Shown piece after piece: positions 1 through 64,000 of a stretch of DNA of 64,000 nucleotides. The notes beneath the pieces were generated by a model. The model was not told the DNA's origin and did no database searches. It saw only the letters and a list, made by a program, of their open reading frames with translations. This DNA is from a virus. The DNA lies in the IMG/VR virus record IMGVR_UViG_3300047557_002951, positions 95,557 to 159,556 of that record, one strand, 5' to 3'. Positions within the stretch are counted from its first letter, which is position 1. Each line of letters starts with the position of its first letter. Both the position numbers and the translations under genes were made by a program.

Positions 1-336
1 CTTCCTTCTGCCTGGTCTCTTGTCATAAAGATATTTTTCGGTATCGGTCAAAATTGAGTCCAGGTAGTTTCGAATTTTACGAGCAAAAGGTTTTGATAAG
101 TATCCATATGCTTCTCTTAATTGCTTATGAATTTCGTCCTGTCCTCCTTCCAAATATGTATCTAAATCTTCCACCAAGAGTTTTAAATTGATTGCAGTGG
201 AACTTTCAAGAAATTGTTTAGCTTCTGCTCTTTTAGCTTCTTTCCCTCTGAGGTACTGATAGAAATTCATGACAAATTTTTGCTCGGAGAAAGCATAGTC
301 AATTGCTTTTTCTACATCAAAACAATACTCTTCCAT
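1..336 (-). CDS. conserved cyanophage hypothetical protein (runs off window edge)
   Basis: Open frame from ATG at 336 (MEEYCFDVEKAIDYAFSEQKFVMNFYQYL...) with no stop before base 1. Confidence 0.7.
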   Translation of the reverse strand, partial: MEEYCFDVEKAIDYAFSEQKFVMNFYQYLRGKEAKRAEAKQFLESSTAINLKLLVEDLDTYLEGGQDEIHKQLREAYGYLSKPFARKIRNYLDSILTDTEKYLYDKRPGRRK

Positions 337-573
337 CTAGACAATTCCGTTTTCCTTTAGGTATTTTACTGTGTCTGTGCATCCACCTAGATGCAAATCA
401 TTCATAATAACCTGAGGAAAAGTAGAGCCATTACCAAATTCAGCATAAAAGTCATCTCTGGAAAAATGTTCTCCAAGAGTATAAACAACATAGTCAGATC
501 CGGCAAGATTCAAAACTTGCTTGATCTTTTCGCAATACGGACAACCGTTTTTTGAATATACAGTAAATTTCAT
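337..573 (-). CDS. nrdC: glutaredoxin (NrdC-like)
   Basis: CPYC active site, TFPQ cis-Pro motif, GGCTD; likely start MKFTVYSK. Confidence 0.92.
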   Translation of the reverse strand: MKFTVYSKNGCPYCEKIKQVLNLAGSDYVVYTLGEHFSRDDFYAEFGNGSTFPQVIMNDLHLGGCTDTVKYLKENGIV

Positions 574-574
574 T

Positions 575-802
575 TTAATAATTTGTTGGGGTTTCTCGAA
601 CAGTAAGATTTCCTTTTCCTTCAAGGCTACGAACAAAGAGCTCTGTAAACCTTTCCATTTTCATATAATGAACTGATGCAGGATGTTCATTGATTGCATT
701 TTTAAGAACATTAAGTTCATTCCACTCATCGTCAGAAAGCATAGAGTTTTCAGTAACATCCATTACATTATAACACATTTCATTATTATGTATTGAAATC
801 AT
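575..802 (-). CDS. hypothetical protein
   Basis: ORF in tightly packed co-directional run; true start may be internal. Confidence 0.55.
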   Translation of the reverse strand: MISIHNNEMCYNVMDVTENSMLSDDEWNELNVLKNAINEHPASVHYMKMERFTELFVRSLEGKGNLTVRETPTNY

Positions 803-821
803 AACTTTATCTTAAGATTTC

Positions 822-1061
822 TCAGAACAATCCACCAAAAAATGAAGACCCACCATTTCCGTCTTTCTTCATTTTATCGGTGATTTCTTCAATCTTATCT
901 GAAAATTCTTCAATCTTCATAATGCGATCGATACCAACTACAAGCTCTGAAATTGCATGAGCGATATTTGATTTTTCAGATCTTGCAGCATTAGCAAGTG
1001 CAGAACGAAGATAGCTTTGTGCTTCTTCGAGGTTTTCTTTTACATTCTTTGAGAGTGCCAT
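822..1061 (-). CDS. hypothetical protein
   Basis: GAGGAG RBS, sigma70-like promoter upstream. Confidence 0.7.
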   Translation of the reverse strand: MALSKNVKENLEEAQSYLRSALANAARSEKSNIAHAISELVVGIDRIMKIEEFSDKIEEITDKMKKDGNGGSSFFGGLF

Positions 1062-1127
1062 GTGTGCTCCTCGATTACTTTACTATTTTAGCAGTTTGAT
1101 GGCTCAATGGTAGTGCGGATGACCGCC

Positions 1128-1706
1128 CTAAATCTTACGCAGTTCAAATGTACCATCTTTGCGGTCGATCCAGATCAGTTGATCATTTTCTTTCCAATTG
1201 ACTTGATCTAGAAGATCATCAGGAAGTTGAATGAAATAGTTGTCAATTCCTTCCTCAATTTGTTGCTGTACCGGAAGTAGCCATTTAGTTACTTTGTTGT
1301 GTTTAGGTTCTACTTTGCTACACATTTCATTCAATTGTTCTTCGGTATAACGAAGTGCTTCCATATCACTATGTCCCCAAGGAGGCATAAGATCTTCTAC
1401 CGTAGGTTCTTCGAATTTTTTATGTTCTTCGGGATAATAATTTTCTTCCCAAAAACTAGTCCAGGCTTTTTGGGATTCTGGCGATTTATCTTGCTGGTTA
1501 GAAACATGATCAACTCCATTGCCATTCAGAAGTGCCAGAAGTTCATAACAGTGTTCAGTCCGATTCTTATAAGTATAGTAATTATCTAGAACCACTGACT
1601 TAATGACATCATAAATTTCTTGTGGTGATGCTCCACTAGAGTTAATGGCATCTTCTACCCACTTTTCTAGATTTTCAAATGAATATTTTTTGTAATCAAA
1701 ACTCAT
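1128..1706 (-). CDS. hypothetical protein with C-terminal AbrB-like segment
   Basis: C-terminus FIQLPDDLLDQVNWKENDQLIW resembles SpoVT/AbrB-type motif; ATGA overlap with upstream gene. Confidence 0.6.
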   Translation of the reverse strand: MSFDYKKYSFENLEKWVEDAINSSGASPQEIYDVIKSVVLDNYYTYKNRTEHCYELLALLNGNGVDHVSNQQDKSPESQKAWTSFWEENYYPEEHKKFEEPTVEDLMPPWGHSDMEALRYTEEQLNEMCSKVEPKHNKVTKWLLPVQQQIEEGIDNYFIQLPDDLLDQVNWKENDQLIWIDRKDGTFELRKI

Positions 1707-1912
1707 GATTGATTCCCCAACATTTCAATTTTATTGTGAAGTTCATAAAGTTGATTTGATGTCTCTATTGATTCTATTTCTAAATCTTTAATTCGTTGGG
1801 CAAGATTCGCAACAATATCCATTACAGAATACTCAACTCCAGTAATTTCATCAGACATCTTGAAGTCGGTTTTTTCATAGTCCTGTATAAAACGATCAAT
1901 AAATTGTTTCAT
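1703..1912 (-). CDS. hypothetical coiled-coil protein
   Basis: 4-nt overlaps with both neighbours. Confidence 0.65.
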   Translation of the reverse strand: MKQFIDRFIQDYEKTDFKMSDEITGVEYSVMDIVANLAQRIKDLEIESIETSNQLYELHNKIEMLGNQS

Positions 1913-2193
1913 AATTTAATTTGACGAAAAGGAATGTTTAGTGTGTCTTCATATTTAAGTGGACATCCATCGGTAGATCCAAACTTTGCTACCCACTTAC
2001 GCAGAAGCATTCTAGCATACTCTGGACGGATTGAGAAGGCTTGAGTTCGTATTTGGAAGTATTCCGGTGACTTCTTAGGAAAATCTTCTGCTGAGGCCAG
2101 AATAGAGTATTCTAGTTCGTTTAAGGAAGTAAGAAAAGTGTTTTTGTTTTCTTCGGTTGGATTTTCGATTACAAGATCAATCAGTTCATACAT
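1909..2193 (-). CDS. hypothetical protein
   Basis: Translationally coupled ORF chain. Confidence 0.6.
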   Translation of the reverse strand: MYELIDLVIENPTEENKNTFLTSLNELEYSILASAEDFPKKSPEYFQIRTQAFSIRPEYARMLLRKWVAKFGSTDGCPLKYEDTLNIPFRQIKL

Positions 2194-2386
2194 AATGAAT
2201 CTTTTTCTGTGGATTGTTTAATTGCTTTTTGATAAATTTTGTTGCCGATTCTAGTGAATGGAATTTTACTATTTTTGGAAATACTTCCATTTCCATAAAA
2301 TTAAGCCATAAAAACCATTTCCTATATTGTGGGAAAAAGCAGACCTCACCACTAAGATCTGCTTCCTCTATAATTCGGTACTTCAT
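2186..2386 (-). CDS. hypothetical protein
   Basis: Translationally coupled ORF chain. Confidence 0.6.
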   Translation of the reverse strand: MKYRIIEEADLSGEVCFFPQYRKWFLWLNFMEMEVFPKIVKFHSLESATKFIKKQLNNPQKKIHYV

Positions 2387-2595
2387 TGTTGTTGGTAGAT
2401 GATTGGTTTATTGTACTCAATGTCATTCCAATGTCGCACCACTCCAGCAATAATGAAACAATTTGTAATGAGATAAGAAAGAAAGATTATGGTTCTAACA
2501 ATGGCGATCACATCAGATTCTCTATCACATTTTGATGCTTTCTCTCCAAGTGCTTTTGCCCACCATCGCCAGGCTGTATTACGCTTTAATTTCAT
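2383..2595 (-). CDS. small membrane protein
   Basis: WRWWAKALG motif plus one hydrophobic segment. Confidence 0.65.
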   Translation of the reverse strand: MKLKRNTAWRWWAKALGEKASKCDRESDVIAIVRTIIFLSYLITNCFIIAGVVRHWNDIEYNKPIIYQQQ

Positions 2596-2755
2596 TTGAT
2601 GCTCTTCCTAATTCCCAAGCAATATTCATCCACTCACGAAGTATTACATTTTTACGAAATGGGTCAGGACATTTTGCATCAGAAAAAAATCGTTCGGAAC
2701 GAAAGCTGTAACCTTCAAGTTCATCAAACCAATCTTCAAATGTTTTGTACTTCAT
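2579..2755 (-). CDS. hypothetical protein
   Basis: Coupled ORF; likely start MKYKTFEDW. Confidence 0.55.
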   Translation of the reverse strand: MKYKTFEDWFDELEGYSFRSERFFSDAKCPDPFRKNVILREWMNIAWELGRASNEIKA

Positions 2756-2999
2756 TGTTTCGTTTTCTTTCTTTTGTTTCACTAATTGTATAATCCTTTT
2801 TATTTAACTTATAGCGAGTAATGTATTTGTCTAAATGTTCCTGACAAACAAAGTAACAAACTTTTTCTTCCTTTCCGTCCTTATGAACAAGAGTCAGTGG
2901 AAAACACTCATGAAAAGATGGAGTCTCAATGACTATTTGTTCTTTTGGTGGCTGTCTCTTACTTTGTGGTTTTACTTTGACTGGCTTTTTCTTTTTCAT
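2736..2999 (-). CDS. hypothetical protein
   Basis: Basic N-terminus, coupled ORF. Confidence 0.6.
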   Translation of the reverse strand: MKKKKPVKVKPQSKRQPPKEQIVIETPSFHECFPLTLVHKDGKEEKVCYFVCQEHLDKYITRYKLNKKDYTISETKERKRNNEVQNI

Positions 3000-3125
3000 T
3001 TAGTACAGATTGATAATAACGATTATAAGCAAGAAACCGATTCATACTTGGAGTAACCCCCAATGATTCACAGCAACGAATATATGATAAAAATTCATAC
3101 CAAGGTGATGTTGAATCTGTGTCAC

Positions 3126-3341
3126 TCATAACTTATACTCAATCTCTCCAGAATAAGTAGATTGCTGCCCCCATCCTTCTTGAATGCCTTTTAGATAAAA
3201 CCGAGTGGCTTTAATACATTCTTCCTCAGTAAGGCTTGTAATCAATCCTTTATCATCTTTATCAAAACTCTTCCAAGTTCCCCATCGCGCCTTCTCAACA
3301 TAGAAGGTACCGTCATCAATCCAGTTCTTTTGATGTTCCAT
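3126..3341 (-). CDS. hypothetical protein
   Basis: ORF in coupled chain. Confidence 0.6.
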   Translation of the reverse strand: MEHQKNWIDDGTFYVEKARWGTWKSFDKDDKGLITSLTEEECIKATRFYLKGIQEGWGQQSTYSGEIEYKL

Positions 3342-3921
3342 AATACATCATATCCTCACGATAACGAGTAATCACAGCAGAAGCAAATTCAACAAAATTA
3401 TCCATATTAGCCTGTAGTTGATCTTCACTGCAATCAAAATTGTTTGTAATTCTTTCGATCATATCTTCACTTGGAAGCTGACACATCAGAAGAGAAAGAA
3501 CCGCAATTAGATAACATGCAGTATTGTGCGCAGGGCTGACATCTCTCATGGTAAGAATGACATCAAATGTGCTGGGAATTCCTTCTTCTTCGTCACCATC
3601 TTCATCTGCACCATAAGCAGCAATAGCACCCATACCACAAATCCAGATCAATTCAAAACACATAAAGTTTTGATCATCGGGAGAAATTAGAATTAGTTCT
3701 TCTTTTGTTGGAACTTTACCATTTCGGAGATCATCGACGATTTGATCTGGGACATCCTCAAGTTCAAAATCTGGTGGAATGCAATCCGCGAGATCATGAC
3801 GATACATCAGACAGCTTAAAAAATCATAAGTAAAATCAGTAATTTCTTCTCCTTCTTTTTTAATGTCATTAATTCTCGACTGAAGAGACTTCAGATCGAT
3901 CGAATTGGATTCGGTGCTCAT
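3316..3921 (-). CDS. acidic hypothetical protein
   Basis: 201 aa, D/E-rich, coupled to neighbours. Confidence 0.65.
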   Translation of the reverse strand: MSTESNSIDLKSLQSRINDIKKEGEEITDFTYDFLSCLMYRHDLADCIPPDFELEDVPDQIVDDLRNGKVPTKEELILISPDDQNFMCFELIWICGMGAIAAYGADEDGDEEEGIPSTFDVILTMRDVSPAHNTACYLIAVLSLLMCQLPSEDMIERITNNFDCSEDQLQANMDNFVEFASAVITRYREDMMYYGTSKELD

Positions 3922-4190
3922 TGCGTTTTCGATTCAGACTCCATACTAACATGAGACTCATGGGCTGTCAACTCCTCAAGCAGGTCTTGTGCCAGTTTTT
4001 CATATTTCCACTTCATAATCAAATTAGTTATTGGATTTCTTGGATGAAAACGAATCATCCAATAGAATCGTTCTAGTTTAATTTGAAATAATTTAAACAA
4101 TAAAACAATCGCATCGGATACATTTTTATCCACTACAATAGCATAACCCAAAATAGAAAAAATAAACAACAAAGAGTAATATAAACTCAT
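3918..4190 (-). CDS. membrane-anchored hypothetical protein
   Basis: N-terminal hydrophobic helix; ATGA overlaps. Confidence 0.65.
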   Translation of the reverse strand: MSLYYSLLFIFSILGYAIVVDKNVSDAIVLLFKLFQIKLERFYWMIRFHPRNPITNLIMKWKYEKLAQDLLEELTAHESHVSMESESKTQ

Positions 4191-4375
4191 AAGTTCGATT
4201 CTCCACTAATTGTGCGTCTTAAGTTCTGTAGATATTCAAGAACAAAATCTTGCCAAACAGTCAACTCAGAATCACATTCAAGTTTTTTTGCTCGCATTCT
4301 GATCTCATTGTGTGGAGTGCGGACATCTTCGATGAGGAGATCAATCGCCTCAAGTTGTTTATTTTTTGTTGTCAT
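4187..4375 (-). CDS. hypothetical protein
   Basis: Coupled ORF. Confidence 0.55.
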   Translation of the reverse strand: MTTKNKQLEAIDLLIEDVRTPHNEIRMRAKKLECDSELTVWQDFVLEYLQNLRRTISGESNL

Positions 4376-4531
4376 TTTGGATTAAAATCGGACAGCTTGG
4401 AATTACTTTTTTTATTTCTTTTTTTATTTCGATCTTTTGTGTTGGTGTCAACCCAATTACATTTTGCAATCGATTGAATATCTCAACTACTTGTGAGCAA
4501 CTTATAATTGCGATCGAAAAAATTTCCAACA

Positions 4532-4843
4532 TCAGTCTCTTCGCATTGAATCATCATCATTCTTAAAGAAATTATAAAGATCATCAACTGACATTGAAGA
4601 ATCTAGATGAGTAGATGGATCTGGATTTCCTAGATCCATGATCTGCATAAACTCATCCAAACTTCCGTCTTCTCCTTTTCCTTGTACCGCAACTCTTCGT
4701 GCCTTACGAATAATTCCAGCAGCAGATCGATTTGCTTTTGACCATTTTTCGGCAAAAATCATATCTTCTAAACTCACTTCTTCGCCATTTTCAATTCGAG
4801 TTGCAATCTGTTCTAGGCGAAGTCGTGTTTGCGTTGATAGCAT
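4532..4843 (-). CDS. conserved cyanophage hypothetical protein
   Basis: AGGAG RBS; TAAATA late-promoter-like element upstream. Confidence 0.7.
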   Translation of the reverse strand: MLSTQTRLRLEQIATRIENGEEVSLEDMIFAEKWSKANRSAAGIIRKARRVAVQGKGEDGSLDEFMQIMDLGNPDPSTHLDSSMSVDDLYNFFKNDDDSMRRD

Positions 4844-4865
4844 AATGTCTCCTAATAAACAATAT

Positions 4866-5087
4866 TTATTTGGTCTTCCTTGGCTTTCTTATCTTAGAAG
4901 TGGAAGAAGATGAGTCAATAAAGATGGTGCCAATTCCTGGTTTGGCTCGATGATTTTCAATAAATTTTTTTGCTTGTAATTCTGTATTAACAACTTCTAA
5001 CTGTTCATTGTTAAAAATGATCATTAGCTGTTTCTTTCCATAAGGAACAACAGCATAATGATCTTGTGTGATAAATCCTTTTTTCAT
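4866..5087 (-). CDS. hypothetical protein
   Basis: Coupled to the HNH gene. Confidence 0.6.
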   Translation of the reverse strand: MKKGFITQDHYAVVPYGKKQLMIIFNNEQLEVVNTELQAKKFIENHRAKPGIGTIFIDSSSSTSKIRKPRKTK

Positions 5088-5452
5088 AAAATATTTTTAC
5101 GAGGTCTATAGACTCTCAATTCTTGTTTGACTAATTGTGTTCTCCATTCTTCAATTCTATTAAATTTTTCTTCGGTATAAAATTCTTGTTTTGGATACCA
5201 ATCATAAAAGTTCTCATGCGCTTTAGATCTATTACAAGATTCACATGCACAAACTACATTTGTAATGTGATCGGTTCCACCTTTTGCTTGTGGTATGATA
5301 TGATCTATTGTTAGATTTTCCTCAGATTCACAATAAGCACATTTATGTTCCCATTTTTCTTTAATCGATTTTCTCCACAATCTTCTTGCTTCTGATGGAG
5401 ATGATGTTTCTAGGTTATAAAGATAGTCGTCTGATGAATTGTAAAGTTTCAT
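5084..5452 (-). CDS. HNH endonuclease
   Basis: CAYC...LTIDHIIPQAKGG...NVVCACESCNRSK. Confidence 0.9.
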   Translation of the reverse strand: MKLYNSSDDYLYNLETSSPSEARRLWRKSIKEKWEHKCAYCESEENLTIDHIIPQAKGGTDHITNVVCACESCNRSKAHENFYDWYPKQEFYTEEKFNRIEEWRTQLVKQELRVYRPRKNIL

Positions 5453-5544
5453 TCTTTAAATGGGAACTTATAATATCTATAGTTTCTTTAATCGTAATAT
5501 AGATGTAAATGAATTCTATATGATATGAAATATCTTGATCTCTT

Positions 5545-5742
5545 TTAAGAAATTTTTGAACTCTTTTTAGCACAAGCACTCCTCGCCCAAGCACGACTTA
5601 AACTATTTACATAAGAACAAGACTTTTGTTTTTTACCACAATGGGGACACATTTCATTCGGTGGATCTGAAATATATCCCTCAGGAGTATACATCTTCTT
5701 CTTTTTTTGGTTTTCTGATTGTTTTCTTTTCCTATGATTCAT
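5545..5742 (-). CDS. small basic Cys-containing protein
   Basis: CPHC motif. Confidence 0.55.
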   Translation of the reverse strand: MNHRKRKQSENQKKKKMYTPEGYISDPPNEMCPHCGKKQKSCSYVNSLSRAWARSACAKKSSKIS

Positions 5743-6011
5743 ACAATCACTGGTTCTTGTGATCCCTCTGGAAGTTTTTCTCGATGTGGATTAAGTTGAT
5801 CAACTTTACCCATAGGCAATCCAATTTGACCAGGAAGTTGTTTGTCTGTTGTAGATGTTATATCAATTACCTGATCCATAATAAAGCGATAACGACTATA
5901 AGATCTATTATGTGAATCAAATGAAACCATCATGATTGCATCATTAATATCTCCACAATGTGCAATGATTCTGCCACTTTTATTGTCCTTTACTACCCAA
6001 TATTCGTTCAT
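5739..6011 (-). CDS. hypothetical protein
   Basis: Likely start MNEYWVV; TTTACA-17-TATAAT promoter at 6031-6059. Confidence 0.6.
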   Translation of the reverse strand: MNEYWVVKDNKSGRIIAHCGDINDAIMMVSFDSHNRSYSRYRFIMDQVIDITSTTDKQLPGQIGLPMGKVDQLNPHREKLPEGSQEPVIV

Positions 6012-6318
6012 AAGTTTCAGTCTTTTTTTCATTATACAGCTCTTTTGGCTTTCTGTAAAGACCTGGCCATGTGTCTCTTATGATTTCAGCACATTTATAT
6101 GGTGTCTCTGATGTAATCATCTTCAAAGTCTAGATGGCGTGTGGTCAATATCTTTTAACATTTCCTCCAATAATGCACCATATTCTCTAAATCTTCTATC
6201 TCCCGCAATAAAACAACGCTGACGCATCCATACTGCATCTGCAAGAAGTTTTACTTGGTCTTCTGTGAATGTTATGGTTTTCATTTTAATATTGTAACTT
6301 TCTTATGTAGAAGAATAA

Positions 6319-6729
6319 TCAATCCCAAGAAATCTGACGAACCCAGAGATCTTTAGTAACTTCAGTAATAGCATATCCAGAAGGAAGTTTTGCGTCTTTA
6401 ACAACTCCAGCGGTTGGACTAGCAACTCGATACTGGTTCTTATATGCTGCTTGACGATCACTATCCCAGGTCATAAATCCTTGAGAACCAAACCAAGACT
6501 TAACAGTATAAGAAATCCCAGATTTATTTACTACTGCTTGAATAATTCGCTTATCTAAAAATCCTTGTTTGTTGCGAATATCAGTAATCTTACAGGTTGC
6601 CTTTTCAATCCAAGGATGATTCCTTTGTCCAAGATACCAACACATTTCAGTGTAAGTATAGGTTTTCTGCTGTGCGTTTGCAGCAAGCGGCGACAAAATC
6701 AGTGCCAGTGCAATCAATGCTTTTTTCAT
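6319..6729 (-). CDS. exported protein of unknown function
   Basis: Sec signal peptide MKKALIALALILSPLAANA. Confidence 0.7.
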   Translation of the reverse strand: MKKALIALALILSPLAANAQQKTYTYTEMCWYLGQRNHPWIEKATCKITDIRNKQGFLDKRIIQAVVNKSGISYTVKSWFGSQGFMTWDSDRQAAYKNQYRVASPTAGVVKDAKLPSGYAITEVTKDLWVRQISWD

Positions 6730-6808
6730 AGTTAAGGAAACTCTGTAAGTATTATAGGCGATATTTCAAGTTTATGAAAGAGGTCTGTGCCAATTTTTAA
6801 GGTGGCGG

Positions 6809-7474
6809 TTATTTCACAAAATACATACGACGACGATACTGCTCACCAGGGCAGTTTTCTAAATGCTCAATCTCTTCATCTGGTAGGAAGTTGACTCCAC
6901 CAAGTAGTTTAGCACCAATAAAGATTTCTGCAGACTTCTCACACATCAAAGTAGCAGCAGCACAATCCTTTTGATAAGGTGATGCTGTAATGATACCATG
7001 ATTCTCTAGAAGAATCAACTTAGGAAAGTATCTGTAGTGGTCTACAAACTCGCCAACATACTTGTCTACATTCTGAAGTAGACGAGCACCAGGAGGAGCA
7101 TAAGGAACCAGGCAGGACAGAACACCGTTTCTTACGATTTGGTCTGGGAACCAACGCTGCGTAGCAAAGTCATTGACCGCAGGAGAGCAGAGTATCTGTG
7201 TAGTCTTTGGTGGGTGTGTATGAGCAATATAGTTAATCTCTGGGAAGTGCTTCATAATCCAAGCATGAAAGAGCACTTCAATACTTGGTTTCTTTTGATT
7301 TGGATTTAGTTGTTGAGCATCAGTATTCACCAGAACTAAATCATCTTCTGATAGTGTATGAAGACTTGTACCACTTGCTTTGATTAAAAAAGTATCCTCT
7401 GTTTTTCTTTCTGATACATTACCTTCACCACAGATAGTATAGTCAGCAATTGTGTGTGCTAAGTCTAAAAGCAT
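6809..7474 (-). CDS. class II aldolase/adducin family protein
   Basis: EGNVS, IKASG, PSIE..FH, HTHP and LENHG zinc-binding motifs. Confidence 0.88.
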   Translation of the reverse strand: MLLDLAHTIADYTICGEGNVSERKTEDTFLIKASGTSLHTLSEDDLVLVNTDAQQLNPNQKKPSIEVLFHAWIMKHFPEINYIAHTHPPKTTQILCSPAVNDFATQRWFPDQIVRNGVLSCLVPYAPPGARLLQNVDKYVGEFVDHYRYFPKLILLENHGIITASPYQKDCAAATLMCEKSAEIFIGAKLLGGVNFLPDEEIEHLENCPGEQYRRRMYFVK

Positions 7475-7631
7475 CGTTAAGTATTGTAAAAAATTATTTA
7501 GAAATTGTACCAGATATTCAAAAGGTTTTGTTTTGATTTCTACAAATACTTAATAATGGTAATGGTCTGTGAGTGATATGAGAGTCATAAAGAAACCGAA
7601 TGCTATGAAGAATATTAGAATTGGGAGCATT

Positions 7632-8153
7632 TTATTGGTGCTTTTGTAGGTATTTAACGGCATTGCTTAATGTGCTGATATTATCACCGACCAATCCTAA
7701 CATTCTATTACAATTGCTACAAAGTAATCCACGCACCTTTCCAGTATTATGGTCGTGGTCCACATAAAGATTTTTACTATCTTTTCTACCATTAGTATTT
7801 GGATTTAGACAAATAGCGCATACTTCATTCTGCTCTTGTAATACACTTTTATACTGCTCTAAACCAAAGTCTTCTCCATAAGTATATTTTAACATATAGT
7901 CTTTCTTATCATCATAAGAAGGTCTCTTATCTTTATAGTCTTTACTATAACAATCTTTACACCTTTTATGACCTTTATAATACTCATCAATAAGTTTTTC
8001 TACACCACATTTATTGCAGACAATATGAGTTTTACTTGCCCAGTTTTCAGCATAAGTTTTCTCTTCACACCTCATACACCTTCTACGACCTTCTCTAAAA
8101 TCAGAGGAGGGAAGTTCTTGTGTGCAGGTTCTACAAATCTTCGTGGTTCTCAT
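7632..8153 (-). CDS. free-standing endonuclease VII-fold homing endonuclease (F-CphI-like)
   Basis: CAIC...VDHDHNTGKVRGLLCSNCNRMLG; N-terminal CxxC repeats; directly downstream of psbA; TATAAATA late promoter at about 8175-8182. Confidence 0.85.
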   Translation of the reverse strand: MRTTKICRTCTQELPSSDFREGRRRCMRCEEKTYAENWASKTHIVCNKCGVEKLIDEYYKGHKRCKDCYSKDYKDKRPSYDDKKDYMLKYTYGEDFGLEQYKSVLQEQNEVCAICLNPNTNGRKDSKNLYVDHDHNTGKVRGLLCSNCNRMLGLVGDNISTLSNAVKYLQKHQ

Positions 8154-8205
8154 TATGGCGTTTAAACTTTTAACTATTTATAAAATATTAAACTCCATTA
8201 TAGCA

Positions 8206-8233
8206 TAAAAAAAGAGACCCGTAAAGGGTCTCT
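8206..8233 (-). terminator. rho-independent terminator after psbA
   Basis: AGAGACCC-TTTAC-GGGTCTCT followed by a T-run. Confidence 0.85.
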
Positions 8234-8240
8234 AATTTCA

Positions 8241-10272
8241 TTAACCGATGGTTGGAGCAGTAAGAGCAACAGGAGTTGTTTCTGCTGATGCCAAATCCAG
8301 AGGGAAGTTATGTGCGTTCCTCTCATGGAGCACTTCGAAACCAAGATTTGCTCGGTTAAGAATGTCTGCCCAAGTGTTAATCACATGACCTTGACTATCA
8401 AGAAGTGACTGATTAAAGTTAAAACCGTTACTCTGTTTCCTTAAATTTACCATCTTTAAGGAGAGGACTATATCTTCATCCCAGTAGGATGTTGGGCGCT
8501 AGTGTCGTATTACATTCCACGCTTGGAAAACCGACTAGTCTCTGAACCTTTCCAAGAAGCGTCTTGGACTTGGCTGCTGATTACCCATTTATGGAGGGCT
8601 TCCAGCAATTCACCCAAAGTTTACCGTCAAATTGCTAGGACGGGACCCCGACGATTGAGGTTAAATGCCATCGTAGAAACACCAAGAGCAGCGAACCAGA
8701 TTCCAACTACAGGCCATGCAGCAAGGAAGAAGTGTAGACTGCGTGAGTTATTAAAGGAAGCATATTGGAAAATAAGGCGTCCGAAATAACCATGAGCAGC
8801 AACGATGTTATAAGTCTCTTCTTCTTGGCCGAACTTGTAACCATAATTCTGTGACTCTTGCTCAGTTGTTTCACGAACCAAAGAAGAAGTCACGAGCGAT
8901 CCATGCATTGCTGATGCGAGAGAACCACCGAAGACACCAGCCACACCAAGCATGTGGAACGGATGCATAAGAATGTTGTGCTCTGCTTGGAATACAAGCA
9001 TGTAGTTGAAAGTACCAGAGATACCCAGAGGCATCGCATCAGAGAAAGAACCTTGACCGAAAGGATAGACCAGGAATACAGCAGAAGCAGCAGCAACAGG
9101 AGCACTGTAAGCAACGCAGATCCAAGGACGCATACCTAGACGGTATGAAAGTTCCCATTCACGACCCATATAAGCATAAATGCCGATAAGGAAGTGGAAC
9201 ACTACAAGTTGGAAAGGACCACCATTATAGAGCCACTCATCTAGAGAAGCAGCTTCCCAGATGGGGTAAAAGTGCAGTCCAATAGCATTGGACGAAGGAA
9301 CAACAGCACCAGAGATGATGTTGTTTCCGTACATTAAAGAACCAGCAACTGGTTCACGAATCCCGTCTCTTATCCCAATAAAACAGTCATATCTTGCGAC
9401 TTAGACCGTTTCAGTTGACCTATTTGATTTGCTCGTTTTGCGTTTTCTACTCTTCCACCATTTTCTACCCACTCTTTCCACTCATTAATATAAGAAATAC
9501 ATTCTTTAATTCTTTCACTTCTTCTATTTCCCATATGGGGAAGTATTTTTTCCAAAATGAAAAGAACTTTTTCTCTATTTCCTATATGAAGGACATAAAC
9601 TGGTTTTCCTTTGAGTGTTTTTCTATTAGGTACAAAATAGGGTTTATCTACAAAATTACTTAGTTTAGCAACCACATCTTCATCAGTCATAACAAGACGA
9701 ATGTATGGTGCTGGCGGTGCTTTAGAAAAGTCATAACGGTCTTTAGAACGATTATCTATTCCAAAGTATCCTTCACCTTCTAAAATTCCTGCAATCCAAG
9801 TAATTTGTGATTCTGTTAAATCAAGCATTTTGACTTCGCATCTACTGTTATATTTATACAGCAAGTGCGAATAAAAGTCAACTGTGAGATTTGGACTATA
9901 TCTTCACCCTTTAAATTTTTTAAAGGTGCTGGGCACTCTAGCCTGTTATTAAGGGGACTAAACCCCTCAGGTAGTCTCTGAACCTTCCTCAAGTGTACTT
10001 GAGGCTTGGCTGCTGATTGCCTTTCGGTTTCCAGCAATTCACCCAGTTTTAACATCATCCTTACGGATGAAGGACACAGATTAAAGCAGTATGTCTACGG
10101 GAGGTGCTGCAATAAATGCAACAATAAAACAGATAGTTGCCGCAAGAAGGCAAGGAATCATAAGAACTCCGAACCAACCAACATACAACCTATTATCGGT
10201 TGAAGTTACCCAGGAACAGAATTGTTCCCAGAGGTTTTCGCCAGAACGGCGTGAAGCAATTGAAGCAGTCAT
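8241..10272 (-). CDS. psbA: photosystem II D1 protein, three exons (10272-10091, 9368-8658, 8430-8241)
   Basis: Exons of 182+711+190 nt = 1083 nt give a 360-aa D1; junctions restore PPVDI/DGIREP and AFNL/NGFNFNQ; Glu130 form. Confidence 0.97.
8431..8657 (-). ncRNA. group I intron 2 of psbA (227 nt, no ORF)
   Basis: 5' exon ends in U with P1 ACCU/GGGU; P AATTGCTGGAAG, Q AATCAGCAGCC, R TTCAGAGACTA, S AAGATATAGTCC; terminal G at 8431. Confidence 0.93.
9369..10090 (-). mobile_element. group I intron 1 of psbA (722 nt) carrying a homing endonuclease
   Basis: P1 GACAU/GUGUC with U.G pair; P/Q/R/S core at about 9890-10045; terminal G at 9369. Confidence 0.93.
9370..9828 (-). CDS. intron-encoded single-motif LAGLIDADG homing endonuclease
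   Basis: [12 protein letters not shown] motif; start MLDLTE downstream of TATAAATA at 9851-9858. Confidence 0.85.
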
Positions 10273-10294
10273 TTTTCGTTAAAGGGTAAGTAAA

Positions 10295-10397
10295 AAGTCC
10301 AGGGGGAACTGGATGGTTACAGTATATCCCACACCACCCTCCAGTGTGGGTATGAGAGACGGATTTTACTTGCCCATTAGTCTCGGTAGGGCAAGAT
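10295..10397 (-). ncRNA. structured psbA 5' leader, PhotoRC-II-like motif
   Basis: Hairpin CTTGCCC/GGGCAAG whose loop GAGAC can pair with GTCTC; hairpin CCCACAC/GTGTGGG whose loop GGAGGG can pair with CCCCC; directly upstream of psbA; family name from recall. Confidence 0.7.
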
Positions 10398-10470
10398 AAA
10401 AAGAAAAGTATTGTATTTTCAATGTTCGGTGATGCAGTTTGTCAGGAAACCCTGACTTCCCTCACCGACT

Positions 10471-10504
10471 TATTTATAGTACCACGAAATCTCTGGGCTG
10501 TCAA
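10471..10504 (-). promoter_or_regulatory. overlapping sigma70 (early) and T4 late promoters for psbA
   Basis: TTGACA-17 nt-TACTAT with TATAAATA overlapping the -10 box. Confidence 0.8.
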
Positions 10505-10523
10505 CCCCCCCCCCCTCCTAAGA

Positions 10524-11954
10524 TCAATAAATCTCCCTCCACTGAAGAGCAGCAGCAACAGAAGCAACTGCGTTACCTGTGGTAGTGATAGTTCTTACTA
10601 CAAGTACATAAATTTCAGAATCTGTGGAATTTATGTTTTGAACAATAATATTTTTCTTTGCCTGACTTAATGTTCCAGAAGAAACTGGTGAAAGTGAGTT
10701 TTGTGATGATCCCGAAGGAACATAACCTGATGCAAAGACATCACCATTAAAATAAGTTGTTGCATCAATACAGTATTCAACACCACTATTAGCAGAAGCA
10801 GAAGTCCAAGTCAAAGTTCCTGCATTACTCAAATAAGCAGAACTTGGAAGTTTTATAACTTTATAAACAATACTATTTGTTTCGCAGAATAATGAAATAT
10901 TATTCAATTTAACTGATATTCTATTTGGATATTCCTGAAAGGTATTTTTAAGACGAATTGCAACCAAAGGAAGTTCTGTTCCTGCGGGTGTTGGTGTAGT
11001 TCTTGTGGTAAGCATTGTATAAGCAAAATCAATACCACTTTCTACATATCCACCTTCAGACATCACAGATGCACAAATCTGGTCAAATGATGCTCCAATA
11101 CCAACACCAGTGTTTCTAATTTCACAACGAACTGGTAGGTTTGGATTTGCAATATAAACTGTTGGACTATTGTTAGAATGTAAAAATTCGTGTGCTGTAA
11201 TAAGTTGCCCATCGTGAGCAAAACCACAACGAACTCTACCAACACCTAACCATTGGAAATCTATAAATGTAAGTTGAGTTTTTGTAATATCTAAATTAAA
11301 CCCAGATGCTCCTGTTCCATCACATTTATCTCTATTCCATTGTGATTGTGGAATTCTAGTTTCTGTCGCAATACCACTTACAAAAGATCTAATTACCCAG
11401 TTATGAGTTCCAATACCAGGATTTATTCCATCAGAAGTATTAAGTCCAACCTGCTCAAAATAAATTCCATCCCTATCATCAAAGTATCCAGTTCTTTTAG
11501 TAGCATTCTGCTGAGGTGCATAAAAGTTAAAAGAACTAAAAATTAGTTGTCCTTTTCCTGGTTGATAATGATGATAAAACTTTGTTTGATGAAAAGAAAA
11601 TGCAGTAGATCCAATACCAGTCTGCAATCTTGCACACGCTTGGTTTTGTAAAAATGTTACGGTTGAACCTGCTCCTGAAACACTATCTAAAAAGTTTGGA
11701 TCTATAGCATAAAGATGCTTATAGTCCCCAAGAGTAAAAGGTTCAGAAACTCTATTTCTACCAAATGCATCAACTGCATTTGTATCCGGATTAATAGTTA
11801 TAAGGGTTTCTGATGAAATGCCAACAGTTCCAGTAACTGGAAATGGGTTATCGAGTGTAACGACTTCACCATTTTTATTGGCGATCATATTCACTTCAAA
11901 AAGACTTCTTTCTTGATTTAAGAAATCTTGATTAACTTTATTAAATTGTGCCAT
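10524..11954 (-). CDS. probable virion structural protein (beta-rich)
   Basis: 476 aa, G/T/S/N-rich, follows a late-promoter-driven gene. Confidence 0.55.
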   Translation of the reverse strand: MAQFNKVNQDFLNQERSLFEVNMIANKNGEVVTLDNPFPVTGTVGISSETLITINPDTNAVDAFGRNRVSEPFTLGDYKHLYAIDPNFLDSVSGAGSTVTFLQNQACARLQTGIGSTAFSFHQTKFYHHYQPGKGQLIFSSFNFYAPQQNATKRTGYFDDRDGIYFEQVGLNTSDGINPGIGTHNWVIRSFVSGIATETRIPQSQWNRDKCDGTGASGFNLDITKTQLTFIDFQWLGVGRVRCGFAHDGQLITAHEFLHSNNSPTVYIANPNLPVRCEIRNTGVGIGASFDQICASVMSEGGYVESGIDFAYTMLTTRTTPTPAGTELPLVAIRLKNTFQEYPNRISVKLNNISLFCETNSIVYKVIKLPSSAYLSNAGTLTWTSASANSGVEYCIDATTYFNGDVFASGYVPSGSSQNSLSPVSSGTLSQAKKNIIVQNINSTDSEIYVLVVRTITTTGNAVASVAAALQWREIY

Positions 11955-11962
11955 TAGTCACC

Positions 11963-12292
11963 TCAAATCCACTCTAATTTCGATGGATGATATCTTTTTA
12001 CTTCCGATACTTTATAAGAATTTTGAGTCGGTATTGCAGGATAAATGTTATGAACTATTGCACCAGGATATTCATTCTGAATTTGTTCACCTAGCTTTTC
12101 TCTAGTCGGAAGACTATTAGAATCCGACATCAATTCAATTCTATAAAGATTTCCTTCCCACATAAAGTCAGCATAAAACTGCTCACCAACAGAAGACGGT
12201 GAAGAATCAGATCCATTAACAATTAATGTTCCAATTGAAGCATTACCTGAAATGTTGACACCCTCAGATAAAAATTGTTTATAAGTCTTCAT
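11963..12292 (-). CDS. late protein with T4 capsid-targeting-like N-terminus
   Basis: MKTYKQFLSE; ATAAATA upstream. Confidence 0.6.
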   Translation of the reverse strand: MKTYKQFLSEGVNISGNASIGTLIVNGSDSSPSSVGEQFYADFMWEGNLYRIELMSDSNSLPTREKLGEQIQNEYPGAIVHNIYPAIPTQNSYKVSEVKRYHPSKLEWI

Positions 12293-12344
12293 TTTTGTTA
12301 AGATTCTTATGTCTTATTTATCATTGATTTTCATAAATAATCAA

Positions 12345-12560
12345 ATGACATTAAAAGGTACAATTGTGCCAAGAGAATTTAATACTCCGCATCGACAAGA
12401 CTGGAACGCACCGATACATAATATCCTAAAAGCAATAGATAATCATAATCAAGAATATTTTAAAACTCAAGATATATGGCATATAGAAAAAGCAAAAATA
12501 CTTCGAGAATATGTGTCAGAACTCAAAACCTGGATTCATAAACAAGAAAATGAACAATAA
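12345..12560 (+). CDS. hypothetical protein
   Basis: Plus-strand cluster behind CATAAATA; start uncertain. Confidence 0.55.
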   Translation: MTLKGTIVPREFNTPHRQDWNAPIHNILKAIDNHNQEYFKTQDIWHIEKAKILREYVSELKTWIHKQENEQ

Positions 12561-12747
12561 AAAAAGAAAATGTTGGGATTTTGTAATGTCTTCATTTGCA
12601 AGATCTTATGGAGTCAAAAAAATCATGGCAGAAGAAAAATTTCATGAGATTGCATTATTTTGGTGCGATGAAAACGAGATAGAAAAATATAAGACCCTAG
12701 AAGAATATGATAGATATTTTAGAGAACTTTATGAGAACTGGACATGA
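12550..12747 (+). CDS. hypothetical protein
   Basis: Coupled ORF, likely start MNNKKRK. Confidence 0.55.
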   Translation: MNNKKRKCWDFVMSSFARSYGVKKIMAEEKFHEIALFWCDENEIEKYKTLEEYDRYFRELYENWT

Positions 12748-12851
12748 ATGATTTTCCTTGGGGCGTTAGTATAGGTCTTGGAATTGTACTTTTAGGAACA
12801 TTATCATTTATTGTTTATATAATGCTTCTAGACAAGTTAGAAAAAAATTAA
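12744..12851 (+). CDS. small single-pass membrane protein
   Basis: MNDFPWGVSIGLGIVLLGTLSFIVYIMLLDKLEKN; coupled on both sides; below ORF-track cutoff. Confidence 0.6.
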   Translation: MNDFPWGVSIGLGIVLLGTLSFIVYIMLLDKLEKN

Positions 12852-13192
12852 TGTACGAATACAAGATAAAAAAAGTAAATAAAATTATCGATGGTGATAC
12901 TATAGATGTCGATATAGATTTGGGATTTAATATTACAATTTCCCAAAGAGTTCGTCTAGCTGGAATCAATGCACCAGAAACAAAAACTAAAGATTTGAAA
13001 GAAAAAGAAAATGGAATAAAATCTAAAGAATGGTTAGAAAATAAATTAAACACAAAAGAACAACTAACCATAAAAACTGAAAAAGATGATAAGTATGGGA
13101 GAATACTTGGATGGATTTATATTGAGGAAAACCAAATTTCAATAAATAATCAGATGATAGAAGAAGGATACGCAATTTCTTATCTACCGTGA
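12851..13192 (+). CDS. thermonuclease (SNase) family nuclease
   Basis: IIDGDTIDV, RVRLAGINAPE, DKYGRILG motifs. Confidence 0.9.
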   Translation: MYEYKIKKVNKIIDGDTIDVDIDLGFNITISQRVRLAGINAPETKTKDLKEKENGIKSKEWLENKLNTKEQLTIKTEKDDKYGRILGWIYIEENQISINNQMIEEGYAISYLP

Positions 13193-13252
13193 AAAATGCA
13201 CTACTCATTGGATTGTTGGTCATAAGACTCATCACCAACGAAGGAATTTTCA

Positions 13253-13585
13253 ATGAAGGAAGAAGACCTCAACCAAGAAAACAATTCCCAGAAATCATTA
13301 GATTCATCCGAAGACCAGCCAAAAGAGGTAGGAAAAAAGCAAAGTTCATTATTGAATAAACTTATCTTTATTATCTGTTGTTCTGTGATTGGATTTGTTG
13401 GAATCAATTTTATTGCATGTAACTTTATGGTTCCTGGAACAATTAGTAGAGCAAATGTTCTTGGAGGATTAAAAAACCCTCCTCCTTTAGATTGCAAAGA
13501 ATCTGAAAGAAGAGGGTATGAAACTTTATTAACTATTCTTACTACAGTAATTGCATTAAGAACACGAGTTGAAGATAGTGATTAA
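13253..13585 (+). CDS. membrane protein
   Basis: Hydrophobic segment LIFIICCSVIGFVGINFIAC and C-terminal hydrophobic helix. Confidence 0.6.
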   Translation: MKEEDLNQENNSQKSLDSSEDQPKEVGKKQSSLLNKLIFIICCSVIGFVGINFIACNFMVPGTISRANVLGGLKNPPPLDCKESERRGYETLLTILTTVIALRTRVEDSD

Positions 13586-14139
13586 ATAACCTCACAACAT
13601 CTCTTATAATACTTCTCACGATCAGCAAGTCCATTTGCTGGATCTCTGCCATTAACTCTTGCTGATACCTGACGACAAGTAGCACCAGAATCACAAAGTT
13701 CATTCATCTTATTTGTCATCCACCAGAAACCAGAAATTGTGAATGGATAATTCTCTGCAACATAATTTACTCCATTCATTACATTAGGATCTTTAATATA
13801 ATTCGCAAACTGCTGATAATTATATCTCCCAGTTACCTGAATAAATCCAGCGCCTTTATATCTTGGCCCATCACCATTTTGAGTGTTTCCAAGATCTTTT
13901 CTTCCTTCATAATCAGCGCCAGAAGCAAGTTCTTTCATCCAACGACCACCATTACTCTCATGAGAACATTGAGCGAGAAAATGGCGAATTCTTACTTTTG
14001 TTGTAATGCTGAATGTAGTCAAACACTTATGAAGTTCCTGCACTTCCTTATCTTTGATTAAAGATTCTGCACAGTTCCAGATATAAGCAAGTTGTTTTTT
14101 TGTTGGTAAGGCACCACCTTGTGATGGTGCCTCTTCTAC
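13582..14139 (-). CDS. GH19 (chitinase/lysozyme-like) lysin domain, probably made as a -1 frameshift extension
   Basis: FLAQCSHES, YEGRKDLGN, RYKGAGFIQVTGRYNY, NGLADR; frame is open back to the slippery site; no well-spaced RBS. Confidence 0.85.
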   Translation of the reverse strand, partial: VEEAPSQGGALPTKKQLAYIWNCAESLIKDKEVQELHKCLTTFSITTKVRIRHFLAQCSHESNGGRWMKELASGADYEGRKDLGNTQNGDGPRYKGAGFIQVTGRYNYQQFANYIKDPNVMNGVNYVAENYPFTISGFWWMTNKMNELCDSGATCRQVSARVNGRDPANGLADREKYYKRCCEVI

Positions 14140-14852
14140 TTTTTTACTGGTTCAAAGATTCTGCCCCATCCATCATTGGGATGCTTTACTGTCCATCGTC
14201 TTTCTAGCATCCGTTTAGCATAAACAACTCTTTTCCCATTGGATACTGGACCAGAATACCCATCCAAAATTGAACCATATGGATCACTTACAATATAGTT
14301 TCCACTTTCGTTTTTCCCATGTACACAAATCATATGACCAGTTCCAGTAGGAGATAACTCTGGACCACGATGAAGAATTCCAATCACAACTGGACGACCA
14401 GCAGAAAGTTCTCGATCTAAATCATCAAATCCTAAATTATAATGAAACTTAGAGTCTAATCCATAAGACTTCAATACTCTCGTTTGAACATCATGATCTG
14501 TCGAATTCCCTTGTGCTAAAACTTTTCTAAGATAGGCATCATCACCTTTTGTCCCTGATGGTAATGATCCTGGCTTCAAATACTCAAGACACATTGCACA
14601 AGCAGATGAATTGCAAGTAGAATCTGGTAGTTGATAGTTATCTGTTTGTGGATAGAATGGTACATCCAAAAGAATTCCTTTTAAGTCCTGTGAGATATTT
14701 TGTGATCTATAGATTCTTATCCAGTTAGATGTGTCATCTAATAACTCTGGAACTTTTTCTGCCAATAGTCGTTCAAAATCATCTATTGCTGCACGATGCT
14801 TTGGATTCTTGTCGTCGTAGTACTTGAAAAAATTGTTTAAATCTACTCTCAT
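14136..14852 (-). CDS. peptidase C39-like (papain-fold) protein
   Basis: VPFYPQ, CNSSACAM catalytic Cys, GHMICV His, DPYG. Confidence 0.85.
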   Translation of the reverse strand: MRVDLNNFFKYYDDKNPKHRAAIDDFERLLAEKVPELLDDTSNWIRIYRSQNISQDLKGILLDVPFYPQTDNYQLPDSTCNSSACAMCLEYLKPGSLPSGTKGDDAYLRKVLAQGNSTDHDVQTRVLKSYGLDSKFHYNLGFDDLDRELSAGRPVVIGILHRGPELSPTGTGHMICVHGKNESGNYIVSDPYGSILDGYSGPVSNGKRVVYAKRMLERRWTVKHPNDGWGRIFEPVKK

Positions 14853-14854
14853 TT

Positions 14855-15013
14855 TCAATACCTGAATTCTTCTAATCTATCTAGGAGTTCATTCAAATGT
14901 TTATGTGCCAGTGATTTGGGATCACTTGTATAATATGGTTCAGTTGAAACCTTATGTTTTTGCTTCAAAATTAAAACTTTAATCTCATCTTTCGTGATGT
15001 GATTTCTTGGCAT
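14855..15013 (-). CDS. hypothetical protein (52 aa)
   Basis: MPRNHITKDEIK...EEFRY between late promoter and peptidase. Confidence 0.55.
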   Translation of the reverse strand: MPRNHITKDEIKVLILKQKHKVSTEPYYTSDPKSLAHKHLNELLDRLEEFRY

Positions 15014-15017
15014 ATAC

Positions 15018-15052
15018 AAAAAAACTCTACCACCTATTTAGTGGTAGAGTTT
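15018..15052 (-). terminator. terminator with a late promoter (CTAAATA) in its loop
   Basis: AAACTCTACCAC-TAAATAG-GTGGTAGAGTTTTTTT. Confidence 0.75.
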
Positions 15053-15074
15053 AAAATTTATAGTTTTTATGTTA

Positions 15075-15194
15075 TCAGAATACACCTGGAATTAATTGGC
15101 CAGTGGTGAGATAAGTGCCAACTGCAATTACAAATCCAAGCATTGCAAGTCGTCCGTTTAGCCTTTCGTTTGCTTCAGTCCATCCAAATTTCAT
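15075..15194 (-). CDS. hli: high-light-inducible protein
   Basis: MKFGWTEANERLNGRLAMLGFVIAVGTYLTTGQLIPGVF; ExxNGRxAMxG motif. Confidence 0.92.
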   Translation of the reverse strand: MKFGWTEANERLNGRLAMLGFVIAVGTYLTTGQLIPGVF

Positions 15195-15340
15195 TTTTGA
15201 TTCCTCCGTGTTGTGTTTTGAATTACAATAAATTTATCTTTGGGTAAAGTGCCTGCAACACAAACTTTGAGTTCATCATCGTTAGTCCAGGCACCAGATT
15301 CGACAAGTTCTTGAAGTGCTACTCCAAGTTGTCCTAGCAT
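15191..15340 (-). CDS. hypothetical protein (49 aa)
   Basis: MLGQLGVALQELVESGAW..., ATGA-coupled to hli. Confidence 0.55.
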   Translation of the reverse strand: MLGQLGVALQELVESGAWTNDDELKVCVAGTLPKDKFIVIQNTTRRNQK

Positions 15341-15348
15341 ATCGGCAC

Positions 15349-15639
15349 TCACAGATTTTCTTCCTGTTCAGTGAGAATCACGCAATCACTAGTTGGATAT
15401 GCCGTACAGGTAAGAATAAACCCATCAGCGAGTTGATCATCATCAAGAAAGGTTTGATCCTCATTATCCACTGTACCAGAAACAAGTTTACCAGTACAAG
15501 CAGAACAAGCACCAGCACGACAAGAAGAAGGCAGATCGATTCCTGCCTCTTCAGCAGCGTCTAGAATATATTGATCTTCAGGGCACTCAAAAGTACTCTC
15601 AGTGCCGTCAGGAGATTGTAGAGTAATAGTATAATTCAT
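15349..15639 (-). CDS. petF: plant-type 2Fe-2S ferredoxin
   Basis: CRAGACSAC...ILTC. Confidence 0.96.
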
Positions 15640-15725
15640 TCGTAAGTTTTTGATAGTTGATTTACAGAGTGTGCTAGCAGTACAAAGAATGCAATACTAG
15701 TTACGGTAAAGATAACTTCAGTCAT
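15636..15725 (-). CDS. small membrane peptide
   Basis: [29 protein letters not shown], coupled on both sides. Confidence 0.5.
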
Positions 15726-15934
15726 CAAAAGATACCAAAGAAAAGTTTGCCAGTGAGAGCATAAGAAATGATACCAGAAACGATACCAATCATTGCCCAA
15801 CGAGAATTCGCTTTTTCTGCCTTTACAGCATAAGGTTCAAAACCATAACGCTCAATATCTTCTTTAGACATCCACATTGTTGGTTCTTTGGCAAACATAT
15901 TCATTTGGCCAAATTCATTTTTTGTAACGGTCAT
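15725..15934 (-). CDS. hli: high-light-inducible protein
   Basis: AEKANSRWAMIG motif; NMFAKEP N-terminal extension. Confidence 0.88.
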   Translation of the reverse strand: MTVTKNEFGQMNMFAKEPTMWMSKEDIERYGFEPYAVKAEKANSRWAMIGIVSGIISYALTGKLFFGIF

Positions 15935-16015
15935 TTATTTTTTATAAAGTTTTACAACAGAATTATATAGGAAGAATGAAGGCTTGTCAAGCATCCCTTA
16001 AAGTTTTGTTTGAAT

Positions 16016-16981
16016 TTACTGACTGATCCGGTTTACGGCAAGTCGTGCTCGGTTGAGGATAGAACCACTAAGGGGAACATATCCAAGGTCATCAGCAATT
16101 GATTGTGCCTTTGAACTCAGGGCGTAGTTGAGTGCTCCACGAATGGCAGGAGCGTTAGAACCATTGCCAGTCTTATATGCAAGAATCCAAGTCAGAGTTG
16201 AAATTGGATAAGAAGTTGCACCAGCAGGATTTGGATTTTCGCCAGCAAGGTTCGCATCCAGTTTGATGCCATTCAGTGCGGCAGAACCAGCAGCAGCAGT
16301 AGGAAGAACAAACTTACCTGCTTTATTTTGAAGTGCTGCTGCTTGGAGTTTATTTGCTTTCACAAATCCAGTGTTCACATAACCAATCGCACCATTGCTT
16401 TGACGAATGCGACCAGCAACACCTTCATTACCTTTAGCACCAATACCAGTAGGCCAGTTTACAGACTTAGCAGCACCAGCAGTCCAACCACCAAATGCTT
16501 TCAGAGAGTTAGTAAATGCAAAGGTAGTTCCAGAACCATCAGAACGATGAACCACAGTCATAGGACCAGCAGCACATCCAACTTGGTTCCAGTTCTTAAT
16601 CCGACCAGCAAAGACATCAACTGCTTGCTTCTGAGTGAGTTTCAGAGTACATCCTGGTTTGTTATAGGCAATAGCAATAGTACCACCAACCATAGGAATT
16701 TGTACGACACCACGCTTTACTTTGGCGGCATCTGCTGCGCTGATTGCTTCATCACTTGCTCCGAAGTTAATCGTTCCCGCAAGGAATTGACGAACACCAG
16801 CACCAGAACCAACGGACTGATAATTAACCCGATTCCCAGTAGCTCGTGCATAGTCAGCAAACCATCGTTGATAAATTGGAGCAGGGAATGAAGCACCTGC
16901 ACCGTTAATAGTAGGTCCAGCAAGAGCAGCAGTAGGAACAGCAGCAACTAAACCAATAGCAAAAATATTTTTCAGTTTCAT
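16016..16981 (-). CDS. pstS: phosphate ABC transporter substrate-binding protein
   Basis: GAGASFPAP, YQSVGSGAG, FGASD, RSDGSGTT motifs; signal peptide. Confidence 0.96.
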   Translation of the reverse strand: MKLKNIFAIGLVAAVPTAALAGPTINGAGASFPAPIYQRWFADYARATGNRVNYQSVGSGAGVRQFLAGTINFGASDEAISAADAAKVKRGVVQIPMVGGTIAIAYNKPGCTLKLTQKQAVDVFAGRIKNWNQVGCAAGPMTVVHRSDGSGTTFAFTNSLKAFGGWTAGAAKSVNWPTGIGAKGNEGVAGRIRQSNGAIGYVNTGFVKANKLQAAALQNKAGKFVLPTAAAGSAALNGIKLDANLAGENPNPAGATSYPISTLTWILAYKTGNGSNAPAIRGALNYALSSKAQSIADDLGYVPLSGSILNRARLAVNRISQ

Positions 16982-17031
16982 AAAAAGTTTTAGAAGTGAA
17001 TTGACTTCACGAATAATGATACCAGAAGACA

Positions 17032-17063
17032 AGCTTAAAGTCAACTAAGATTTGGTTAAGGTT
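17032..17063 (-). promoter_or_regulatory. putative Pho box
   Basis: CTTAACC / CTTAGTT / TTTAAGC repeats at 10-11 nt pitch upstream of pstS. Confidence 0.55.
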
Positions 17064-17126
17064 TCGATTACCAAATAAAAAAGCACCCAAAAAATAGGTG
17101 CTTTCACTCAAGTTATGAGTAAGTTA

Positions 17127-17233
17127 TCAACCAACAATACTATCTCTCCACTCTTCACTCATATTCACCATAATTGCTTCTGCTGCTTCTGGGGTTTCAG
17201 CATATCAGTATAAAACATATTAGTATTTTTCAT
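17127..17233 (-). pseudogene. deletion chimera: gene start (MKNTNMFYT) joined out of frame to the C-terminus of a repeated-domain protein (YAETPEAAEAIMVNMSEEWRDSIVG)
   Basis: Second part closely matches the domain in 36752..37123; frames do not join. Confidence 0.6.
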
Positions 17234-17242
17234 CTGCTCTTA

Positions 17243-17340
17243 AATTGGTTCGCAATACTATTTATAAAAGAAAAGAGGGCATTTCTGCCCTCCAATCTCT
17301 ACCTTAAAGATGCGAACCAATTAAGGCATCATTATTTATA
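17243..17340 (-). ncRNA. late promoter / small RNA / terminator / late promoter cassette, copy 1
   Basis: Shares scaffold with 34744-34837; see findings. Confidence 0.6.
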
Positions 17341-17342
17341 CC

Positions 17343-18809
17343 TTAGAACTTAAAGGTTGTTTGTAAAATTCCTCCCCAATTTGAAGAGTTACCAGCAAGG
17401 CGCTGATTATCACTACCATAAATGATAGCAGGGGTGACGCTGATGTTATCAGACACTTGATACTTGTAGAAGATTTCAAGCATCGTGGACTTCTCAAGGT
17501 TCTCACCAGTAGGAGCTTGACCGATAGCAACACCAGCAGAGTTACCATCAACAAATACATCATCCCAAGTGAGACCAGCAAACCAGGACTGACTATTGGT
17601 AGCATCACTTTGGGTGCCACTTACAGTGTTCCAACCATAACCACCAGAGATGGAGGGAACCCAACCAGATTGGGTTGGTTGCCAGTAAGCGTTGATAGCA
17701 TAACCGTTGGAAGTTTGACCAGGAACAAGAGTTCCAGAAGCGCCGTTCAGACCGTTGTAGGTACGAACACGAGTGCCTTCAGTACCATAACGATAACCGA
17801 AAGCAGCACCCCAGTTAGTACCACGATAACCGATTTGTGCCAGAGTATTCAGAGCACCAGAACGGTCAAACTCACCAGTGGAACTATCACTGCCGTTTTG
17901 GGCAACATAGTTTACGCCAGCAACAAGACCTGTGCTCTTGCCATATTGAATGCCGAAACCAGAACCAACTGCCTTGTTATAAACACCAGGAGCACCTGCT
18001 ACTTGGAAGAAGTCAAGAATCTTGGAGTTATATGCCGAAGGAATCCAAGAGATTTCAGTATTACGAACCAGAGCGCCAGCAGTAATAGTGGTGGTGTTAT
18101 TAAACGCAGGGAATGAATAGTACAGACGATCGATAACTACATTGTTGCCAACTTCACTAGAAGTGTTATCTGCTTTATCTAGTTTGAAGATTGAAGAACT
18201 GGAACCGAAAGGATTGCTGCTAAAGTTGGCAGAACGCAAACGAGTACGAAGTAGATCCTTACCAGTGAATGAAGTATCCAGGTTCAGACGCAGATCGTAG
18301 TTAAATGCGGTGTGAGTGATATCACCATCTTTGGTCTGGTAGTTATCAACACCACCGATTACGAAGTTTGCTTCACCACGCAGTTTGGTAGTAGTGGAGA
18401 ACTGTTGTGCTTCAAGTGTAGTGACTTGTGCTTCCAGACCATCTACACGACCTTTGAGAACTGTAAGTTCTTGTGCGAATTCTGCCTGAAGACGCTTAAG
18501 TTCATCAGTAACTTCAGTCACGCGGTCAAGGCAAGCATTCAGAAGTGCTGCTGCCTCATAACGAGTCATAGCACGAGCACCACGGAAGGTGCCGTTAGGA
18601 TAACCAGCAACGCAACCATAACGCTCTACGAGGTTGCTAAGTGCTTGATATGCCCAATCAGTTGGTTGGACATCAGAAAATTGTGTAATACTTGTGACCT
18701 GTTCTTGTGAATATTGATTTACTCCAGATGTAAGGTCAGCAGCCATCGCTGCAGGAGCAACAATACCTAGAGCAACAGGTGCAAGCATCAGTTGTTGAAA
18801 AAATTTCAT
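17343..18809 (-). CDS. cyanobacterial outer-membrane porin (SLH + OprB, Som family)
   Basis: FSDVQPTDWAYQAL SLH domain, FSTTTKLRGE, C-terminal TTFKF. Confidence 0.93.
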   Translation of the reverse strand: MKFFQQLMLAPVALGIVAPAAMAADLTSGVNQYSQEQVTSITQFSDVQPTDWAYQALSNLVERYGCVAGYPNGTFRGARAMTRYEAAALLNACLDRVTEVTDELKRLQAEFAQELTVLKGRVDGLEAQVTTLEAQQFSTTTKLRGEANFVIGGVDNYQTKDGDITHTAFNYDLRLNLDTSFTGKDLLRTRLRSANFSSNPFGSSSSIFKLDKADNTSSEVGNNVVIDRLYYSFPAFNNTTTITAGALVRNTEISWIPSAYNSKILDFFQVAGAPGVYNKAVGSGFGIQYGKSTGLVAGVNYVAQNGSDSSTGEFDRSGALNTLAQIGYRGTNWGAAFGYRYGTEGTRVRTYNGLNGASGTLVPGQTSNGYAINAYWQPTQSGWVPSISGGYGWNTVSGTQSDATNSQSWFAGLTWDDVFVDGNSAGVAIGQAPTGENLEKSTMLEIFYKYQVSDNISVTPAIIYGSDNQRLAGNSSNWGGILQTTFKF

Positions 18810-18903
18810 AGAAATATTTTTGTTTGTTCTATAGGACAAAAAGTTAAGAATTACAACAGAATTCCCAACCGAGTATTTATTATAGGACGGTTCTCAAAAT
18901 TTG

Positions 18904-19710
18904 TCAAGCGTCCGACTTAGATGGTTCGGTAATCCGACCAAGATAAGGATCAAAGGAAGTAATTTGATCCACTGTGAAATTGGCACCTCTTTGATGCCAA
19001 AAATTTCTAATTCCATCATGACTATTACGATGAAAAATATCAATATGATCGGGATGAATGGATGAGCCAAGTTCAATTTTATAGAGAAAAATTGGAGTGG
19101 CATAAGTACACCCAGAATTATAAATCAAATCATCGGCTACTGGACGAGGCTTTACTCCATTATCAAGTTTATACTTATCTCCACGAATATGATACTTTAT
19201 AAGTTTTTCTGCATGATGTCTCGTAATGACATAACAAGCCGTTGAGAAATCATTAACAAATCTTGTATGAATTGGCACTACAATATCGCCAGTACAAATG
19301 ATGGCAAGTTGAATGACATCCCAACAATAGGGAACTTTAGCAATAAAATCAGACCAAGTGAAATTCCAACAGTGTGCAAGACTCATATCACAATCATCTT
19401 CCATAATAATCGCATAAGGACTATCAGAAGTATTATACCAATGATTAATTGCTTTCAAATGTGATGTAACACACCCAATTTCACCAGATGTCATCATATC
19501 TGGGTACTTACCTTTAATAACATCACTCAAATCATCATCTCTACCATCATGCGCAGAAATTCTCATATAATTTTCAATTTCCCAGTGTTTAAACTGAGAT
19601 TCCATGTATTCCCATCTTTCTGGTTGATCGTCCAGATTAATACAATAAACTGGACCAAAATTTTTTAGTTTATGTACAGATTTATTTTTTTCCATTAGAT
19701 TGTCATCCAT
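18904..19710 (-). CDS. glycosyltransferase family 25
   Basis: YCINLD...ER, GEIGCVTSH, IIMEDD. Confidence 0.85.
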   Translation of the reverse strand: MDDNLMEKNKSVHKLKNFGPVYCINLDDQPERWEYMESQFKHWEIENYMRISAHDGRDDDLSDVIKGKYPDMMTSGEIGCVTSHLKAINHWYNTSDSPYAIIMEDDCDMSLAHCWNFTWSDFIAKVPYCWDVIQLAIICTGDIVVPIHTRFVNDFSTACYVITRHHAEKLIKYHIRGDKYKLDNGVKPRPVADDLIYNSGCTYATPIFLYKIELGSSIHPDHIDIFHRNSHDGIRNFWHQRGANFTVDQITSFDPYLGRITEPSKSDA

Positions 19711-20501
19711 CTTTCAGGTATTAGATCCTTTGTATTTTTATTGGAGTTACCTTCTCCAAACCATTTTATTGGTGCAATTACTTTATCTGAATTTGCAAGC
19801 CAAGCCCCCCACCAAGAAAATGAAGAGTTTGCAATAATATGATATGTACACAATGTCATAAGACAAAGATCGACATAATGATCCTGAGATTCGGAGATCA
19901 TAAAACGATCAGAATCAAATAAACTTTGCTCTTTGCACCATTCAACATCATCAGAAAAAACTATCACTGGAATTTCAGAATCAAATGATTTTAATGCTTC
20001 TTCATAATAATCCAAATCAAGAGTAGTATGATTTGGATTTTTAAGATAATCAGTTCTCCTCACATGTAAACTAATTGCATCACCAACAGATTCCATCATA
20101 TCTTTACATGGTTGTAAAATATGATCCCGAAAAGAAAAATCTTCTCTAATTTCAGATTCGATGTGTTTAAAATATTTCTCAGACTGAAAAAATCCAGCAA
20201 GGCTAATTTCATCTGGACACATATTGAAAAGAATTTCATCGAAATGAAAATGTCTTTCTTCTGCTATCGGTGCATATCCTCGGTCAAGTAGTTTAGTATT
20301 GCGCGGAAGAACATTAATCATATTGAACGCATCAAACAATTCAATCTTCATATCAAATCCATAAGGATCTTTAATGATATGATCATGTCTTGGAATACAA
20401 AAATCGTATCCACGATTTCTAGCAATACCTCGCAATGATGCATATTGAAACATCTGATTTCCAAGTCTGCCAAGTTGCCCTAAATGATTAAATGCCAACA
20501 T
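19695..20501 (-). CDS. GT11 alpha-1,2-fucosyltransferase-like
   Basis: GRLGNQMFQYA, HVRRTDY, IIANSSFSWWGAWL. Confidence 0.92.
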   Translation of the reverse strand: MLAFNHLGQLGRLGNQMFQYASLRGIARNRGYDFCIPRHDHIIKDPYGFDMKIELFDAFNMINVLPRNTKLLDRGYAPIAEERHFHFDEILFNMCPDEISLAGFFQSEKYFKHIESEIREDFSFRDHILQPCKDMMESVGDAISLHVRRTDYLKNPNHTTLDLDYYEEALKSFDSEIPVIVFSDDVEWCKEQSLFDSDRFMISESQDHYVDLCLMTLCTYHIIANSSFSWWGAWLANSDKVIAPIKWFGEGNSNKNTKDLIPERWMTI

Positions 20502-21315
20502 TTAATTGTCTCCTCAATTTCTTTACATATTTTTGTTGCTCATAATAATTCACTAATCTTTCTTTGTCCCAAGTTCGTATTGAGTTCCACAAGTTAAAAT
20601 TATCCTGCCATTTTGGATTATTATAATGTGAATTGAAAGTTCTTGCATGTTCAAAATGATACCCATAGTTATTAACTCTGCCAACTTTGAGTCCCATTAC
20701 TTGTATTCTATACAAAAATTCACAATCTTCGGGTCCCCAAGACATAAAATTTTCATTCCAAAAATAAGAATCAATTTCAGATTGTTTTCTTATCATTTGT
20801 CCCCACCCCATTACAGATGTACCCAAACGACAACTATCATTAAGTATTTCTAAGTTGAAATTAGATTGAATAAATTTTTCAAGCAATTCGTCAGAATGAT
20901 TTACATGAAGTTGATAAGCACCAACCCCATAAGTATAAACAGCATCATAATTTTGGGTAGTTATCATATGATATGCCTTATGATAACTTGATACTGGAAA
21001 TACTATATCAACATCGTAATTATAAACAATATCAGTATTTGCTTCAAGTAACAAATTGTTTAAAACTTTAGTTTTGTGAAAAAATGAATTCTCATCGCAA
21101 TTAAATATATGTCTCAGATTTATTGGTTCTTTCCCAAAAATATTTTTGATATTTGGTAGTACATTTTGAGAATATATAGACTGTTTATCAGATTCATAAA
21201 CAATAATTTTTGATTCTGGAAAATTATACAAAAGATAAGAAATCGATGTAATTATATTTCTCAATCGGTCATTAGATTCTATCCTACACGGCATTAAAAA
21301 TGTTAAATTTTTCAT
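20488..21315 (-). CDS. GT-A glycosyltransferase (GT2/GT7-like)
   Basis: DVD motif, ENFMSWGPEDCE. Confidence 0.8.
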   Translation of the reverse strand: MKNLTFLMPCRIESNDRLRNIITSISYLLYNFPESKIIVYESDKQSIYSQNVLPNIKNIFGKEPINLRHIFNCDENSFFHKTKVLNNLLLEANTDIVYNYDVDIVFPVSSYHKAYHMITTQNYDAVYTYGVGAYQLHVNHSDELLEKFIQSNFNLEILNDSCRLGTSVMGWGQMIRKQSEIDSYFWNENFMSWGPEDCEFLYRIQVMGLKVGRVNNYGYHFEHARTFNSHYNNPKWQDNFNLWNSIRTWDKERLVNYYEQQKYVKKLRRQLNVGI

Positions 21316-21327
21316 TTTACTAACACA

Positions 21328-22170
21328 TTAAAAATTTATTTTTGTCCATTGACTTGGAATTAAATCTTTAGTATCCAAAAAAGATTGGTTTCTTCCAAAC
21401 CAAATTGATGGTGCAATTACAGTCTTATTTTCATTTTCACTCAGCCATGCCCCCCACCAACTAAAAGAACTATTGGCAATAATGTGATCACTACAATTAG
21501 ATATTAAACAAAGATCAAAGTGTGCTTTCATAATACTATCAGATACAAAATCATTTATAATAAAATTTTCTCCGCTGAAAATTTTTTGATTTTTGCACCA
21601 TTCTACATCATTTGAACAAATTATATAAGTTCTATCTTTACCCATGAAATCAATAGATTTTTTGTAATAATCCATCGGTAAATTATAATGATTGTTCTCT
21701 ACTCCCGGATAATCATAAGTGTCGGAAAATCTACGAATAACAATTGATATGGGATCATATTTTAAATATTCACCAAAAACAGCATTGACTTCATCTAAAA
21801 TGTTTGACTTGAAAGTAAAATCTTTTCTAATTTCACTTTTTGCATTTTGAAAATATTTTTCAGTTTCGAAATATCCTTTGAGAGTTACATTATCTGGACA
21901 CTCATTAAAAAGTTCTTCACAAAATTCATACTGATGTAATTCAACTTCATCACCATCAATATAACCAAATCTATCACCAAGATAATTCATCCCAAAACAA
22001 TGATGGAGTTGGTGATGCGTTGAAATTGCATTACCAAAATTTGTAGCATCCTTATGATTGGGTATGCAGAAATCATAATTCATATTCTTTGCAATCCCAA
22101 CAAGAGATGCATATTGAAACATTTGATTTCCAAGTCTTCCATTTTTACCAAGTATGTTCATCCCAATCAT
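21328..22170 (-). CDS. GT11 alpha-1,2-fucosyltransferase-like
   Basis: GRLGNQMFQYA, IIANSSFSWWGAWL; divergent donor motif IVIRRFSD. Confidence 0.88.
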   Translation of the reverse strand: MIGMNILGKNGRLGNQMFQYASLVGIAKNMNYDFCIPNHKDATNFGNAISTHHQLHHCFGMNYLGDRFGYIDGDEVELHQYEFCEELFNECPDNVTLKGYFETEKYFQNAKSEIRKDFTFKSNILDEVNAVFGEYLKYDPISIVIRRFSDTYDYPGVENNHYNLPMDYYKKSIDFMGKDRTYIICSNDVEWCKNQKIFSGENFIINDFVSDSIMKAHFDLCLISNCSDHIIANSSFSWWGAWLSENENKTVIAPSIWFGRNQSFLDTKDLIPSQWTKINF

Positions 22171-23027
22171 TCAATCATCTCCCATTCATTCGGAATTATA
22201 TCTGCCATATCATAATGGCTATACATTGGACCAAACCAATTATTATAATGTGGAGAGATTATTTGTTTATTTTCATTTTTTATTAGCCATGCCCCCCACC
22301 AACTTAAAGAACTATTAGCTATAATTCCACCTTTACACATAGACATTAAACACAAATCATAAAATGGAACTAAAGGATACTCCATAGCACCATCTCCCAC
22401 TTGAACTTTTTGGTTAAATTTTACTTCATTTTCCGATATAAAAAATCTATCTGGCTTAAATATATCTTGCTTTTTGCACCAATTAGAGTCATCAGATAAG
22501 ACAATAACAGAAAGATTAGAATCAAATCTATCTAAAGCTTTTTTATAATATGATTCACTTAAAAGAGGATGATATTCTTGTACCCTAACGTAATCACCTC
22601 TCCTCACATGTAAAAATATTGCATCACCAATTTCATCCATTACTTCCAAACAAGAAGATTTAATATCATCATTAAATTCATAATCTTCTCTAATTTCATC
22701 AGAAATGTGTCTAAAATATTTTTCAGTCTGAAAGAATCCACTGATATCTACATTATCTGGACAAGTATCAAAAAAATTTTCATCAAAGTTAAATTTTTTA
22801 ATTTCATACAATTTACACTCACTACCATTAAATCCCTTATTTTTTTCACTGACATTAGTCATCTGAAATGATTCAAATAAACAGTATTTTGTCTTTCCAA
22901 TGTGATTTTCCGGAGGCACTAAAAAATCAAACCCTCGATTTGCCGCAATTCCACGAAGAGAAGCATATTGAAACATTTGATTTCCCATTCTACCGGTTGA
23001 GCCAAGTCCATTATAACTTATCGCCAT
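22167..23027 (-). CDS. GT11 alpha-1,2-fucosyltransferase-like
   Basis: GRMGNQMFQYA, HVRRGDY, IIANSSLSWWGAWL. Confidence 0.92.
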   Translation of the reverse strand: MAISYNGLGSTGRMGNQMFQYASLRGIAANRGFDFLVPPENHIGKTKYCLFESFQMTNVSEKNKGFNGSECKLYEIKKFNFDENFFDTCPDNVDISGFFQTEKYFRHISDEIREDYEFNDDIKSSCLEVMDEIGDAIFLHVRRGDYVRVQEYHPLLSESYYKKALDRFDSNLSVIVLSDDSNWCKKQDIFKPDRFFISENEVKFNQKVQVGDGAMEYPLVPFYDLCLMSMCKGGIIANSSLSWWGAWLIKNENKQIISPHYNNWFGPMYSHYDMADIIPNEWEMIE

Positions 23028-23844
23028 TATTTCCACCCAAATAAGTTTTGTAAATGTAATCTTCATTGATCAGAAAATTCTTGACTATTTCTAGATTTTC
23101 TTTCACCGCATCTATTTTAGCATAATATAAATCAGGCGTCAAGCTAGAAATATCAAAATCTTCTGTTAGTGAAATGATGCCATCTGGATTAAAAAATTTT
23201 CCAATATCTGGTGATCCATAATAAATTGGGATAGTTCCAGTCGCAAAACAGTCTTGAATTTTTTCAGTAAAGTAAGACTCATATGAAGCATTCTCGATTG
23301 CGACAGAAAACATATAGTCTTTTAGTCCTTCCTCTTTAGATTGAATCTCATCAAATCCTCTGCCATAAAAATCAACTTTACCTTGAAGTTTTTGTGCCCA
23401 TGATAAACGATATTGATGACCATTGCACATTAACTTATTAGAGCATATCATTGAGACCAGCTTTGTTTTCTCATATAGTTGTGATTCAGTAATCCAGGTA
23501 CCATAAAGAGGAGCAAATTTAAATTTACGATGAAGTTGAAGTAGTTCTTGATTATGAGTAAAAATATAATCAAATACTCTTACATAATGAAGATAATTGC
23601 TTTTAACATCATCAATGACTTGTGGTTTGATGTCTTTTGATTCTAACAGCCACGCATATTTCTTTTTACTTGTTCCGTCATCAAATGCCAAGCCAATGTA
23701 TTCATCTACATAAAAAGTTTCTTCCGCCCCAGAATCTACCCATTCAATGAATTTGGATTCTTGCTTGTGAATAGATGATGCTTTATTCCAATTGTGATAG
23801 TTATTAAAACCACCACCAACTAAATTGTATTGTTTTTTATCCAT
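23011..23844 (-). CDS. GT10 alpha-1,3-fucosyltransferase-like
   Basis: YMFSVAIENASYESYFTEKIQDCFATGTIPIYYG. Confidence 0.85.
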   Translation of the reverse strand: MDKKQYNLVGGGFNNYHNWNKASSIHKQESKFIEWVDSGAEETFYVDEYIGLAFDDGTSKKKYAWLLESKDIKPQVIDDVKSNYLHYVRVFDYIFTHNQELLQLHRKFKFAPLYGTWITESQLYEKTKLVSMICSNKLMCNGHQYRLSWAQKLQGKVDFYGRGFDEIQSKEEGLKDYMFSVAIENASYESYFTEKIQDCFATGTIPIYYGSPDIGKFFNPDGIISLTEDFDISSLTPDLYYAKIDAVKENLEIVKNFLINEDYIYKTYLGGNNGDKL

Positions 23845-23867
23845 ATATAATGAAAATGAATTGTGTC

Positions 23868-24548
23868 ATGAAAGTTATATCGTTTTCCTTATGGGGAGAT
23901 AATCCAAAGTACACTATTGGAGCAATTAAAAACTCACAGCTCAAAGAAAAATTCTACCCGGATTGGAAAATGTGGGTTTACCACGATAGTTCTGTTCCTC
24001 CTTATATATTAGAAGAATTACAAAGGAATAATGTACAATTGATAAAGAAAAAAAATCAAAGTCATTCTAATGCGATGTGGAGGTTTGCTCCAGCATCAAA
24101 TAAGGCGATTGATTGCTTCATATCAAGAGATTGCGACTCTCGTTTGTTTGAAAGAGATGTTGCCGCAGTGAATGAATGGATAGAATCAGATAAAAAATTT
24201 CATATCATTCGTGATCATCCCGGTGGCCATGCATGGGAAATCAGCGCAGGAATGTGGGGCTGTAAAAAAGGATTTATAGAAAATATTGAAAATAAGATAG
24301 AACATTATATTAAGACAAGTTCTTGGATTTCCGATAGAGCAGTAGACCAAAGATTTTTACAAGAAGTAATTTACCCACAAGCAGTCGCAAGTCTTTTTCT
24401 TCATGATGAATATTTTAATTATGAAAAAATCGGCACTCCAATTAAAAGAGATCGTAAACTCGACAACTTTGCATTCATTGGAGAACCATTTGATGAGAAT
24501 AATAATCAGTTATCAAATCACCGGGATATGATCATTCAAAGATATTGA
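23868..24548 (+). CDS. putative glycosyltransferase (opposite orientation)
   Basis: SFSLWGDNPKY, WRF, SRDCDSR, IIRDHP, AGMWG, DQRFL. Confidence 0.65.
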   Translation: MKVISFSLWGDNPKYTIGAIKNSQLKEKFYPDWKMWVYHDSSVPPYILEELQRNNVQLIKKKNQSHSNAMWRFAPASNKAIDCFISRDCDSRLFERDVAAVNEWIESDKKFHIIRDHPGGHAWEISAGMWGCKKGFIENIENKIEHYIKTSSWISDRAVDQRFLQEVIYPQAVASLFLHDEYFNYEKIGTPIKRDRKLDNFAFIGEPFDENNNQLSNHRDMIIQRY

Positions 24549-25243
24549 AGACTTTCTGGGAGAATTTGTTGCCTGTAAAGAGAAAGATTCTTTTCGTATA
24601 GTTGTTTATCCGATTGATATGGGATGGCGACTTTATTTACCGGCAAAGAACACACTTTAATGTGCCTCAAATCTTTAACTTTATATCCAAAAGAATAAGC
24701 ACGATATGACATATCACCATCGGCATAATAATATTGATATTCTGGATTATACATTCCTATTTCTCTGAAGATTTTCTTCCTGTATAATCCATAATTCATC
24801 ACAATTTCTCCACCAGAGTTTGCCACATTACATAAACACCATCCAGATGTATGATCTGTACCATTCAGCCAATTGGAATCTTTAGTTTCCCCAAATGATC
24901 CATATTTCCAGTTAAAAAGATAAAAGTCGTCATTTGACCGTGCCTCAAGAATTACATCCGACCAATCATTACACAAAATAACATCATCATTCCATTGACA
25001 TATTATTTCATATGTAGATTCCCGAATGCCAATATTCATAAAATGTGGGTAAGAACTTCTACCACCAATTTCAATCAATTTAATTTTAGGGTGATTAAGT
25101 TGCTTGACATAATCTATAGTTCCATCTGTACTTCCACCATCTACTAAAACAAGTTCCAATCTATCATCAGAAAGAACTGTGTTTGCAATTAAATTGGGAA
25201 GCATCCCCACACGATTTAATGTGCCGGTTACAATACTAATCAT
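24536..25243 (-). CDS. glycosyltransferase family 2
   Basis: ISIV...LVDGGSTDGT, NDD. Confidence 0.9.
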   Translation of the reverse strand: MISIVTGTLNRVGMLPNLIANTVLSDDRLELVLVDGGSTDGTIDYVKQLNHPKIKLIEIGGRSSYPHFMNIGIRESTYEIICQWNDDVILCNDWSDVILEARSNDDFYLFNWKYGSFGETKDSNWLNGTDHTSGWCLCNVANSGGEIVMNYGLYRKKIFREIGMYNPEYQYYYADGDMSYRAYSFGYKVKDLRHIKVCSLPVNKVAIPYQSDKQLYEKNLSLYRQQILPESLQYL

Positions 25244-26013
25244 TTGTTTAAGTAATCTATGAAATCAAAATTATTTGCACCAATTATTAGTGCCAATAGA
25301 CTAACATTTGAAAAACTATACAAAAAGTTATTACAGTTCGAAAGTAAATAAACGCTAGATAACACTTCTTCATTTACTTTAGAACGATTGGAGCAATGAT
25401 GATGAATTGATTTGGATCCACTACTTATTTGGAGTGTGTCGTCATAAATAATTCGATTGCCATATCTATCCAATAAACAATCAAGGTAATATTTGTCATC
25501 AGTAGCAACAAATATTTTTTCACTTTCAATGGAATCAATCAATCTAAAAATGTTATCGGATTTTATCTCAGGAAGTTCTTGTTTTTTATCTGTACCTCTT
25601 ATCTGAACACCCAAAGTATTTTTATCGATTCCTAAGTTTTTTTTCTTCTTCTCAAACTTTTCCAAATATTCGTGTTTAATTTTGAGAATGTTATTGTAAA
25701 CTTTATTTTTAATTTTCAGATTATCAATATTTGCAGGAGTGTGTGCATTATATTCTCCCTGATAAATTTGATTAGAAAAATATCTTTCCAACCACCAAGA
25801 TCCTATGTCATATGTTTTATTTGTTTTTGGAGAAATATTATCAAATAAATTTAAAGTCTGACTTTCAGATATTTCGATATTAAAGTTGCCATTCACAATA
25901 TAATGCTCAAGAGCCATATCAATAATTCCACACACAATAGAACAAAAACCTTTATATGGATAATTAAACCTTGAGTCGGAATATGATATGTAACCGGTCT
26001 CAGTCAATTCCAA
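25240..26013 (-). CDS. NodZ/GT23-like (alpha-1,6/O-) fucosyltransferase
   Basis: LGVQIRGTDK, IFVATDD, LSNC...SNVS. Confidence 0.7.
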   Translation of the reverse strand: MELTETGYISYSDSRFNYPYKGFCSIVCGIIDMALEHYIVNGNFNIEISESQTLNLFDNISPKTNKTYDIGSWWLERYFSNQIYQGEYNAHTPANIDNLKIKNKVYNNILKIKHEYLEKFEKKKKNLGIDKNTLGVQIRGTDKKQELPEIKSDNIFRLIDSIESEKIFVATDDKYYLDCLLDRYGNRIIYDDTLQISSGSKSIHHHCSNRSKVNEEVLSSVYLLSNCNNFLYSFSNVSLLALIIGANNFDFIDYLNK

Positions 26014-26701
26014 TTACCTCATTAAGACCTTTCGAATGAATTGATGTAGGATAATTTCTGACATAATTATGCCTATAAATTTTTGGTTTATTCATTTTAT
26101 ACGAATTAACCATATCCAGAAATCCAGTTTGCATCATATGAATTTCTTCAGCATTCTCAAGTAGTTTGATATAATCAAACATTTTGAATTGAAAATCATT
26201 ACGAATTACTTTATATTCATCCATAACTTTAGTCATGTCAATATTGTATCCTCTTTTGGGGTCATCCAATACAAAGATATATTTTTCCCCATCAGGATTT
26301 AGAGTTTTGCAGACTTCTTCTTCTTTTTCCAAATCTCTTTCAAAATAAAACTCATCAAATCTAATTTGAAAATCAAGATTTGCAAGATGATAGAATGCTT
26401 CATCAAAGGTCATTCTATCTAAACAACTATCCAAATTCTGGAATCCAGGTTTAATCAAATTATTTTTGACAGTACTATTATTCTCAACGAATCTAATAGC
26501 ATCCCCTTCAACATCAAAATTGAAAATTTCTAGATTGTCCAAATCACGATACATATAACTCACATTATCATAGTAATGTGTATAGCAAAAGAGAACTATA
26601 TTATCGTATTTTTTACAAAAATGGCGTACCATACCATTGCAAATAATATGGTCTCCAAGTCCTAGATGGTGGTGAATATACTTGAGTGACATATCACTCA
26701 A
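26000..26701 (-). CDS. putative GT-B glycosyltransferase
   Basis: HHHLGLGDHII N-terminal motif; island context. Confidence 0.55.
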   Translation of the reverse strand: MSDMSLKYIHHHLGLGDHIICNGMVRHFCKKYDNIVLFCYTHYYDNVSYMYRDLDNLEIFNFDVEGDAIRFVENNSTVKNNLIKPGFQNLDSCLDRMTFDEAFYHLANLDFQIRFDEFYFERDLEKEEEVCKTLNPDGEKYIFVLDDPKRGYNIDMTKVMDEYKVIRNDFQFKMFDYIKLLENAEEIHMMQTGFLDMVNSYKMNKPKIYRHNYVRNYPTSIHSKGLNEVIGID

Positions 26702-27038
26702 CTCCTTTATAAAGTTTTACAGAATCCTCACGAAGTGTTCTTCCAGTTGCAATAGCATTATCTACAAGAAGATTAACTGCTTGCACTAAACGAGGACGCT
26801 TTACCTTAAAGCAAATATCAATTTTACGCTTCAACTCAGCAACTTCTGTATCAGTCTTTGCTTCCTGAATTGCATCTTCCAACATCCACATACGAGTGTG
26901 AAGAATAGAAAGTTTTTCAATTACTTCACCTAGATTGTCAGTCTCAATGTATTCAACATCAGGAAGTTCTCTGCGAGAAAGAACTTCATCAATAGTTTCT
27001 TTGATGCACTGATCAATTAAATCACCAAACTTACTCAT
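26694..27038 (-). CDS. helical hypothetical protein (DUF4254-like)
   Basis: EKLSIL...MWMLED...RKID motif. Confidence 0.5.
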   Translation of the reverse strand: MSKFGDLIDQCIKETIDEVLSRRELPDVEYIETDNLGEVIEKLSILHTRMWMLEDAIQEAKTDTEVAELKRKIDICFKVKRPRLVQAVNLLVDNAIATGRTLREDSVKLYKGVE

Positions 27039-28207
27039 AACTCTCCTAAGATTTTTTCTAAAAAATTCATATCTTTATTCGAAACAAATTGATTGTTTCC
27101 AATGTAGATTCCATTCTCATGAAGAATGTCAACATTTAAGTTTTCTGTCTTACCACTGATTGAATATCCTCTGAGATAAGGTTGTCTTAAAAGATTTCCA
27201 CCAACCACTGGTCTATATTCAATTTTATATTTGTTTAGTAAAGAAATTAGTTTCATTTTAATTTCTTTAGTTTTACAAATAAAAGGAAAACAGAAACAAC
27301 TATTACCTTGATTATACACTATTGGATAAAAATTGTCTTTATTTTTTTGGGAGGACATAATTTCTACAAATCTAAAATATGCCTTGTCTCTATTATCAAT
27401 AAACTTGTTAATCCTCTTTAATTGAGATAGTCCTAACACAGCACCAAACTCAGTATTCCTAAAGTTATATCCATCACTCACAAATAGAAATGACTTTTCT
27501 ATTTCTGGATTTTTATTCTCATAGTATTTGAATTGGTCCGAAACTCTTGCCAGTCCGTGAGACCTTTTCATCTTCATCAAATCATATAGTTCCCAACTAT
27601 CAGTAGAAATCATTCCACCTTCTACAGTAGACATATGATGTCCAAAGTAGAAACTAAAAGTTGCACCAAGACTAGTTTTACCTATCTTATTTCCATTTTT
27701 ATCAAGACATCCATGAGACTCACAAACATCATCAATAAACAGTGCGTTCGGAAGTATCTTCTTGTATTCTTCAATCTCTGCAGGAATACCTAATAAATGA
27801 GTTACAAATACTAATTTAATATCTGGATGAGACTTAGATATGGTTTTTAGATTGTCTAAGTCAAAACTATAATTCTCAAGATTTACATCACAAAAAATAG
27901 GAGTAAGTCCCAGTTGAATAATTGGATTGATGTTTGTAACCCAAGTGCAAGATGGAACTAAAACTTTGTCACCTTTTTGGAGACCGTACTTTTCTATTAT
28001 TGCAGAGACTAATAAAAAATTTGCAGTGCTTCCAGAAGTCACAAACAAAGAATACCTACAACCCAACCACTTTGACCACTCTTTTTCAAATTGTTCAACA
28101 TTCTTACCTTGAGTAAACTTATCAGAGGTTAAAACAAACTTAGCAAGTTGAATTCTATCCCATAAAGAGATAGAATTCTTCATAAGTGGCCACTTATAGT
28201 CGGACAT
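27035..28207 (-). CDS. colD: ColD-like GDP-4-keto-6-deoxymannose 3-dehydratase (DegT/DnrJ fold, PLP)
   Basis: SGSTAN, DVCESHG, SFYFGHHMSTVEGG with His at the catalytic Lys position, GYNFR. Confidence 0.75.
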   Translation of the reverse strand: MSDYKWPLMKNSISLWDRIQLAKFVLTSDKFTQGKNVEQFEKEWSKWLGCRYSLFVTSGSTANFLLVSAIIEKYGLQKGDKVLVPSCTWVTNINPIIQLGLTPIFCDVNLENYSFDLDNLKTISKSHPDIKLVFVTHLLGIPAEIEEYKKILPNALFIDDVCESHGCLDKNGNKIGKTSLGATFSFYFGHHMSTVEGGMISTDSWELYDLMKMKRSHGLARVSDQFKYYENKNPEIEKSFLFVSDGYNFRNTEFGAVLGLSQLKRINKFIDNRDKAYFRFVEIMSSQKNKDNFYPIVYNQGNSCFCFPFICKTKEIKMKLISLLNKYKIEYRPVVGGNLLRQPYLRGYSISGKTENLNVDILHENGIYIGNNQFVSNKDMNFLEKILGEL

Positions 28208-29138
28208 AATTACTCCTATTCTTTAGGAACCAATCAATTGTAATTTTTAAACCATCTTCAAGAGAAGTTTTTGCCTTCCATCCTAAGGAATCCATCTTCG
28301 AAGTATCTAGTGCTCTACGAGGAGTGCCATTTGGTTTAGAAGTATCCCAAACTAGCTCTCCAGTATAACCAACCAGGTTAGATACAATCTCAGAAAGTTC
28401 TTTAATACTTACTTCTCTCTCAGGTCCAATATTAATAATTTCAGGATCATCATAGTTATTCATCAAGAAAACAAGACCATCTGCAAGATCATCAGAAAAA
28501 AGAAATTCTCTAGTTGGACTTCCATCACCAAAACACATTACACTTTCCACACCAGAGTCTTTTGCACTCACAAACTTATTGATGAAACTTGGAATTACAT
28601 GACACTGCTCCAGAATAAAATTATCATTAATACCATAAAGATTATTTGGCATTACAGAAACAGTTGGAAATCCATATTGCTCTGTGTATTTTTTACACAT
28701 CATATATCCAGCAATTTTTGCTAGAGAATACGAAATGTTAGTTTCTTCAAGTGGCCCAGTCATCAAATACTCTTCTTTGATAGGAACTGGAGCGTGCTTA
28801 GGATAAATACAAGCAGATCCTAAAAATAGCAACTTCTTGCAACCATTACGATATGCTGCATCAATTACATTCGTTTGGATCTGTAAGTTTTCACGAATAA
28901 AGTCTCCAGGAATTGCTTTGTTATAGCCAATGCCACCTACCTTTGCTGCGCCTAGAAAAACATATTCAGGTCGTTCTTCTGCAAAAAATTCGTCAACATC
29001 TTTCTGAATTCTCAAATCTAATTGTGATCTTGAGCGAGTCAAAAGATTTGTATAACCATTAGATGTCAAATTTCTGGAAATTGCAGAGCCTACAAGTCCT
29101 CTATGTCCTGCAATAAAAATTTTAGAATCAGTTTCCAT
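28194..29138 (-). CDS. fcl: GDP-L-fucose synthase / ColC-type epimerase-reductase
   Basis: [40 protein letters not shown]. Confidence 0.93.
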
Positions 29139-30129
29139 TAATACACATATCCTCAACTAATTGTTTAAAAGAAGTTCTAGGTTCCCATCCTAGTTTTTCT
29201 TTTGCCTTAGTGGCATCACCTAATAAGGTCTCTACTTCAGCAGGTCGAAAATATTTAGGATTGACTCCAATGACTTTTCTTCCAGTAAGTTTATCAATAC
29301 CAACTTCATCCAGACCTTCACCTTCCCAGATAATATTCATGCCAAAATATGGTGCCGCCTCTTCAACAAACTGACGAACTGAATATTGTTCTCCTGTAGC
29401 AATCACATAATCATCTGGTTCGTCTTGCTGAAGCATCAGCCACATCGCCTCCACAAAGTCTTTTGCATGTCCCCAATCACGCTTTGCATTCAGATTCCCG
29501 AGATATAGTACATCTTGTTCCCCAGTTGAAACAGATGATAATCCTCTAGTGATTTTTCTTGTGACAAAAGTTTCTCCTCTTCTAGGGGATTCGTGATTGA
29601 AAAGAATTCCAGAACTTGCATGTAGTCCATAAGATTCTCTGTAGTTTTTGACGATCCAATATCCATAAAGTTTTGCGACTCCATATGGCGAACGAGGGTA
29701 AAATGGTGTTGTTTCTCTTTGAGGAATTTCTTGGACTAATCCATAAAGTTCTGAAGTAGATGCTTGATAAATTCTAATGGAATCTTCCATTCCAAGCAAT
29801 CTAACAGCTTCAAGAATACGAAGAGTCCCTAGTGCATCAACTTGCCCTGTATATTCTGGAGTTTCAAAAGAAACCTTGACATGACTTTGCGCACCCAAAT
29901 TATAAATTTCAGTTGGTTTAACCTTTTGAATAATACCAACAAGATTTGTGGAGTCTGTCAAATCCCCATAGTGAAGATGAAGTTTATTGTAAATATGGTC
30001 AATTCTCTTTGTGTTGATGGAAGACGACCTACGAACAATGCCATGGACTTCGTATCCTTTATCCAAAAGAAGTTCCGCAAGATATGAGCCATCTTGGCCA
30101 GAAATTCCACTAATTAAAGCTTTTTTCAT
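29128..30129 (-). CDS. gmd: GDP-mannose 4,6-dehydratase
   Basis: [41 protein letters not shown]. Confidence 0.97.
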
Positions 30130-30132
30130 AAA

Positions 30133-30474
30133 TTAGATTCTCCCATAATCATCTTGAATTCTAACGATGTCTTCCTCATCGCATATTTTTCCTAATTGAA
30201 TTTCAATAATCATTATACCATCATTTCCACCAGAAACTCTATGTCTGAAATTTAATGGTACGAATATATAGTCTCCAACTTTGACCTCTCTAACCACATC
30301 ATCTAAATCAACTGTACCACTACCAGAAACTACAACCCAATATTCGTTTCTATGATTATGGTATTGTAGTGATATTTTTTCATTTGGTTTTATATAAAGT
30401 CTTTTTACTTTATATCCATTCTCTTCCTGTAAGTTTTCGTACCATCCCCAAGGTCTATTCACTTTCTCTATCAT
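30133..30474 (-). CDS. mannose-6-phosphate isomerase cupin domain (type II C-terminal)
   Basis: RPWG, SLQYHNHRNEYWVVV, EIQLG..DEEDIVR. Confidence 0.88.
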   Translation of the reverse strand: MIEKVNRPWGWYENLQEENGYKVKRLYIKPNEKISLQYHNHRNEYWVVVSGSGTVDLDDVVREVKVGDYIFVPLNFRHRVSGGNDGIMIIEIQLGKICDEEDIVRIQDDYGRI

Positions 30475-31295
30475 ACTTCACAATTAGTAAAATCTACTTG
30501 TCCATTTCTAGTTGCCCAAATTGGATATTCTCTACCATAGGTGTTCCATATCTTTGCTTGTTCTGGACCAACAGGAACTCCAGATAATTCAGCAGCATTC
30601 CAGATTGTTTCATATGTGTCATCTTCATGGAAGGTAAAATCGTGCGTTTCTGCTTTTTTCTTTAAAAGCAAAGACCAAATAGATTGATCGTGACGATTTT
30701 CTCTAAAGATACTATTATTAGGAAGCATTGAAGGACTATCATCCAAATACCTTCCACTATCTTCGACACAAATATCCATCCATTTTTGAACCAATTCTTT
30801 TATCATTACAGTATTCTTTAAAAGAAAGATACCAGAAATAATTTGTCTGGTCATTAGATACCTATCATCATTTCCAATAATATGACGATAGGTATCCATT
30901 TTCGTCCACTGAATTTCTGGTAGATCTAATGTAAAAAACACTCCTTCTGTATCCAAACATTCTTGATAATATTGTTGAAGTTTTTCTAGTCCGTTTTTAT
31001 TCAGTTCACAACCAGAATCAACATAAAGCAAAACATCATTTTCTGGAATAGAATTTAATGCTTGCAGAATAAAATAAGGTTTACATGCATAATAACCATA
31101 GTATCTACGCTGCATTCCAGAACGCTGAGTCATCATCGACTTTGCGTGATTTTCCCAAAATGAATTATTTTCTAAATCTTTTTCACCATATTCAAAAATA
31201 GATTTAAAAACTCCAAAATTATCTGCTTGCGCTCTGATTCTATTTTTACCAATAGAAAAGTTATTGTCACCAAAATAGGTTAAATGTAAATCCAT
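30471..31295 (-). CDS. putative glycosyltransferase
   Basis: KPYFI, LYVDSG, RHDQS motifs. Confidence 0.65.
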   Translation of the reverse strand: MDLHLTYFGDNNFSIGKNRIRAQADNFGVFKSIFEYGEKDLENNSFWENHAKSMMTQRSGMQRRYYGYYACKPYFILQALNSIPENDVLLYVDSGCELNKNGLEKLQQYYQECLDTEGVFFTLDLPEIQWTKMDTYRHIIGNDDRYLMTRQIISGIFLLKNTVMIKELVQKWMDICVEDSGRYLDDSPSMLPNNSIFRENRHDQSIWSLLLKKKAETHDFTFHEDDTYETIWNAAELSGVPVGPEQAKIWNTYGREYPIWATRNGQVDFTNCEV

Positions 31296-31319
31296 GCTTT
31301 AGTTATGGCCGATATATGT

Positions 31320-31356
31320 ATTATACCAAAAAAGAGGAGCTGTTGTCAACTCCTCC
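31320..31356 (-). promoter_or_regulatory. terminator hairpin overlapping the sigma70 promoter of the glycosylation island
   Basis: GAGGAG-TTGACAACAG-CTCCTC + T6, then TATAAT. Confidence 0.7.
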
Positions 31357-31367
31357 GATCAGGTCTG

Positions 31368-31445
31368 CCATGCACGCCACCAATTCTTTAACTGGAAATT
31401 GGAAACCAGGCGGAGAATTAATTCCCCATCCGCACCAGGGCAAGA
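31368..31445 (-). ncRNA. wcaG-like structured RNA
   Basis: Two UGGYG elements, stems GCGGA/TCCGC and CCAATT/AATTGG, possible CTGG/CCAG pseudoknot; upstream of gmd/fcl genes; family name from recall. Confidence 0.65.
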
Positions 31446-31643
31446 TTATTGTCGTTCCGAGACAAAATTATTGATAATTTCCGATTGCTTAAGAACTTGA
31501 TCTAGAGTTGGAAACTCTGGAAATTCTGATTTACCAGAATTTTGATGTTCCAAATTAGAAATCTCATATTTCATACAGTATTCATCATGTAACATATTAT
31601 ATGCTTGCTTGAAAATTTCAAATCGTAATTCATAAGGTGTCAT
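31446..31643 (-). CDS. hypothetical protein
   Basis: AAGGA RBS; MTPYELRFEIFKQA. Confidence 0.7.
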   Translation of the reverse strand: MTPYELRFEIFKQAYNMLHDEYCMKYEISNLEHQNSGKSEFPEFPTLDQVLKQSEIINNFVSERQ

Positions 31644-31675
31644 TTGTTTTTCCTTTGTATGTGTGTTGTGTGTGT

Positions 31676-31762
31676 TGGGTCATTGGCTCCACCAGTACTT
31701 TTAAAGTCTCTCCGTGACTAAAGGATCGCTCCGACCAGGATTTTTAAAGTCTCTCCATGACT
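31676..31762 (-). repeat. tandem duplicated structured element
   Basis: AGTCAYGGAGAGACTTTAAAA..CTGGT twice. Confidence 0.7.
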
Positions 31763-31986
31763 CAAGCAGGGACATCAACCTGAAGATCTTCACAAAGAAG
31801 ACTCAGAATCAGTTCGTAATCTGCCTCAGATTCGTTATAAAATTCTACTCCTTGCTCCTCATAAAACTTTTTAATTTTTTTGAAAAGCTTTGGTTGATCA
31901 TATTCAAGATCAATTTCTCGATTTGCTGCTCGTGTGAGTGTATAAATTGATTTACGAAATTTAGAGTTAAAAGAATAGTCAGACAT
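31762..31986 (-). CDS. hypothetical protein
   Basis: Likely start MSDYSF; TTGACA/TATACT promoter upstream. Confidence 0.6.
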   Translation of the reverse strand: MSDYSFNSKFRKSIYTLTRAANREIDLEYDQPKLFKKIKKFYEEQGVEFYNESEADYELILSLLCEDLQVDVPA

Positions 31987-32059
31987 GTGTTGAATTAAAT
32001 TCGTTCTTAGTATAGAGTAAATGCTGAGTTTTGTCAAGTAGATGAGCGATTAAGAAATC

Positions 32060-32269
32060 TTATGACGCTTCTTCGTGGTCTGTATGAATTTTTATAAAAT
32101 CTTCGTCCGTGGAAGTTCCCCCATATGATTCTACGATCTCATTATAAGGAACAATCACCGCGTTTCCATATTCACTACTTATGATGAATGATTCTCCGTT
32201 TTCTACTCTTGTCATCAGATTGTCGAAGTCTGCTTGAAATTCTTCTACTGTAAATGTTTGCATTTTCAT
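32060..32269 (-). CDS. Phd/YefM antitoxin-like protein
   Basis: FTVEEFQADFDNLMTRVENGESFIISS resembles the Phd N-terminal DNA-binding fold. Confidence 0.55.
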   Translation of the reverse strand: MKMQTFTVEEFQADFDNLMTRVENGESFIISSEYGNAVIVPYNEIVESYGGTSTDEDFIKIHTDHEEAS

Positions 32270-32286
32270 AAATTAGAGTTTTATGA

Positions 32287-32362
32287 TCCGGATATTCAGA
32301 TTTGAACTGAAATTATTCCTGCTCCCAAAGCAGGTGCCATGACCAAGTTAGGCGATATCCGG
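32287..32362 (-). tRNA. trnP: tRNA-Pro(UGG)
   Basis: Cloverleaf; anticodon arm CCTGC-TTTGGGA-GCAGG. Confidence 0.9.
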
Positions 32363-32723
32363 ATGTTAATGTATATAGTACCACAAGAACCCAGAATCGT
32401 CAAGCATCTTCTTCATCCTCATATGAACTGGGTTCTTCGAAGAGTTCCACCATTTTCAATTGTAAAACTCTTTCTTGTAATTTTTCTAAGTCTTGTTCAG
32501 TAATTTCGCTCATCACCTAAAAATTTTGCCAATGGATCTTTTTTCGTTTTTACGATTTCACATGCTCTTTTGTAAAACATATTATCTAAGTTCCCAGAAG
32601 CCTCAAAAGTTTCTTTTATCTTAACCCAATTACTATAGGTTCGGTCGTCCATTGAGGCACTCCTGCATATTGATACTAATTATAATCTGCAGGATTTTTA
32701 TGTCAATCTCATGTTAGCGAATC

Positions 32724-33095
32724 TTAATATCCATGATTCATGATTGTCTTTGTGTATTTTCTTAAGATCTCGCCAGCCCTTGAATTTGCCTCATTCTCAC
32801 ATTCACTGCCAGTATCTCCACTCATTTCTTTACCACTTTGTTTTTGATGATAATGAACTAACTCATGAGCAAGAGTCCTATAAACATCTAATGGATGTCT
32901 TTTTGCAGTCTGGACTTTAATTTCATCTGTACCTAAATTAAAACAGCCAAAAGTTTTATTGTCGATAGAAAACTGTGGGTCATCTATAACAACAACTTTA
33001 GGTAAGTTTGTTAGGCCAAGTTCATCCTTTACAAAGTTCATAAAGTCCTTAACCTGGACTTTCTTTGATTCATTTAGAAACTCTCTAAATCTCAT
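32724..33095 (-). CDS. HEXXH zinc metallopeptidase-like late protein
   Basis: TLAHELVH...ENEAN; N-terminus MRFREFLNE. Confidence 0.75.
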   Translation of the reverse strand: MRFREFLNESKKVQVKDFMNFVKDELGLTNLPKVVVIDDPQFSIDNKTFGCFNLGTDEIKVQTAKRHPLDVYRTLAHELVHYHQKQSGKEMSGDTGSECENEANSRAGEILRKYTKTIMNHGY

Positions 33096-33110
33096 GAGTT
33101 TTTTATATAT

Positions 33111-33362
33111 TTATCGAACTTCAAAATCAAGTTTGCGAACTTTGCGTTGTCGTCTTTCTTCTTGCCAGCGAATATCTTCATTTGTCAGAACTCTATTTGA
33201 TTCTTTCTGAACATAAGAATTTAACATGACTATCTTAGATAAATCCATGGCAGATATTTTGTCACCTTTAATGGTTGCCATGTTGAGACAGCCGCAAGAT
33301 CTGGATTGGCCTGGATGCCCAATCACCTCAGTATTGCATTCTTTGCATCTTATTTTTAGCAT
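33111..33362 (-). CDS. Zn-ribbon hypothetical protein
   Basis: CKEC...CGC. Confidence 0.65.
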   Translation of the reverse strand: MLKIRCKECNTEVIGHPGQSRSCGCLNMATIKGDKISAMDLSKIVMLNSYVQKESNRVLTNEDIRWQEERRQRKVRKLDFEVR

Positions 33363-33440
33363 TTTGATTCATAATGTGTATTTGGATCTTATTATTTATC
33401 ATTAAAAAACTCACCTTCTCCACAAGAAGGTGAGTAAAAA

Positions 33441-33511
33441 AGCGGATGATCGGTTCTGCCCCGACGACCTCTGGGTGGAAACCAGAAATTATACTATTTA
33501 ACTACATCCGC
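33441..33511 (-). tRNA. trnG: tRNA-Gly(UCC), atypical T-loop
   Basis: Acceptor GCGGATG/CATCCGC; arm TCTGG-TTTCCAC-CCAGA; T-loop GGCAGAA. Confidence 0.75.
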
Positions 33512-33770
33512 AGTAATAAGGTAATTATACCCTATTTATGATCTTATGTCAAGAGTTTTTTGATACTACTTCAAGATCAGTTCCAATGGCACGAAGCCAG
33601 GTGTTTAGATTTTCCATAAGAAATTCATCTGATGGATTCTCGAAGTTAATACGAATGTCACGGATGGTATCATGATTTTCGTTTCGTGCGGAGTATCCTA
33701 GGTCGTATGAGATGTTCATTTGGGTCTTATATGTTGTTGGAGTTATTATAGCATGTTTGTTGGGGGTTTG

Positions 33771-34730
33771 TCAAGTACTCCACAAATCTTTGGCGTGAAT
33801 TTCGCGGTGACAATTACTACAAACTATTATGCAGTTTTCCAGTTCTTTCTTTTGGCGTTCAAATCCCCAATAACAAAATCGTCTAGAATATGTTGGAGAT
33901 TTTTTACTTGGATCTACATGATGAAACTCTAATGAATTGATGCATTGATCATATCCACACACAGAACAACAACCACCCATATATTCAACTGATTTTTCTT
34001 TTCCCTTTATTCCCCTCTCAACAAAATTTTTACTATCACAAGATTTGCATGTTTTACTATGAGTCCCAGATCCGGTATTTTCTTCTGTGAGAACTATATC
34101 ACATTGTTTACAAGAATTTTTTCCAGTATTTCTACCAGTAAAGATAACATCCGAAAGATTATTCACTAGATTAGCCGAAAATTCTTTTTCTAGTTTCTTC
34201 CTTTTGTTAATTATATTATGTTCTTCTCGGTGGCAATTAGAACAAAGTAAAACACATTTATTCAGTTCATTTCTAATCGTATCCCAAGTCTTATTCATCA
34301 TTTTTGATGGATTAAATTCTTTTTCTTTCGGGTTCAAATGATGAAAATCTAGGGCAGTTAAATTTTTGTCATATCCACATTTTTGACATTGATTTCCTTT
34401 ATACTCTACGCACTTTTGCTTAAAAAACAATCTTTTGTTTAGAGTATTATTGCAATAGCAAGATTTACAGTACGAAGAATAAGTATTTTTATTTTTTCTA
34501 TCATATGCATTTTCTGGAGTTAACTTTGCATTACAAGAACAACAGTATTGATTATTTTTATCTACTCTTTTTGGATAATTATAACCCTGCGTAAAAGATT
34601 TATTTTTAGTTTTTAGATTAAATTTCTTTAACCAGTATCTTATAGTCGTTTGTCCCTTATTAAAATAAAGAGCTAATTCTCTCATGGACATACCTTGTTC
34701 CACAAGAGACGCTAGTAGGTCTCTATTCAA
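33771..34730 (-). CDS. free-standing endonuclease with N-terminal HTH and two tandem HNH domains
   Basis: Two copies of CxxCGYD...L(D/E)FHH..P...ELxxCxxxCSNCHRExH; HTH GMSMRELA...TIRYWL. Confidence 0.85.
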   Translation of the reverse strand: MNRDLLASLVEQGMSMRELALYFNKGQTTIRYWLKKFNLKTKNKSFTQGYNYPKRVDKNNQYCCSCNAKLTPENAYDRKNKNTYSSYCKSCYCNNTLNKRLFFKQKCVEYKGNQCQKCGYDKNLTALDFHHLNPKEKEFNPSKMMNKTWDTIRNELNKCVLLCSNCHREEHNIINKRKKLEKEFSANLVNNLSDVIFTGRNTGKNSCKQCDIVLTEENTGSGTHSKTCKSCDSKNFVERGIKGKEKSVEYMGGCCSVCGYDQCINSLEFHHVDPSKKSPTYSRRFCYWGFERQKKELENCIIVCSNCHREIHAKDLWST

Positions 34731-34743
34731 TTCTTATTCTCCG

Positions 34744-34837
34744 TAGTTGATTGGCATTATTATTTATACAAGAAAAGGAGCATTTCTGCTCCTTTTCCAC
34801 CTTAAAGACGCCAATCAACTAAGGCATTTTTATTTAG
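34744..34837 (-). ncRNA. late promoter / small RNA / terminator / late promoter cassette, copy 2
   Basis: Shares scaffold with 17243-17340; see findings. Confidence 0.6.
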
Positions 34838-34847
34838 TTGTTTTCAA

Positions 34848-34920
34848 CAGGCGCATCTGGATTCGAACCAGAGATGAGGAGGTAGAAGCTCCTAGTGATA
34901 ATCCACTTCACCATGCGCCC
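34848..34920 (-). tRNA. trnR: tRNA-Arg(UCU)
   Basis: Arm AGGAG-CTTCTAC-CTCCT; GGTTCGAATCC. Confidence 0.92.
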
Positions 34921-34961
34921 ATAACAAGACAATCATAACATATTTATGTCATATTGTCAAG

Positions 34962-35241
34962 TCCGGAATGACAGATTCGAACTGTCCCTTGAGCGATTTT
35001 CTTACCACTATAGTTTTCACTACCAATCATAAGATCGTTTGTGGTCTGGACTTTCTCTTTTCCATATCCATAAGGACTTAGGAACCACCTTTTAAGTCTC
35101 TACACCTTCATCTTACGATGCTTGGCTCGGGATTGCCATTTTAAAGGTTTCCCCGAATTTAAGTGGATTCACACACAGAGTTTCCAACTGTGGTGCTCAA
35201 ATTATTTAAGTCGCTTGCCTCTTCCGCTGGGCTAATTCCGG
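34962..35241 (-). tRNA. trnL: tRNA-Leu(UAA), intron-containing (exons 35241-35208 and 35000-34962)
   Basis: Spliced arm AGCGA-CTT/AAAA-TCGCT; acceptor CCGGAAT/ATTCCGG. Confidence 0.88.
35001..35207 (-). ncRNA. group I intron of the trnL(UAA) type (207 nt)
   Basis: Starts AAATAATTTGAGC after U34; core AAATTCGGGGAAACC, GGCAATCCCGAGCC, GTGTAGAGACTT, AAGAGAAAGTCC; ends in G. Confidence 0.9.
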
Positions 35242-35268
35242 AAGTATAAGACTCATAAAAGAGTCTAG

Positions 35269-35340
35269 TGGTTCTGCAGAGAATTGAACTCTGTTCACAG
35301 CTTTATAAGAACTGGGCCTTAACCAATAGGCGACAGAACC
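35269..35340 (-). tRNA. trnI: tRNA-Ile(UAU)
   Basis: Arm CAGTT-CTTATAA-AGCTG; acceptor GGTTCTG/CAGAACC. Confidence 0.85.
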
Positions 35341-35379
35341 AATAAGACAATCGTACCACATAAGAAGTAGATTGTCAAG

Positions 35380-35461
35380 TCCTCGTTTTCAGATTTGAAC
35401 TGAAACTCCGTTAGGAAACGGTTTTTGAGACCGTCGCGGCTACCGATTACGCCAAACGAGG
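35380..35461 (-). tRNA. trnL: tRNA-Leu(CAA)
   Basis: Arm ACGGT-CTCAAAA-ACCGT with variable arm. Confidence 0.9.
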
Positions 35462-35607
35462 AAGTGAAACAATCATACCACATAAGAAGTAGGTTGTCAA
35501 GTATCAGTTCCATAAGATCCAAATCTCCGAAACCAACAAGACAATCATAGCACATAAGAAGCGGATTGTCAAGTCCTTACACAAGAGATCAAATAGTTTA
35601 AAAGTTA

Positions 35608-36285
35608 TTATTCATCATCATATCTGGTATGACGATGCAAATGTCTTGGTTCAATCGGTGAAAGTCTTTTTTTACCTTTTGCTTGTTGTTTGGGGGATGG
35701 ATTTCTTCCTACTTTCGCAAATTGATCCCCTTCAGAATCTTTTGTTCCGAATCCACCTCGTTTTGAATACAATCTTTCTCTACGATTTCTATGTTCATTT
35801 CCCAAATCGTCTGACCCAGAACTCAAAGGACTATTATGTGCTACTGTATTATGAGGTAAACGATGAGATACATGTTTATTCCAAACTCTTTCTGCATCTC
35901 TTGCAATTTTAATTTTTTCTCCTTTTGTTTCTGGAGTTTTATTATGTCCCCATTCTATTGTATTCATATTATTTGCTGGAGATTCTGGAGTTTTATACAC
36001 TCTATATGTAATTCCAGATGGTTTATGATGGACATCAATTCCATCAGAATGTGAGTTTACCTTTACTTCCTTTTTATCTTTATGGCTTACATGTGGATTT
36101 GGCTTTGGATTATCAGCACCGTGTCTAACTTTAGTTTGAGTTAAATCTCGTTGCCTTTCTTGTCGTTGTTTATCTTTAAATTTTTTATTACTTGCTTTTT
36201 GCATGGGGGTTTTACCAGAAGGAAGATTCTCATCTGGTGCATAATATTTCTCCACAACATACATGAATTCTTTAAAAGTTTTCAT
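35608..36285 (-). CDS. basic late protein with capsid-targeting-like N-terminus
   Basis: MKTFKEFMYVVE; CTAAATA upstream; K/R/H-rich. Confidence 0.65.
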   Translation of the reverse strand: MKTFKEFMYVVEKYYAPDENLPSGKTPMQKASNKKFKDKQRQERQRDLTQTKVRHGADNPKPNPHVSHKDKKEVKVNSHSDGIDVHHKPSGITYRVYKTPESPANNMNTIEWGHNKTPETKGEKIKIARDAERVWNKHVSHRLPHNTVAHNSPLSSGSDDLGNEHRNRRERLYSKRGGFGTKDSEGDQFAKVGRNPSPKQQAKGKKRLSPIEPRHLHRHTRYDDE

Positions 36286-36359
36286 TTACCTGAAAATTGC
36301 CTTCAAATATTTAGTAAACCACTCAAACCACATAAGAATTGGATCGCCAAGACTCCCAC

Positions 36360-36755
36360 TTAAGGGCACCCATCAACCCAAGGAGCACAGATTCGGATTT
36401 CTCCTCCCAGTGCTCGACACTCATCAGTATAGCACACAGAGGTGTCTACTGGTTTTTCTGAGCGCCTTGGTTCTAGTATTGTAACAGATCCATCGTCACC
36501 TGTCAAGCGTTCATAGTCTCGGATTGCCTTGTCTACAGTCCGCTCCACATCTCGCTCAACGATACCAGGATCTTTCTGTAATTCAGGTATGAGTGGTGAA
36601 TTAGGTTGATAAGTCTGTAAATATTCGTAAACAATATCCCAGATTGTTTTTTCTTCTATCTTTAAGCAAGATGAAAGAGATGCAACAATAAGACTCAAAA
36701 TCACAAGAGTCTTAAGAGATGCTTTCTTCTTACCGAAGTGGAAGTTGAATTTCAT
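36360..36755 (-). CDS. putative lipoprotein
   Basis: Basic N-terminus, hydrophobic core, LSSC lipobox. Confidence 0.6.
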   Translation of the reverse strand: MKFNFHFGKKKASLKTLVILSLIVASLSSCLKIEEKTIWDIVYEYLQTYQPNSPLIPELQKDPGIVERDVERTVDKAIRDYERLTGDDGSVTILEPRRSEKPVDTSVCYTDECRALGGEIRICAPWVDGCP

Positions 36756-37123
36756 TCAAGAGGAATTCCAGTCAGTGCACCTAGTATAGTATTACCCACA
36801 AATCTACCTGCTTTTTTCTTGAGATTTTGTACAGTTTTCGATTTATTTACTGCCTTCGCTACTCGCTTTGTGCCTCTTGCAGTTGTTCTCAATGCTTTTG
36901 TTGCAAGTTCAGTCTTCCATCCCTCACTCATATTTGCCATAATAGCCACAGCACCTTCTGGAGTATTGGCATAACCTTCATCTAGAAGATGAGTGAGAAT
37001 AAGATCGTAAATGTCTAGATCTTCTGTGAATTCACTGACCCAAAAATCAACTTCATCCTGAATATTACCACCATAAACCCCAACATAAGCCTCCTGAAGA
37101 CCACGAAATCCCTGCAAATCCAT
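36752..37123 (-). CDS. late protein with repeated cyanophage acidic domain
   Basis: DLILTHLLDEGYANTPEGAVAIMANMSEGW; TATAAATA upstream. Confidence 0.7.
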   Translation of the reverse strand: MDLQGFRGLQEAYVGVYGGNIQDEVDFWVSEFTEDLDIYDLILTHLLDEGYANTPEGAVAIMANMSEGWKTELATKALRTTARGTKRVAKAVNKSKTVQNLKKKAGRFVGNTILGALTGIPLE

Positions 37124-37182
37124 AAGAATACAATCGTTTGAAAATATTTATAAAAAAAGAGAGGCATCGCCTCCCTTATTTA

Positions 37183-37545
37183 TTATACCCTACTATAACA
37201 AACTCTCGCTACGCCTTGACTTGGTGAAGCAATAGAAGAGAATGCACCATAAGAAAGATCGAGGTCTCGACCGCCCACATAAGGCCCACGATCATTTACA
37301 CGCACAATTACTGATCTTCCATTCGATTGATTTATAACTCTTAATCTTGTGCCAAATGGAAGCCAACGATGTGCAACTGATTTTCCATAAGCATTATATC
37401 GTTCGCCATTTGCTGCAATTTGTCCATGGTAGGAATCCCCCACACCATAATGAGAAGCGAGAGTGCAGCCGCTCGCTGCCTTTGCTTGCAGAGGTGCCAA
37501 TCCCGCAGTAGCAACGGCTAGAAAAGAAAGTGTTTTAAAAAGCAT
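37183..37545 (-). CDS. rlpA: RlpA-like lytic transglycosylase (DPBB)
   Basis: ASHYG, ANGERY, AHRWLPFGT, VRVNDRGPY, DLS; signal peptide. Confidence 0.9.
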   Translation of the reverse strand: MLFKTLSFLAVATAGLAPLQAKAASGCTLASHYGVGDSYHGQIAANGERYNAYGKSVAHRWLPFGTRLRVINQSNGRSVIVRVNDRGPYVGGRDLDLSYGAFSSIASPSQGVARVCYSRV

Positions 37546-37917
37546 TAAAATTCGGTAACTCTACATCCGTATAGGTAAAGGAGAAGTTCCCCTTCTCAGG
37601 GGCAGTACCCACGGCTCTAATTCAAATCAAAGACTCATCATAAAAACCCTGCTCATAACAGGGATTTAACATTATAAGTGAATATTTAGGATTTGTCAAT
37701 CTAGTGTCATGACTTCAATATTTTCATCAAGACCATGACCAAGCCACTCAGAAAACTCCTCCTCTAAGGCAATTGCGTTTTCTATTTGATTTTTCCTGGT
37801 CAATTTTGCAAAACGATCAATACTCCAATCTCGAATATCAAAAACCAATTCTTCTGTTGTCATGGCCATAAGACTTTAGTGCCCATACATAATAAGTCAT
37901 AAAATCAAAATTGTCAA

Positions 37918-38337
37918 GTGTGGAATATAAAAGGAAAAGTTATTGATGAAGTGCCAGATGGCATGGAAGGATTTGTATATCTTATCACTAATCTGGAGAA
38001 TGGAAAAAAGTATATCGGAAAGAAAACTTTCTGGGAAAGAAGAAAAGATAGAAAAACAGGAAGACGAAAGAAAAAAGAAAGTAACTGGAGAGATTACTTT
38101 GGTTCTTGTGATGAATTGATAGAAGATGTAAAGTTATTAGGAAAAGATAAATTCCTTCGTGAAATATTATATCTTTGTCCACATAAAAAATCCATGAGTT
38201 TCTATGAAACCATGGAACAATTTAAACGAGATGTAATTTTAAGAGAAGATTATTATAATACAAATGTTGAAGGAAAGTTTTTTTCCAGTGAGTCAGAAAG
38301 AATTTATGGTATCGTAATTAAATCTGAAGAATTCTGA
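37918..38337 (+). CDS. GIY-YIG endonuclease (endonuclease II/Seg-like)
   Basis: GFVYLITN...KKYIGKK, YFGS, YYN. Confidence 0.85.
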   Translation: MWNIKGKVIDEVPDGMEGFVYLITNLENGKKYIGKKTFWERRKDRKTGRRKKKESNWRDYFGSCDELIEDVKLLGKDKFLREILYLCPHKKSMSFYETMEQFKRDVILREDYYNTNVEGKFFSSESERIYGIVIKSEEF

Positions 38338-38386
38338 AGAATAAAAAAGGGAGCCGAAGCTCCCTTTTCTTTATGTGAGATTTGAA

Positions 38387-39586
38387 TCAGCCTTCAAGAT
38401 ACATCTCAGTCAGTTCCACGATAGAACTTTCTGATAGATTTTCTAGAATCTCAAATGCATCCTCATAAGTATCTGCATAACCTTCATTGATGAAATCTTC
38501 TAGGATGTATTGTGCTAGGAGTTCGAAGTCTTCTTTCTGTACAGTTGGCTCAGAATATCCAGCTCTCTTCAGATTTAGAGTACGCTGGGTACCTCCTTTC
38601 TTTGGCTTTTTCTTAGCACCAAATCTTCTTTGTCCACCGGAAGGAACTTTTACTTCGGCTCCAACTTCTTTGCCTTTTGGTGCTTGGGTAAACAGAGTAG
38701 TTTGTCCGGATGGTTCAGTTGGATATCTTCTTGGTGAAGATGGTGGAGTTGAGGTAGTATCAGCAGCAGATCTAGCGGCAGCAGCTCTACCAGCTTTTCT
38801 TTCTTCATATTCGCCTCTGGTCATACGAGATGGCTTAGACTTCATAGCTCCAGCTATTGCCTTACCAGCACCTTTTAATATACGACCAAGTGCTCTGCGC
38901 TTTGCGCCACCAGAAATAGATTTTGTAGTTACAGTAGATGGTGCTACACCGCGACCACCACCAGAGGTAGATGTTGTAGTTATTGTAGTTCTTTCTGCCT
39001 CTTTTCCTGCTCTTTCAGCTGATCTACCCGACTTAATAGCAGCAGCAGCACCTTTACGCGCAAGACCCTTAAGTGCGGCCATGGCTTTACCAGGAAGACC
39101 TTTAGCACGCTCATATGCGCCAGCAGCAGCTTGTTTACCATCTCTCATTGCACCCATAGCAGCAGATCCTACATTAGAAGCTGCTTTTCCTACGGTTTCT
39201 TTAGCTTTTTTAAGACCACGAACAACAGCAGCCTTTCTAGCTTCTCTTCTTTGAGTTGCTTTCTGTCCAGCAACTTGCTTTAGTGTTTCTTGTCTTTGTG
39301 CGCCTACTCTTGCGGCTCTTTCAGCTTTCTGTCGTGGAGTCATTCTAGCTTCAGTTAATACTTCTTCTAGAATCACATCATCAGAAAATACACCTTGAAT
39401 AAGACCATAAGATTCATCAAGATTATTACCATAATCCATAAATTCCCAAAGAAGAGATTCCATGACTTCTTCAATCTCTTCTTGCATGAGATAATCTACG
39501 AATCTTAAATTCTCATAGAATGTCTCATCAGCTTTTCTTGGGTTATATAGCTCACCGTAAGCTTCTGTTAAGTAATATTTTGACAT
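38387..39586 (-). CDS. late protein: acidic termini, long K/A/R/G-rich core
   Basis: C-terminal EGYADTYEDAFEILENLSE domain; TATAAATA upstream; terminator downstream. Confidence 0.75.
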   Translation of the reverse strand: MSKYYLTEAYGELYNPRKADETFYENLRFVDYLMQEEIEEVMESLLWEFMDYGNNLDESYGLIQGVFSDDVILEEVLTEARMTPRQKAERAARVGAQRQETLKQVAGQKATQRREARKAAVVRGLKKAKETVGKAASNVGSAAMGAMRDGKQAAAGAYERAKGLPGKAMAALKGLARKGAAAAIKSGRSAERAGKEAERTTITTTSTSGGGRGVAPSTVTTKSISGGAKRRALGRILKGAGKAIAGAMKSKPSRMTRGEYEERKAGRAAAARSAADTTSTPPSSPRRYPTEPSGQTTLFTQAPKGKEVGAEVKVPSGGQRRFGAKKKPKKGGTQRTLNLKRAGYSEPTVQKEDFELLAQYILEDFINEGYADTYEDAFEILENLSESSIVELTEMYLEG

Positions 39587-39653
39587 TGTTATACAAAAAA
39601 AATTCTTGTTTACCTTGATTTATTTATAAAAAAAGAGCCTTGCGGCTCTATGA

Positions 39654-40796
39654 TCAAAGTTTAAAATCTGCGAATGCATTCGTGTCCATGTCCTGATTCA
39701 GTGCACCAACTAAGTAACTGATTTTTTCAGTTTCTTGTGGAGCTTCTTGGACTTCCTTACTATTCAACCAGTGTTCGGTCCAAGGAAGTGGATTATTCTT
39801 CATTGGGATGTCAAATAATGGCTTGAGTCCAATTGCCTTCATCCTGCGATTTGCAATCCACTCAACATAATTATAAAGAAGCTTATCATTTAGTCCAATC
39901 ATAGAACCATCTTTAAACAGATATTGAGCCCAATGCTTCTCTTCGTTAACAGCAGTTTCGAACATTTTATAGACATACTGTTCTTCATCTTTGATGATTT
40001 GCAGCATTTCCGGATCATCCCCTTTGCTCCATTTGTTGAGTATCTTTTGTGTGAGGTTTAGATGCTGACTCTCATCACGAGAAATTAGTGAGATAATCTT
40101 AGCTGAACCCTCCATAAGCTTCAGCTCACCAAAAGCAAATGAACAAGCAAAGCTAACATAGAAACGAATACCTTCAAGAACATTTACATTCGCAATTGCT
40201 CTATAGAGTTTTCTCTTAAGTTCGATTCTATCATTTTTTCCAACATCAACTCCTTCATTCGCAAACTTCCACATACTACCAGAATCGTACTGATGAGCAG
40301 AATTGATAAAGTCGTCATAAGCACCAGTGACTGAAGATGCCCTCTCAAGGATCATTTCATCTTTAATGATCGTGTCAAAAACTTCACTTGGATTCGCATA
40401 AACATTCTTAATAATATAAGTATATGAGCGGCTATGTACCATCTCCATAAACTCCCAGACTGTCATTGCCGCCTCAAGTTCAGGTAGAGAACAGTAGGGA
40501 ATGAAAGCCATCCCTGGCCCTCTACCTTGAACACTATCAAGAAGAATTTGATACTTTAAATTAGAAGTAAAGATATGCCTTTGTTCTGGGCGAAGTGTTA
40601 GATAATCTGCTTTATCTTTTTGAAGAGAAATTTCTTCTGGTCTCCAAAAGAAACTCAATTGCTGTTGGGTCAACTTCTCAAACTCTGGATACTTGTAAGT
40701 ATCATATCTTTGAACTCCAAGAGGACAACCAAAGAACATAGGTTGTTTGAGAGTATCAACTTCTTGTGTGTTAAAAACAGTCATTCCTTCTACCAT
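39654..40796 (-). CDS. nrdB: ribonucleotide reductase class Ia beta subunit
   Basis: FFWRPEE, LDSVQGRGP, EMVHSRSY, LEGIRFYVSF, RDESQH. Confidence 0.97.
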   Translation of the reverse strand: MVEGMTVFNTQEVDTLKQPMFFGCPLGVQRYDTYKYPEFEKLTQQQLSFFWRPEEISLQKDKADYLTLRPEQRHIFTSNLKYQILLDSVQGRGPGMAFIPYCSLPELEAAMTVWEFMEMVHSRSYTYIIKNVYANPSEVFDTIIKDEMILERASSVTGAYDDFINSAHQYDSGSMWKFANEGVDVGKNDRIELKRKLYRAIANVNVLEGIRFYVSFACSFAFGELKLMEGSAKIISLISRDESQHLNLTQKILNKWSKGDDPEMLQIIKDEEQYVYKMFETAVNEEKHWAQYLFKDGSMIGLNDKLLYNYVEWIANRRMKAIGLKPLFDIPMKNNPLPWTEHWLNSKEVQEAPQETEKISYLVGALNQDMDTNAFADFKL

Positions 40797-40806
40797 TTGT
40801 CTCTCC

Positions 40807-43095
40807 TTAGATTGTGCAGCTATCACAAGATTCTTCATCACTATTCATAATTTCATCTATTAGTCCTTGAATGTCATCTTTAGAATCATCCTTTCTACCA
40901 TCGTAAGTATTTTGATAATATGCTGTTTTATGGCCCAAACGGTAAGCAGAGAGGAAATCATTTACGATTACACTCATTGGAACTTCATTATTTGGATAAT
41001 GCTCTGGATTATAATTCCAGTTTACACTCATTGCTTGATCAAAAAATTTCTGCATCACAGCAACAATATTGAAATAACCCTCATTTGTTTTCATATCCCA
41101 GAGCAAGGTATAGTTATTTTTGAGTGTATTGTATTGTGGAACAATTTGTTTGATTGTACCTTTCTTAGACTGTTTAATTGACATATAACCACGAGGAGGC
41201 TCAATACCATTTGTGGCATTTGATGTGACAGAACTACTCTCGCTAGGCATGATTGCGGTAAGTGTAGTATTTCTCAAACCATACTCAAGGATATCTTTGC
41301 GAAGTCCTTCCCAATCGTGCTGGTATGGATCATTACAAACCGCATCAACTTCTTTCTTATAAGTATCGATTGGAAGAATTCCTTTTGCATACTTTGTCGA
41401 AGGAAAGTCAACACAAGCACCTTTTTCTTTCGCCAATTTATTAGAAGCTTTTAATAGATAATATTGAATACTTTCAGCCAGTCCATGAACTGCACTCCAT
41501 GCTTCTGGTTGTTCGTACTTGAATCCAAGTTTAGCCAAATAATGCGCGAGACCAATAACACCAATACCAAGTGTTCTACCTTCTTTAGCTGCAAGCTCTG
41601 CTGCTTTAACTGGATAAGACTGATAATCAATAAGCTCATCGAGAGTTCTTACACATAAATCACAAAGTTCTTCTAGTTCATCATCTGATTTAATTTTACC
41701 AACATTAAGTGCCTTCAAAATACAAAGTGCGATTCTACCTTCTTCATCATGAAGATCTTGAATTGGTTTTGTACGAAGTGTAATTTCACAACAAAGATTG
41801 CTCATTACAACCTGCTCAAGAAATGAACTGTGAGAATTACAATGATCAATATTCATGAGATAAATACGACCAGTTTCAGCTCGCTCTTTCAGTAAATCCA
41901 GAATAAGTTTTTGTGCTTTGACTGTTTTCTTTGGAACTTCTGCGTTATTTTCATATTGGACATAAAGTTCATCAAATTCAGGCATTCCAAACAAATCATA
42001 TAAACCGGGAACATCATGTGGAGAAAATAGAGTTATATCTTGATTTTTAATGAATCTTTCATAGAAAATTTTAGATAGTTGAATCCCATAGTCAAGCTTA
42101 CGAACTCTGTTTTCTTCTGTCCCCTTATTATTTTTGAGTACGATTACATCTTCAATTTCACTATGCCAAATTGGAAAATATACGGTAGCACTACCTTGTC
42201 GAATTCCACCTTGATGGCAAGATTTCAGAGAACCTTCAAACTTTTTAAGGAAAGGAACAACTCCAGTAGAAACAACCTCACCATTACGAATTTTACTACC
42301 GATTGCACGAAGTCTACCAACATTAAGACCAATACCAGCACGACCCGAAACATACTTCATCATTGCACCATCTGAAGCAATAATGCTATTCAATGTATCA
42401 TCAACATCAATTAAAGTGCAACTTGCAAACTGACGAAGTGGAGTTCTCACTCCAGCCATAATAGGTGTTGGGATATTAATCTTATGCTTTGATATCGCAT
42501 CATAATACTTTTTCACATAAGATAAGCGAGTTTCTTTTGGATACTTAGAGAACATTATCAATGAAATCATAATATAAGCAAATTGAGGAGTCTCATAAAG
42601 TTCACCAGAACTCCTATCCTGCACAAGATACTTATCGACTACCTGACGAAGCCCAGCATAAGTAAACAAAAAATCTCTATCGTGGTCAATGAAAGAGTTT
42701 GCCTTATCAATCTCCTCCTTTGAATAGAAATTATAAATCTCATGGTCATAAACATGATTCATGACACAAGAATTAATATGATCTTCTAGGTGTGGTAATT
42801 CAATCCTGCCACCATAGATTCTTTTACGAATAGAAAACAAAAGAAGTCTAGCTGCAACATACTGATAATTTGGAGCATCCAAAGAAATTAAATCCGAAGC
42901 AGACTTAATCAGAATTTCTTGAATCTCATTAGTTGTAATTCCATCATAAAATTGAAGACCAGAGGACATCTCCACCTGAGAAGCAGAAACACCAGAGAGG
43001 CCACTACAAGCCTCTTCAACCATCATGTGCATCTTATCAAGGTCTAGACCCTCAATGGTACCATTTCTTTTTTGAACTTTAATTCCGTTGCTCAT
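40807..43095 (-). CDS. nrdA: ribonucleotide reductase class Ia alpha subunit
   Basis: ATP cone, PTPIMAG, SNLCCEI, C-terminal CDSC. Confidence 0.97.
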   Translation of the reverse strand: MSNGIKVQKRNGTIEGLDLDKMHMMVEEACSGLSGVSASQVEMSSGLQFYDGITTNEIQEILIKSASDLISLDAPNYQYVAARLLLFSIRKRIYGGRIELPHLEDHINSCVMNHVYDHEIYNFYSKEEIDKANSFIDHDRDFLFTYAGLRQVVDKYLVQDRSSGELYETPQFAYIMISLIMFSKYPKETRLSYVKKYYDAISKHKINIPTPIMAGVRTPLRQFASCTLIDVDDTLNSIIASDGAMMKYVSGRAGIGLNVGRLRAIGSKIRNGEVVSTGVVPFLKKFEGSLKSCHQGGIRQGSATVYFPIWHSEIEDVIVLKNNKGTEENRVRKLDYGIQLSKIFYERFIKNQDITLFSPHDVPGLYDLFGMPEFDELYVQYENNAEVPKKTVKAQKLILDLLKERAETGRIYLMNIDHCNSHSSFLEQVVMSNLCCEITLRTKPIQDLHDEEGRIALCILKALNVGKIKSDDELEELCDLCVRTLDELIDYQSYPVKAAELAAKEGRTLGIGVIGLAHYLAKLGFKYEQPEAWSAVHGLAESIQYYLLKASNKLAKEKGACVDFPSTKYAKGILPIDTYKKEVDAVCNDPYQHDWEGLRKDILEYGLRNTTLTAIMPSESSSVTSNATNGIEPPRGYMSIKQSKKGTIKQIVPQYNTLKNNYTLLWDMKTNEGYFNIVAVMQKFFDQAMSVNWNYNPEHYPNNEVPMSVIVNDFLSAYRLGHKTAYYQNTYDGRKDDSKDDIQGLIDEIMNSDEESCDSCTI

Positions 43096-44066
43096 ACCTT
43101 TTTCCATTCGTTAAACTTGAGTTTTGCTTCTAATCCAGAATAAGTGTTTAATTTTACAAGAGATTGGACATCATGTCCAGATAAGTACATTTCATTCACA
43201 TCTTTTTCATTAATTGTCGTCGGCCATATGATGAGTTTATTCCCAGCATCAATTCGAGAAATCATTCTAGCGTGAATCTCTCGATTTCGCGGTTCGTTGT
43301 CATAAACATAGACTGGGTGAGAAATATTTAGATTTGTTAAATTTAGATCGGAACCGCACATTGCAACTGAATTTTTGATGAATGTGGAGTCAAATGGACC
43401 TTCCAAAATATAGACAGGAAAACTAACATCCACATCATCATATCCATAAATTTTTGGAGCATCTTCATCCAACATAATTGTAATATATTTAATTGGATTT
43501 GGGTGAATTGCCCTTCCTTGAAATCCAATCAATTCTTTTTGATAATAAAGAGGAATGATGATTCTTGGCTCATCATACTTTAATGCCTTCTGATCGAAAG
43601 TCTTAACTAATGTGTTAGTCCATTCTTTAAATTTTTCGGTATAATAAAATTTATCTGGATTTAATTTTCGGTTTTCTAGATAATGTCTAGACAATAAATT
43701 TTCACTTGCCTTGGGTAAATCTAGTCTTGATTTAAATTTTGGCTTTTTAAAGTCAAATTTTGGAGATTCCGCCGGAAAATTCTTTCCAGTAAATCCAGAA
43801 GAATACTTTTCAAGGCAATATTCTTGATGTAACACTGGATCAAATGTTTTCAAGAAATTATTAAATGAAGTGTTAATTCCACAATTGTGACACTTGTAAT
43901 TAGTATTATTTTTTACCTGATAAAAATATCCCCTTGCTCTAGATTTATTTTTTCTCGAATCCCCACAAATGGGACACCTACAGTTGTATAAATTTTGATT
44001 CTTTTTTGAAAACTTCTCCAATCTTGAAGACAGTAGATTAATGTACTTGTCATCAATTAAATCCAT
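43092..44066 (-). CDS. gp61: DNA primase (T4 gp61)
   Basis: CPICGDS/CHNC zinc domain; EGPFDS and YDNEPRN TOPRIM motifs. Confidence 0.95.
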   Translation of the reverse strand: MDLIDDKYINLLSSRLEKFSKKNQNLYNCRCPICGDSRKNKSRARGYFYQVKNNTNYKCHNCGINTSFNNFLKTFDPVLHQEYCLEKYSSGFTGKNFPAESPKFDFKKPKFKSRLDLPKASENLLSRHYLENRKLNPDKFYYTEKFKEWTNTLVKTFDQKALKYDEPRIIIPLYYQKELIGFQGRAIHPNPIKYITIMLDEDAPKIYGYDDVDVSFPVYILEGPFDSTFIKNSVAMCGSDLNLTNLNISHPVYVYDNEPRNREIHARMISRIDAGNKLIIWPTTINEKDVNEMYLSGHDVQSLVKLNTYSGLEAKLKFNEWKKV

Positions 44067-44120
44067 GCACTAAGATCCCATCGGAACTCAGTATAGCATA
44101 AGGATGACTTCAAGTCAAGC

Positions 44121-44531
44121 TCAGCGTGTTCTATTAATTTGGTGATGCTGTTGCATTTCAGATGGTGTCCACCAACCTGATGCTAATGAAGCTAGAGCAC
44201 CAGTCATGACAACAAGAAGAACTCCACAACCAACAGTCATCCATTTAATTTTATTGATCTCTTCTACTTTCAATTCTATCTTTTCTACTCTATCTATTAC
44301 ATTCTTATGATCTTTATCATTACTTTCTCTGAACCCATCAACCATCTTTACAATGAGATCATCAGAACGATTGCACTGTTCAATCTTTTCATCGTGCACT
44401 GCTAACATCTTAATCACATTCGAATTAACTTCACTGATTTTTTCAATCGCATCATCTAACTTTTTTACGATATTAGAAAAATCCAATAGCTTTTGCTCTA
44501 ATACCGCTATCTTTACTGCTTCGTCTGACAT
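44121..44531 (-). CDS. coiled-coil protein with C-terminal membrane anchor
   Basis: Likely start MSDEAVKIAVLE. Confidence 0.65.
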   Translation of the reverse strand: MSDEAVKIAVLEQKLLDFSNIVKKLDDAIEKISEVNSNVIKMLAVHDEKIEQCNRSDDLIVKMVDGFRESNDKDHKNVIDRVEKIELKVEEINKIKWMTVGCGVLLVVMTGALASLASGWWTPSEMQQHHQINRTR

Positions 44532-44591
44532 GGTAGTGAAGTAATTGTATACCACCAACAAATCAAGTATAATAATATTTATGATTCCGAA

Positions 44592-44825
44592 TCACAGCAG
44601 ACCCATTGACTTAAGCCATTTTTCGTATTTCTTACTATACTGTTTGGATCTTTTATCAACTAATCCACCTATTGTTCTGCGAAACATTCCTAATTCATTT
44701 TTTGGATCAAATCCAGCTGTAGGACCTTCTGATGAAGAACTTCCACTAAATCCACCACTTTGACCCGGCGCATTTGCAACCATATTTTCTCTAACAATCT
44801 GTATGACTCTATCCAATTTGCTCAT
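44592..44825 (-). CDS. hypothetical protein
   Basis: Coupled ORF; GPTAGFDP motif. Confidence 0.65.
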   Translation of the reverse strand: MSKLDRVIQIVRENMVANAPGQSGGFSGSSSSEGPTAGFDPKNELGMFRRTIGGLVDKRSKQYSKKYEKWLKSMGLL

Positions 44826-45198
44826 TTGAAATTTTCTCCAGTTCTCTAGCGCAGTATGGATCTATTGGTATGTCATGTATATATCCCCTCGGATACTCTG
44901 GCAACCGATTCAAAAATACTACAAAGGTTTTCATATAAGACCAAAGGTCGTTATCGATCTTAAAAAATAACATTGGTGTTGTCGCCTCACCAAAGATATT
45001 ATAAAGAATCACAAAATGATTAATTAACAGGTGCGTTTTTAACACACCTGTATTTTTATATCTTCTGAATAATCTCTTAATGTACTTAAAGTGATTGAGA
45101 TCTCGATCAAAATCTTCTTTAGTTACTGCCTGAGGATTCTCATAATTTTTTATCGCAAATAGAAGAAAATTTTCCTCATTCAGTTCAGTAAATAGCAT
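44809..45198 (-). CDS. conserved T4-like hypothetical protein
   Basis: LLFAIKNYENP...FKYIKRL...LINH. Confidence 0.75.
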   Translation of the reverse strand: MLFTELNEENFLLFAIKNYENPQAVTKEDFDRDLNHFKYIKRLFRRYKNTGVLKTHLLINHFVILYNIFGEATTPMLFFKIDNDLWSYMKTFVVFLNRLPEYPRGYIHDIPIDPYCARELEKISNEQIG

Positions 45199-45213
45199 GT
45201 AATTAAATGAATA

Positions 45214-45741
45214 TCAAACTAGAGGATTTGAATCATAGAGAGGAGCATTGCCAGTTTGAATGCCAGACATTGCAACTAATACTTCTGTTTTAACTCGATA
45301 ATTTCCACCAGCATCAACATAAGTTTTAATACCGACCCAACCGGCATGAGAAGGTGAATATACAGTACCTTGAGCTGCATTTATACCAGCAGTAGACACA
45401 CCAGCAATATATGGCTCATAATTAGTATGAGTTTGACTGAATTCGCTATCCAGAACAGTGTACTTTGGAAGTTGAGATACAGAGAAATCAGTATTTGCAA
45501 TTGCTGCACCACTAAGACCAGCAGTAGTGCCAATTGATAGCTGAGTTGTGCTTGCAATGCCAACAATCACAGCATCACCAAAATATGTGCCCCCAACAAC
45601 GCCAAATCGGATTACATCACCAACAGAAGCTGCACCAGCACCACCAAAGTTAGTTCCAGTAGCAGTTACAATACCTGTGGTATAGTTAAGCCAAACTTTA
45701 CCATTAGATGAAATATTGTCACTATTTCCCCAGAGTGCCAT
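45214..45741 (-). CDS. probable virion structural protein
   Basis: MALWG start, HAGWVG, KTEVLVAM; ATAAATA upstream. Confidence 0.65.
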   Translation of the reverse strand: MALWGNSDNISSNGKVWLNYTTGIVTATGTNFGGAGAASVGDVIRFGVVGGTYFGDAVIVGIASTTQLSIGTTAGLSGAAIANTDFSVSQLPKYTVLDSEFSQTHTNYEPYIAGVSTAGINAAQGTVYSPSHAGWVGIKTYVDAGGNYRVKTEVLVAMSGIQTGNAPLYDSNPLV

Positions 45742-46051
45742 TCTTGTGTACCTTTACTAAATTTTTTATCTAAGAGTATTTATTAAAAAAGAGATCTCAT
45801 GTGATTGAGATCTCTTTGTTTTTTTATAAAATTTTTATCAACAATTTTTAAGAAGTGCTGTTCTAACAGACCCTGCAATAAGATTGTCGATATCATTATC
45901 GGTGGTTTTTACATAACGCTCAAGTAGCTCTACTACGAGACGCTTTGTATGACAAGAATTCATTGCTGCAATAAGAAGTGGTTTTACGACCTCTACTAGT
46001 ACGCCCATGATGTCCTCCTTTGTAATTTTTTTGGATAATATCCAGAAATAT

Positions 46052-46468
46052 TTAGGAATTGATAGTGCTCCGACGATATAAATCCAAAAACTCTTTAAGT
46101 TTTAACGGAAGTTGTCTTGTTTTGGGTCTTGGTGATTTTACTCTCTTTTCTGGTTTTGATAATGTTGACTTTTTATGTGGTTTAACTTTTAAATCTTTTG
46201 GAGCTGGAAACCCAGGAATCCACTTTTGAACATACTCTTTATTTGGTTTTGGAGTTTTTACTTCAGCTTTTGGTTTTTCTGGTTCTGGGGCAATAGTAAC
46301 ATAAGATACTCCACCACCAGTTCTTTGTATTGGTGTTCTATCTCTTCGAGTACTAAATCTTGCTCTTTCTGCTGGAGTTAAGATGTCTTTACCTCTTGGT
46401 CTAGGTCTAGATCCAGAAATATTAGCTTCATCTAGTTTACAGAGAAATTCATTGAATGTAATTGACAT
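46052..46468 (-). CDS. basic late protein
   Basis: MSITFNEFL; K/P/R-rich. Confidence 0.6.
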   Translation of the reverse strand: MSITFNEFLCKLDEANISGSRPRPRGKDILTPAERARFSTRRDRTPIQRTGGGVSYVTIAPEPEKPKAEVKTPKPNKEYVQKWIPGFPAPKDLKVKPHKKSTLSKPEKRVKSPRPKTRQLPLKLKEFLDLYRRSTINS

Positions 46469-46469
46469 A

Positions 46470-47735
46470 TCAATCTTCTACTTTCTTTGGTAGACCTTTA
46501 TGTGGAGTTTTTGCAAACTTGCGAATTTCTTTCTCTGACATGCCATCCACAATGTCAAGAACTGCTTTGCTTACCTCAGACCTTGGAGTTTCACCACGCT
46601 TTACAGAAAGAGCAAGCCCAAAGAGTTTTTGTTGTTGTTGGCTTTCTGATTTTTCTAAAAGGAATGTTTCAATTTCTTCTTTTACTCCAACTTTTCTTCT
46701 AGCTGTTTCCTTTGCTGCCACATTTACAGCAGCTTTTGTTGCTTTTCTTGCCCCTTTAATTAATGCAGCCTGGACATTTCTACCAGCTTTTGTAGTCTCA
46801 AAAGGTTTTCTCAACTCAGAACCGGCTTGACGAACTCCAGAAATTACTTTCCCTGCAGTTTGCGCTGTTTGTTGAGCTGCAGTAGATAATCCTCGTCTTG
46901 CATTACGGTCTCTTTCTATACCTTTTTGTACAAATTTGGTGGCAGAAGTTATTCCTCTAGCCAAAGCATCAAGTGCGGGTCTAGCTTTTGGTTGTGTGGC
47001 AACAGCTTTTGCCACAGCTTCATCTCCTCTTGAAACTGCAACTTTTTTAGCTACCGTTGGTTTTTTCTTAACTGCTTCCCTAGCATCAATTTCTGCCTTT
47101 ATTTCTTCATATGATTTGCCACCTTTTCTCTTCTTTGCTTTTCTAGCTTCAGTCAATAAAAAGTCTTCGGAAATGTAAAATACATATTCAACAAATTTGT
47201 CGCATCCTAGATCTTCAATTACCATTTCAAGACCATCTTCATTTAAACCTTGATCATAAAAATACTGAGCAGCAACACCAACAACTTCTTCAATATATTC
47301 CTCAGATAGTTCTACTTGTTCACCAATATTAACATTTGGATTAATATCAATTTTATTTTTAATGTCTGATCTTTCTTCTATTTTTTTCTGTTTTAGATTT
47401 TCTATATCAGATTCTACATTGCCTACTTTTTCATGTAGTTCACATCTCCAATCAGAGAATGATTCTTTCATGGATTTTTTCTTTTTGTTAAATTTGCCGC
47501 CAACTTCTCCCTTTTCATAACCTATACCATCACCATCATCGTCCCACCACCTATTTGGTTTACCCTCTTCGTCTTTATCTTCATCTTCTTTATTTTCATC
47601 TTCTTTTTTCTTCATTTTCATTTTCTCTTCAATGTACTGAAGATATTCATCTCTTTTGGAGATTACTTGTCCAGAAACAGACTCTAGATAAATCTGCTTC
47701 ATCTCATTTAAACTTTCTACGATACGATCAGACAT
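46470..47735 (-). CDS. late protein with acidic and basic segments
   Basis: C-terminal SQQQQKLFGLALSVKRGE...FAKTPHKGLP domain. Confidence 0.75.
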   Translation of the reverse strand: MSDRIVESLNEMKQIYLESVSGQVISKRDEYLQYIEEKMKMKKKEDENKEDEDKDEEGKPNRWWDDDGDGIGYEKGEVGGKFNKKKKSMKESFSDWRCELHEKVGNVESDIENLKQKKIEERSDIKNKIDINPNVNIGEQVELSEEYIEEVVGVAAQYFYDQGLNEDGLEMVIEDLGCDKFVEYVFYISEDFLLTEARKAKKRKGGKSYEEIKAEIDAREAVKKKPTVAKKVAVSRGDEAVAKAVATQPKARPALDALARGITSATKFVQKGIERDRNARRGLSTAAQQTAQTAGKVISGVRQAGSELRKPFETTKAGRNVQAALIKGARKATKAAVNVAAKETARRKVGVKEEIETFLLEKSESQQQQKLFGLALSVKRGETPRSEVSKAVLDIVDGMSEKEIRKFAKTPHKGLPKKVED

Positions 47736-47763
47736 TTGTATAAATTCTAAAAAACCTATACTG

Positions 47764-48987
47764 TTATTTATTCTTTACGCTCTTTCTATATTTTTTTATA
47801 AAATTCTTTATCTCATTTGTATCACTCATTTTCATAGCATATTCTCTATAGGAATCAGTTCCTACTAATCGTTGATCCGCTGGAACACCAGAAATATCAG
47901 TCCATTCTGTAAGATCCTTAATCCAAGATTTAAACATTATATTATCTTCAGTAACACAAATAAGATAATTTGGCCCACGACGAGTCACCTTTCCCACCAA
48001 ACCAGTATTCAAATTTTCAACAATACTACCAACTTTAAATATATTTTCTTGGTAATATTGCTCTCGTAATTCTTCGTAATCTAGTTTAGGTGCATATTCC
48101 CAAACTTCAGATACTTCTTTTGGTGCTTTATCTCCAACCATTACACGCTGAACAGCAAAAAACATTGCCTGAGAATCTTTGTCTTTCATTCTCTTAGGTA
48201 AACCAGTTTTAAATTGCTGATAATTATCATCAACTGCTGCTTTGCGAAGTTTTGATGCCGACATTCCCGTTGGTCCAGCCGCATCAGGATCTCTAGGACC
48301 TGCTGGGACTACATTGATTTCATCAAAAGAATATATTTGACCATTATATTGATTTGCCAATCTTTCAAATTCCGGCAATCTTTCAGTTCCAACTACAATA
48401 TTTACTTTTTTGTAGCCATCTTCATTCGCTCCAACCAATACATCAAATATTGTTTTCATTTTATCATCATTAACAATATTTTCCTTATAATCTGGAAACA
48501 TCTTTTTCATGTACTTAACTTTAGATGCTGGATCCAATGGATTTTTATTTGCATCCTGCGTTCTTGATGGATAAATCTTAAAATCTCCGCCAGTAGATAT
48601 TTCCTTTGCTTTTTTGATTAATTTCTCATGACCAATTGTTGGTGGATTAAATCTACCAAATACAACAGTTAGTGGAACTTCTTTGTCAATTTCTTGTGGT
48701 GCTGGTTCTTGTTTTGGTGGTGATATTCCTAATCTTTCTTTTGGTGCTGCTGGCTTTTCAAATGCTCGTTCACCTGGCTTCGCACCTTTTGGTTCTGGTT
48801 CTGCTTTTTCTGGTGATGGACTTTTTTTGCGGACCATCTCTAAGTCTCCCCCAACTGTTTGGGCTACAACTTTTCCACTTCTATCCACCCAGTTCCCATG
48901 ACCATCAGAAGTTAATCCAAGGCGATATGCCTTCTCTGATGCTCTAGAACCACGAAATTCTAATATAAATTGCGAAAACTTTTTCAT
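47764..48987 (-). CDS. cytidylyltransferase-like (HxGH) nucleotidyltransferase
   Basis: FGRFNPPTIGHEKL, MSASKLR. Confidence 0.85.
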   Translation of the reverse strand: MKKFSQFILEFRGSRASEKAYRLGLTSDGHGNWVDRSGKVVAQTVGGDLEMVRKKSPSPEKAEPEPKGAKPGERAFEKPAAPKERLGISPPKQEPAPQEIDKEVPLTVVFGRFNPPTIGHEKLIKKAKEISTGGDFKIYPSRTQDANKNPLDPASKVKYMKKMFPDYKENIVNDDKMKTIFDVLVGANEDGYKKVNIVVGTERLPEFERLANQYNGQIYSFDEINVVPAGPRDPDAAGPTGMSASKLRKAAVDDNYQQFKTGLPKRMKDKDSQAMFFAVQRVMVGDKAPKEVSEVWEYAPKLDYEELREQYYQENIFKVGSIVENLNTGLVGKVTRRGPNYLICVTEDNIMFKSWIKDLTEWTDISGVPADQRLVGTDSYREYAMKMSDTNEIKNFIKKYRKSVKNK

Positions 48988-49014
48988 TCTTGTGTGGAAT
49001 TCCTTATCTATTTA

Positions 49015-49536
49015 TTATCTACTCGATCCTCTTGTGCCATATGTACCGCCAGTTCTACTCCTATTAGTTCCTCTGCCACCAGCAGTGCGGCGATCTGCAT
49101 ATCTACCACCAGTTAATACGTCTGATGGCTGTTCATCGGCAATTTTTCTCCCAGTTCTTGGATCGTAAATGCCAGTTTTCATGACACCTGAAATTGTACC
49201 GGAACCAATTACATCTCTTCCTTTTTGTGGTTTTTCACCCCTACCAGGAACTCGTTTTGGCTTTGGTTTTCGTTTGTTTAACTCTGCGCCAACTTTAGCT
49301 GAAATATTGGCTTGTTTCGCTAATTCGGTTGCGCGATCATGTAATCCTTGAGGAACTGGCTTGCCTCTCTGAATTAATTGTTGAATTTCTCTCCTAATTT
49401 TGGCCAATTCAACTTGATCTTCATTGATAAGTTCATCATACCAATCATCGCTAGCAACATGAAGTATCTTCAATGCAGAAACCATATCATTGGCAAATCC
49501 ATTTTCTACCAAATACTCAGCGATGTATAATTCCAT
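49015..49536 (-). CDS. late protein with repeated acidic domain and basic tail
   Basis: IAEYLVENGFANDMVSALKIL; TATAAATA upstream. Confidence 0.65.
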   Translation of the reverse strand: MELYIAEYLVENGFANDMVSALKILHVASDDWYDELINEDQVELAKIRREIQQLIQRGKPVPQGLHDRATELAKQANISAKVGAELNKRKPKPKRVPGRGEKPQKGRDVIGSGTISGVMKTGIYDPRTGRKIADEQPSDVLTGGRYADRRTAGGRGTNRSRTGGTYGTRGSSR

Positions 49537-49775
49537 TTGTAACAATTAGAACTTTTTATTATTTATATTAAAAAACCTCCCGAAGGAGGTGAGATTCAAA
49601 TAATAAATTTTTCTAGCTCTTGATCCAATTGTGACATCAACGATCTGAGTCTTGAAATTCGTTCTGGCTCATACTCTTTACTATAACCAAATGTAGAAGA
49701 ATCTAAAATTTGTAAAAGATCTAATGCTGTTAGCGCATTAAGTTTTATGGTTATTTGTTTTTCTTTTGTCATAAT

Positions 49776-50273
49776 TCAAGATAGTGATTTAGATAATTCA
49801 GAATTAATCGTATATGCAATTTCTTTAGGGACATTATTATATTCTGCTCTAAAATCTCCATTTTGAATTATAATAGAACACAAATCCTCTTTTTGTACTT
49901 TATGAATGGAAAATTTATCTGGAATTCCGTTCAAATCTTCCACAAATGAAATCAACCCAACATTTTTTTCTGGAAATATATTTGGTAATTTATCTCTCCA
50001 ATCATTCCACTCAGGAGACAATTTTCTTGAATTAAATCGATTCGATATCATATCAACCACTTTATTCAATTCAGAATCCTCAAGCAAGATTGTAAAATGA
50101 TTTCTGGTAATTTCCTTTACTCCCCTGAGAATTTTACTTGATGGATTTTTTGCTACTTGTTCGGCTAGTGCCTTCCTAAGTATTGGACGCCAATTTTTCG
50201 CAAACTCAGCAGAGAAACTTGGATACTTCCTTTCTAAATCTGAAACACTAACTTTTTTAGTGGTAGTTTTCAT
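49776..50273 (-). CDS. hypothetical protein
   Basis: Coupled to mazG. Confidence 0.6.
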   Translation of the reverse strand: MKTTTKKVSVSDLERKYPSFSAEFAKNWRPILRKALAEQVAKNPSSKILRGVKEITRNHFTILLEDSELNKVVDMISNRFNSRKLSPEWNDWRDKLPNIFPEKNVGLISFVEDLNGIPDKFSIHKVQKEDLCSIIIQNGDFRAEYNNVPKEIAYTINSELSKSLS

Positions 50274-50689
50274 CAGATGTCGCCCTCTACTCGATTTTCA
50301 GATCGATAAACATCAAAAGTTCCTTCTGGATATCGAGCACTCAACTTCTCATAATTCATTTCCAAGATTTCATCAAAATTAGTATCAAGTGCCATACAAG
50401 CTTGAGCAAGATACCAACACAAGTCTCCCAACTCCCGTTTCATATGGAAAACATTTTCTTCATTATAAGGTTTACCTTGTAGAAAAATTTTTTTTACTAC
50501 CTCCGTAAATTCCCCGGCTTCGGCACTCAATCCATAAGCGGCAGTCATAAGACGAGGAACATCAGCATCATGAGCTTCAAGTTCAGACATTCTAGCCATA
50601 AGAGCTGCAAAATCAGAACTGGCTGGACTAGTAGTTTGCCTAACAAATTCAATGTATTTCTGGCTGTCAATTTTTTGATTATTTTCCAT
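50273..50689 (-). CDS. mazG: MazG-like nucleotide pyrophosphohydrolase
   Basis: EAGEFTEVVKK, ELGDLCWY, KLSARYP. Confidence 0.92.
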   Translation of the reverse strand: MENNQKIDSQKYIEFVRQTTSPASSDFAALMARMSELEAHDADVPRLMTAAYGLSAEAGEFTEVVKKIFLQGKPYNEENVFHMKRELGDLCWYLAQACMALDTNFDEILEMNYEKLSARYPEGTFDVYRSENRVEGDI

Positions 50690-52071
50690 CAGAATGTAAA
50701 ACTCCTAAATTTTTGTTTTAAGTCGGTTTGATGTGCCTCACCATTATACTCCGTTTCCTGCCCAGAGTCAAGTATGTCCTGCTGTGCTGATTGATCCACA
50801 TCATAAAGACGCATTTTCGATCGATCAATTCCAACAACAAACTTCTTGAATATAGTTGGATCCGCATATCTATTTTTAAGCTGCTTCACCATAATTTGAT
50901 TAAGTTCTTCAAGTTCTTGAGTTGAAATCAACGCAAGAAGTAAATCAGCTGTCATTGGGCCACCAATGCTTTCTGATGTATCGGTAAGATCAATATCAGA
51001 ACTGTTCATGCCACTTCGATTAACTTGAGTTGCCGTCACCAAAGGAACATTAAATTCAACTGCAAGCCCTCTAAGTTCTTCTGCGATAGATTTAATATAC
51101 CCATAAGAATTACCAGAGATGTTATTCTTATAACGAGAAGAAGAGCAGATATTCATATAATCGACTATAAGAACATCAGGAATAAAATTCTTCTTAAGTT
51201 CCAGTTCTTTAAGTAGAGACTTAAAATGACCAACATGAGCAGATGCAGTTGGATATTCTTTGATGATAAGTGATCCTTGTGTCTTTCTTGAGATGTTTGA
51301 TACTTTACTATCAAAAATTGATTTAGATAGTCCAACTAAATCTTTAATATCTACATCAAGTAAGTTTGCATCAATTCTTTCTGCAATTTTTTCTTCTGAC
51401 ATTTCAAGAGTAATGTATAATACATTTTTTCCTTGAAGTAAAGTAGATGATGCAATATGACACAAAGTCAAACTCTTACCAACGCCAGTAGATGCCATCA
51501 ATATGGTCATCGTTTTCCTGGATATTCCACCTTTTGTAATTTTATTAAAATATTCTAGATCAAAAGGAATTTTTTCTTCTTTTCTTTGATAAAATTTATA
51601 CCGTTCTTCATAATCTTGAAGATAATCATGACCGATATGATTATCGAAACTTACTGCTAAAGCCTCCGAAAGAACAGAAGGTATGGAGTCACGATTTCTT
51701 TTTTCATCATTACCGTCAGCAATTTGAATTGACTCCATCAAAGCAAGATAAATTGCTCTATCTCTACACCATTTTTCTGTGGTATCAACTAACCATTGAA
51801 GCTCTACTGGAGAATCGTCTAGTAAGTCAATAATAGATGTAACATCTTTGTATGATGTTTCATTTAAATCAGTTCTGTTTTCTATTTCAATAAGCAAAGC
51901 TTCCTTAGAAGCAAGTTCATTGTACTTAGAAACGAAAGAACATATTTCAGAAAATACTACTTTTTGCGAATAATCCTGAAAATATTCTGGCTTAATATAT
52001 GGTAGTACTTTTCTTGTGTATTCATCATTAAATACCAAATTCCTTAGAATTGTCGTTTCAACCTTTTCCAT
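50689..52071 (-). CDS. gp41: replicative helicase (T4 gp41)
   Basis: ASTGVGKS, ITLEM, VDY, TATQVNR, QLKNRY. Confidence 0.96.
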   Translation of the reverse strand: MEKVETTILRNLVFNDEYTRKVLPYIKPEYFQDYSQKVVFSEICSFVSKYNELASKEALLIEIENRTDLNETSYKDVTSIIDLLDDSPVELQWLVDTTEKWCRDRAIYLALMESIQIADGNDEKRNRDSIPSVLSEALAVSFDNHIGHDYLQDYEERYKFYQRKEEKIPFDLEYFNKITKGGISRKTMTILMASTGVGKSLTLCHIASSTLLQGKNVLYITLEMSEEKIAERIDANLLDVDIKDLVGLSKSIFDSKVSNISRKTQGSLIIKEYPTASAHVGHFKSLLKELELKKNFIPDVLIVDYMNICSSSRYKNNISGNSYGYIKSIAEELRGLAVEFNVPLVTATQVNRSGMNSSDIDLTDTSESIGGPMTADLLLALISTQELEELNQIMVKQLKNRYADPTIFKKFVVGIDRSKMRLYDVDQSAQQDILDSGQETEYNGEAHQTDLKQKFRSFTF

Positions 52072-52079
52072 TATTCAGT

Positions 52080-53084
52080 TCAATTACCATAACTAAATTC
52101 TTTTTTTGCAATTTCATCTAATTGTTGCATTACTTCATCCGTAAAATATTCTTCTGGATTTGCTAGTATTTGCTTGCCATAAATTTTCTTTCCGGCAATT
52201 TCATACCGACCTGCTTTGTTTTCCCATAGTCCACCAAGTTGACCAAGTTCCAATAATCCATAATACCGATCAAGTCCACGCTCATCATAATAAAGACGAA
52301 TTGAAACTTCTTGATTTTCTTTACTTAAACGAGATTTGAATGTTTTTGCTTTTATGATGTTTCCAATAATCTCAGTACCATCTTTTTCCTTTGACTTAGA
52401 TAGTTCAATAATTGTTGATGCCGAATACTTGAGACCTGATCCACCACTTTGGACAGTAGGAGCACCATAACCACCAACATTAGCATAGATATGATTTGTG
52501 ACAATCATTGGAATTTCAGCTTGACCCAATTTAAGTGTAAGCATTCTAAAAGCACCTTTAATTAATGAAGCTTTTGTCATGTCTCGTTTGTCATTATCAG
52601 TAAGAGCATCATTAATCTCTTTATTAGTAGAGAGCATCCCAAGACTATCAAGAACAAAGAAACATGGTTTTCTGTCTTCTTTTGGTTTTTTTAAATATAG
52701 ATCAACTGCTTTCAGTGCTTTGGTTCGAAATTCTTCTACCGTAACAACATTAATAACTACAATTCTAGAAACATCAAGTCCTCTACTCTCCAAGAGAGAC
52801 TTTGTAATCGCAGCCTCAGTATCAAAATACAAACAGTATCCTTCTGGATTTTCATCCAAAAAATTTTTAATTACAGCTAGTGCAAAGAAAGTTTTTCCAG
52901 TTGAACTCTCCCCAGAAATAGCGGTAATTTTGTTCCCTGAGACTCCACCAAAAATCGAGCCACTAACGAGAGCATTAAAAATATAAGAGCCAGTATCAAC
53001 AAATGTTTCCGATTCGTTGATTTCAGATGCCAGCTGCGTATATTCACCGCCAATTTCTTTAACAATATCTTTCAAGAAATCCAT
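52080..53084 (-). CDS. uvsX: RecA-like recombinase
   Basis: GESSTGKT, FDTE, LDSLGML, SGGSGLKY. Confidence 0.96.
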   Translation of the reverse strand: MDFLKDIVKEIGGEYTQLASEINESETFVDTGSYIFNALVSGSIFGGVSGNKITAISGESSTGKTFFALAVIKNFLDENPEGYCLYFDTEAAITKSLLESRGLDVSRIVVINVVTVEEFRTKALKAVDLYLKKPKEDRKPCFFVLDSLGMLSTNKEINDALTDNDKRDMTKASLIKGAFRMLTLKLGQAEIPMIVTNHIYANVGGYGAPTVQSGGSGLKYSASTIIELSKSKEKDGTEIIGNIIKAKTFKSRLSKENQEVSIRLYYDERGLDRYYGLLELGQLGGLWENKAGRYEIAGKKIYGKQILANPEEYFTDEVMQQLDEIAKKEFSYGN

Positions 53085-53101
53085 AGTTTTCTCCAATAAA
53101 T

Positions 53102-55603
53102 TTAAACAAAAAATGAATCAAGTGTACTTTTCTTTTCTGTATGCCAACCAATAATATGTAGAATTGCCTCTAATGGTTTCATAAATGTTTTATCAAATTG
53201 CATTTCATAATCAATGTACTTATTTAAATTAAATTCTGGTGGCAATGTTTGAATGAATGCAATGACATTTTCTTGAATTGGATTTGGAAGTTTCAAATAG
53301 CAAAATTTAATTTTTTCTCCATTCTTGATATCAGAATATTTTTTCTGAAGTTTATGCTGCTTCACATAATGATTATAAAGTATTGATCCCCTCACATGAA
53401 TTGGTGTACCTTTAATATACATTGAAAGATTTGATCTAAATTTAGTCAACTCATTTACGGATTTAGTAAATGACACCTCTTCTGGAGTGAGATTAAAAAA
53501 TTCAATCCTAGTAGTTTCAATATAATCAATTAATTCAGCTTCAGTAGATGACATAATTAACTGAATTGCTTTCTTAATTCTATCGCGGCAAAAAGCAGGA
53601 GTAGAAGATCGAATAGCCTCAATGCCAGTCATTGCAAGTTCTGGCTCTGAATACCGAACTCCTTCATTATCCCACACATTTGCGATGTATCGTTTTTTTG
53701 CCAAAAATACTGCACGATCAGTAATCTTCTCTCGCTTCATATGTAGCTTATGTGCATAAGCATTCAAGTAATCTGCAAGTTCTTTGTATGATTTGTCAAC
53801 ATAATCTTGAATTTTAGTAGAAAAAATCTGATCCAGAAAATCAATAATTTCCAGCTTTGATGGACTTTTACCCCTATAAATTGTATCTACTAAAGGTTTC
53901 ATATTCAAAAATGCAGAATCAGTATCACAATAAACTACATAATCTACATTTTCTGTTTTTAATACCTTATTGAAATACTCATTAAATTTTTTTTCTATCC
54001 AACGAATTGCAAGTTGTCCAGTATAAGTAACTGCCTCAGCATTCCTTAGATCATAAAACCTAAAATAAGGATTACCAGTTGCTCCATAACAAGAATTTAA
54101 GCAAACTTTGATCGACTGCTCCTTTATACTATACATTGAAATTTGTTTTTTAAGCTTAATATTGTGAGTTTTCTCATACTCTCTTTTAAGCTCTTTCATT
54201 TGATCTTTGTATAATTTCCTCTTTTGAAACATTTTTTCTAGAAGCTCTGGAAGAAATCCCATCTTATCTTTTCTATACATTGACCCATTTGGAGCAACAG
54301 CATATTCAAAATTATCTGGTATTTTTGCAGTTTTATCTAAAACCGAATCAATTGATATCGAAGAAAATTTTCTGTCAATCAATGTATCTGGACTCAAATT
54401 TAATAACATCATAATGTGTGGATATAGCGATGTCAAGTCCATACTTACCACATAATCATAAGAACCAGGAATTGGTTCTTTAACAAATGCACCAGCAAAT
54501 TTACTCAATTTTTCCTTTGCTTCAGACTTTAGTGGAATAACAATGTTCTGCCTGCGAAGATAATTGTAAATGATTGTATCCCACATTCTAACCTGATAGA
54601 AAACATCTTCAAAATTAGTTTTAGAATCATATGCCAACATTATAGCTAGCTCTATCATATGAAGTTTGTCTTCTAATTTATTTACGAGTTCTGTATCAAT
54701 AACATTATATTCTACGAAAGTATCCCAATCTTTATCGTAAAAATCTTTAAATGTTTCATATTGACTATGATCGAGTTTATTTTTTCCAAGCTCATTATAA
54801 GCGATAGTATCAAGTCTAAAATTCTCTGGTTTCTTAAATGAATATTTCTTATAAACATCAAGATAATCTATAATAGATACACCAAAAATATCATAGACAG
54901 TTTGTTTTTCTCCAATACGAACCTCAACTTGTCGGTCAGAAATCCAATGATATGGAGATAGTTTTTTAGTTTCTTTCTCTCCTATTATTCGGTACATTCT
55001 ACCAATAATATATGGAAAATCATAATAAGTACAATTCCAACCGGTTACAATTTCTGGGGTATTATTCTGCCAAAAATTTAAGAAGGAATGGATTAGTGCT
55101 GTTTCATCTACACAATAAATGTATTCATGGTTTTGTAATTTTTTAGAAAATTTTCTTGTACCCCATGTGTAGATTTTCTTCGATGTGTAATCTTGGATTG
55201 TAATTAATAAAATTTCTTCATCACAATTTTTTGGATCAGGGAAGCCATTTTCAGATGAAACCTCAATATCTATTGCCCAAATAGACATTTTTGATATATC
55301 ATAATCAATTTGATCTTCTTGATAATTATCAGAAATGTACTGATAAATTGGAGTTTCATTCCCGTAAATTTCAAAGCCTTCTACATCTTTGTAATTTTCA
55401 ATGTATTGTTTACACTCTTTGATTGTTCCTGGCTGTATTGGTTTTACATACTTCCCATCTAATGTCTTGTATTCAGTTTTTACTTTTGAAGCAACATAAA
55501 ATGTTGGTCTATACTCTACTACATCCGAAAATCGTTGTCCATTTTCATACCCTCTGACATAAATTCTGTTCCCAAGTTGTTTGACATTAGTATACCAACG
55601 CAT
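53102..55603 (-). CDS. gp43: family B DNA polymerase (T4 gp43)
   Basis: DIEV exonuclease motif, DLTSLYP, KVCLNSCYG, YCDTDS. Confidence 0.97.
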   Translation of the reverse strand: MRWYTNVKQLGNRIYVRGYENGQRFSDVVEYRPTFYVASKVKTEYKTLDGKYVKPIQPGTIKECKQYIENYKDVEGFEIYGNETPIYQYISDNYQEDQIDYDISKMSIWAIDIEVSSENGFPDPKNCDEEILLITIQDYTSKKIYTWGTRKFSKKLQNHEYIYCVDETALIHSFLNFWQNNTPEIVTGWNCTYYDFPYIIGRMYRIIGEKETKKLSPYHWISDRQVEVRIGEKQTVYDIFGVSIIDYLDVYKKYSFKKPENFRLDTIAYNELGKNKLDHSQYETFKDFYDKDWDTFVEYNVIDTELVNKLEDKLHMIELAIMLAYDSKTNFEDVFYQVRMWDTIIYNYLRRQNIVIPLKSEAKEKLSKFAGAFVKEPIPGSYDYVVSMDLTSLYPHIMMLLNLSPDTLIDRKFSSISIDSVLDKTAKIPDNFEYAVAPNGSMYRKDKMGFLPELLEKMFQKRKLYKDQMKELKREYEKTHNIKLKKQISMYSIKEQSIKVCLNSCYGATGNPYFRFYDLRNAEAVTYTGQLAIRWIEKKFNEYFNKVLKTENVDYVVYCDTDSAFLNMKPLVDTIYRGKSPSKLEIIDFLDQIFSTKIQDYVDKSYKELADYLNAYAHKLHMKREKITDRAVFLAKKRYIANVWDNEGVRYSEPELAMTGIEAIRSSTPAFCRDRIKKAIQLIMSSTEAELIDYIETTRIEFFNLTPEEVSFTKSVNELTKFRSNLSMYIKGTPIHVRGSILYNHYVKQHKLQKKYSDIKNGEKIKFCYLKLPNPIQENVIAFIQTLPPEFNLNKYIDYEMQFDKTFMKPLEAILHIIGWHTEKKSTLDSFFV

Positions 55604-55902
55604 TATTTTTTAATAAGTGACTTGTACTTTTTGAGAATTGTGGGTTTCGGATGTTCTATAACTGTCAGTATCTTATCGGAGCAAATTAAGAATGTTTGTT
55701 GGTCTGCAACCTCTATTAGCCATTGCTGCAAAGATATAGAGTTTGTGATTTTATCATACAAAATCACATAAGGATCATCTAGCTTACAATTTGGTTCTCC
55801 GATATCAGCGACAACTTCTTCAATTTTTGATATCAATTTTTGACCACTTTCAAGAACCAAAATTTGTATAGATTCATTTGTTTCTACTGTTGCGTCTTCC
55901 AT
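55603..55902 (-). CDS. hypothetical protein
   Basis: Likely start MEDATVE with GAGG RBS; coupled to gp43. Confidence 0.65.
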   Translation of the reverse strand: MEDATVETNESIQILVLESGQKLISKIEEVVADIGEPNCKLDDPYVILYDKITNSISLQQWLIEVADQQTFLICSDKILTVIEHPKPTILKKYKSLIKK

Positions 55903-56007
55903 GGGTACCTCATTGGTGCTCCCATCATAGCACAAAAAAAGAGGGGAGTCAACTGGTTTTTGCCAGTTCTCCCCTTTGCGCCGACGATATTTAATAGGCA
56001 GAACTAT

Positions 56008-56439
56008 TTAGAACCAAACTTTCTTCTTCTGATGTTCCGGAATAATTTTAGTAAGCCGTACACACAAGAGACCATCTTCAAATAAAACTTCTTTTACTTC
56101 AACATCATCCGATATTGTCCAAGATCTTGTAAACGCTCGTTGTGCTAGCCCATGATGGACATATTCTTTACCCGAATCCACTTCCCGTTCACCTTCGATG
56201 AACAGTTTATTATTTTCTGTGTACACAGTGATTTGATTTTTCTTAAACCCAGCCAAAGCGACTTCTAATCTAAATTCTGTGTTACTTTCACGAATTACAT
56301 TATATGGTGGATAATTAGTTTCCGTTTGATGTAATGCGCCAAATCGATGAAACCATTCATCCATTCCAATTGAATACTTTTCAATATCGTTTAGAAATTT
56401 TTCGATATTTCCAGTATTGTACCGAACTAATGCGTTCAT
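56008..56439 (-). CDS. hsp20: small heat shock protein
   Basis: NYPPYN, EVALAGF, FEDGLL. Confidence 0.95.
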   Translation of the reverse strand: MNALVRYNTGNIEKFLNDIEKYSIGMDEWFHRFGALHQTETNYPPYNVIRESNTEFRLEVALAGFKKNQITVYTENNKLFIEGEREVDSGKEYVHHGLAQRAFTRSWTISDDVEVKEVLFEDGLLCVRLTKIIPEHQKKKVWF

Positions 56440-56545
56440 GTGTTTTCTCCTTAATAAGCGAGGTAATAAGTCAAACCCGAAGCGTTTGACATTACTATTT
56501 TATAAGAGAAGTACAAAAAATCAATAGTATGAAAACCGTAAATAA

Positions 56546-56983
56546 TTATTCGGTTTCCATCCCACGCTTTTTGGAGCCGATGGAATATTTTGCTTCTAAA
56601 ATCCAATCGTCCTTTTCTTTGTAAGGAAGAACCTTGATTTGATTCAATGGAGCAATATCCGTAATTTTATCTGGATTGACTACAGTCACGAGACCCCAAT
56701 CAGAAAGGAGTTTGATGATTCGATTTCTACGCTGAACATCATTGACTGTTAGATTAGCATATTTACCATCAAGTGCAAATAGCTCCTTAAAGCTCACTAG
56801 GTAATACTTACCTTGTTTGTGGAGAATGTGAACTGATTGATATAGCTTCTTTTCTTTCCTGGAAGCAACACCAATTCTAGTTAAAGTTTCTCGAACTTTA
56901 AGGAAATCATCAGGTTCAGATAAAGATATCTCAACCATCATATCAGGAGTCCATTTTACCTGAGGTTCATTAATAGTAGTCAT
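56546..56983 (-). CDS. regA: translational repressor RegA
   Basis: DDFLKVRETLTRIGVAS, HILHKQGKYY. Confidence 0.96.
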   Translation of the reverse strand: MTTINEPQVKWTPDMMVEISLSEPDDFLKVRETLTRIGVASRKEKKLYQSVHILHKQGKYYLVSFKELFALDGKYANLTVNDVQRRNRIIKLLSDWGLVTVVNPDKITDIAPLNQIKVLPYKEKDDWILEAKYSIGSKKRGMETE

Positions 56984-57366
56984 TTTGTGCCACCAGTATC
57001 AAGTTTAGCTTTAATGTAATTAATTTGATCTTTAGATAGAATATTTAAAACTTGAGATGCTTTCTCATCATTATAGCCATAATAAGCTTTAATGTATTTT
57101 AAATTTTCTACTGTATCTTTTGTGATCCAAGAAGAAAATCTCTTCTTTTTTCTCAAACTATTTAGATAAAATGAATATTGCATATCTTTATCTAGATTGC
57201 AATGTATATTCATTTCATTTGCAAAAAGTATGGTATCTAAAAACGAAGATAAACACCTATTAATAATATATGGTGGATAAGACTTTATATTGTCTACATC
57301 TCCCCCAATCAAATTTTCTTTTGTAAAATTTACTGAGTTCAACCAGTCTTTTAATTCATAATTCAT
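56980..57366 (-). CDS. gp62: clamp loader small subunit (gp62)
   Basis: YPPYIINRCLS, ANEMN; synteny. Confidence 0.92.
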   Translation of the reverse strand: MNYELKDWLNSVNFTKENLIGGDVDNIKSYPPYIINRCLSSFLDTILFANEMNIHCNLDKDMQYSFYLNSLRKKKRFSSWITKDTVENLKYIKAYYGYNDEKASQVLNILSKDQINYIKAKLDTGGTK

Positions 57367-58301
57367 TTCCATTCGACCTCACACATAACTTCTGTGAGGC
57401 ACGCAAGAAGATTTATCTCATTATCAGCAACAAATGCACTTCTATATTGATATTTGGAAATGATCAAAATAGCCGCTGGAATCGTAGATTCCAAGGCATA
57501 TTCATATAAAGTGTCGTAAACTTTACGAAGAACGATATTTGGATCATTATCCATATTTTGTACAACCCATTTACGAACTTCAGTGAAGTTCTTATTTTTC
57601 ATGAAATCAACCAAATTTGAAACTTTAATATCAGCTACATTTGCAAGTATTCCAGAATCAACTTTTCCACCTGAAGAATATCGTTGAATCTCATTCAATG
57701 TTCGACGAAAATCTGGAAAATATTTGTTAATTAACCCAACAATTGCCGAAGTATCATATTCAATTTTTTCTGTAGTTAGAATCTCATTAATCCTCTTCAT
57801 AAACTCAGCAGCGAGCTTTGGCTTTTCCTTCGTTGGAATTGAAAAATCAATAACAGCTGCACGAGAATGCAGTGGCGGAATAAGTTTATTTTTATAATTG
57901 CAAGTAAACACAAAAGTGCAATTGGTCTGAAGCTCTTCAATTGATGCTCTGAGTGCAAGTTGAGCATCATTGGTTAGATTATCTGCTTCGTCAATTAAAA
58001 GAATTTTTTTCCCTGTGTTTGAAAGAGAAAGTGTAGAAGCATAGTTCTTGACTTTATTTCGAATAATGTCAATAGATCGTTCATCGGATCCATTGATGAT
58101 CATAAAATCACGGTCTAGTTCATTTGCTAGTGCTTTAATAGTTGAAGTCTTTCCAATTCCAGGTGGACCAGAAAGAATCATATTCGGTACTTTACCAGAA
58201 TTTCTTACATCAATAAAAAAGTCCTTGATGGACTGAGGAAGAATACATTGCTCTACTTTTTGTGGAGCATATTTTTCAACAAAAATAAAATCACTGTTCA
58301 T
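57363..58301 (-). CDS. gp44: clamp loader large subunit (gp44)
   Basis: FVEKYAP, GPPGIGKT, IDEAD, FPDFRR. Confidence 0.96.
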   Translation of the reverse strand: MNSDFIFVEKYAPQKVEQCILPQSIKDFFIDVRNSGKVPNMILSGPPGIGKTSTIKALANELDRDFMIINGSDERSIDIIRNKVKNYASTLSLSNTGKKILLIDEADNLTNDAQLALRASIEELQTNCTFVFTCNYKNKLIPPLHSRAAVIDFSIPTKEKPKLAAEFMKRINEILTTEKIEYDTSAIVGLINKYFPDFRRTLNEIQRYSSGGKVDSGILANVADIKVSNLVDFMKNKNFTEVRKWVVQNMDNDPNIVLRKVYDTLYEYALESTIPAAILIISKYQYRSAFVADNEINLLACLTEVMCEVEWK

Positions 58302-58323
58302 AATAACTAACTCAAAAATTTAC

Positions 58324-58833
58324 TTAGATCCAATCGGGTTTTCGTTCTGGCATACGAAGATAATTATCTTTAACCCAAGGTTTTGAGGCAATGTACATTT
58401 TGTATGCTGTAAATGTGTCAATGCTATCATCAAACTTATATTCGTCTGGCATCGCACGAACAAATGGTGTGACTTCTGTGATTTTACCTTTCGGGAAAAG
58501 ATAATAGGCATGAACCAATGTATTATAGCAGGAGTGGATCTTCCCATAACGAAGATAGAATTCATCACATAAATTCATACCGTGTTTAATGAGCCAGTAT
58601 GAATTGTGAATGGATTCGGCAGCCCACTTTGTACATGGATGATTACGAAATGCACCTTTCTTGGTAGAATAAGGAGTGCCATCTGCCTTAGGTAGAGTTC
58701 CATAATTATTATACCAAGAGGAAGCAACAATTGCTAAGAGTTGGCAGGTTTCTACTGGCATTTTTACAACTAATTTATCAGGGAGTACTATTGCACTCTC
58801 CGTTGGAAATTTGTTTGTCACAAAAACATTCAT
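58324..58833 (-). CDS. pyrimidine-dimer DNA glycosylase-like protein
   Basis: MNVFVT, VKMPVETCQLL, NHPCTKW, AMPDEYK. Confidence 0.65.
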   Translation of the reverse strand: MNVFVTNKFPTESAIVLPDKLVVKMPVETCQLLAIVASSWYNNYGTLPKADGTPYSTKKGAFRNHPCTKWAAESIHNSYWLIKHGMNLCDEFYLRYGKIHSCYNTLVHAYYLFPKGKITEVTPFVRAMPDEYKFDDSIDTFTAYKMYIASKPWVKDNYLRMPERKPDWI

Positions 58834-58936
58834 AATATTCTGCAAGTAATTTCAATTCTTCAATTGTAGCATCTCTCTTTAAAATATTTGCTCTTCGTGA
58901 TACTACTGTAATATTTCCTGGAATATAACCTTTGTA
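58834..58936 (-). pseudogene. C-terminal remnant of an HNH endonuclease
   Basis: Start-less frame KGYIPGNITVVSRRANILKRDATIEELKLLAEYY. Confidence 0.7.
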
Positions 58937-58938
58937 GA

Positions 58939-59607
58939 TCAGCTAACAAAAGTAGAATCTGGCTCCAATGCAATCCAATAAGTCAGATTTCTACTTCTAG
59001 ATTGAAACTTAGAAATAAGACGCTTGGAAATAGTCACATCATAAGATCCTGGAACAATCTTAATATTTTCTACCTTAAAATTCATAGTGAACTCTTGGTT
59101 AGTCTCACCAACTACAATAGAAAATTCATTAGATGTGTCATTCTTCTTATCACGAACAACCATACTAATAACACCATTTTCACCTACTGCAGCAAGATCT
59201 GGAAGTTGGTAGATACTGGATGCTTTAAGTAACTTTTCAAGCTGAGAATGTTCTAATTGAAATTCAACATCATTCGATGGAACTTGAATTTCTTTCTCTG
59301 GCGGAGAAACAATCACAGAAGGATCAGCAAAGAAATACTTGACTCTACGCTTACCTTCTCTAATTGTCAAATAAGAGTCGTTGGAAAAATCAAGCTCTGG
59401 TTCATCATGAAGACTGATTCCATTAAGAAATTGATTTAGATCATAAATTGCAAAGTCTTTTGGGAATTCTTCTTCAACTGTCGCCTCAGCCAACACATTC
59501 TTCATGACTGACATTGTTTTTAGGGTGCTACCACCCCTAACAAAAATTGATTGATTGATTGAAGCGAAGTTCTTGAGGATAATAATAGTGTCGGCTGAAA
59601 GATTCAT
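58939..59607 (-). CDS. gp45: sliding clamp (gp45)
   Basis: LKNFASINQS, FAIYDLNQFL, YWIALE. Confidence 0.96.
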   Translation of the reverse strand: MNLSADTIIILKNFASINQSIFVRGGSTLKTMSVMKNVLAEATVEEEFPKDFAIYDLNQFLNGISLHDEPELDFSNDSYLTIREGKRRVKYFFADPSVIVSPPEKEIQVPSNDVEFQLEHSQLEKLLKASSIYQLPDLAAVGENGVISMVVRDKKNDTSNEFSIVVGETNQEFTMNFKVENIKIVPGSYDVTISKRLISKFQSRSRNLTYWIALEPDSTFVS

Positions 59608-59987
59608 TTTTGTTCAATAAGGTTGAGATGGTTAATCAGAAGAATTGTATAGTGTAGAACTTTAAACAGATCTGCTCGTGGAGTTCCTTTAGTATCATAC
59701 CGATCAATGTATTTGGTAACATTACCAGCACAGAATCCTTCTCGGCGGTTGTGTTTGATTTTATCGAGAGTCTGTTCAGTTCCACCACCAGTACGATCAA
59801 CATAATGCTGACGGTAAGTTCCGGCAATATATTCTTCAAGTTGCTTAAGAATTTTGTCCTCATTATATCGCCAAAATCCATTGGCATTTGTATTGTTTGT
59901 CATTGTAGGGAATGTAATCACATCATCAGAATTTGAACTTGAATTTTTTTGATTGAGAAATGTAATCTCATCGTCTGCTGTAAACAT
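59604..59987 (-). CDS. conserved hypothetical protein (DUF3310-like)
   Basis: QHY, GFCAGNVTKYIDRY..KG..DLFKVLHY. Confidence 0.7.
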   Translation of the reverse strand: MFTADDEITFLNQKNSSSNSDDVITFPTMTNNTNANGFWRYNEDKILKQLEEYIAGTYRQHYVDRTGGGTEQTLDKIKHNRREGFCAGNVTKYIDRYDTKGTPRADLFKVLHYTILLINHLNLIEQK

Positions 59988-60015
59988 AATAATAGATTAA
60001 ACTATGGTTATTGTA

Positions 60016-61128
60016 TCACGATTCTGATTCGCTGTCAACTTCTTGGTCGCCATCCTTGTCAAATTCTTCATCAATTGCGTTATAAAGTTGAATGAAAGAA
60101 GACTTTGTATCATCATCAAAACGAGCAATAGAAAGTTTGATTGCTTTCGTTTTGTTCTTGAAGATTGCATATGCCTTCAAAAGATGTACTAAACGACGAG
60201 TGGAAATAATTTCATCGATACCACCATCATAAAATGTCTTACGAACTGTATCGCTCCAAGTTACAAGTTTGGTGATAAAATCACCTTCATCTTGAATACC
60301 TAGAGATTTTGCTAGTTTTGTAAGAATTTTGGTTTCAATTGAACTGGATGGATAATTCTGCTCAAAGGTCACACTAAATCGTTCTAGGAATGCTTCGTTG
60401 AGAACATTGGTTCCAATAAAGCGTCCATCATCGGATCCTTTACCTTTTGTGTTTGCGGTTGCAATGATGTTAAATCCAGGTTTTGGATGAACAACCTTAC
60501 CAATTTTTTTGAGGAACAGCGGTTTACCTTCGAGTACAGATTGCAGTACCATAATTTTATTGGATGCTAGATCACACTCATCAAGAAGAAGAATTGCTCC
60601 TCGCTCCATTGCCTCAACAACTGGACCATTATTCCAAACAGTATTTCCATCCTGTAGACGGAATCCGCCAATAAGATCATCAGAATCAGTCTCGACAGTA
60701 ACATTGAAACGAATCATCTCTCTCTTTAACTGAGCACAAGCTTGCTCGACACACATCGTTTTACCGTTACCAGAAAGACCAGTAATAAAAACAGGATAAA
60801 AAAGTTCAGATGAAATAATTTTCTTCACATCAGAAAAGCAACCAAAAGAAACAAATCCAGGATGCTTTTCTGGAACAAGATTTTTTTCTGTTGCGGGAAT
60901 TACCGCAGGTGCTTCATAAGATTTTTCAATCAAAGAAACAGCTTCTACAGTTACTTCAAGATTCCACTTACCGTGACTAGACTTATAGTTCTCAAGTCGC
61001 TTAGTTACAGTAGGATACGAGATAGTCTTCATTGCACAATAGGCACGAATGTCAGCAGATGTGACATTAGCACCATACATATCCATAAGATCTGAAATAA
61101 TTTCTTGTTCGGTCATTTTTTTGTACAT
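60016..61128 (-). CDS. cobS: MoxR-type AAA+ ATPase (cyanophage CobS-like)
   Basis: GLSGNGKT, LLLDE, ATANTKGKG, NEAFLERF. Confidence 0.9.
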   Translation of the reverse strand: MYKKMTEQEIISDLMDMYGANVTSADIRAYCAMKTISYPTVTKRLENYKSSHGKWNLEVTVEAVSLIEKSYEAPAVIPATEKNLVPEKHPGFVSFGCFSDVKKIISSELFYPVFITGLSGNGKTMCVEQACAQLKREMIRFNVTVETDSDDLIGGFRLQDGNTVWNNGPVVEAMERGAILLLDECDLASNKIMVLQSVLEGKPLFLKKIGKVVHPKPGFNIIATANTKGKGSDDGRFIGTNVLNEAFLERFSVTFEQNYPSSSIETKILTKLAKSLGIQDEGDFITKLVTWSDTVRKTFYDGGIDEIISTRRLVHLLKAYAIFKNKTKAIKLSIARFDDDTKSSFIQLYNAIDEEFDKDGDQEVDSESES

Positions 61129-61206
61129 GATTTGAGTGGTGAACAAATATATTGTATCAGGCTCGGATCCAATATTGATGAGATTCGAGCCACTTTGAAA
61201 ACTGTC

Positions 61207-63279
61207 CTAGGCAATAAGATCAATAAACTGAGAAAGAATTTTCTTGTTCATTTTTTTAGACTCTAGTGACTTTTTGAATGCATTGCGAATAGAAGTTACT
61301 GATGCATCTTCTTCTACTGCAAATTCAGTGGATGAATTAAGTGCTCCAGAATAAATTCCAAAATAAGAATCATATCCAGCACATCGAATGGCACATGATC
61401 GATGCTTTTTCCATTCATCCATAATTTTATCATAAGAATTCAATTTATTGTTATTATTCAAGTGATTACGAACAAATCCAGAAATTTCACCAGCAGTAAG
61501 AAGGCGAATTCCAATAAAATTCACTTGGGAAAATACATCCTTAAGATGACGAAGTAATACATCAGTAAATTCATGTGAGGCATAATATGAATATCTGGGG
61601 AATCGATAAGTAGTCTTCAGTTTTTTGTCTTTCAAATAACAATCATCGCCAATTCCACGCATTCCAACATTCGTTACCATGGGTAGAGCACTTGCTTCAC
61701 CATCAGTAAGAACTACACACTGAACTTTTTGTACTTTTGTTCTACTTACAAATTCTGGAATAATATAATGCAAAGAGACCAAAGATTCATTCAGAGGAGT
61801 TCCAGAAAGATTCAACTCATTTGGAATTGAATATGTGCAATAGTTACAAGTGTGAGCATATGCCAAACGATATAGATTTTGCATATGATTTTCCAATGTT
61901 TGTGAATTGACTGTGCTGGAAATTACATTGAGAAGATTGAAATTGTTATCAATTACGATTGAATTCAATGGATCTAACGATTTATTATTATAATTGTAAG
62001 ACCAAGAATTAGTAAAGGCATAAACCTCAAATGGAATAGATACTTTCTTACAAAACCAGATAAGATTGAAGAGTTGCTTGCATGTATCTAAAATGATGCG
62101 ATCCATAGATCCAGACCAATCTAGAATAAAAATCAATCCATGATTTTTCCCATCTTCAAGGGTAATAACTTTTTTGAAAATATCATCATTAAACTTATAA
62201 GTGTGCAAAGAATTGCAATCCAAAATTCCTGTTTTTGATTCTGATGCCCTGGAGTATGATTCTGCTGCTTTTTTACACTCAAATTCTTTGACGAGATAGT
62301 TTACTTCTTTTCTGGCAGAAGACTTGAATTTCTTATAATCCAAATCCACAGAAGTAAAATCATTCCCATGATTATTACTCCAATAACGATTGCACTTTGT
62401 ATGAATCTGTTTTGGGGTCACAATAATTTTACTTAGATCAAGTTTTGGGATATTAAGGTAATTAATTTTTTGTCCCGTATTTGCAGATAGTTTATTGATT
62501 GCTTGCTGCAAAGAAGAAGAAGTCTTGACATATCCAGATTTTCCAGCTGGATCATAATCCCCATCAGAAGAATTTTGATTTTTTCCACTTTGCTGTTGTC
62601 CGCCATTCGTGGCATTAGATTGCGATTCCGATTGTTGATTACTATCAGTTGGTGAAACTTGCATAGGTTCACCAGAAGTGCCTTGTCCAGATCCAACCCC
62701 AAAAGAAATAGAATCTAAATTCTTCTGAGTTTCCATTTCCTTGCAATATTCATATAACTTTTCCGCACAACGAATGGAATCTTCAAATGTCTCAGCATCT
62801 GCAATTTCATCCAGAAGTTCCTTTTCTTTTTCTGTGAACTGTATCTCGACAAAATGTCCAATCTTAAAGTATAGATTGATGCGATCTGCTAGATTATATT
62901 TGTCTAAATTTACACCAGAAATTCCAAAGAAGTTATCATCATTTAGTTGTTTATATCCACCAAAGAATGTCTTCTTAAGTCCTGGATATCTACGCTTCAT
63001 GAGTTTTTCGATGCGAGCATCCTCAGTCACATTTAGAAAGTGCATTGGAACACTGGTCAACTCAGTCCAATCTGTATTTGGAGTATAAATCGCATGTGCA
63101 CACTCATGACTGAGAAGAAGTTCATAAACAAGATCAGATGCTCGTTCCCAAATTGGCAGAGTCAAAGTCCTAGTCTCAACATTGAAACAAGCGGTATCTA
63201 CATTTGCATTCTCAATGTTTAAATTTTCCGTGGCAAGAAGCCTAGCAAGATTACCACGAATTTCATGATTGTGCTGCAT
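61207..63279 (-). CDS. metallopeptidase-like N-domain plus VWA domain protein (MoxR partner)
   Basis: HECAH, NVTEDARIE, MIDAS DWSGS, GTPL, LTDGE. Confidence 0.85.
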   Translation of the reverse strand: MQHNHEIRGNLARLLATENLNIENANVDTACFNVETRTLTLPIWERASDLVYELLLSHECAHAIYTPNTDWTELTSVPMHFLNVTEDARIEKLMKRRYPGLKKTFFGGYKQLNDDNFFGISGVNLDKYNLADRINLYFKIGHFVEIQFTEKEKELLDEIADAETFEDSIRCAEKLYEYCKEMETQKNLDSISFGVGSGQGTSGEPMQVSPTDSNQQSESQSNATNGGQQQSGKNQNSSDGDYDPAGKSGYVKTSSSLQQAINKLSANTGQKINYLNIPKLDLSKIIVTPKQIHTKCNRYWSNNHGNDFTSVDLDYKKFKSSARKEVNYLVKEFECKKAAESYSRASESKTGILDCNSLHTYKFNDDIFKKVITLEDGKNHGLIFILDWSGSMDRIILDTCKQLFNLIWFCKKVSIPFEVYAFTNSWSYNYNNKSLDPLNSIVIDNNFNLLNVISSTVNSQTLENHMQNLYRLAYAHTCNYCTYSIPNELNLSGTPLNESLVSLHYIIPEFVSRTKVQKVQCVVLTDGEASALPMVTNVGMRGIGDDCYLKDKKLKTTYRFPRYSYYASHEFTDVLLRHLKDVFSQVNFIGIRLLTAGEISGFVRNHLNNNNKLNSYDKIMDEWKKHRSCAIRCAGYDSYFGIYSGALNSSTEFAVEEDASVTSIRNAFKKSLESKKMNKKILSQFIDLIA

Positions 63280-63354
63280 AGTATTTGTGTCGTACTAAAA
63301 AATTATACACAAAAAAACCACCTATTGGTGGCTAGGTAGACAGTTATAGAACTG

Positions 63355-64000
63355 TCACTTACGAATCATAGAAAAGTTACCTTTTTTCTCAAATTCCATG
63401 ATTTGATCGAATTTATCTTGTACGCCATCTTTATGCGAGATCACAAAAATATTAAAATCTTTGACTACATAACGAATAATTTTCAAAAAATCATCAATAC
63501 CAGAAGAATCCAACGAAGAATCAAAAATTTCATCTAGAATTAATAAATTGACATTAGCCGAGTTTTTAATCTTTGCTAATTCCCTCCAGGCAAACAATAG
63601 AGCTAAATTGATTCTTTGTTTCTGACCTTCAGAAAAACTACCATAACTAAAGTCCTCATAAACTGGGGTTCTAATCTGCTCATTGAATTCTTCATCTAGA
63701 GTAAAATTCAAGTAGAAATCCATCATCTGGAGATACTTATTTACGCTCTGATTAATCAATGGAAGATACTTTCTTATAATTCTAGATTTTACCCCATTAT
63801 CTTTAAGTAATAGATGAACATAGTCATAGTATTCAATTTTTTCTTTCTTATCTACATACTCAGTTTTAATATTTTCCAGTTCGATTTCTAGAGATTTTAA
63901 TTTATCATGTTCTACATTTTTATTTTCTATTTTTTCCTTAATTTTTACTATTTCTGACTCAAGTTCTAGAATTTGATTTTTAGACTGTTTTACTTTAAGA
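63355..64000 (-). CDS. gp46: recombination endonuclease ATPase subunit (gp46), C-terminal part
   Basis: FSEGQKQRI signature, LILDEIFDSSLD, VISH; 5' end is outside the window. Confidence 0.95.
   Translation of the reverse strand, partial: LKVKQSKNQILELESEIVKIKEKIENKNVEHDKLKSLEIELENIKTEYVDKKEKIEYYDYVHLLLKDNGVKSRIIRKYLPLINQSVNKYLQMMDFYLNFTLDEEFNEQIRTPVYEDFSYGSFSEGQKQRINLALLFAWRELAKIKNSANVNLLILDEIFDSSLDSSGIDDFLKIIRYVVKDFNIFVISHKDGVQDKFDQIMEFEKKGNFSMIRK

Follow-up and report, generated by a model that had tools for sequence, protein, structure and literature searches.

A peptidase of 238 aa and a 423-aa fusion of this peptidase with a GH19 domain are in all likelihood both made from one locus of an uncultured T4-like cyanophage by a programmed −1 ribosomal frameshift of the dnaX/IS3 type. 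Judged from the sequence and its relatives, slippage of ribosomes at the heptamer A_AAA_AAG, with which the peptidase open reading frame (ORF) ends, is very probably required for the GH19 domain to be made at all. The DNA analysed (the window; 64,000 nucleotides) covers positions 95,557–159,556 of a 159.6-kb viral contig in IMG/VR (IMGVR_UViG_3300047557_002951); among cultured phages it is most closely related to S-SRM01, a cyanomyovirus from fresh water. The plus strand across 13582–14852 contains only ORFs of 47–60 aa. The peptidase/GH19 locus, which is read from the minus strand (Table 1), is best explained as the endolysin locus of a cyanomyovirus. A frameshift at this locus had been proposed in a first-pass annotation made from the DNA letters, and what that annotation stated about the sequence of the locus was found to be correct to the base.

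Table 1. Features of the peptidase/GH19 locus, in positions of the window
Feature	Position	Strand	Basis
Zero-frame ORF, 238 aa: N-domain (about 55 aa) and C39_2-like cysteine peptidase	14136..14852	-	ORF list, Pfam, PHROG
N-terminal domain (FFKYY...YR)	14690..14852	-	BLASTP to S-CREM2, alignment
TGA closing the -1 frame upstream	14152..14154	-	three-frame translation
Slippery heptamer A_AAA_AAG	14139..14145	-	sequence; X_XXY_YYZ register of the peptidase frame
Zero-frame stop TAG, adjoining the heptamer	14136..14138	-	sequence
Putative stimulatory stem-loop, 11 bp including G.U pairs, loop ACAA	14108..14133	-	folding, covariation
-1 frame ORF: 12-residue linker and complete GH19 domain, ending with TAA	13582..14151	-	translation, tblastn, PDB

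The Two Reading Frames

The zero frame starts with ATG at 14852 and ends, as had been claimed, with GTA AAA AAG TAG, the TAG occupying 14138–14136 of the minus strand. The C39 peptidase that had been assigned to this ORF is borne out by Pfam: the profile PF13529 (Peptidase_C39_2) matches residues 62–192 in its full length (1–143) with 43.4 bits at a cutoff of 24. In addition, PHROG 3617 and 10051, which are or contain endolysin families, match with E values of 1e-80 or better. The cysteine of the motif T-C-N/F-S-S and the histidine of the motif G-x-G-H, which may be the catalytic residues, are invariant among the aligned sequences; a search by sequence of the solved structures with the peptidase gave no match on which they could be mapped. 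The N-domain in front of the peptidase is related by BLASTP to the N-terminus of the GH19 lysozyme of S-CREM2 (E = 1e-7), and no match was obtained by BLASTP with the N-terminal domain of the separately encoded lysozyme of the relative L016. The evidence that a lysozyme encoded as a separate gene carries the N-domain itself is thus confined to the S-CREM2/S-B68 type.

The −1 frame is open from 14151 to the TAA at 13584–13582 of the minus strand. Read after a slip it adds 185 aa to the 238 aa of the peptidase, which gives 423 aa and agrees with the two product sizes estimated before (about 238 and 423 aa). The Pfam profile Glyco_hydro_19 (PF00182) matches the −1 ORF with 24.8 bits, slightly below the cutoff of 25.5. 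The GH19 identity, already read from this frame in the first-pass annotation, is secured because solved GH19 endolysins (phmmer, E = 1.6e-24 and 3.3e-19, the latter over residues 14–182) and PHROG endolysin families (e.g., PHROG 181, E = 1e-35) match. The domain is predicted to be muramidase/chitinase-like.

The Slippery Heptamer and the Stem-Loop

The heptamer was present at 14145–14139, where it had been noted, and in the register in which two lysine codons of the peptidase frame can be read as X_XXY_YYZ. Taken by itself, it is within chance: the window contains 50 copies of A_AAA_AAG, with 46 ± 6 expected. Its register within the overlap of the two frames and the hairpin 5 nt away are beyond chance, and so, most of all, is the conservation of this arrangement among relatives. 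Since the −1 frame opens only after the TGA at 14154–14152, the overlap is only 13 nt long, and the heptamer lies inside it. In the relatives the stop is held close to the heptamer: among 49 unique junctions with six As (A6 junctions) it follows immediately in 40 and one codon on in 9. Elsewhere in these peptidase ORFs the pair K-K is encoded by AAA AAG in only 4 of 18 cases, and A-ending codons for Val, Ala and Thr make up 27–40% of their codon families in the peptidase ORFs of the relatives. A conserved Shine-Dalgarno-like (SD-like) or purine-rich stimulator upstream of the heptamer was looked for in 80 junctions and none was found; the 10–20 nt upstream of the heptamer encode G-R-I/L/V-F-D/E, with variable synonymous sites.

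Downstream, the 11-bp hairpin with the loop ACAA that had been claimed was found at 14133–14108, separated from the heptamer by a spacer of 5 nt (14138–14134). The heptamer, the downstream structure and the slip-dependent ORF of a dnaX/IS3-type signal, as the locus had been interpreted, are all there. The minimum free energy of the hairpin is −19.6 kcal/mol compared to −9.5 ± 2.9 kcal/mol for dinucleotide shuffles (z = −3.45), only 2 of 200 shuffles being as good. In the window-type cassette 94.8% of the cells of the stem are paired versus 39–56% with a slid partner. For example, one pair of the window stem changes from C-G (window) via U.G (L102/L106) to U-A (L108), where L followed by a number designates a relative, and a second pair of the window-type stem changes from C-G to U-A.

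The same is found beyond the window type. In almost all of 45 unique junctions a stem begins 2–8 nt past the heptamer. There are at least five unrelated stem sequences, and in each of them the arms complement their own partner: duplexes of own arms have a mean of −15.9 kcal/mol and those of foreign arms of −8.8 kcal/mol, the observed value being reached by 0 of 10000 permutations. The largest stem family comprises 20 sequences; 98.5% of its cells are paired, and at five pairs both partners have changed. None of 500 shuffles attains this, and with a slid partner 30–51% of the cells pair. In lineages with GH24, the 3′ arm falls within the G-V/I-D/E codons immediately in front of the conserved L-I-K-E-F-E-G; the linker contains the 5′ arm, which matches whatever G-V/I-D/E codons occur. 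The arms thus covary both within and between stem families, from which the structure appears to be under selection.

When the −1 frame was resampled synonymously, 47 of the 49 junctions were found to fold better than the resampled sequences. The two exceptions, S-SRM01 and L046, are the two in which an ATG overlaps the stop. For the window alone the result is weak (z = −1.3; 10% of the resamplings are equally stable). The test is conservative because the null was taken from the codon usage of the same region. The argument on the stem rests on the covariation tests and on the negative sign obtained for 47 of 49 junctions in the family.

A hairpin next to an A-run could also be an intrinsic terminator of plus-strand (antisense) transcription, kept for that purpose, and its position next to the A-run would then be incidental to recoding. 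Indeed, a consensus scan scores 14109–14132 of the plus strand as terminator-like with the tail CTTCTACTTT. We find this scarcely credible, however. The site lies about 520 nt beyond the end of the sole convergent ORF on the plus strand; the stems of many relatives have loops of 16–35 nt, unlike intrinsic terminators; and in S-CAM7 the T-run is on the sense strand, so that the antisense transcript would be without a U-tract, and yet the stem is kept. A terminator also leaves the frame register, the stop and the start-less ORF unexplained.

Conservation in Relatives

An IMG/VR search with the peptidase gave 215 relatives. The junctions of the best 80 were classified without presupposing a heptamer. 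In 41 of these best 80 of 215 there is A_AAA_AAG, a zero-frame stop 0–1 codon on and, in the −1 frame, a GH24 domain that lacks a start at the junction; in five more, the heptamer cassette is accompanied by a TTG, GTG or ATG that overlaps the stop. Two are in-frame fusions and 15 have the peptidase only. The remaining 17 have a separately initiated lysozyme with an extra N-domain of about 45 aa and are without the heptamer; at 15 of these 17 loci an ATG overlaps the peptidase stop. The heptamer is found in all 46 of the best 80 of 215 that have a lysozyme domain in the −1 frame within about 50 nt or less past the peptidase stop, and it is absent wherever, among the same best 80 of 215, the lysozyme has its own ATG and N-domain. 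A lysozyme in the +1 frame was never found among the best 80 of the 215 IMG/VR relatives. From the five heptamer relatives with a start over the stop it follows that coupled reinitiation may be used by some members.

The arrangement is also found in a cultured model phage. In S-PM2 the protein p156 ends GCA AAA AAG TAA; a stem follows, and the −1 frame encodes an entire GH24 domain. The signal is present in two independent sequencings, namely the 2005 record and that of a re-sequenced deletion mutant, and both records annotate no more than a 'putative lysin' of 72 aa that starts at an internal ATG. A joined CDS is not annotated in the cyanophage records inspected. The A-run gives way to GTT TTT TTT in S-CAM7, a phage that retains both stop and stem and whose −1 frame still encodes a lysozyme lacking a start; this points to a different slippery sequence within the same architecture. 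In L014/L015 the heptamer, stop and stem of the window recur nearly base for base and lead into GH24. The cassette thus appears to be modular and to serve different catalytic domains (GH19 and GH24). The check proposed in the first-pass annotation, whether homologues keep the heptamer, the stop and a covarying hairpin, therefore has a positive answer for 46 of the best 80 of 215 relatives and for S-PM2.

Is the GH19 Domain Translated Separately?

Two-gene layouts do exist in this family, in S-SRM01, S-CREM2 and the 17 loci mentioned above (17 of the best 80 of 215), and a start codon (ATG, GTG or TTG) overlaps the stop beside the heptamer in five loci. Moreover, the ATG-overlap loci S-SRM01 and L046 have lost the hairpin. 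It should therefore be asked whether in the window, too, there are simply two coupled genes, the GH19 domain being translated from GTG 14043, from a non-canonical codon or by reinitiation at the TAG. Between the upstream TGA and the first conserved helix of GH19, however, the GH19 frame of the window contains no ATG, GTG or TTG. The only start candidate is GTG 14043, which lies 32 codons past the slip point. This codon is GTA in the closest relatives L107 and L111, in both of which the earliest canonical start of this frame falls beyond the catalytic motif SHES. The relatives found by tblastn and in the PDB, i.e., stand-alone and solved GH19 endolysins, align from residue 12–14 of the −1 ORF on, so that initiation at GTG 14043 would remove about 20 aligned residues. 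An own GH19 start at this GTG, which the first-pass annotation had put up as an outcome speaking against a frameshift, was thus tested and rejected: being late, unconserved and inside the homologous region, it indicates that independent initiation is not a conserved route. The extra N-terminal domain points in the same direction, since it is present on every separately initiated lysozyme and absent from the start-less ones. Taken together, separate translation is very unlikely.

The start-less ORF is nevertheless conserved as a protein. Between the window and L107 the GH19 ORF has a dS of 0.37 and a dN/dS of 0.047, and among the A6 lineages dN/dS is 0.13–0.20 at a dS of 0.9–1.8. Values of 0.05–0.20 indicate that the ORF is under purifying selection.

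Six or Seven As

Homopolymers are prone to indels, and L096/L097, the nearest relatives by their GH19 domain (90% identity), encode plain fusions with a run of seven As. The number of As is thus unstable in evolution, and an error in any one contig is conceivable. The frame break of the window might accordingly be suspected to be a one-base deletion, from assembly or as a recent inactivating mutation, in an A7 fusion like that of L096/L097. IMG/VR and JGI metagenome contigs were scanned for the junction pattern with six or seven As allowed. Six As and TAG were found 5′ of GH19 in six other contigs (L107, L111, L102, L106, L108 and L109, L102 being the same contig as L098), and the A7 form, the in-frame fusion, in one lineage from two samples (L096/L101/L110 and L097/L104). 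L107 has the same heptamer, stop and stem as the window despite the dS of 0.37 in GH19. The seven As of an assembly indel, which had likewise been named beforehand as speaking against recoding, were thus looked for and not borne out. Since A6 persists over a dS of 0.37–1.8 in front of a GH19 domain with a dN/dS of 0.05–0.20, an assembly error with a missing A is rejected and a pseudogene is excluded as well. Both would also leave aside the 46 of the best 80 of 215 more distant relatives with the same junction and the compensatory changes in the stem among A6 lineages. Artefact or decay is for these reasons highly improbable.

In-Frame Fusions

The first-pass annotation had considered that homologues might be plain in-frame fusions. 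This is the case for S-H34, S-N03, MA01, S-B68, B3 and L096/L097, and it is not the case for the 46 of the best 80 of 215 relatives with the cassette and for S-PM2. Single ORFs of 405–432 aa are found in S-H34 (gp235), S-N03 (gp238), MA01, S-B68, B3 (gp326) and ACG-2014f (gp209). Except for that of B3, the N-terminal half of which gave no match with the peptidase in tblastn, these fusions and the slip product predicted for the window are colinear, linker length included. Therefore, they do not refute the frameshift; rather, they indicate that the fusion is a working long product.

The fusions are of several kinds. At the junction of the S-H34 group there is no slippery heptamer, and hence only the long form is to be expected. 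A slip-type junction with seven As and a retained stem is found in L052 and L096/L097. In L013 and ACG-2014f the fusion is in frame and A_AAA_AAG and the stem are kept, the −1 frame reading K-K-V-stop. This is the layout of dnaX, in which a slip would give the short form; we take it as a lead rather than as a conclusion.

The A7 alleles also bring up transcriptional slippage. If RNA polymerase added an A on the A6 run, some of the mRNAs would encode the in-frame fusion and no ribosome would have to slip. The frame break lies in a homopolymer, natural A7 alleles exist (L052 and L096/L097), and S-CAM7 has a run of eight Ts. A run of eight is a length at which polymerase slippage becomes plausible. 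Six As, on the other hand, are known to be short for efficient polymerase slippage. Nor does slippage of the polymerase need the constant X_XXY_YYZ register ending with G or the covarying stem 2–8 nt on that is seen in 47 of the 49 junctions, and the zero-frame stop is held within one codon. We consider this explanation unlikely. The combination of register, stop, covarying stem and start-less but constrained ORF is explained by none of the alternatives discussed above.

Proposed Mechanism

The events at the locus would then be as follows. Ribosomes translating the peptidase ORF arrive at A_AAA_AAG (14145–14139) and would be paused by the stem-loop at 14133–14108 together with the adjacent TAG. 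Part of them would terminate and release the 238-aa protein consisting of the N-domain and the C39_2-like peptidase. On the remaining ribosomes both lysine tRNAs would re-pair one base back, after which the 12-residue linker and then GH19 would be translated, yielding the 423-aa peptidase-glycosidase fusion. The slip would be the sole route to GH19. That ribosomes slip here, and with what efficiency, is what we infer from the conserved arrangement; the short and the long product would be formed in a set ratio. Both would presumably act in lysis, the peptidase on the peptide stems and the GH19 domain on the glycan strands.

The best comparison is with dnaX of Escherichia coli, where A_AAA_AAG and a stem-loop about 5–6 nt downstream give rise to two products with a common N-terminus (tau and gamma). 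The heptamer is identical, the stem-loop is likewise downstream and the predicted products also share their N-terminus. There are two differences, however: the slip in dnaX truncates the protein (to gamma) whereas that in the window would extend it into a second catalytic domain, and dnaX has an upstream SD-like helper, of which the cassette family of the window has no conserved counterpart.

In phages, programmed frameshifts are known mainly from tail chaperones and capsid proteins. The −1 frameshift in the genes for the tail assembly chaperones G/GT, known from lambda and found in most long-tailed phages, is thought to fix the ratio of the products. As would be the case in the window, a short and a C-terminally extended product come from one locus by a phage −1 frameshift. 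The locus described here differs in that it encodes a lysis enzyme, has another genomic position and has an enzyme domain as extension. The in-frame cyanophage fusions, finally, have the same order of N-domain, peptidase, linker and lysozyme, but in one ORF without a frame break.

Lysins made in two sizes are known, too. Lys170, CTP1L and CD27L occur as two isoforms that arise via an internal in-frame start and have the C-terminal wall-binding domain in common. What they have in common with the window is that a single lysin locus would supply two lengths of product, the full one and a shorter one; the difference is that the predicted products of the window share the N-terminus and would arise by recoding. 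The locus is not of the internal-start type (Lys170/CTP1L), as it has no conserved internal start and the end shared by its products would be the N-terminal one. A full-text literature search for a programmed frameshift in lysins of cyanophages, or in endolysins at large, yielded no description of one.

Implications for Cyanophage Lysis

The annotations of S-PM2, S-CAM7 and dozens of uncultured cyanomyoviruses at present show the main lysozyme as a fragment or not at all. If the slip is taken into account, all these phages would have a complete two-enzyme endolysin.

The heptamer and the stem are retained both where a slip would extend the protein (A6 and stop; window, S-PM2 and most relatives) and where it would truncate it (in-frame fusion with K-K-V-stop in the −1 frame; L013 and ACG-2014f). 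It is tempting to speculate, although we hold it to be rather doubtful, that the cassette is an evolutionary toggle: both isoforms would always be made, and their ratio could be inverted by one-base indels at or next to the A-run. The short and the long form might even assemble via their shared N-domain to a heteromeric lysin with a stoichiometry set by recoding and with interchangeable glycosidases.

The same two enzymes occur in five natural forms, namely as a slip-dependent fusion, as a plain fusion, as a fusion with a slip to a stop, as two coupled genes and with the peptidase alone. The value of a fixed ratio of short to long product is therefore directly testable. Furthermore, the cassette provides many covarying examples of a bacterial −1 stimulator, and this in phages whose hosts, picocyanobacteria of the sea and of fresh water, have received little attention with regard to frameshifting.

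Lysins of Related Phages

Two related loci, L013 and L093 (ACG-2014f_Syn7803C8), encode the peptidase fused in frame to GH24, the lysozyme domain replacing GH19 in many relatives, and both have kept the slippery heptamer and the stem (see the table). In these two loci the −1 frame reaches a stop after one codon (K-K-V-stop). They resemble dnaX in this "slip to truncate" layout, in which the in-frame fusion is the long form and a −1 slip would give the short form.

For the cultured phages S-PM2 (p156-p157) and S-CAM7 (gp247-gp246) the public records give the lysozyme only as a "putative lysin" of 72–90 aa, the annotated start of which is an internal ATG. In both phages the −1 frame stays open across the full GH24 domain, starting where the peptidase gene upstream of it ends. 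The domain order is reversed in S-CREM1 and PSS2, where the peptidase homology forms the C-terminal end of ORFs of 393–408 aa annotated as lysozyme; PHROG 10051, one of the phage protein families used for matching, has this same order.

Features of the lysin locus, its surroundings and related loci
Feature	Location	Strand	Remark
Peptidase-GH24 fusion, in frame	L013:2705-2790		A_AAA_AAG and stem kept
Peptidase-GH24 fusion, in frame	L093, around 1885-1930		A_AAA_AAG and stem kept
110-aa ORF	window 13253-13585	+	one hydrophobic segment; convergent to GH19 ORF
Frameshift hairpin with complement of A-run	window 14109-14132	+	scored as intrinsic-terminator-like site
54-aa ORF	window 14855-15019	-	from ORF list; abuts peptidase start
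Strong terminator-like hairpin	window 15022-15052	-	13 bp, then T-run; just upstream of 54-aa ORF
Plant-type ferredoxin-like ORF	window 15349-15639	-	recognized by eye from translation
Small high-light-inducible protein-like ORF	window 15725-15934	-	recognized by eye from translation
tRNA genes (n = 4)	window 32285-35461	-	Pro-TGG, Arg-TCT, Ile-TAT, Leu-CAA

Surroundings of the Lysin Locus

The lysin transcription unit probably starts at the terminator-like hairpin and the 54-aa ORF. Just upstream of this unit lie the ferredoxin-like and high-light-inducible protein-like ORFs; ferredoxins and high-light-inducible proteins are typical auxiliary genes of cyanophages. Among the four tRNA genes found in the window there is none for tRNA-Lys. 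The frameshift hairpin, read on the plus strand, may have a second role against antisense transcription.

The ends of the 110-aa ORF and of the GH19 ORF coincide exactly. The 110-aa ORF has no PHROG match; many related loci show visible conservation of its reverse-strand translation downstream of their lysozyme, and it may encode a putative lysis-associated membrane protein.

Follow-up and report, generated by a model that had tools for sequence, protein, structure and literature searches.

The stretch of DNA analysed here (the window) comprises the final 64 kb of a viral record of 159.6 kb (G000, positions 95557–159556) and belongs to a T4-like cyanophage. Nearly all of its genes lie on the minus strand. 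Two group I introns split its psbA gene, and it also contains the RNA motifs PhotoRC-II and wcaG and a cluster of tRNA genes. The two introns (Rfam, 82–87 bits) and the PhotoRC-II motif are found in the psbA region at 8439–8667, 9871–10100 and 10314–10407. In the tRNA cluster (32285–35461), ARAGORN reports a tRNA-Pro at 32285–32363 that is absent from the Rfam results at the gathering score, and Rfam reports a tRNA at 33441–33511 that is absent from the ARAGORN calls.

The window contains two copies of a module of ~115 bases, referred to here as the cassette, which is found in front of homing endonuclease genes (HEGs) of T4-like cyanophages. Copy 1 (17340–17231, minus strand) consists, in this order, of a late-promoter box (P1), a hairpin (SL1), an intrinsic terminator, a second late promoter (P2), a leader, a Shine-Dalgarno sequence (SD) and an ATG. 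The P1 box, TATAAATA (17340–17333), starts 2 nt past the stop codon (17345–17343) of the upstream gene on the same strand, which encodes a 498-aa porin. The SL1 hairpin (17328–17300), recognized from its fold and from the covariation of its stem in the family, follows 4 nt after P1 and is formed by a 5′ strand UGCCUUAA (17328–17321), a 13-nt loop UUGGUUCGCAUCU (17320–17308) and a 3′ strand UUAAGGUA (17307–17300). Next come the intrinsic terminator identified by a terminator scan (17293–17267; an 8-bp stem, GGAGGGCA-GAAA-UGCCCUCU, and a U run), the P2 promoter TATAAATA (17266–17259) and, 4 nt after P2, the leader UGCGAACCAAUU (17254–17243), which is followed by a U, the SD AAGAG (17241–17237), CAG and the ATG (17233–17231). 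The region antisense to the leader, UGCCUUAAUUGGUUCGCA (17311–17328), forms a duplex of −23.7 kcal/mol with its target UGCGAACCAAUUUAAGAGCA (17235–17254), which includes the SD and begins approximately at the predicted start of P2 transcription; P2 thus lies between the two arms of this helix. The 12-nt core of the duplex had been noticed in the preliminary description of the locus: the variable segment at 17311–17322 is indeed the exact reverse complement of the leader at 17243–17254, far beyond chance expectation, and belongs to the very few perfect inverted repeats of at least 12 nt in the 64 kb whose arms are more than 25 nt apart. A small late RNA of ~60 nt, comprising SL1 and the terminator hairpin, is predicted at 17267–17328, its start being derived from the spacing to P1 and its end from the U run.

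The reading frame that begins at the copy 1 ATG (17165–17233) has only 22 codons and is a remnant of a GIY-YIG/NUMOD3 HEG. Its first 9 codons match those of intact 209-aa genes in two other loci of the family (L024 and L102), and ~1.07 kb present in L024 is missing from the window, with the deletion junction near 17206/17207. Thus, the HEG of copy 1 has evidently been deleted, leaving the cassette as an orphan. Past this orphan, a terminator (17079–17105) and then a sigma-70-like promoter (17044–17016) are found ahead of a 342-aa open reading frame (ORF). The porin-like gene on the other side, in the segment 16016–18839, is 75% identical in DNA sequence to a gene annotated as ‘porin’ in phage S-SRM01.

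Copy 2 (34838–34728, minus strand) lies downstream of a tRNA-Arg gene and, as had been suggested earlier, combines the same constant scaffold (34799–34827, by pattern match) with a different variable segment, which likewise has its complement in the leader next to it: UAGUUGAUUGGC at 34810–34821 pairs with GCCAAUCAACUA at 34744–34755. Its P1 box ACTAAATA (34831–34838) is found 9 nt past the tRNA-Arg; it is followed by SL1 (34799–34825, by folding), a terminator hairpin with 11-bp, 100% complementary arms (34771–34798, by folding), the P2 box TATAAATA (34761–34768), again between the arms, and the leader target (34739–34757, from the read-through fold), which reads AUGCCAAUCAACUA, then C, then GGAG. 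The helix takes in the first two bases of the SD (GG of GGAG). The gene behind copy 2 (33771–34730, minus strand) starts with TTG and encodes a 319-aa double-HNH HEG that matches both the Pfam and the PHROG HNH families (best E = 2e-49). The scaffold pattern occurs twice in the window, compared with 0.01 occurrences expected, and both the pattern search and a covariance model found only these two copies in the whole genome.

Many further copies were retrieved from IMG/VR by three pattern scans, each anchored on different parts of the cassette. A covariance model built on the first 40 copies gave 123 hits in 88 loci, and a detector that used only P2, a hairpin and an arm–leader duplex of −18 kcal/mol or lower yielded 119 distinct cassettes. 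In all, more than 120 further copies are found in metagenomic cyanophage contigs and one in a cultured phage, the freshwater Synechococcus phage S-SRM01, which was the only named phage genome recovered in BLAST searches with either a 3-kb locus or the cassette. The family has 41 distinct 5′ arms, each of which matches its own leader, so that the co-variation of segment and leader that the preliminary description had looked for in additional copies is decisively present. In an Rfam scan of the window at the gathering score, no family, the C4 antisense RNA included, matched the cassette; the best sub-threshold hits in a permissive Rfam scan of the locus were at chance level (E ≥ 0.05) and far under the cut-offs.

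Some loci carry up to four or five cassettes. L250 (7.8 kb), L160 (14.4 kb), L102 and L211 each contain three to five units of a cassette and an endonuclease gene within a few kilobases, every unit with a different arm, and resemble endonuclease islands. None of the 15 loci holding 2–4 cassettes has an arm shared between its members; this is not a significant sign of selection for orthogonality within a genome, as a rough estimate gives 2–3 shared pairs expected by chance in these 15 loci. In the genome G005, the terminator sequences suggest arm classes one position apart for the two cassettes.

In nearly all copies, the gene behind the cassette is a HEG. Of the 123 covariance-model hits, 114 have an ORF of at least 100 aa directly downstream and five have a short remnant. 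Among the 111 distinct downstream products, 88 have hits to PHROG 314 (‘homing endonuclease’) and 45 to PHROG 655; Pfam searches recognized NUMOD3 in 59, GIY-YIG in 9 and HNH in 2. A single arm class can serve several unrelated HEG families (GIY-YIG-like and HNH).

Pairing between the arm and the leader extends over ~18–20 nt and involves the 5′ strand of SL1 and most of its loop on one side and the leader, from its start through the SD, on the other, ending 2–6 nt short of the start codon. The RNA body opens with UGC, UAC or CGC, matched by GCA, GUA or GCG immediately ahead of the start codon; the CC of the arm pairs with the two G's of AAGAG, a combination that switches to U-A in 5–6 copies; and one position between the SD and the AUG is G-C in 72 copies, G-U in 34 and A-U in 9. 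The helix therefore extends, co-varying pairs included, past the 12-nt segment and has the SD inside it. A duplex that covers the SD and co-varies through it bears the signature of translational occlusion.

In alignment A3, whose fitting to the modelled helix somewhat inflates the pair counts, 95.8% of the cells of the arm–leader helix and the terminator stem together are paired, compared with 72.3% after shuffling and no more than 44% with the partner columns displaced, 22 of the 23 pairs change on both sides (616 cells versus 155 in shuffles) and the covariation score is 0.633 versus 0.19. Tests that do not depend on this alignment were used alongside. The mean duplex energy is −23.3 ± 2.1 kcal/mol for cognate arms and leaders versus −11.3 ± 3.9 kcal/mol for non-cognate ones, and none of 2000 permutations of the partners reached the observed mean. 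By eye, the arm classes are set apart by substitutions that correspond on the two sides of the helix and by two single-base-pair deletions that do so as well. Combinations of the G:U type are found 76 times and those of the A:C type only 9 times; tolerance of the former and avoidance of the latter indicate that the arms pair as RNA transcribed from the sense strand, not as DNA.

The terminator stem that lies between the arms is paired in 99.1% of cells, with double changes in 5 of 5 pairs. The SL1 stem, in turn, occurs in the variants CCUUAA/UUAAGG, CCUGA/UCAGG, CCUAA/UUAGG, UGCUU/AAGCA and UAUCUG/CAGAUA. In a plain MAFFT alignment, made without fitting to the structure, double changes are seen in 4 of the 5 outer pairs of SL1, in 12 cells versus 1.5 expected, a number that none of 500 shuffles reached. 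At an inner position of the stem (U-A in 45 copies, G-C in 40, A-U in 2), the intramolecular partner follows by Watson-Crick changes, whereas the partner of the same base in the leader mostly stays U, giving G:U 32 times. Thus, SL1 and the arm–leader helix are two conformations of one 5′ strand, both of them under selection. The 3′ strand of SL1 resembles the SD region (UUUAAGGU versus UUUAAGAG). Of the fold proposed for the scaffold in the preliminary description, the CCUUA/UAAGG hairpin is borne out by both folding and covariation, whereas the GATGC/GCATC pseudoknot finds no support: across 120 copies, its columns are paired in 65.8% of cases versus 64.5% after shuffling.

Two other features of the SL1 region were considered and set aside. 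The body of the RNA often begins as (A/G)UG CCU UAA (e.g. at 17321–17329), resembling a mini-ORF of two codons at the predicted 5′ end; the variants AUACC, ACGCC and AAGCC break its frame and the varying base co-varies with the leader, so that the mini-ORF is probably a by-product of the pairing constraint. By eye, most loops seem to begin with UUGG, CUGA or CUUG, a YUNR-type U-turn pattern that is too degenerate to serve as evidence.

Folding gave two hairpins for the RNA from P1 to the terminator, with −25.7 kcal/mol (z = −4.0) in copy 1 and −25.3 kcal/mol (z = −4.9) in copy 2. In RNA that reads through the terminator, the SD becomes part of a long-range helix of 17–18 bp, with −42.5 kcal/mol (z = −6.7) in copy 1, where AAGAG is buried, and −41.3 kcal/mol (z = −6.4) in copy 2, where the GG of GGAG is buried. 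On their own, the P2 leaders are unstructured (−1.8 kcal/mol in copy 1 and 0 in copy 2). Pairing in trans, once the cost of opening SL1 is paid, has a calculated net energy of −12.7 kcal/mol in copy 1 and −15.7 kcal/mol in copy 2, compared with −2.3 and −2.1 kcal/mol for the crossed combinations.

P2 is TATAAATA in all full cassettes found, a uniformity to be read with the fact that two of the three scan patterns required this sequence. The upstream box is more variable. Among the 119 cassettes that were detected without using it, 113 have an NNTAAATA box ending 1–7 nt ahead of the first paired base, versus a background of 0.9%, and in 87 the box ends exactly 4 nt before that base. Its usual sequence is the weaker-looking NATAAATA or CTAAATA, and TATAAATA accounts for just 19 of the 113, which, set beside the uniform P2, counts against a separate P1 RNA. 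NATAAATA is the published cyanophage late promoter (PMC2984593). In the whole genome G000, N[AC]TAAATA is found 66 times on the coding strand versus 9 times on the other strand, mostly 15–45 nt upstream of ORF starts, and NCTAAATA alone is found 25 times versus 0. Thus, NATAAATA and CTAAATA both resemble late promoters of this phage; P1 itself is a predicted promoter. Late transcripts of T4 begin ~6 nt past the box. With this spacing, the complementarity would start where the P1 transcript is predicted to begin, and the leader target where the P2 transcript is predicted to begin.

This anatomy, with its three helices that co-vary at the RNA level, its conserved P1 box and its link to HEGs, suggests that the cassette is a portable control region of the free-standing HEGs of T4-like cyanophages that limits their translation by RNA–RNA pairing; as an explanation of the whole, small RNA included, we hold this to be somewhat more probable than all its alternatives. 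Its parts differ in strength. That pairing of the arm with the leader represses, rather than stabilizes, the HEG message is very probable. The existence of a discrete RNA started at P1 and acting in trans is a closer call, and we lean only slightly towards it. In the proposed mechanism, only RNA started at P2 would lack the masking arm and have a free SD. The arm would be supplied by a separate late RNA of ~60 nt that runs from P1 through SL1 to the terminator, which would stop the RNA polymerase and allow the small RNA to accumulate. This RNA would dock on the P2 mRNA by its loop and then open its own stem, displacing the SL1 3′ strand, a putative mimic of the SD region, so that HEG output would be capped in trans. 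A second supply would operate in cis, where a transcript reading through the terminator would mask itself in the classical T-even way.

The most serious competitor is masking in cis alone: transcripts leaking in from upstream would fold the arm onto the leader and the SD, only the RNA started at P2 would be translated, and P1 and SL1 would be incidental, e.g. a promoter-like, stop-codon-rich box and a stabilizer of the 3′ end of the upstream mRNA. Such masking is established for I-TevI, I-TevII, I-TevIII, segB and mobE of Aeh1 (PMC2988022), hairpins enclosing TATAAATA are known from metagenomic HEGs (PMC2677866), and the SD is buried in the read-through fold. Moreover, the cis fold is the thermodynamic optimum of the read-through RNA, and a terminator, a nested late promoter and a masking arm would also fit a better insulated cis mask. 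It leaves unexplained, however, why 113 of 119 cassettes have a late-promoter box at a fixed spacing ahead of the 5′ arm, why the predicted start site of P1 coincides with the onset of the complementarity and why the SL1 3′ strand follows the 5′ strand by stricter Watson-Crick rules than the leader does; and a terminator between the arms leaves less RNA for the mask to act on. The inter-arm terminator, P1 and SL1 together make up a complete small transcription unit, which a pure cis mask would not need and which favours a late antisense RNA. Masking in cis alone is rather unlikely in our judgement, though it is the alternative that we take most seriously.

The remaining two alternatives fare considerably worse. 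A positive or processing role, in which the duplex at the 5′ end would protect the mRNA from 5′-end-dependent decay or create a site for double-strand-specific cleavage that determines how much HEG mRNA is present, would agree with a target that starts right at the predicted 5′ end of the P2 mRNA and with the processing of T4 and Aeh1 HEG transcripts by RNase E (PMC2988022); we regard it as improbable because the duplex spans the SD and co-varies through it, and the P2 leader lacks any inhibitory structure to be opened. The complementarity might also act at the level of DNA, as a cruciform or recombination site through which cassettes are shuffled or as an operator bound by the endonuclease. 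I-TevI does repress its own late promoter through an operator (PMC2988022), and the cassette has clearly been exchanged among insertion sites and among HEG families. In a DNA duplex, G:U and A:C would be equivalent, in conflict with their counts of 76 and 9; the same arm class is found before GIY-YIG-like and HNH HEGs, so that the arms are not protein-specific sites; and compensatory deletions of single base pairs, noted by eye, keep the arms in register. This makes a role of the repeat in DNA the least probable reading.

If the small RNA exists, it would be diffusible, and a resident cassette could shut off incoming endonucleases that share its arm class. One may then speculate that each free-standing HEG comes with its own late trans antisense RNA of ~60 nt, that the family forms a library of at least 40 mutually orthogonal riboregulator pairs and that resident cassettes, orphan copy 1 included, provide RNA-based immunity to homing in co-infections, a tentative proposal to which we give rather less than even credence. 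A constant scaffold with a variable segment is also to be expected from neutral compensatory drift, without selection for separate specificities: an element that is bound only to stay complementary will drift by compensation while its promoters and SD remain fixed, so that the variety of arms need not be an evolved specificity. Searches of the window's genome for additional targets gave no further 12-nt matches and a single 10-nt match, which lies inside a coding sequence and was set aside.

Two orphan units, L069:1578–1696 and L086:682–800, consist of a P1 box, SL1 and a terminator, followed by a degenerate TATAAAAA. Both lack a complementary leader and an endonuclease gene and, like copy 2, lie downstream of a tRNA. 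The arm of the L086 orphan is absent from all other copies. Candidate trans targets of these orphans on their contigs (16 kb and 5 kb only) were limited to the arm's own opposite strand or a match with one mismatch and were rejected.

The core of this arrangement has a precedent in the endonuclease genes of T-even phages: a translational mask that encloses a late promoter. Hairpins that sequester the ribosome-binding site and enclose a late promoter have been described for I-TevI, I-TevII, I-TevIII, segB, Aeh1 mobE and the T4 genes e and soc (PMC2988022). As in these phages, the 5′ arm of the cassette lies upstream of the late promoter and the 3′ arm covers the ribosome-binding site, the late promoter is found between the arms, late transcripts would lack the 5′ arm and the gene downstream is a HEG. 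Unlike the T-even masks, the ‘loop’ of the cassette contains a complete intrinsic terminator, its 5′ arm is presented in a conserved local hairpin with a second late-promoter box directly in front, and the cassette is a shared, shuffled module with at least 41 arm variants. At the sequence level, what goes beyond the known mask is the inter-arm terminator, the P1 box at its fixed spacing and the independently co-varying SL1. With a promoter motif at a fixed distance, a co-varying hairpin that carries a recognition loop and a terminator after the body, the cassette has, judged by sequence, the parts of a small-RNA gene.

Hairpins in 5′ untranslated regions (UTRs) of free-standing endonuclease genes in ‘fractured gene’ loci were reported from ocean metagenomes by Dassa et al. 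(2009; PMC2677866); 10 of the 16 include TATAAATA, and two conserved motifs are mutually complementary. These hairpins are read there only as cis-acting translational hairpins, and in the accessible portions of the paper neither an upstream promoter nor an inner terminator, local hairpin or small RNA is mentioned (PMC2677866). Like the cassette, they lie upstream of HEG start codons, and one of the loci described there keeps its hairpin after the loss of the HEG, as does copy 1. The hairpins of Dassa et al. fit the cassette, a likeness drawn from their description and not from motif sequences.

Other antisense systems offer more distant parallels. The c4 antisense RNA of phages P1 and P7, reportedly described by Citron and Schuster in 1990 and listed in PMC12197685, is said to be a small structured RNA encoded on the same strand as its target and just upstream of it. 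Its loops reportedly base-pair around the ribosome-binding site of the gene downstream, and its relatives are said to differ by matched changes in loop and target; it is reportedly processed from the same transcript as the target and controls an antirepressor operon in temperate phages. The cassette resembles c4 in having a predicted same-strand upstream RNA with a loop directed against a ribosome-binding region and matched loop and target changes among relatives, but has no sequence or Rfam relationship to it. In type I toxin-antitoxin pairs such as tisB/istR-1 and zor/orz, an adjacent short RNA keeps a potentially harmful protein from being translated, through ~18–20 nt of complementarity to the 5′ UTR; these antisense RNAs are encoded divergently, in bacterial chromosomes. 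The cassette would share with such pairs a short RNA beside the gene that it controls, the ~18–20 nt of complementarity to the 5′ UTR and, if HEGs are toxic, as we assume, the nature of the target; unlike in type I pairs, both cassette RNAs are on one strand and both are predicted late phage transcripts. In the cyanophage S-PM2, CfrI is an opposite-strand antisense RNA of ~225 nt that spans the region from psbA to an endonuclease gene (PMC2984593; PMC12197685). It is similar to the putative RNA described here in being a cyanophage non-coding RNA linked to a HEG but has an unrelated architecture. To our knowledge, CfrI is the only antisense RNA reported so far in T4-like phages. A survey of the literature for cyanophage transcript maps covering the cassette found none.

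HEGs need to be expressed enough to spread and too little to harm the phage, and the known T-even answer to this problem is a cis hairpin. If a diffusible antisense RNA is indeed made from the cassette, it would apparently be the first small-RNA family in lytic T4-like phages that is dedicated to the control of selfish genes, and its dozens of co-evolved, orthogonal loop–leader pairs would constitute a natural set of parts. Even if the cassette acts in cis only, it is a sharp marker of endonuclease genes and their remnants.

Experimental access is given by S-SRM01, the cultured phage that carries the cassette. Its cassette is complete (82.9 bits), has the outer box GATAAATA and occupies positions 62403–62523 of MW015081.1; together with the gene that follows, it spans positions 62403–63273 of that record, which correspond to L254:1136–2006. 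The product of the gene behind the cassette (QPX48079.1) starts with MVNPNRFYTYAYLRED, like the GIY-YIG/NUMOD3 endonucleases of this family, so that its deposited annotation as ‘translation initiation factor 2’ is probably wrong. Two other loci have proteins of ~170 aa behind bona fide cassettes (L107:5258–5788 and L135:228–731), starting with MQKVSVQALNECFN and MQEINVQSLNKFFN, respectively. The L107 protein had no meaningful match in Pfam or PHROG, with one sub-threshold Pfam hit (E = 0.005), and these two proteins may represent an undescribed endonuclease family.

Follow-up and report, generated by a model that had tools for sequence, protein, structure and literature searches.

A mobile cassette with complementary, co-varying arms precedes homing endonuclease genes in freshwater T4-like cyanophages and most likely restricts their translation

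The DNA analyzed here is a 64,000-nucleotide stretch (the window) of IMG/VR virus record IMGVR_UViG_3300047557_002951, positions 95,557 to 159,556, and the whole contig of 159.6 kb is a T4-like cyanomyovirus by content. The window carries group I introns, PhotoRC-II and wcaG RNA motifs, a tRNA cluster and pstS, with its genes nearly all on one strand. Two copies of a compact cassette lie in it, both on the minus strand. Copy 2 and its setting (33771-34960) are given below in 5' to 3' order of that strand, with positions counted from the start of the window.

34932..34960, minus strand: sigma-70-type early promoter (TTGACA-17-TATGAT) of tRNA-Arg, 11/12 matches, a member of a repeated promoter family
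34847..34921, minus strand: tRNA-Arg(UCU), directly 5' of copy 2
34831..34838, minus strand: P1, late-promoter-like ACTAAATA, with CTAAATA at 34831-34837
34799..34827, minus strand: arm 1, 29 nt, ATGCCTTA-GTTGATTG-GCGTC-TTTAAGGT
34773..34796, minus strand: intrinsic terminator between arm 1 and P2, a GC-rich hairpin AAAAGGAGCA-GAAA-TGCTCCTTTT with GAAA loop and T-tract
34761..34768, minus strand: P2, perfect T4-type late promoter TATAAATA
34739..34757, minus strand: arm 2, the 5'UTR complementary to arm 1, made up of the leader ATGCCAATCAACTA (34744-34757) and a GGAG Shine-Dalgarno sequence (34739-34742)
33771..34730, minus strand: HNH homing-endonuclease-like gene, 319 aa, TTG start at 34730, the putative regulated gene of copy 2

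Only 9 nt separate tRNA-Arg from copy 2 and, because a near-consensus sigma-70 promoter drives the tRNA, arm 1 should also be carried on the early tRNA transcript as its trailer. The predicted +1 of P1 is the G of GCCTTAG, 6 nt downstream of the motif, and that of P2, which is separated from the terminator T-tract by CTTG, is the G of GCCAATC. Arm 1 can fold as a local hairpin (GCCTTA / TAAGGT), the 5' strand and loop of which contain a variable segment that we call the address. Arm 1 can also pair with the leader over 14 bp with one G.U (34808-34821 versus 34744-34757) and, past one mismatch, through a CC:GG extension into GGAG, giving a duplex of -24.1 kcal/mol. An earlier reading made from the letters alone (the sequence-only reading) had listed the motifs of copy 2, this 14-bp pairing and a double-HNH gene with a TTG start behind it. 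All the motifs lie on the minus strand where it placed them, the pairing is correct, and the 319-aa ORF matches Pfam HNH in two stretches and has a weak N-terminal helix-turn-helix.

That reading had also described another copy, 17 kb away, with the same scaffold and a different core that pairs with its own leader. We find it at 17227-17340 on the minus strand, flanked by an OprB/SLH porin-like gene and pstS, and its leader is changed to compensate the core:

17333..17340, minus strand: P1, TATAAATA
17301..17329, minus strand: arm 1, scaffold as in copy 2 with a different core, ATTGGTTC
17267..17293, minus strand: terminator, GGAGGGCA-GAAA-TGCCCTC followed by a T-tract
17259..17266, minus strand: P2, TATAAATA
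17234..17255, minus strand: arm 2, the 5'UTR TTGCGAACCAATTTAAGAGCAG, complementary to arm 1, duplex -23.7 kcal/mol
17165..17233, minus strand: 22-codon remnant of a GIY-YIG-type endonuclease gene

The endonuclease gene expected behind copy 1 is thus not intact. Compared with close relatives that carry a 209-aa GIY-YIG-type gene, the locus has a 1,067-bp deletion by which the gene is lost after codon 9-10 and the cassette itself is left intact. As a result of the deletion, P2 of copy 1 now leads into pstS (16016-17044).

The scaffold pattern has two matches in the window against 0.00 expected from shuffles. Among 75 late-promoter-like motifs in the whole contig, the upstream and downstream sequences form a duplex of -23 kcal/mol or lower only at copies 1 and 2 (median -10.8 kcal/mol). 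A simple terminator scan calls the terminator of copy 1 and misses that of copy 2, because the fold of the latter pairs the A-tract with the T-tract. At gathering thresholds, Rfam 15 gives no match at either cassette in a search of the whole window, and at E <= 10 there are sub-threshold terminator-like matches only, the best of them scoring 23.9 bits against a cut-off of 55.8; the families compared include C4 antisense RNA, HEARO/IscB-associated RNA, Sib and the cyanophage motifs already known.

The cassette is a recurrent element with a conserved anatomy. Three pattern scans of IMG/VR (T-tract, P2 and upstream TAAATA; T-tract, P2 and TGCGA; a terminator variant alone) recovered at least 205 distinct cassettes, with at least 180 distinct arm-1/leader combinations and at least 24 address classes; the scans were anchored on motifs and all these counts are lower bounds. 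The order of parts is P1 (N[A/C]TAAATA), arm 1 in a small hairpin, intrinsic terminator, P2 (TATAAATA), arm 2 as 5'UTR and a free-standing endonuclease gene. A mini-ORF in arm 1 (ATG-CCT-TAG) was considered and set aside, as it is not kept across cassettes. The element occurs in a clade of freshwater T4-like cyanophages. In a BLAST search of 50,697 phage records, Synechococcus phage S-SRM01 was the only named phage with the cassette; it carries four copies, each with a different core, a matching leader and a GIY-YIG-like ORF downstream. Phage B3 has the tRNA-Arg in common and nothing else of the locus. The S-SRM01 genome paper does not mention the cassette, and full-text literature searches found no description of it.

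The cassette is linked to endonuclease genes. Among the downstream ORFs of 100 cassettes examined, 87 have a GIY-YIG-type N-terminus and 3 are of HNH type, and the remainder are mostly NUMOD-containing or truncated relatives, which bears out the nuclease linkage proposed from the sequence. The accompanying suggestion of a type I antitoxin logic does not fit, since the linked ORFs encode DNA endonucleases of 120-330 aa with GIY-YIG, HNH or NUMOD domains; the cassette is not a type I toxin-antitoxin system because its target is not a small (< ~60 aa) toxic peptide.

The two arms co-vary. Among the matches listed, the median duplex energy of arm 1 with its own leader is -22.6 kcal/mol and with non-cognate leaders -10.0 kcal/mol. 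Over 12 named arm-1:arm-2 pairs, 93.0% of the cells are paired; column shuffles give 70.6%, and sliding the partner gives 46% or less. Double-sided changes occur in 441 cells compared with 159 in the shuffles. The cassette sequences are related to each other, and the shuffle controls therefore overstate significance, a weakness from which the slid controls and the contrast between cognate and non-cognate leaders are free. These figures agree with the earlier proposal of a modular repeated unit whose core co-varies with its own leader. On a structure-blind MAFFT alignment of 146 cassettes, RNAalifold chose the long-range arm-1:arm-2 helix, with compensatory changes at 9/9 pairs. Two further helices co-vary: the local arm-1 hairpin (92.1% paired, 4/5 pairs compensated) and the terminator stem (92.4% paired, 6/6 pairs compensated). 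As both the local hairpin and the long-range helix co-vary, the 5' strand of arm 1 has to match two sequences at once, namely the opposite (3') strand of the local hairpin and the leader.

The long-range duplex runs from leader nucleotide 4/5 to about 25, that is, across the Shine-Dalgarno region to 0-5 nt from the start codon, and a bulge of 1-2 nt beside the Shine-Dalgarno sequence is conserved. G.U pairs are common at the arm pairs (one pair has 25 of them and two more have 14 each), which points to RNA rather than DNA. In all type A cassettes, the architecture described so far, a co-varying terminator hairpin with a T-tract separates the arms.

Both promoters are predicted from late motifs. 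NATAAATA is the reported late promoter of cyanomyoviruses (PMC2984593), and CTAAATA is the predicted late motif of phage Aeh1, where it ends at -6 (PMC1524935). In the genome studied here, NATAAATA and NCTAAATA occur almost exclusively on the gene strand and are over-represented ahead of ORFs, in contrast to control octamers. P2 lies between the arms and is TATAAATA in 203 of the 205 listed cassettes. P1 has that sequence in only 30 of the 205 and is mostly an imperfect late motif, with first bases GAT in 51, ACT in 49, AAT in 45, TAT in 30 and CAT in 20; it may be a weak promoter. Its position is nearly invariant: among the matches listed, P1 stands at a fixed spacing in 87/87 and 62/63 cassettes that were picked without reference to it. 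A purine occupies the sixth position after the motif in 137/145 cassettes for P1 and in 133/145 for P2, and the predicted +1 of each promoter coincides with the first paired base of arm 1 and arm 2, respectively. A layout with late promoters on both sides, as in promoter early stem-loops (PeSLs), was rejected as a general feature, given that a late motif occurs near the endonuclease stop codon in only 43/178 cases (24%; background 8%).

An RNA from P1 to the terminator would be 47-54 nt long, and it is predicted to fold into two hairpins in 173 of 180 combinations. With the first 70 nt of the mRNA it is predicted to form a heteroduplex that is favoured over the separate folds by a median of 12.8 kcal/mol. 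The leader on its own is predicted to be mostly unstructured, with a median of 75% of the arm-2 bases unpaired. In the predicted minimum-energy fold of the short RNA, 4-5 contiguous complementary bases are single-stranded, a small toehold for pairing in trans. The minimum-energy fold predicted for read-through transcripts is the long-range helix.

The cassette is also modular and mobile. Pairs of cassettes with the same address have unrelated upstream flanks in 92% of cases and dissimilar downstream endonuclease genes in 55%, one site can hold cassettes with different addresses, and one endonuclease family occurs with different addresses. Flanks are diverse and most cassettes are not beside tRNAs. 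When cassettes with the same address but different flanks are compared, identity stays at background through the last base before P1 and climbs from P1 on. The first two bases of P1 agree somewhat better with the flank than with the address, and P1 may therefore be in part a joint left by recombination. A terminator type can occur in as many as 16 address classes, and several types are found within each major class. Among the matches listed there is no chimera with mismatched arms, and arm 2 is absent altogether in only 2 of the 65 terminator-selected cassettes. That the arms stay matched across a recombining centre argues for selection on pairing. Because address and endonuclease family are uncoupled, we rejected both an operator bound by the endonuclease and an RNA that guides the nuclease; the guide-like role suggested in the sequence-only reading, taken as nuclease targeting, has no support on the same ground, one address being found with different families and one family with different addresses. 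Orthogonality within genomes, used as a test of action in trans, gave a null result: same-class pairs number 1/29 against 3.5 expected, which is not significant, and cross-duplex energies within genomes equal those of random pairs.

A search begun from endonuclease homologues instead of cassette motifs gave 51 non-redundant loci, of which 33 have the full cassette, 7 a late promoter only and 10 a duplex without canonical P1. Nine of these last ten share a second design, type B, known from about 18 loci in all after a further scan. Here, a long hairpin (GGGC...GTCCC) has a variable address in its loop; downstream of it stand a U-rich tail, a late promoter and a leader whose complementarity to the loop extends up to the ATG. 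Type B has several compensated address variants, and some contigs carry both types. P1 is not conserved in type B, and hence it is not required for the general principle. The number of Ts after the folded terminator is uninformative in the endonuclease-based set, as the fold pairs the A-tract with the T-tract.

Most likely, the cassette keeps selfish homing endonuclease genes untranslated except from their own late transcript. Our best reading, offered tentatively, is an RNA-level silencer of the endonuclease translation start that would act in cis on read-through RNA and, through a late RNA of about 50 nt, in trans. The endonuclease mRNA would start at the perfect late promoter P2, and its 5'UTR, from about +1 through the Shine-Dalgarno region to 0-5 nt from the start codon, would pair with about 20 nt of arm 1. 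Arm 1 could come from two sources: the tail of transcripts of the upstream gene (the early tRNA-Arg transcript at copy 2), or its own late-type promoter P1, which we infer to fire and to yield a two-hairpin RNA of about 50 nt ending at a working terminator. The resulting helix of about 20 bp would bury the ribosome-binding region and leave the endonuclease untranslated, acting in cis where transcripts run past the terminator and probably in trans as well, via the short P1 RNA, while downstream genes on the P2 transcript would stay expressed. A possible rationale is that P2 must also serve downstream phage genes, so that translation of the endonuclease would be damped and not its transcription. 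We consider it likely that pairing at the RNA level masks the start site; that a separate trans-acting RNA is part of the mechanism seems plausible and somewhat short of probable. The dual model is favoured because an invariant P1 with a start-like purine, an independent local hairpin and a terminator that separates the arms together resemble a small RNA gene that runs from promoter to terminator. In its strongest form, which we hold with more doubt than conviction, there would be at least 24 distinct pairs of small RNA and 5'UTR, and in each pair the late P1 RNA (about 50 nt) would target the adjacent P2 mRNA in trans and set endonuclease translation, with freely reprogrammable specificity.

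A separate antisense RNA and an action on read-through transcripts were both offered in the sequence-only reading and are still the two leading readings. If the cassette acts in cis only, in the manner of T4, the helix hides the ribosome-binding region on read-through RNA from the upstream genes or P1, translation is possible only from P2 late mRNA, in which arm 1 is missing, the helix backs up the terminator as a second barrier, and the short RNA has no function of its own. We regard this as rather doubtful, and it is a serious contender: it has direct precedent in I-TevI, I-TevII, I-TevIII, segB and Aeh1 mobE (PMC2988022, PMC2330249) and in marine metagenomic endonuclease loci (PMC2677866), and it agrees with the minimum-energy fold of read-through transcripts, the type B cassettes without conserved P1, the small toehold of the short RNA and the lack of extra orthogonality within genomes. 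However, it leaves unexplained the invariant TAAATA at its constant spacing from arm 1, together with the purine at the predicted start, the separately co-varying local hairpin in arm 1, and a terminator that splits the arms on most transcripts and is integral to both architectures, whereas the described T-even hairpins have none.

Two other explanations give the helix a different task. It could be a site for RNase III or another RNase on read-through RNA, separating for instance tRNA precursors or setting mRNA stability, or pairing could open mRNA structure and so activate translation. A near-perfect helix of about 20 bp that encloses a hairpin would suit processing, as would the place of copy 2 directly behind a tRNA, whose precursor needs processing, and RNase processing is reported for the T4 segB, segG and Aeh1 mobE transcripts (PMC2988022). 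Yet a helix over the Shine-Dalgarno region to the start codon is the classic geometry of repression, the majority of cassettes are not near tRNAs, and the mostly unpaired leader offers nothing obvious to activate, so we think these roles unlikely. We give still less credence to an explanation at the level of DNA, in which the inverted repeat serves recombination or insertion, or binds a protein, for example as an endonuclease operator, with complementarity maintained by template switching between the arms. The cassette is indeed mobile, one address occurs in unrelated flanks with similarity starting exactly at P1, PeSLs (composite terminator/promoter motifs) mediate modular shuffling in T4-like phages (PMC4122927), and I-TevI binds an operator that overlaps its late promoter (PMC2988022). 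On the other hand, G.U pairs are tolerated, the conserved bulge by the Shine-Dalgarno sequence speaks against homogenisation of the arms, a third partner, the 3' strand of the local hairpin, co-varies too, addresses are not tied to endonuclease family as a protein operator would be, and the helix is in register with the +1 of the promoter and with the start codon.

Homing endonuclease genes are selfish and have to be tolerated by the phage, and their quieting is known for a handful of T-even cases only. The cyanophage solution appears to be a portable unit that travels with the gene, and its more than 200 natural variants amount to a ready-made compensatory-mutation experiment. If the action in trans proves true, the cassette would represent a new class of phage small RNA, the first control of homing endonucleases by small RNA and a same-strand, tandem-promoter antisense system, and it would provide orthogonal minimal (~20-nt) translational repressor pairs for cyanobacterial and phage engineering. 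If it acts in cis only, it would still be the largest and best co-varying case of the T4 'late-only translation' switch, and would also serve as a marker of late promoters and free-standing endonuclease genes in cyanophage metagenomes that lack annotation.

Several known systems share parts of this design. The c4 antisense RNA of phages P1 and P7 (immI; Citron & Schuster 1990) is reportedly encoded upstream of its target on the same strand and processed from an operon transcript; its loops are said to pair with the ribosome-binding region of the target, an antirepressor operon, and relatives reportedly differ in specificity through compensated changes. The cassette resembles it in the same-strand upstream antisense arrangement, the pairing with a ribosome-binding region and the compensated changes in specificity, but has no Rfam C4 match, its RNA would run from a promoter to a terminator, and its target is an endonuclease. 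In IS10, RNA-OUT is a small stem-loop RNA whose loop pairs with the extreme 5' end and ribosome site of RNA-IN and which limits translation of the mobility enzyme. The likeness is that of a selfish element that curbs how much of its own mobility enzyme is translated. RNA-OUT is made from the opposite strand, so its perfect complementarity is built in; unlike in IS10, both cassette RNAs would come from the same strand, and their complementarity must therefore be kept by selection.

PeSLs (PMC2839356, PMC4122927) are likewise short conserved modules of terminator and promoter that are found at many unrelated sites and tied to module exchange. Their promoter is of the sigma-70 early type, whereas that of the cassette is of the late TATAAATA type, and for this reason the cassette is not a PeSL; PeSLs also lack flanking complementary arms and a specific link to endonuclease genes. 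Closer are the marine metagenomic 'fractured gene' loci of Dassa et al. 2009 (PMC2677866), which are phage-like and combine 5'UTR hairpins of complementary conserved motifs, an embedded late promoter TATAAATA and free-standing endonuclease genes, and whose hairpins were proposed to attenuate endonuclease translation. Those are simple 5'UTR hairpins, and a terminator between the arms, an upstream promoter, address diversity and a covariation analysis are not reported there.

The T-even hairpins of T4 I-TevI, I-TevII, I-TevIII and segB and of Aeh1 mobE occlude the ribosome site and contain an internal late promoter (PMC2988022, PMC2330249). In these switches early and read-through transcripts are translationally silent and only the shorter late transcript is translated (PMC2988022, PMC2330249, PMC2677866); removal of the I-TevI hairpin in T4 had no endonuclease-mediated effect on viability (PMC2988022). 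The sequence-only reading had recognised no described family in the cassette, which stands as far as Rfam is concerned and does not hold for the cis logic, already described in these papers. As in the T-even cases, the gene concerned codes for a homing endonuclease of a T4-like phage, the helix lies over the Shine-Dalgarno and start region, and the 5' arm would be missing from late transcripts because a TATAAATA late promoter, predicted in the cassette, is placed between or inside the arms. By analogy, the cassette would work like the I-TevI, segB and mobE hairpins, but it departs from them in one defining feature, as an intrinsic terminator stands between its arms and it is not a simple uninterrupted hairpin. 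It differs further in that its 5' arm has a conserved late-type promoter and a co-varying hairpin of its own, and in that it is mobile, common to several endonuclease families and present in at least 24 compensated variants. New relative to these hairpins are the terminator between the arms, the invariably conserved P1 and the co-varying local hairpin.

At copy 1 of the type A cassette (17227-17340, - strand), a design that runs from a late-type promoter (P1) through the arm 1 hairpin, a terminator, a second late promoter (P2) and a leader (arm 2) to an endonuclease gene, the GIY-YIG-type gene has been lost after 9-10 codons. The deletion of approximately 1.07 kb lies at 17120-17233 (- strand) of the window and was defined by reference to close relatives (IMG/VR loci L074, L277, L027 and L073). 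The late promoter of the intact cassette now heads into pstS, and the porin and PstS-type genes (16016-18839, - strand) look like host-like phosphate-uptake genes carried as neighbours.

16016-17044, - strand: PstS-type phosphate-binding protein, 342 aa, adjoining the OprB-family porin
17343-18839, - strand: phage-borne porin of the OprB family, 498 aa, which includes an SLH domain
18904-19710: family-25 glycosyltransferase, adjoining the tandem segments of 19750-23000

These segments (repeat families D1, D3, D4, D5, D7 and D12) are three in number, paralogous and in tandem, with 63-83% identity, which suggests a triplicated gene. Four further RNA features in the window each score above the Rfam gathering thresholds, and the two introns together with the PhotoRC-II motif probably belong to a psbA region.

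8439-8667, - strand: group I intron
9871-10100, - strand: group I intron
10314-10407, - strand: PhotoRC-II motif
31366-31467, - strand: wcaG RNA motif

Copy 2 (34739-34838, - strand) lies behind tRNA-Arg (34847-34921) in a cluster where a repeat of approximately 47 nt stands upstream of each tRNA or small gene. With a near-consensus sigma-70 promoter inside (TTGACA-17-TATGAT, - strand), this repeat family looks like a repeated early-promoter module.

34919-34965, promoter on - strand: approximately 47-nt promoter repeat
35337-35383, promoter on - strand: same repeat
35459-35505, promoter on - strand: same repeat
35531-35577, promoter on - strand: same repeat
36309-36355, promoter on - strand: same repeat

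A single contig of uncertain origin from sequencing run X1 joins 34836 straight to 34918, which suggests a relative that has the cassette directly after the early promoter, without tRNA-Arg. Rfam also calls a tRNA at 33441-33511 (- strand) that is missing from the ARAGORN list.

Two cassettes, in the L210:7583 and L227:3056 regions, are intact from P1 through arm 1 and the terminator to P2; their leader is unrelated and the endonuclease gene is absent. These orphan arm-1 units are perhaps leftovers of recombination at P2.

A second endonuclease cassette design, type B, was seen in the L034:2067 region, at L335, L373 and L394 and at approximately 14 other loci, sometimes on the same contigs as type A. 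The upstream promoter is not conserved in type B cassettes (approximately 18 loci compared). Their hairpin is long (GGGC...GTCCC), with a U-rich tail and a variable loop; the leader, 3' of the late promoter that follows the hairpin, is complementary to this loop, and several compensated loop/leader variants occur among the type B loci.
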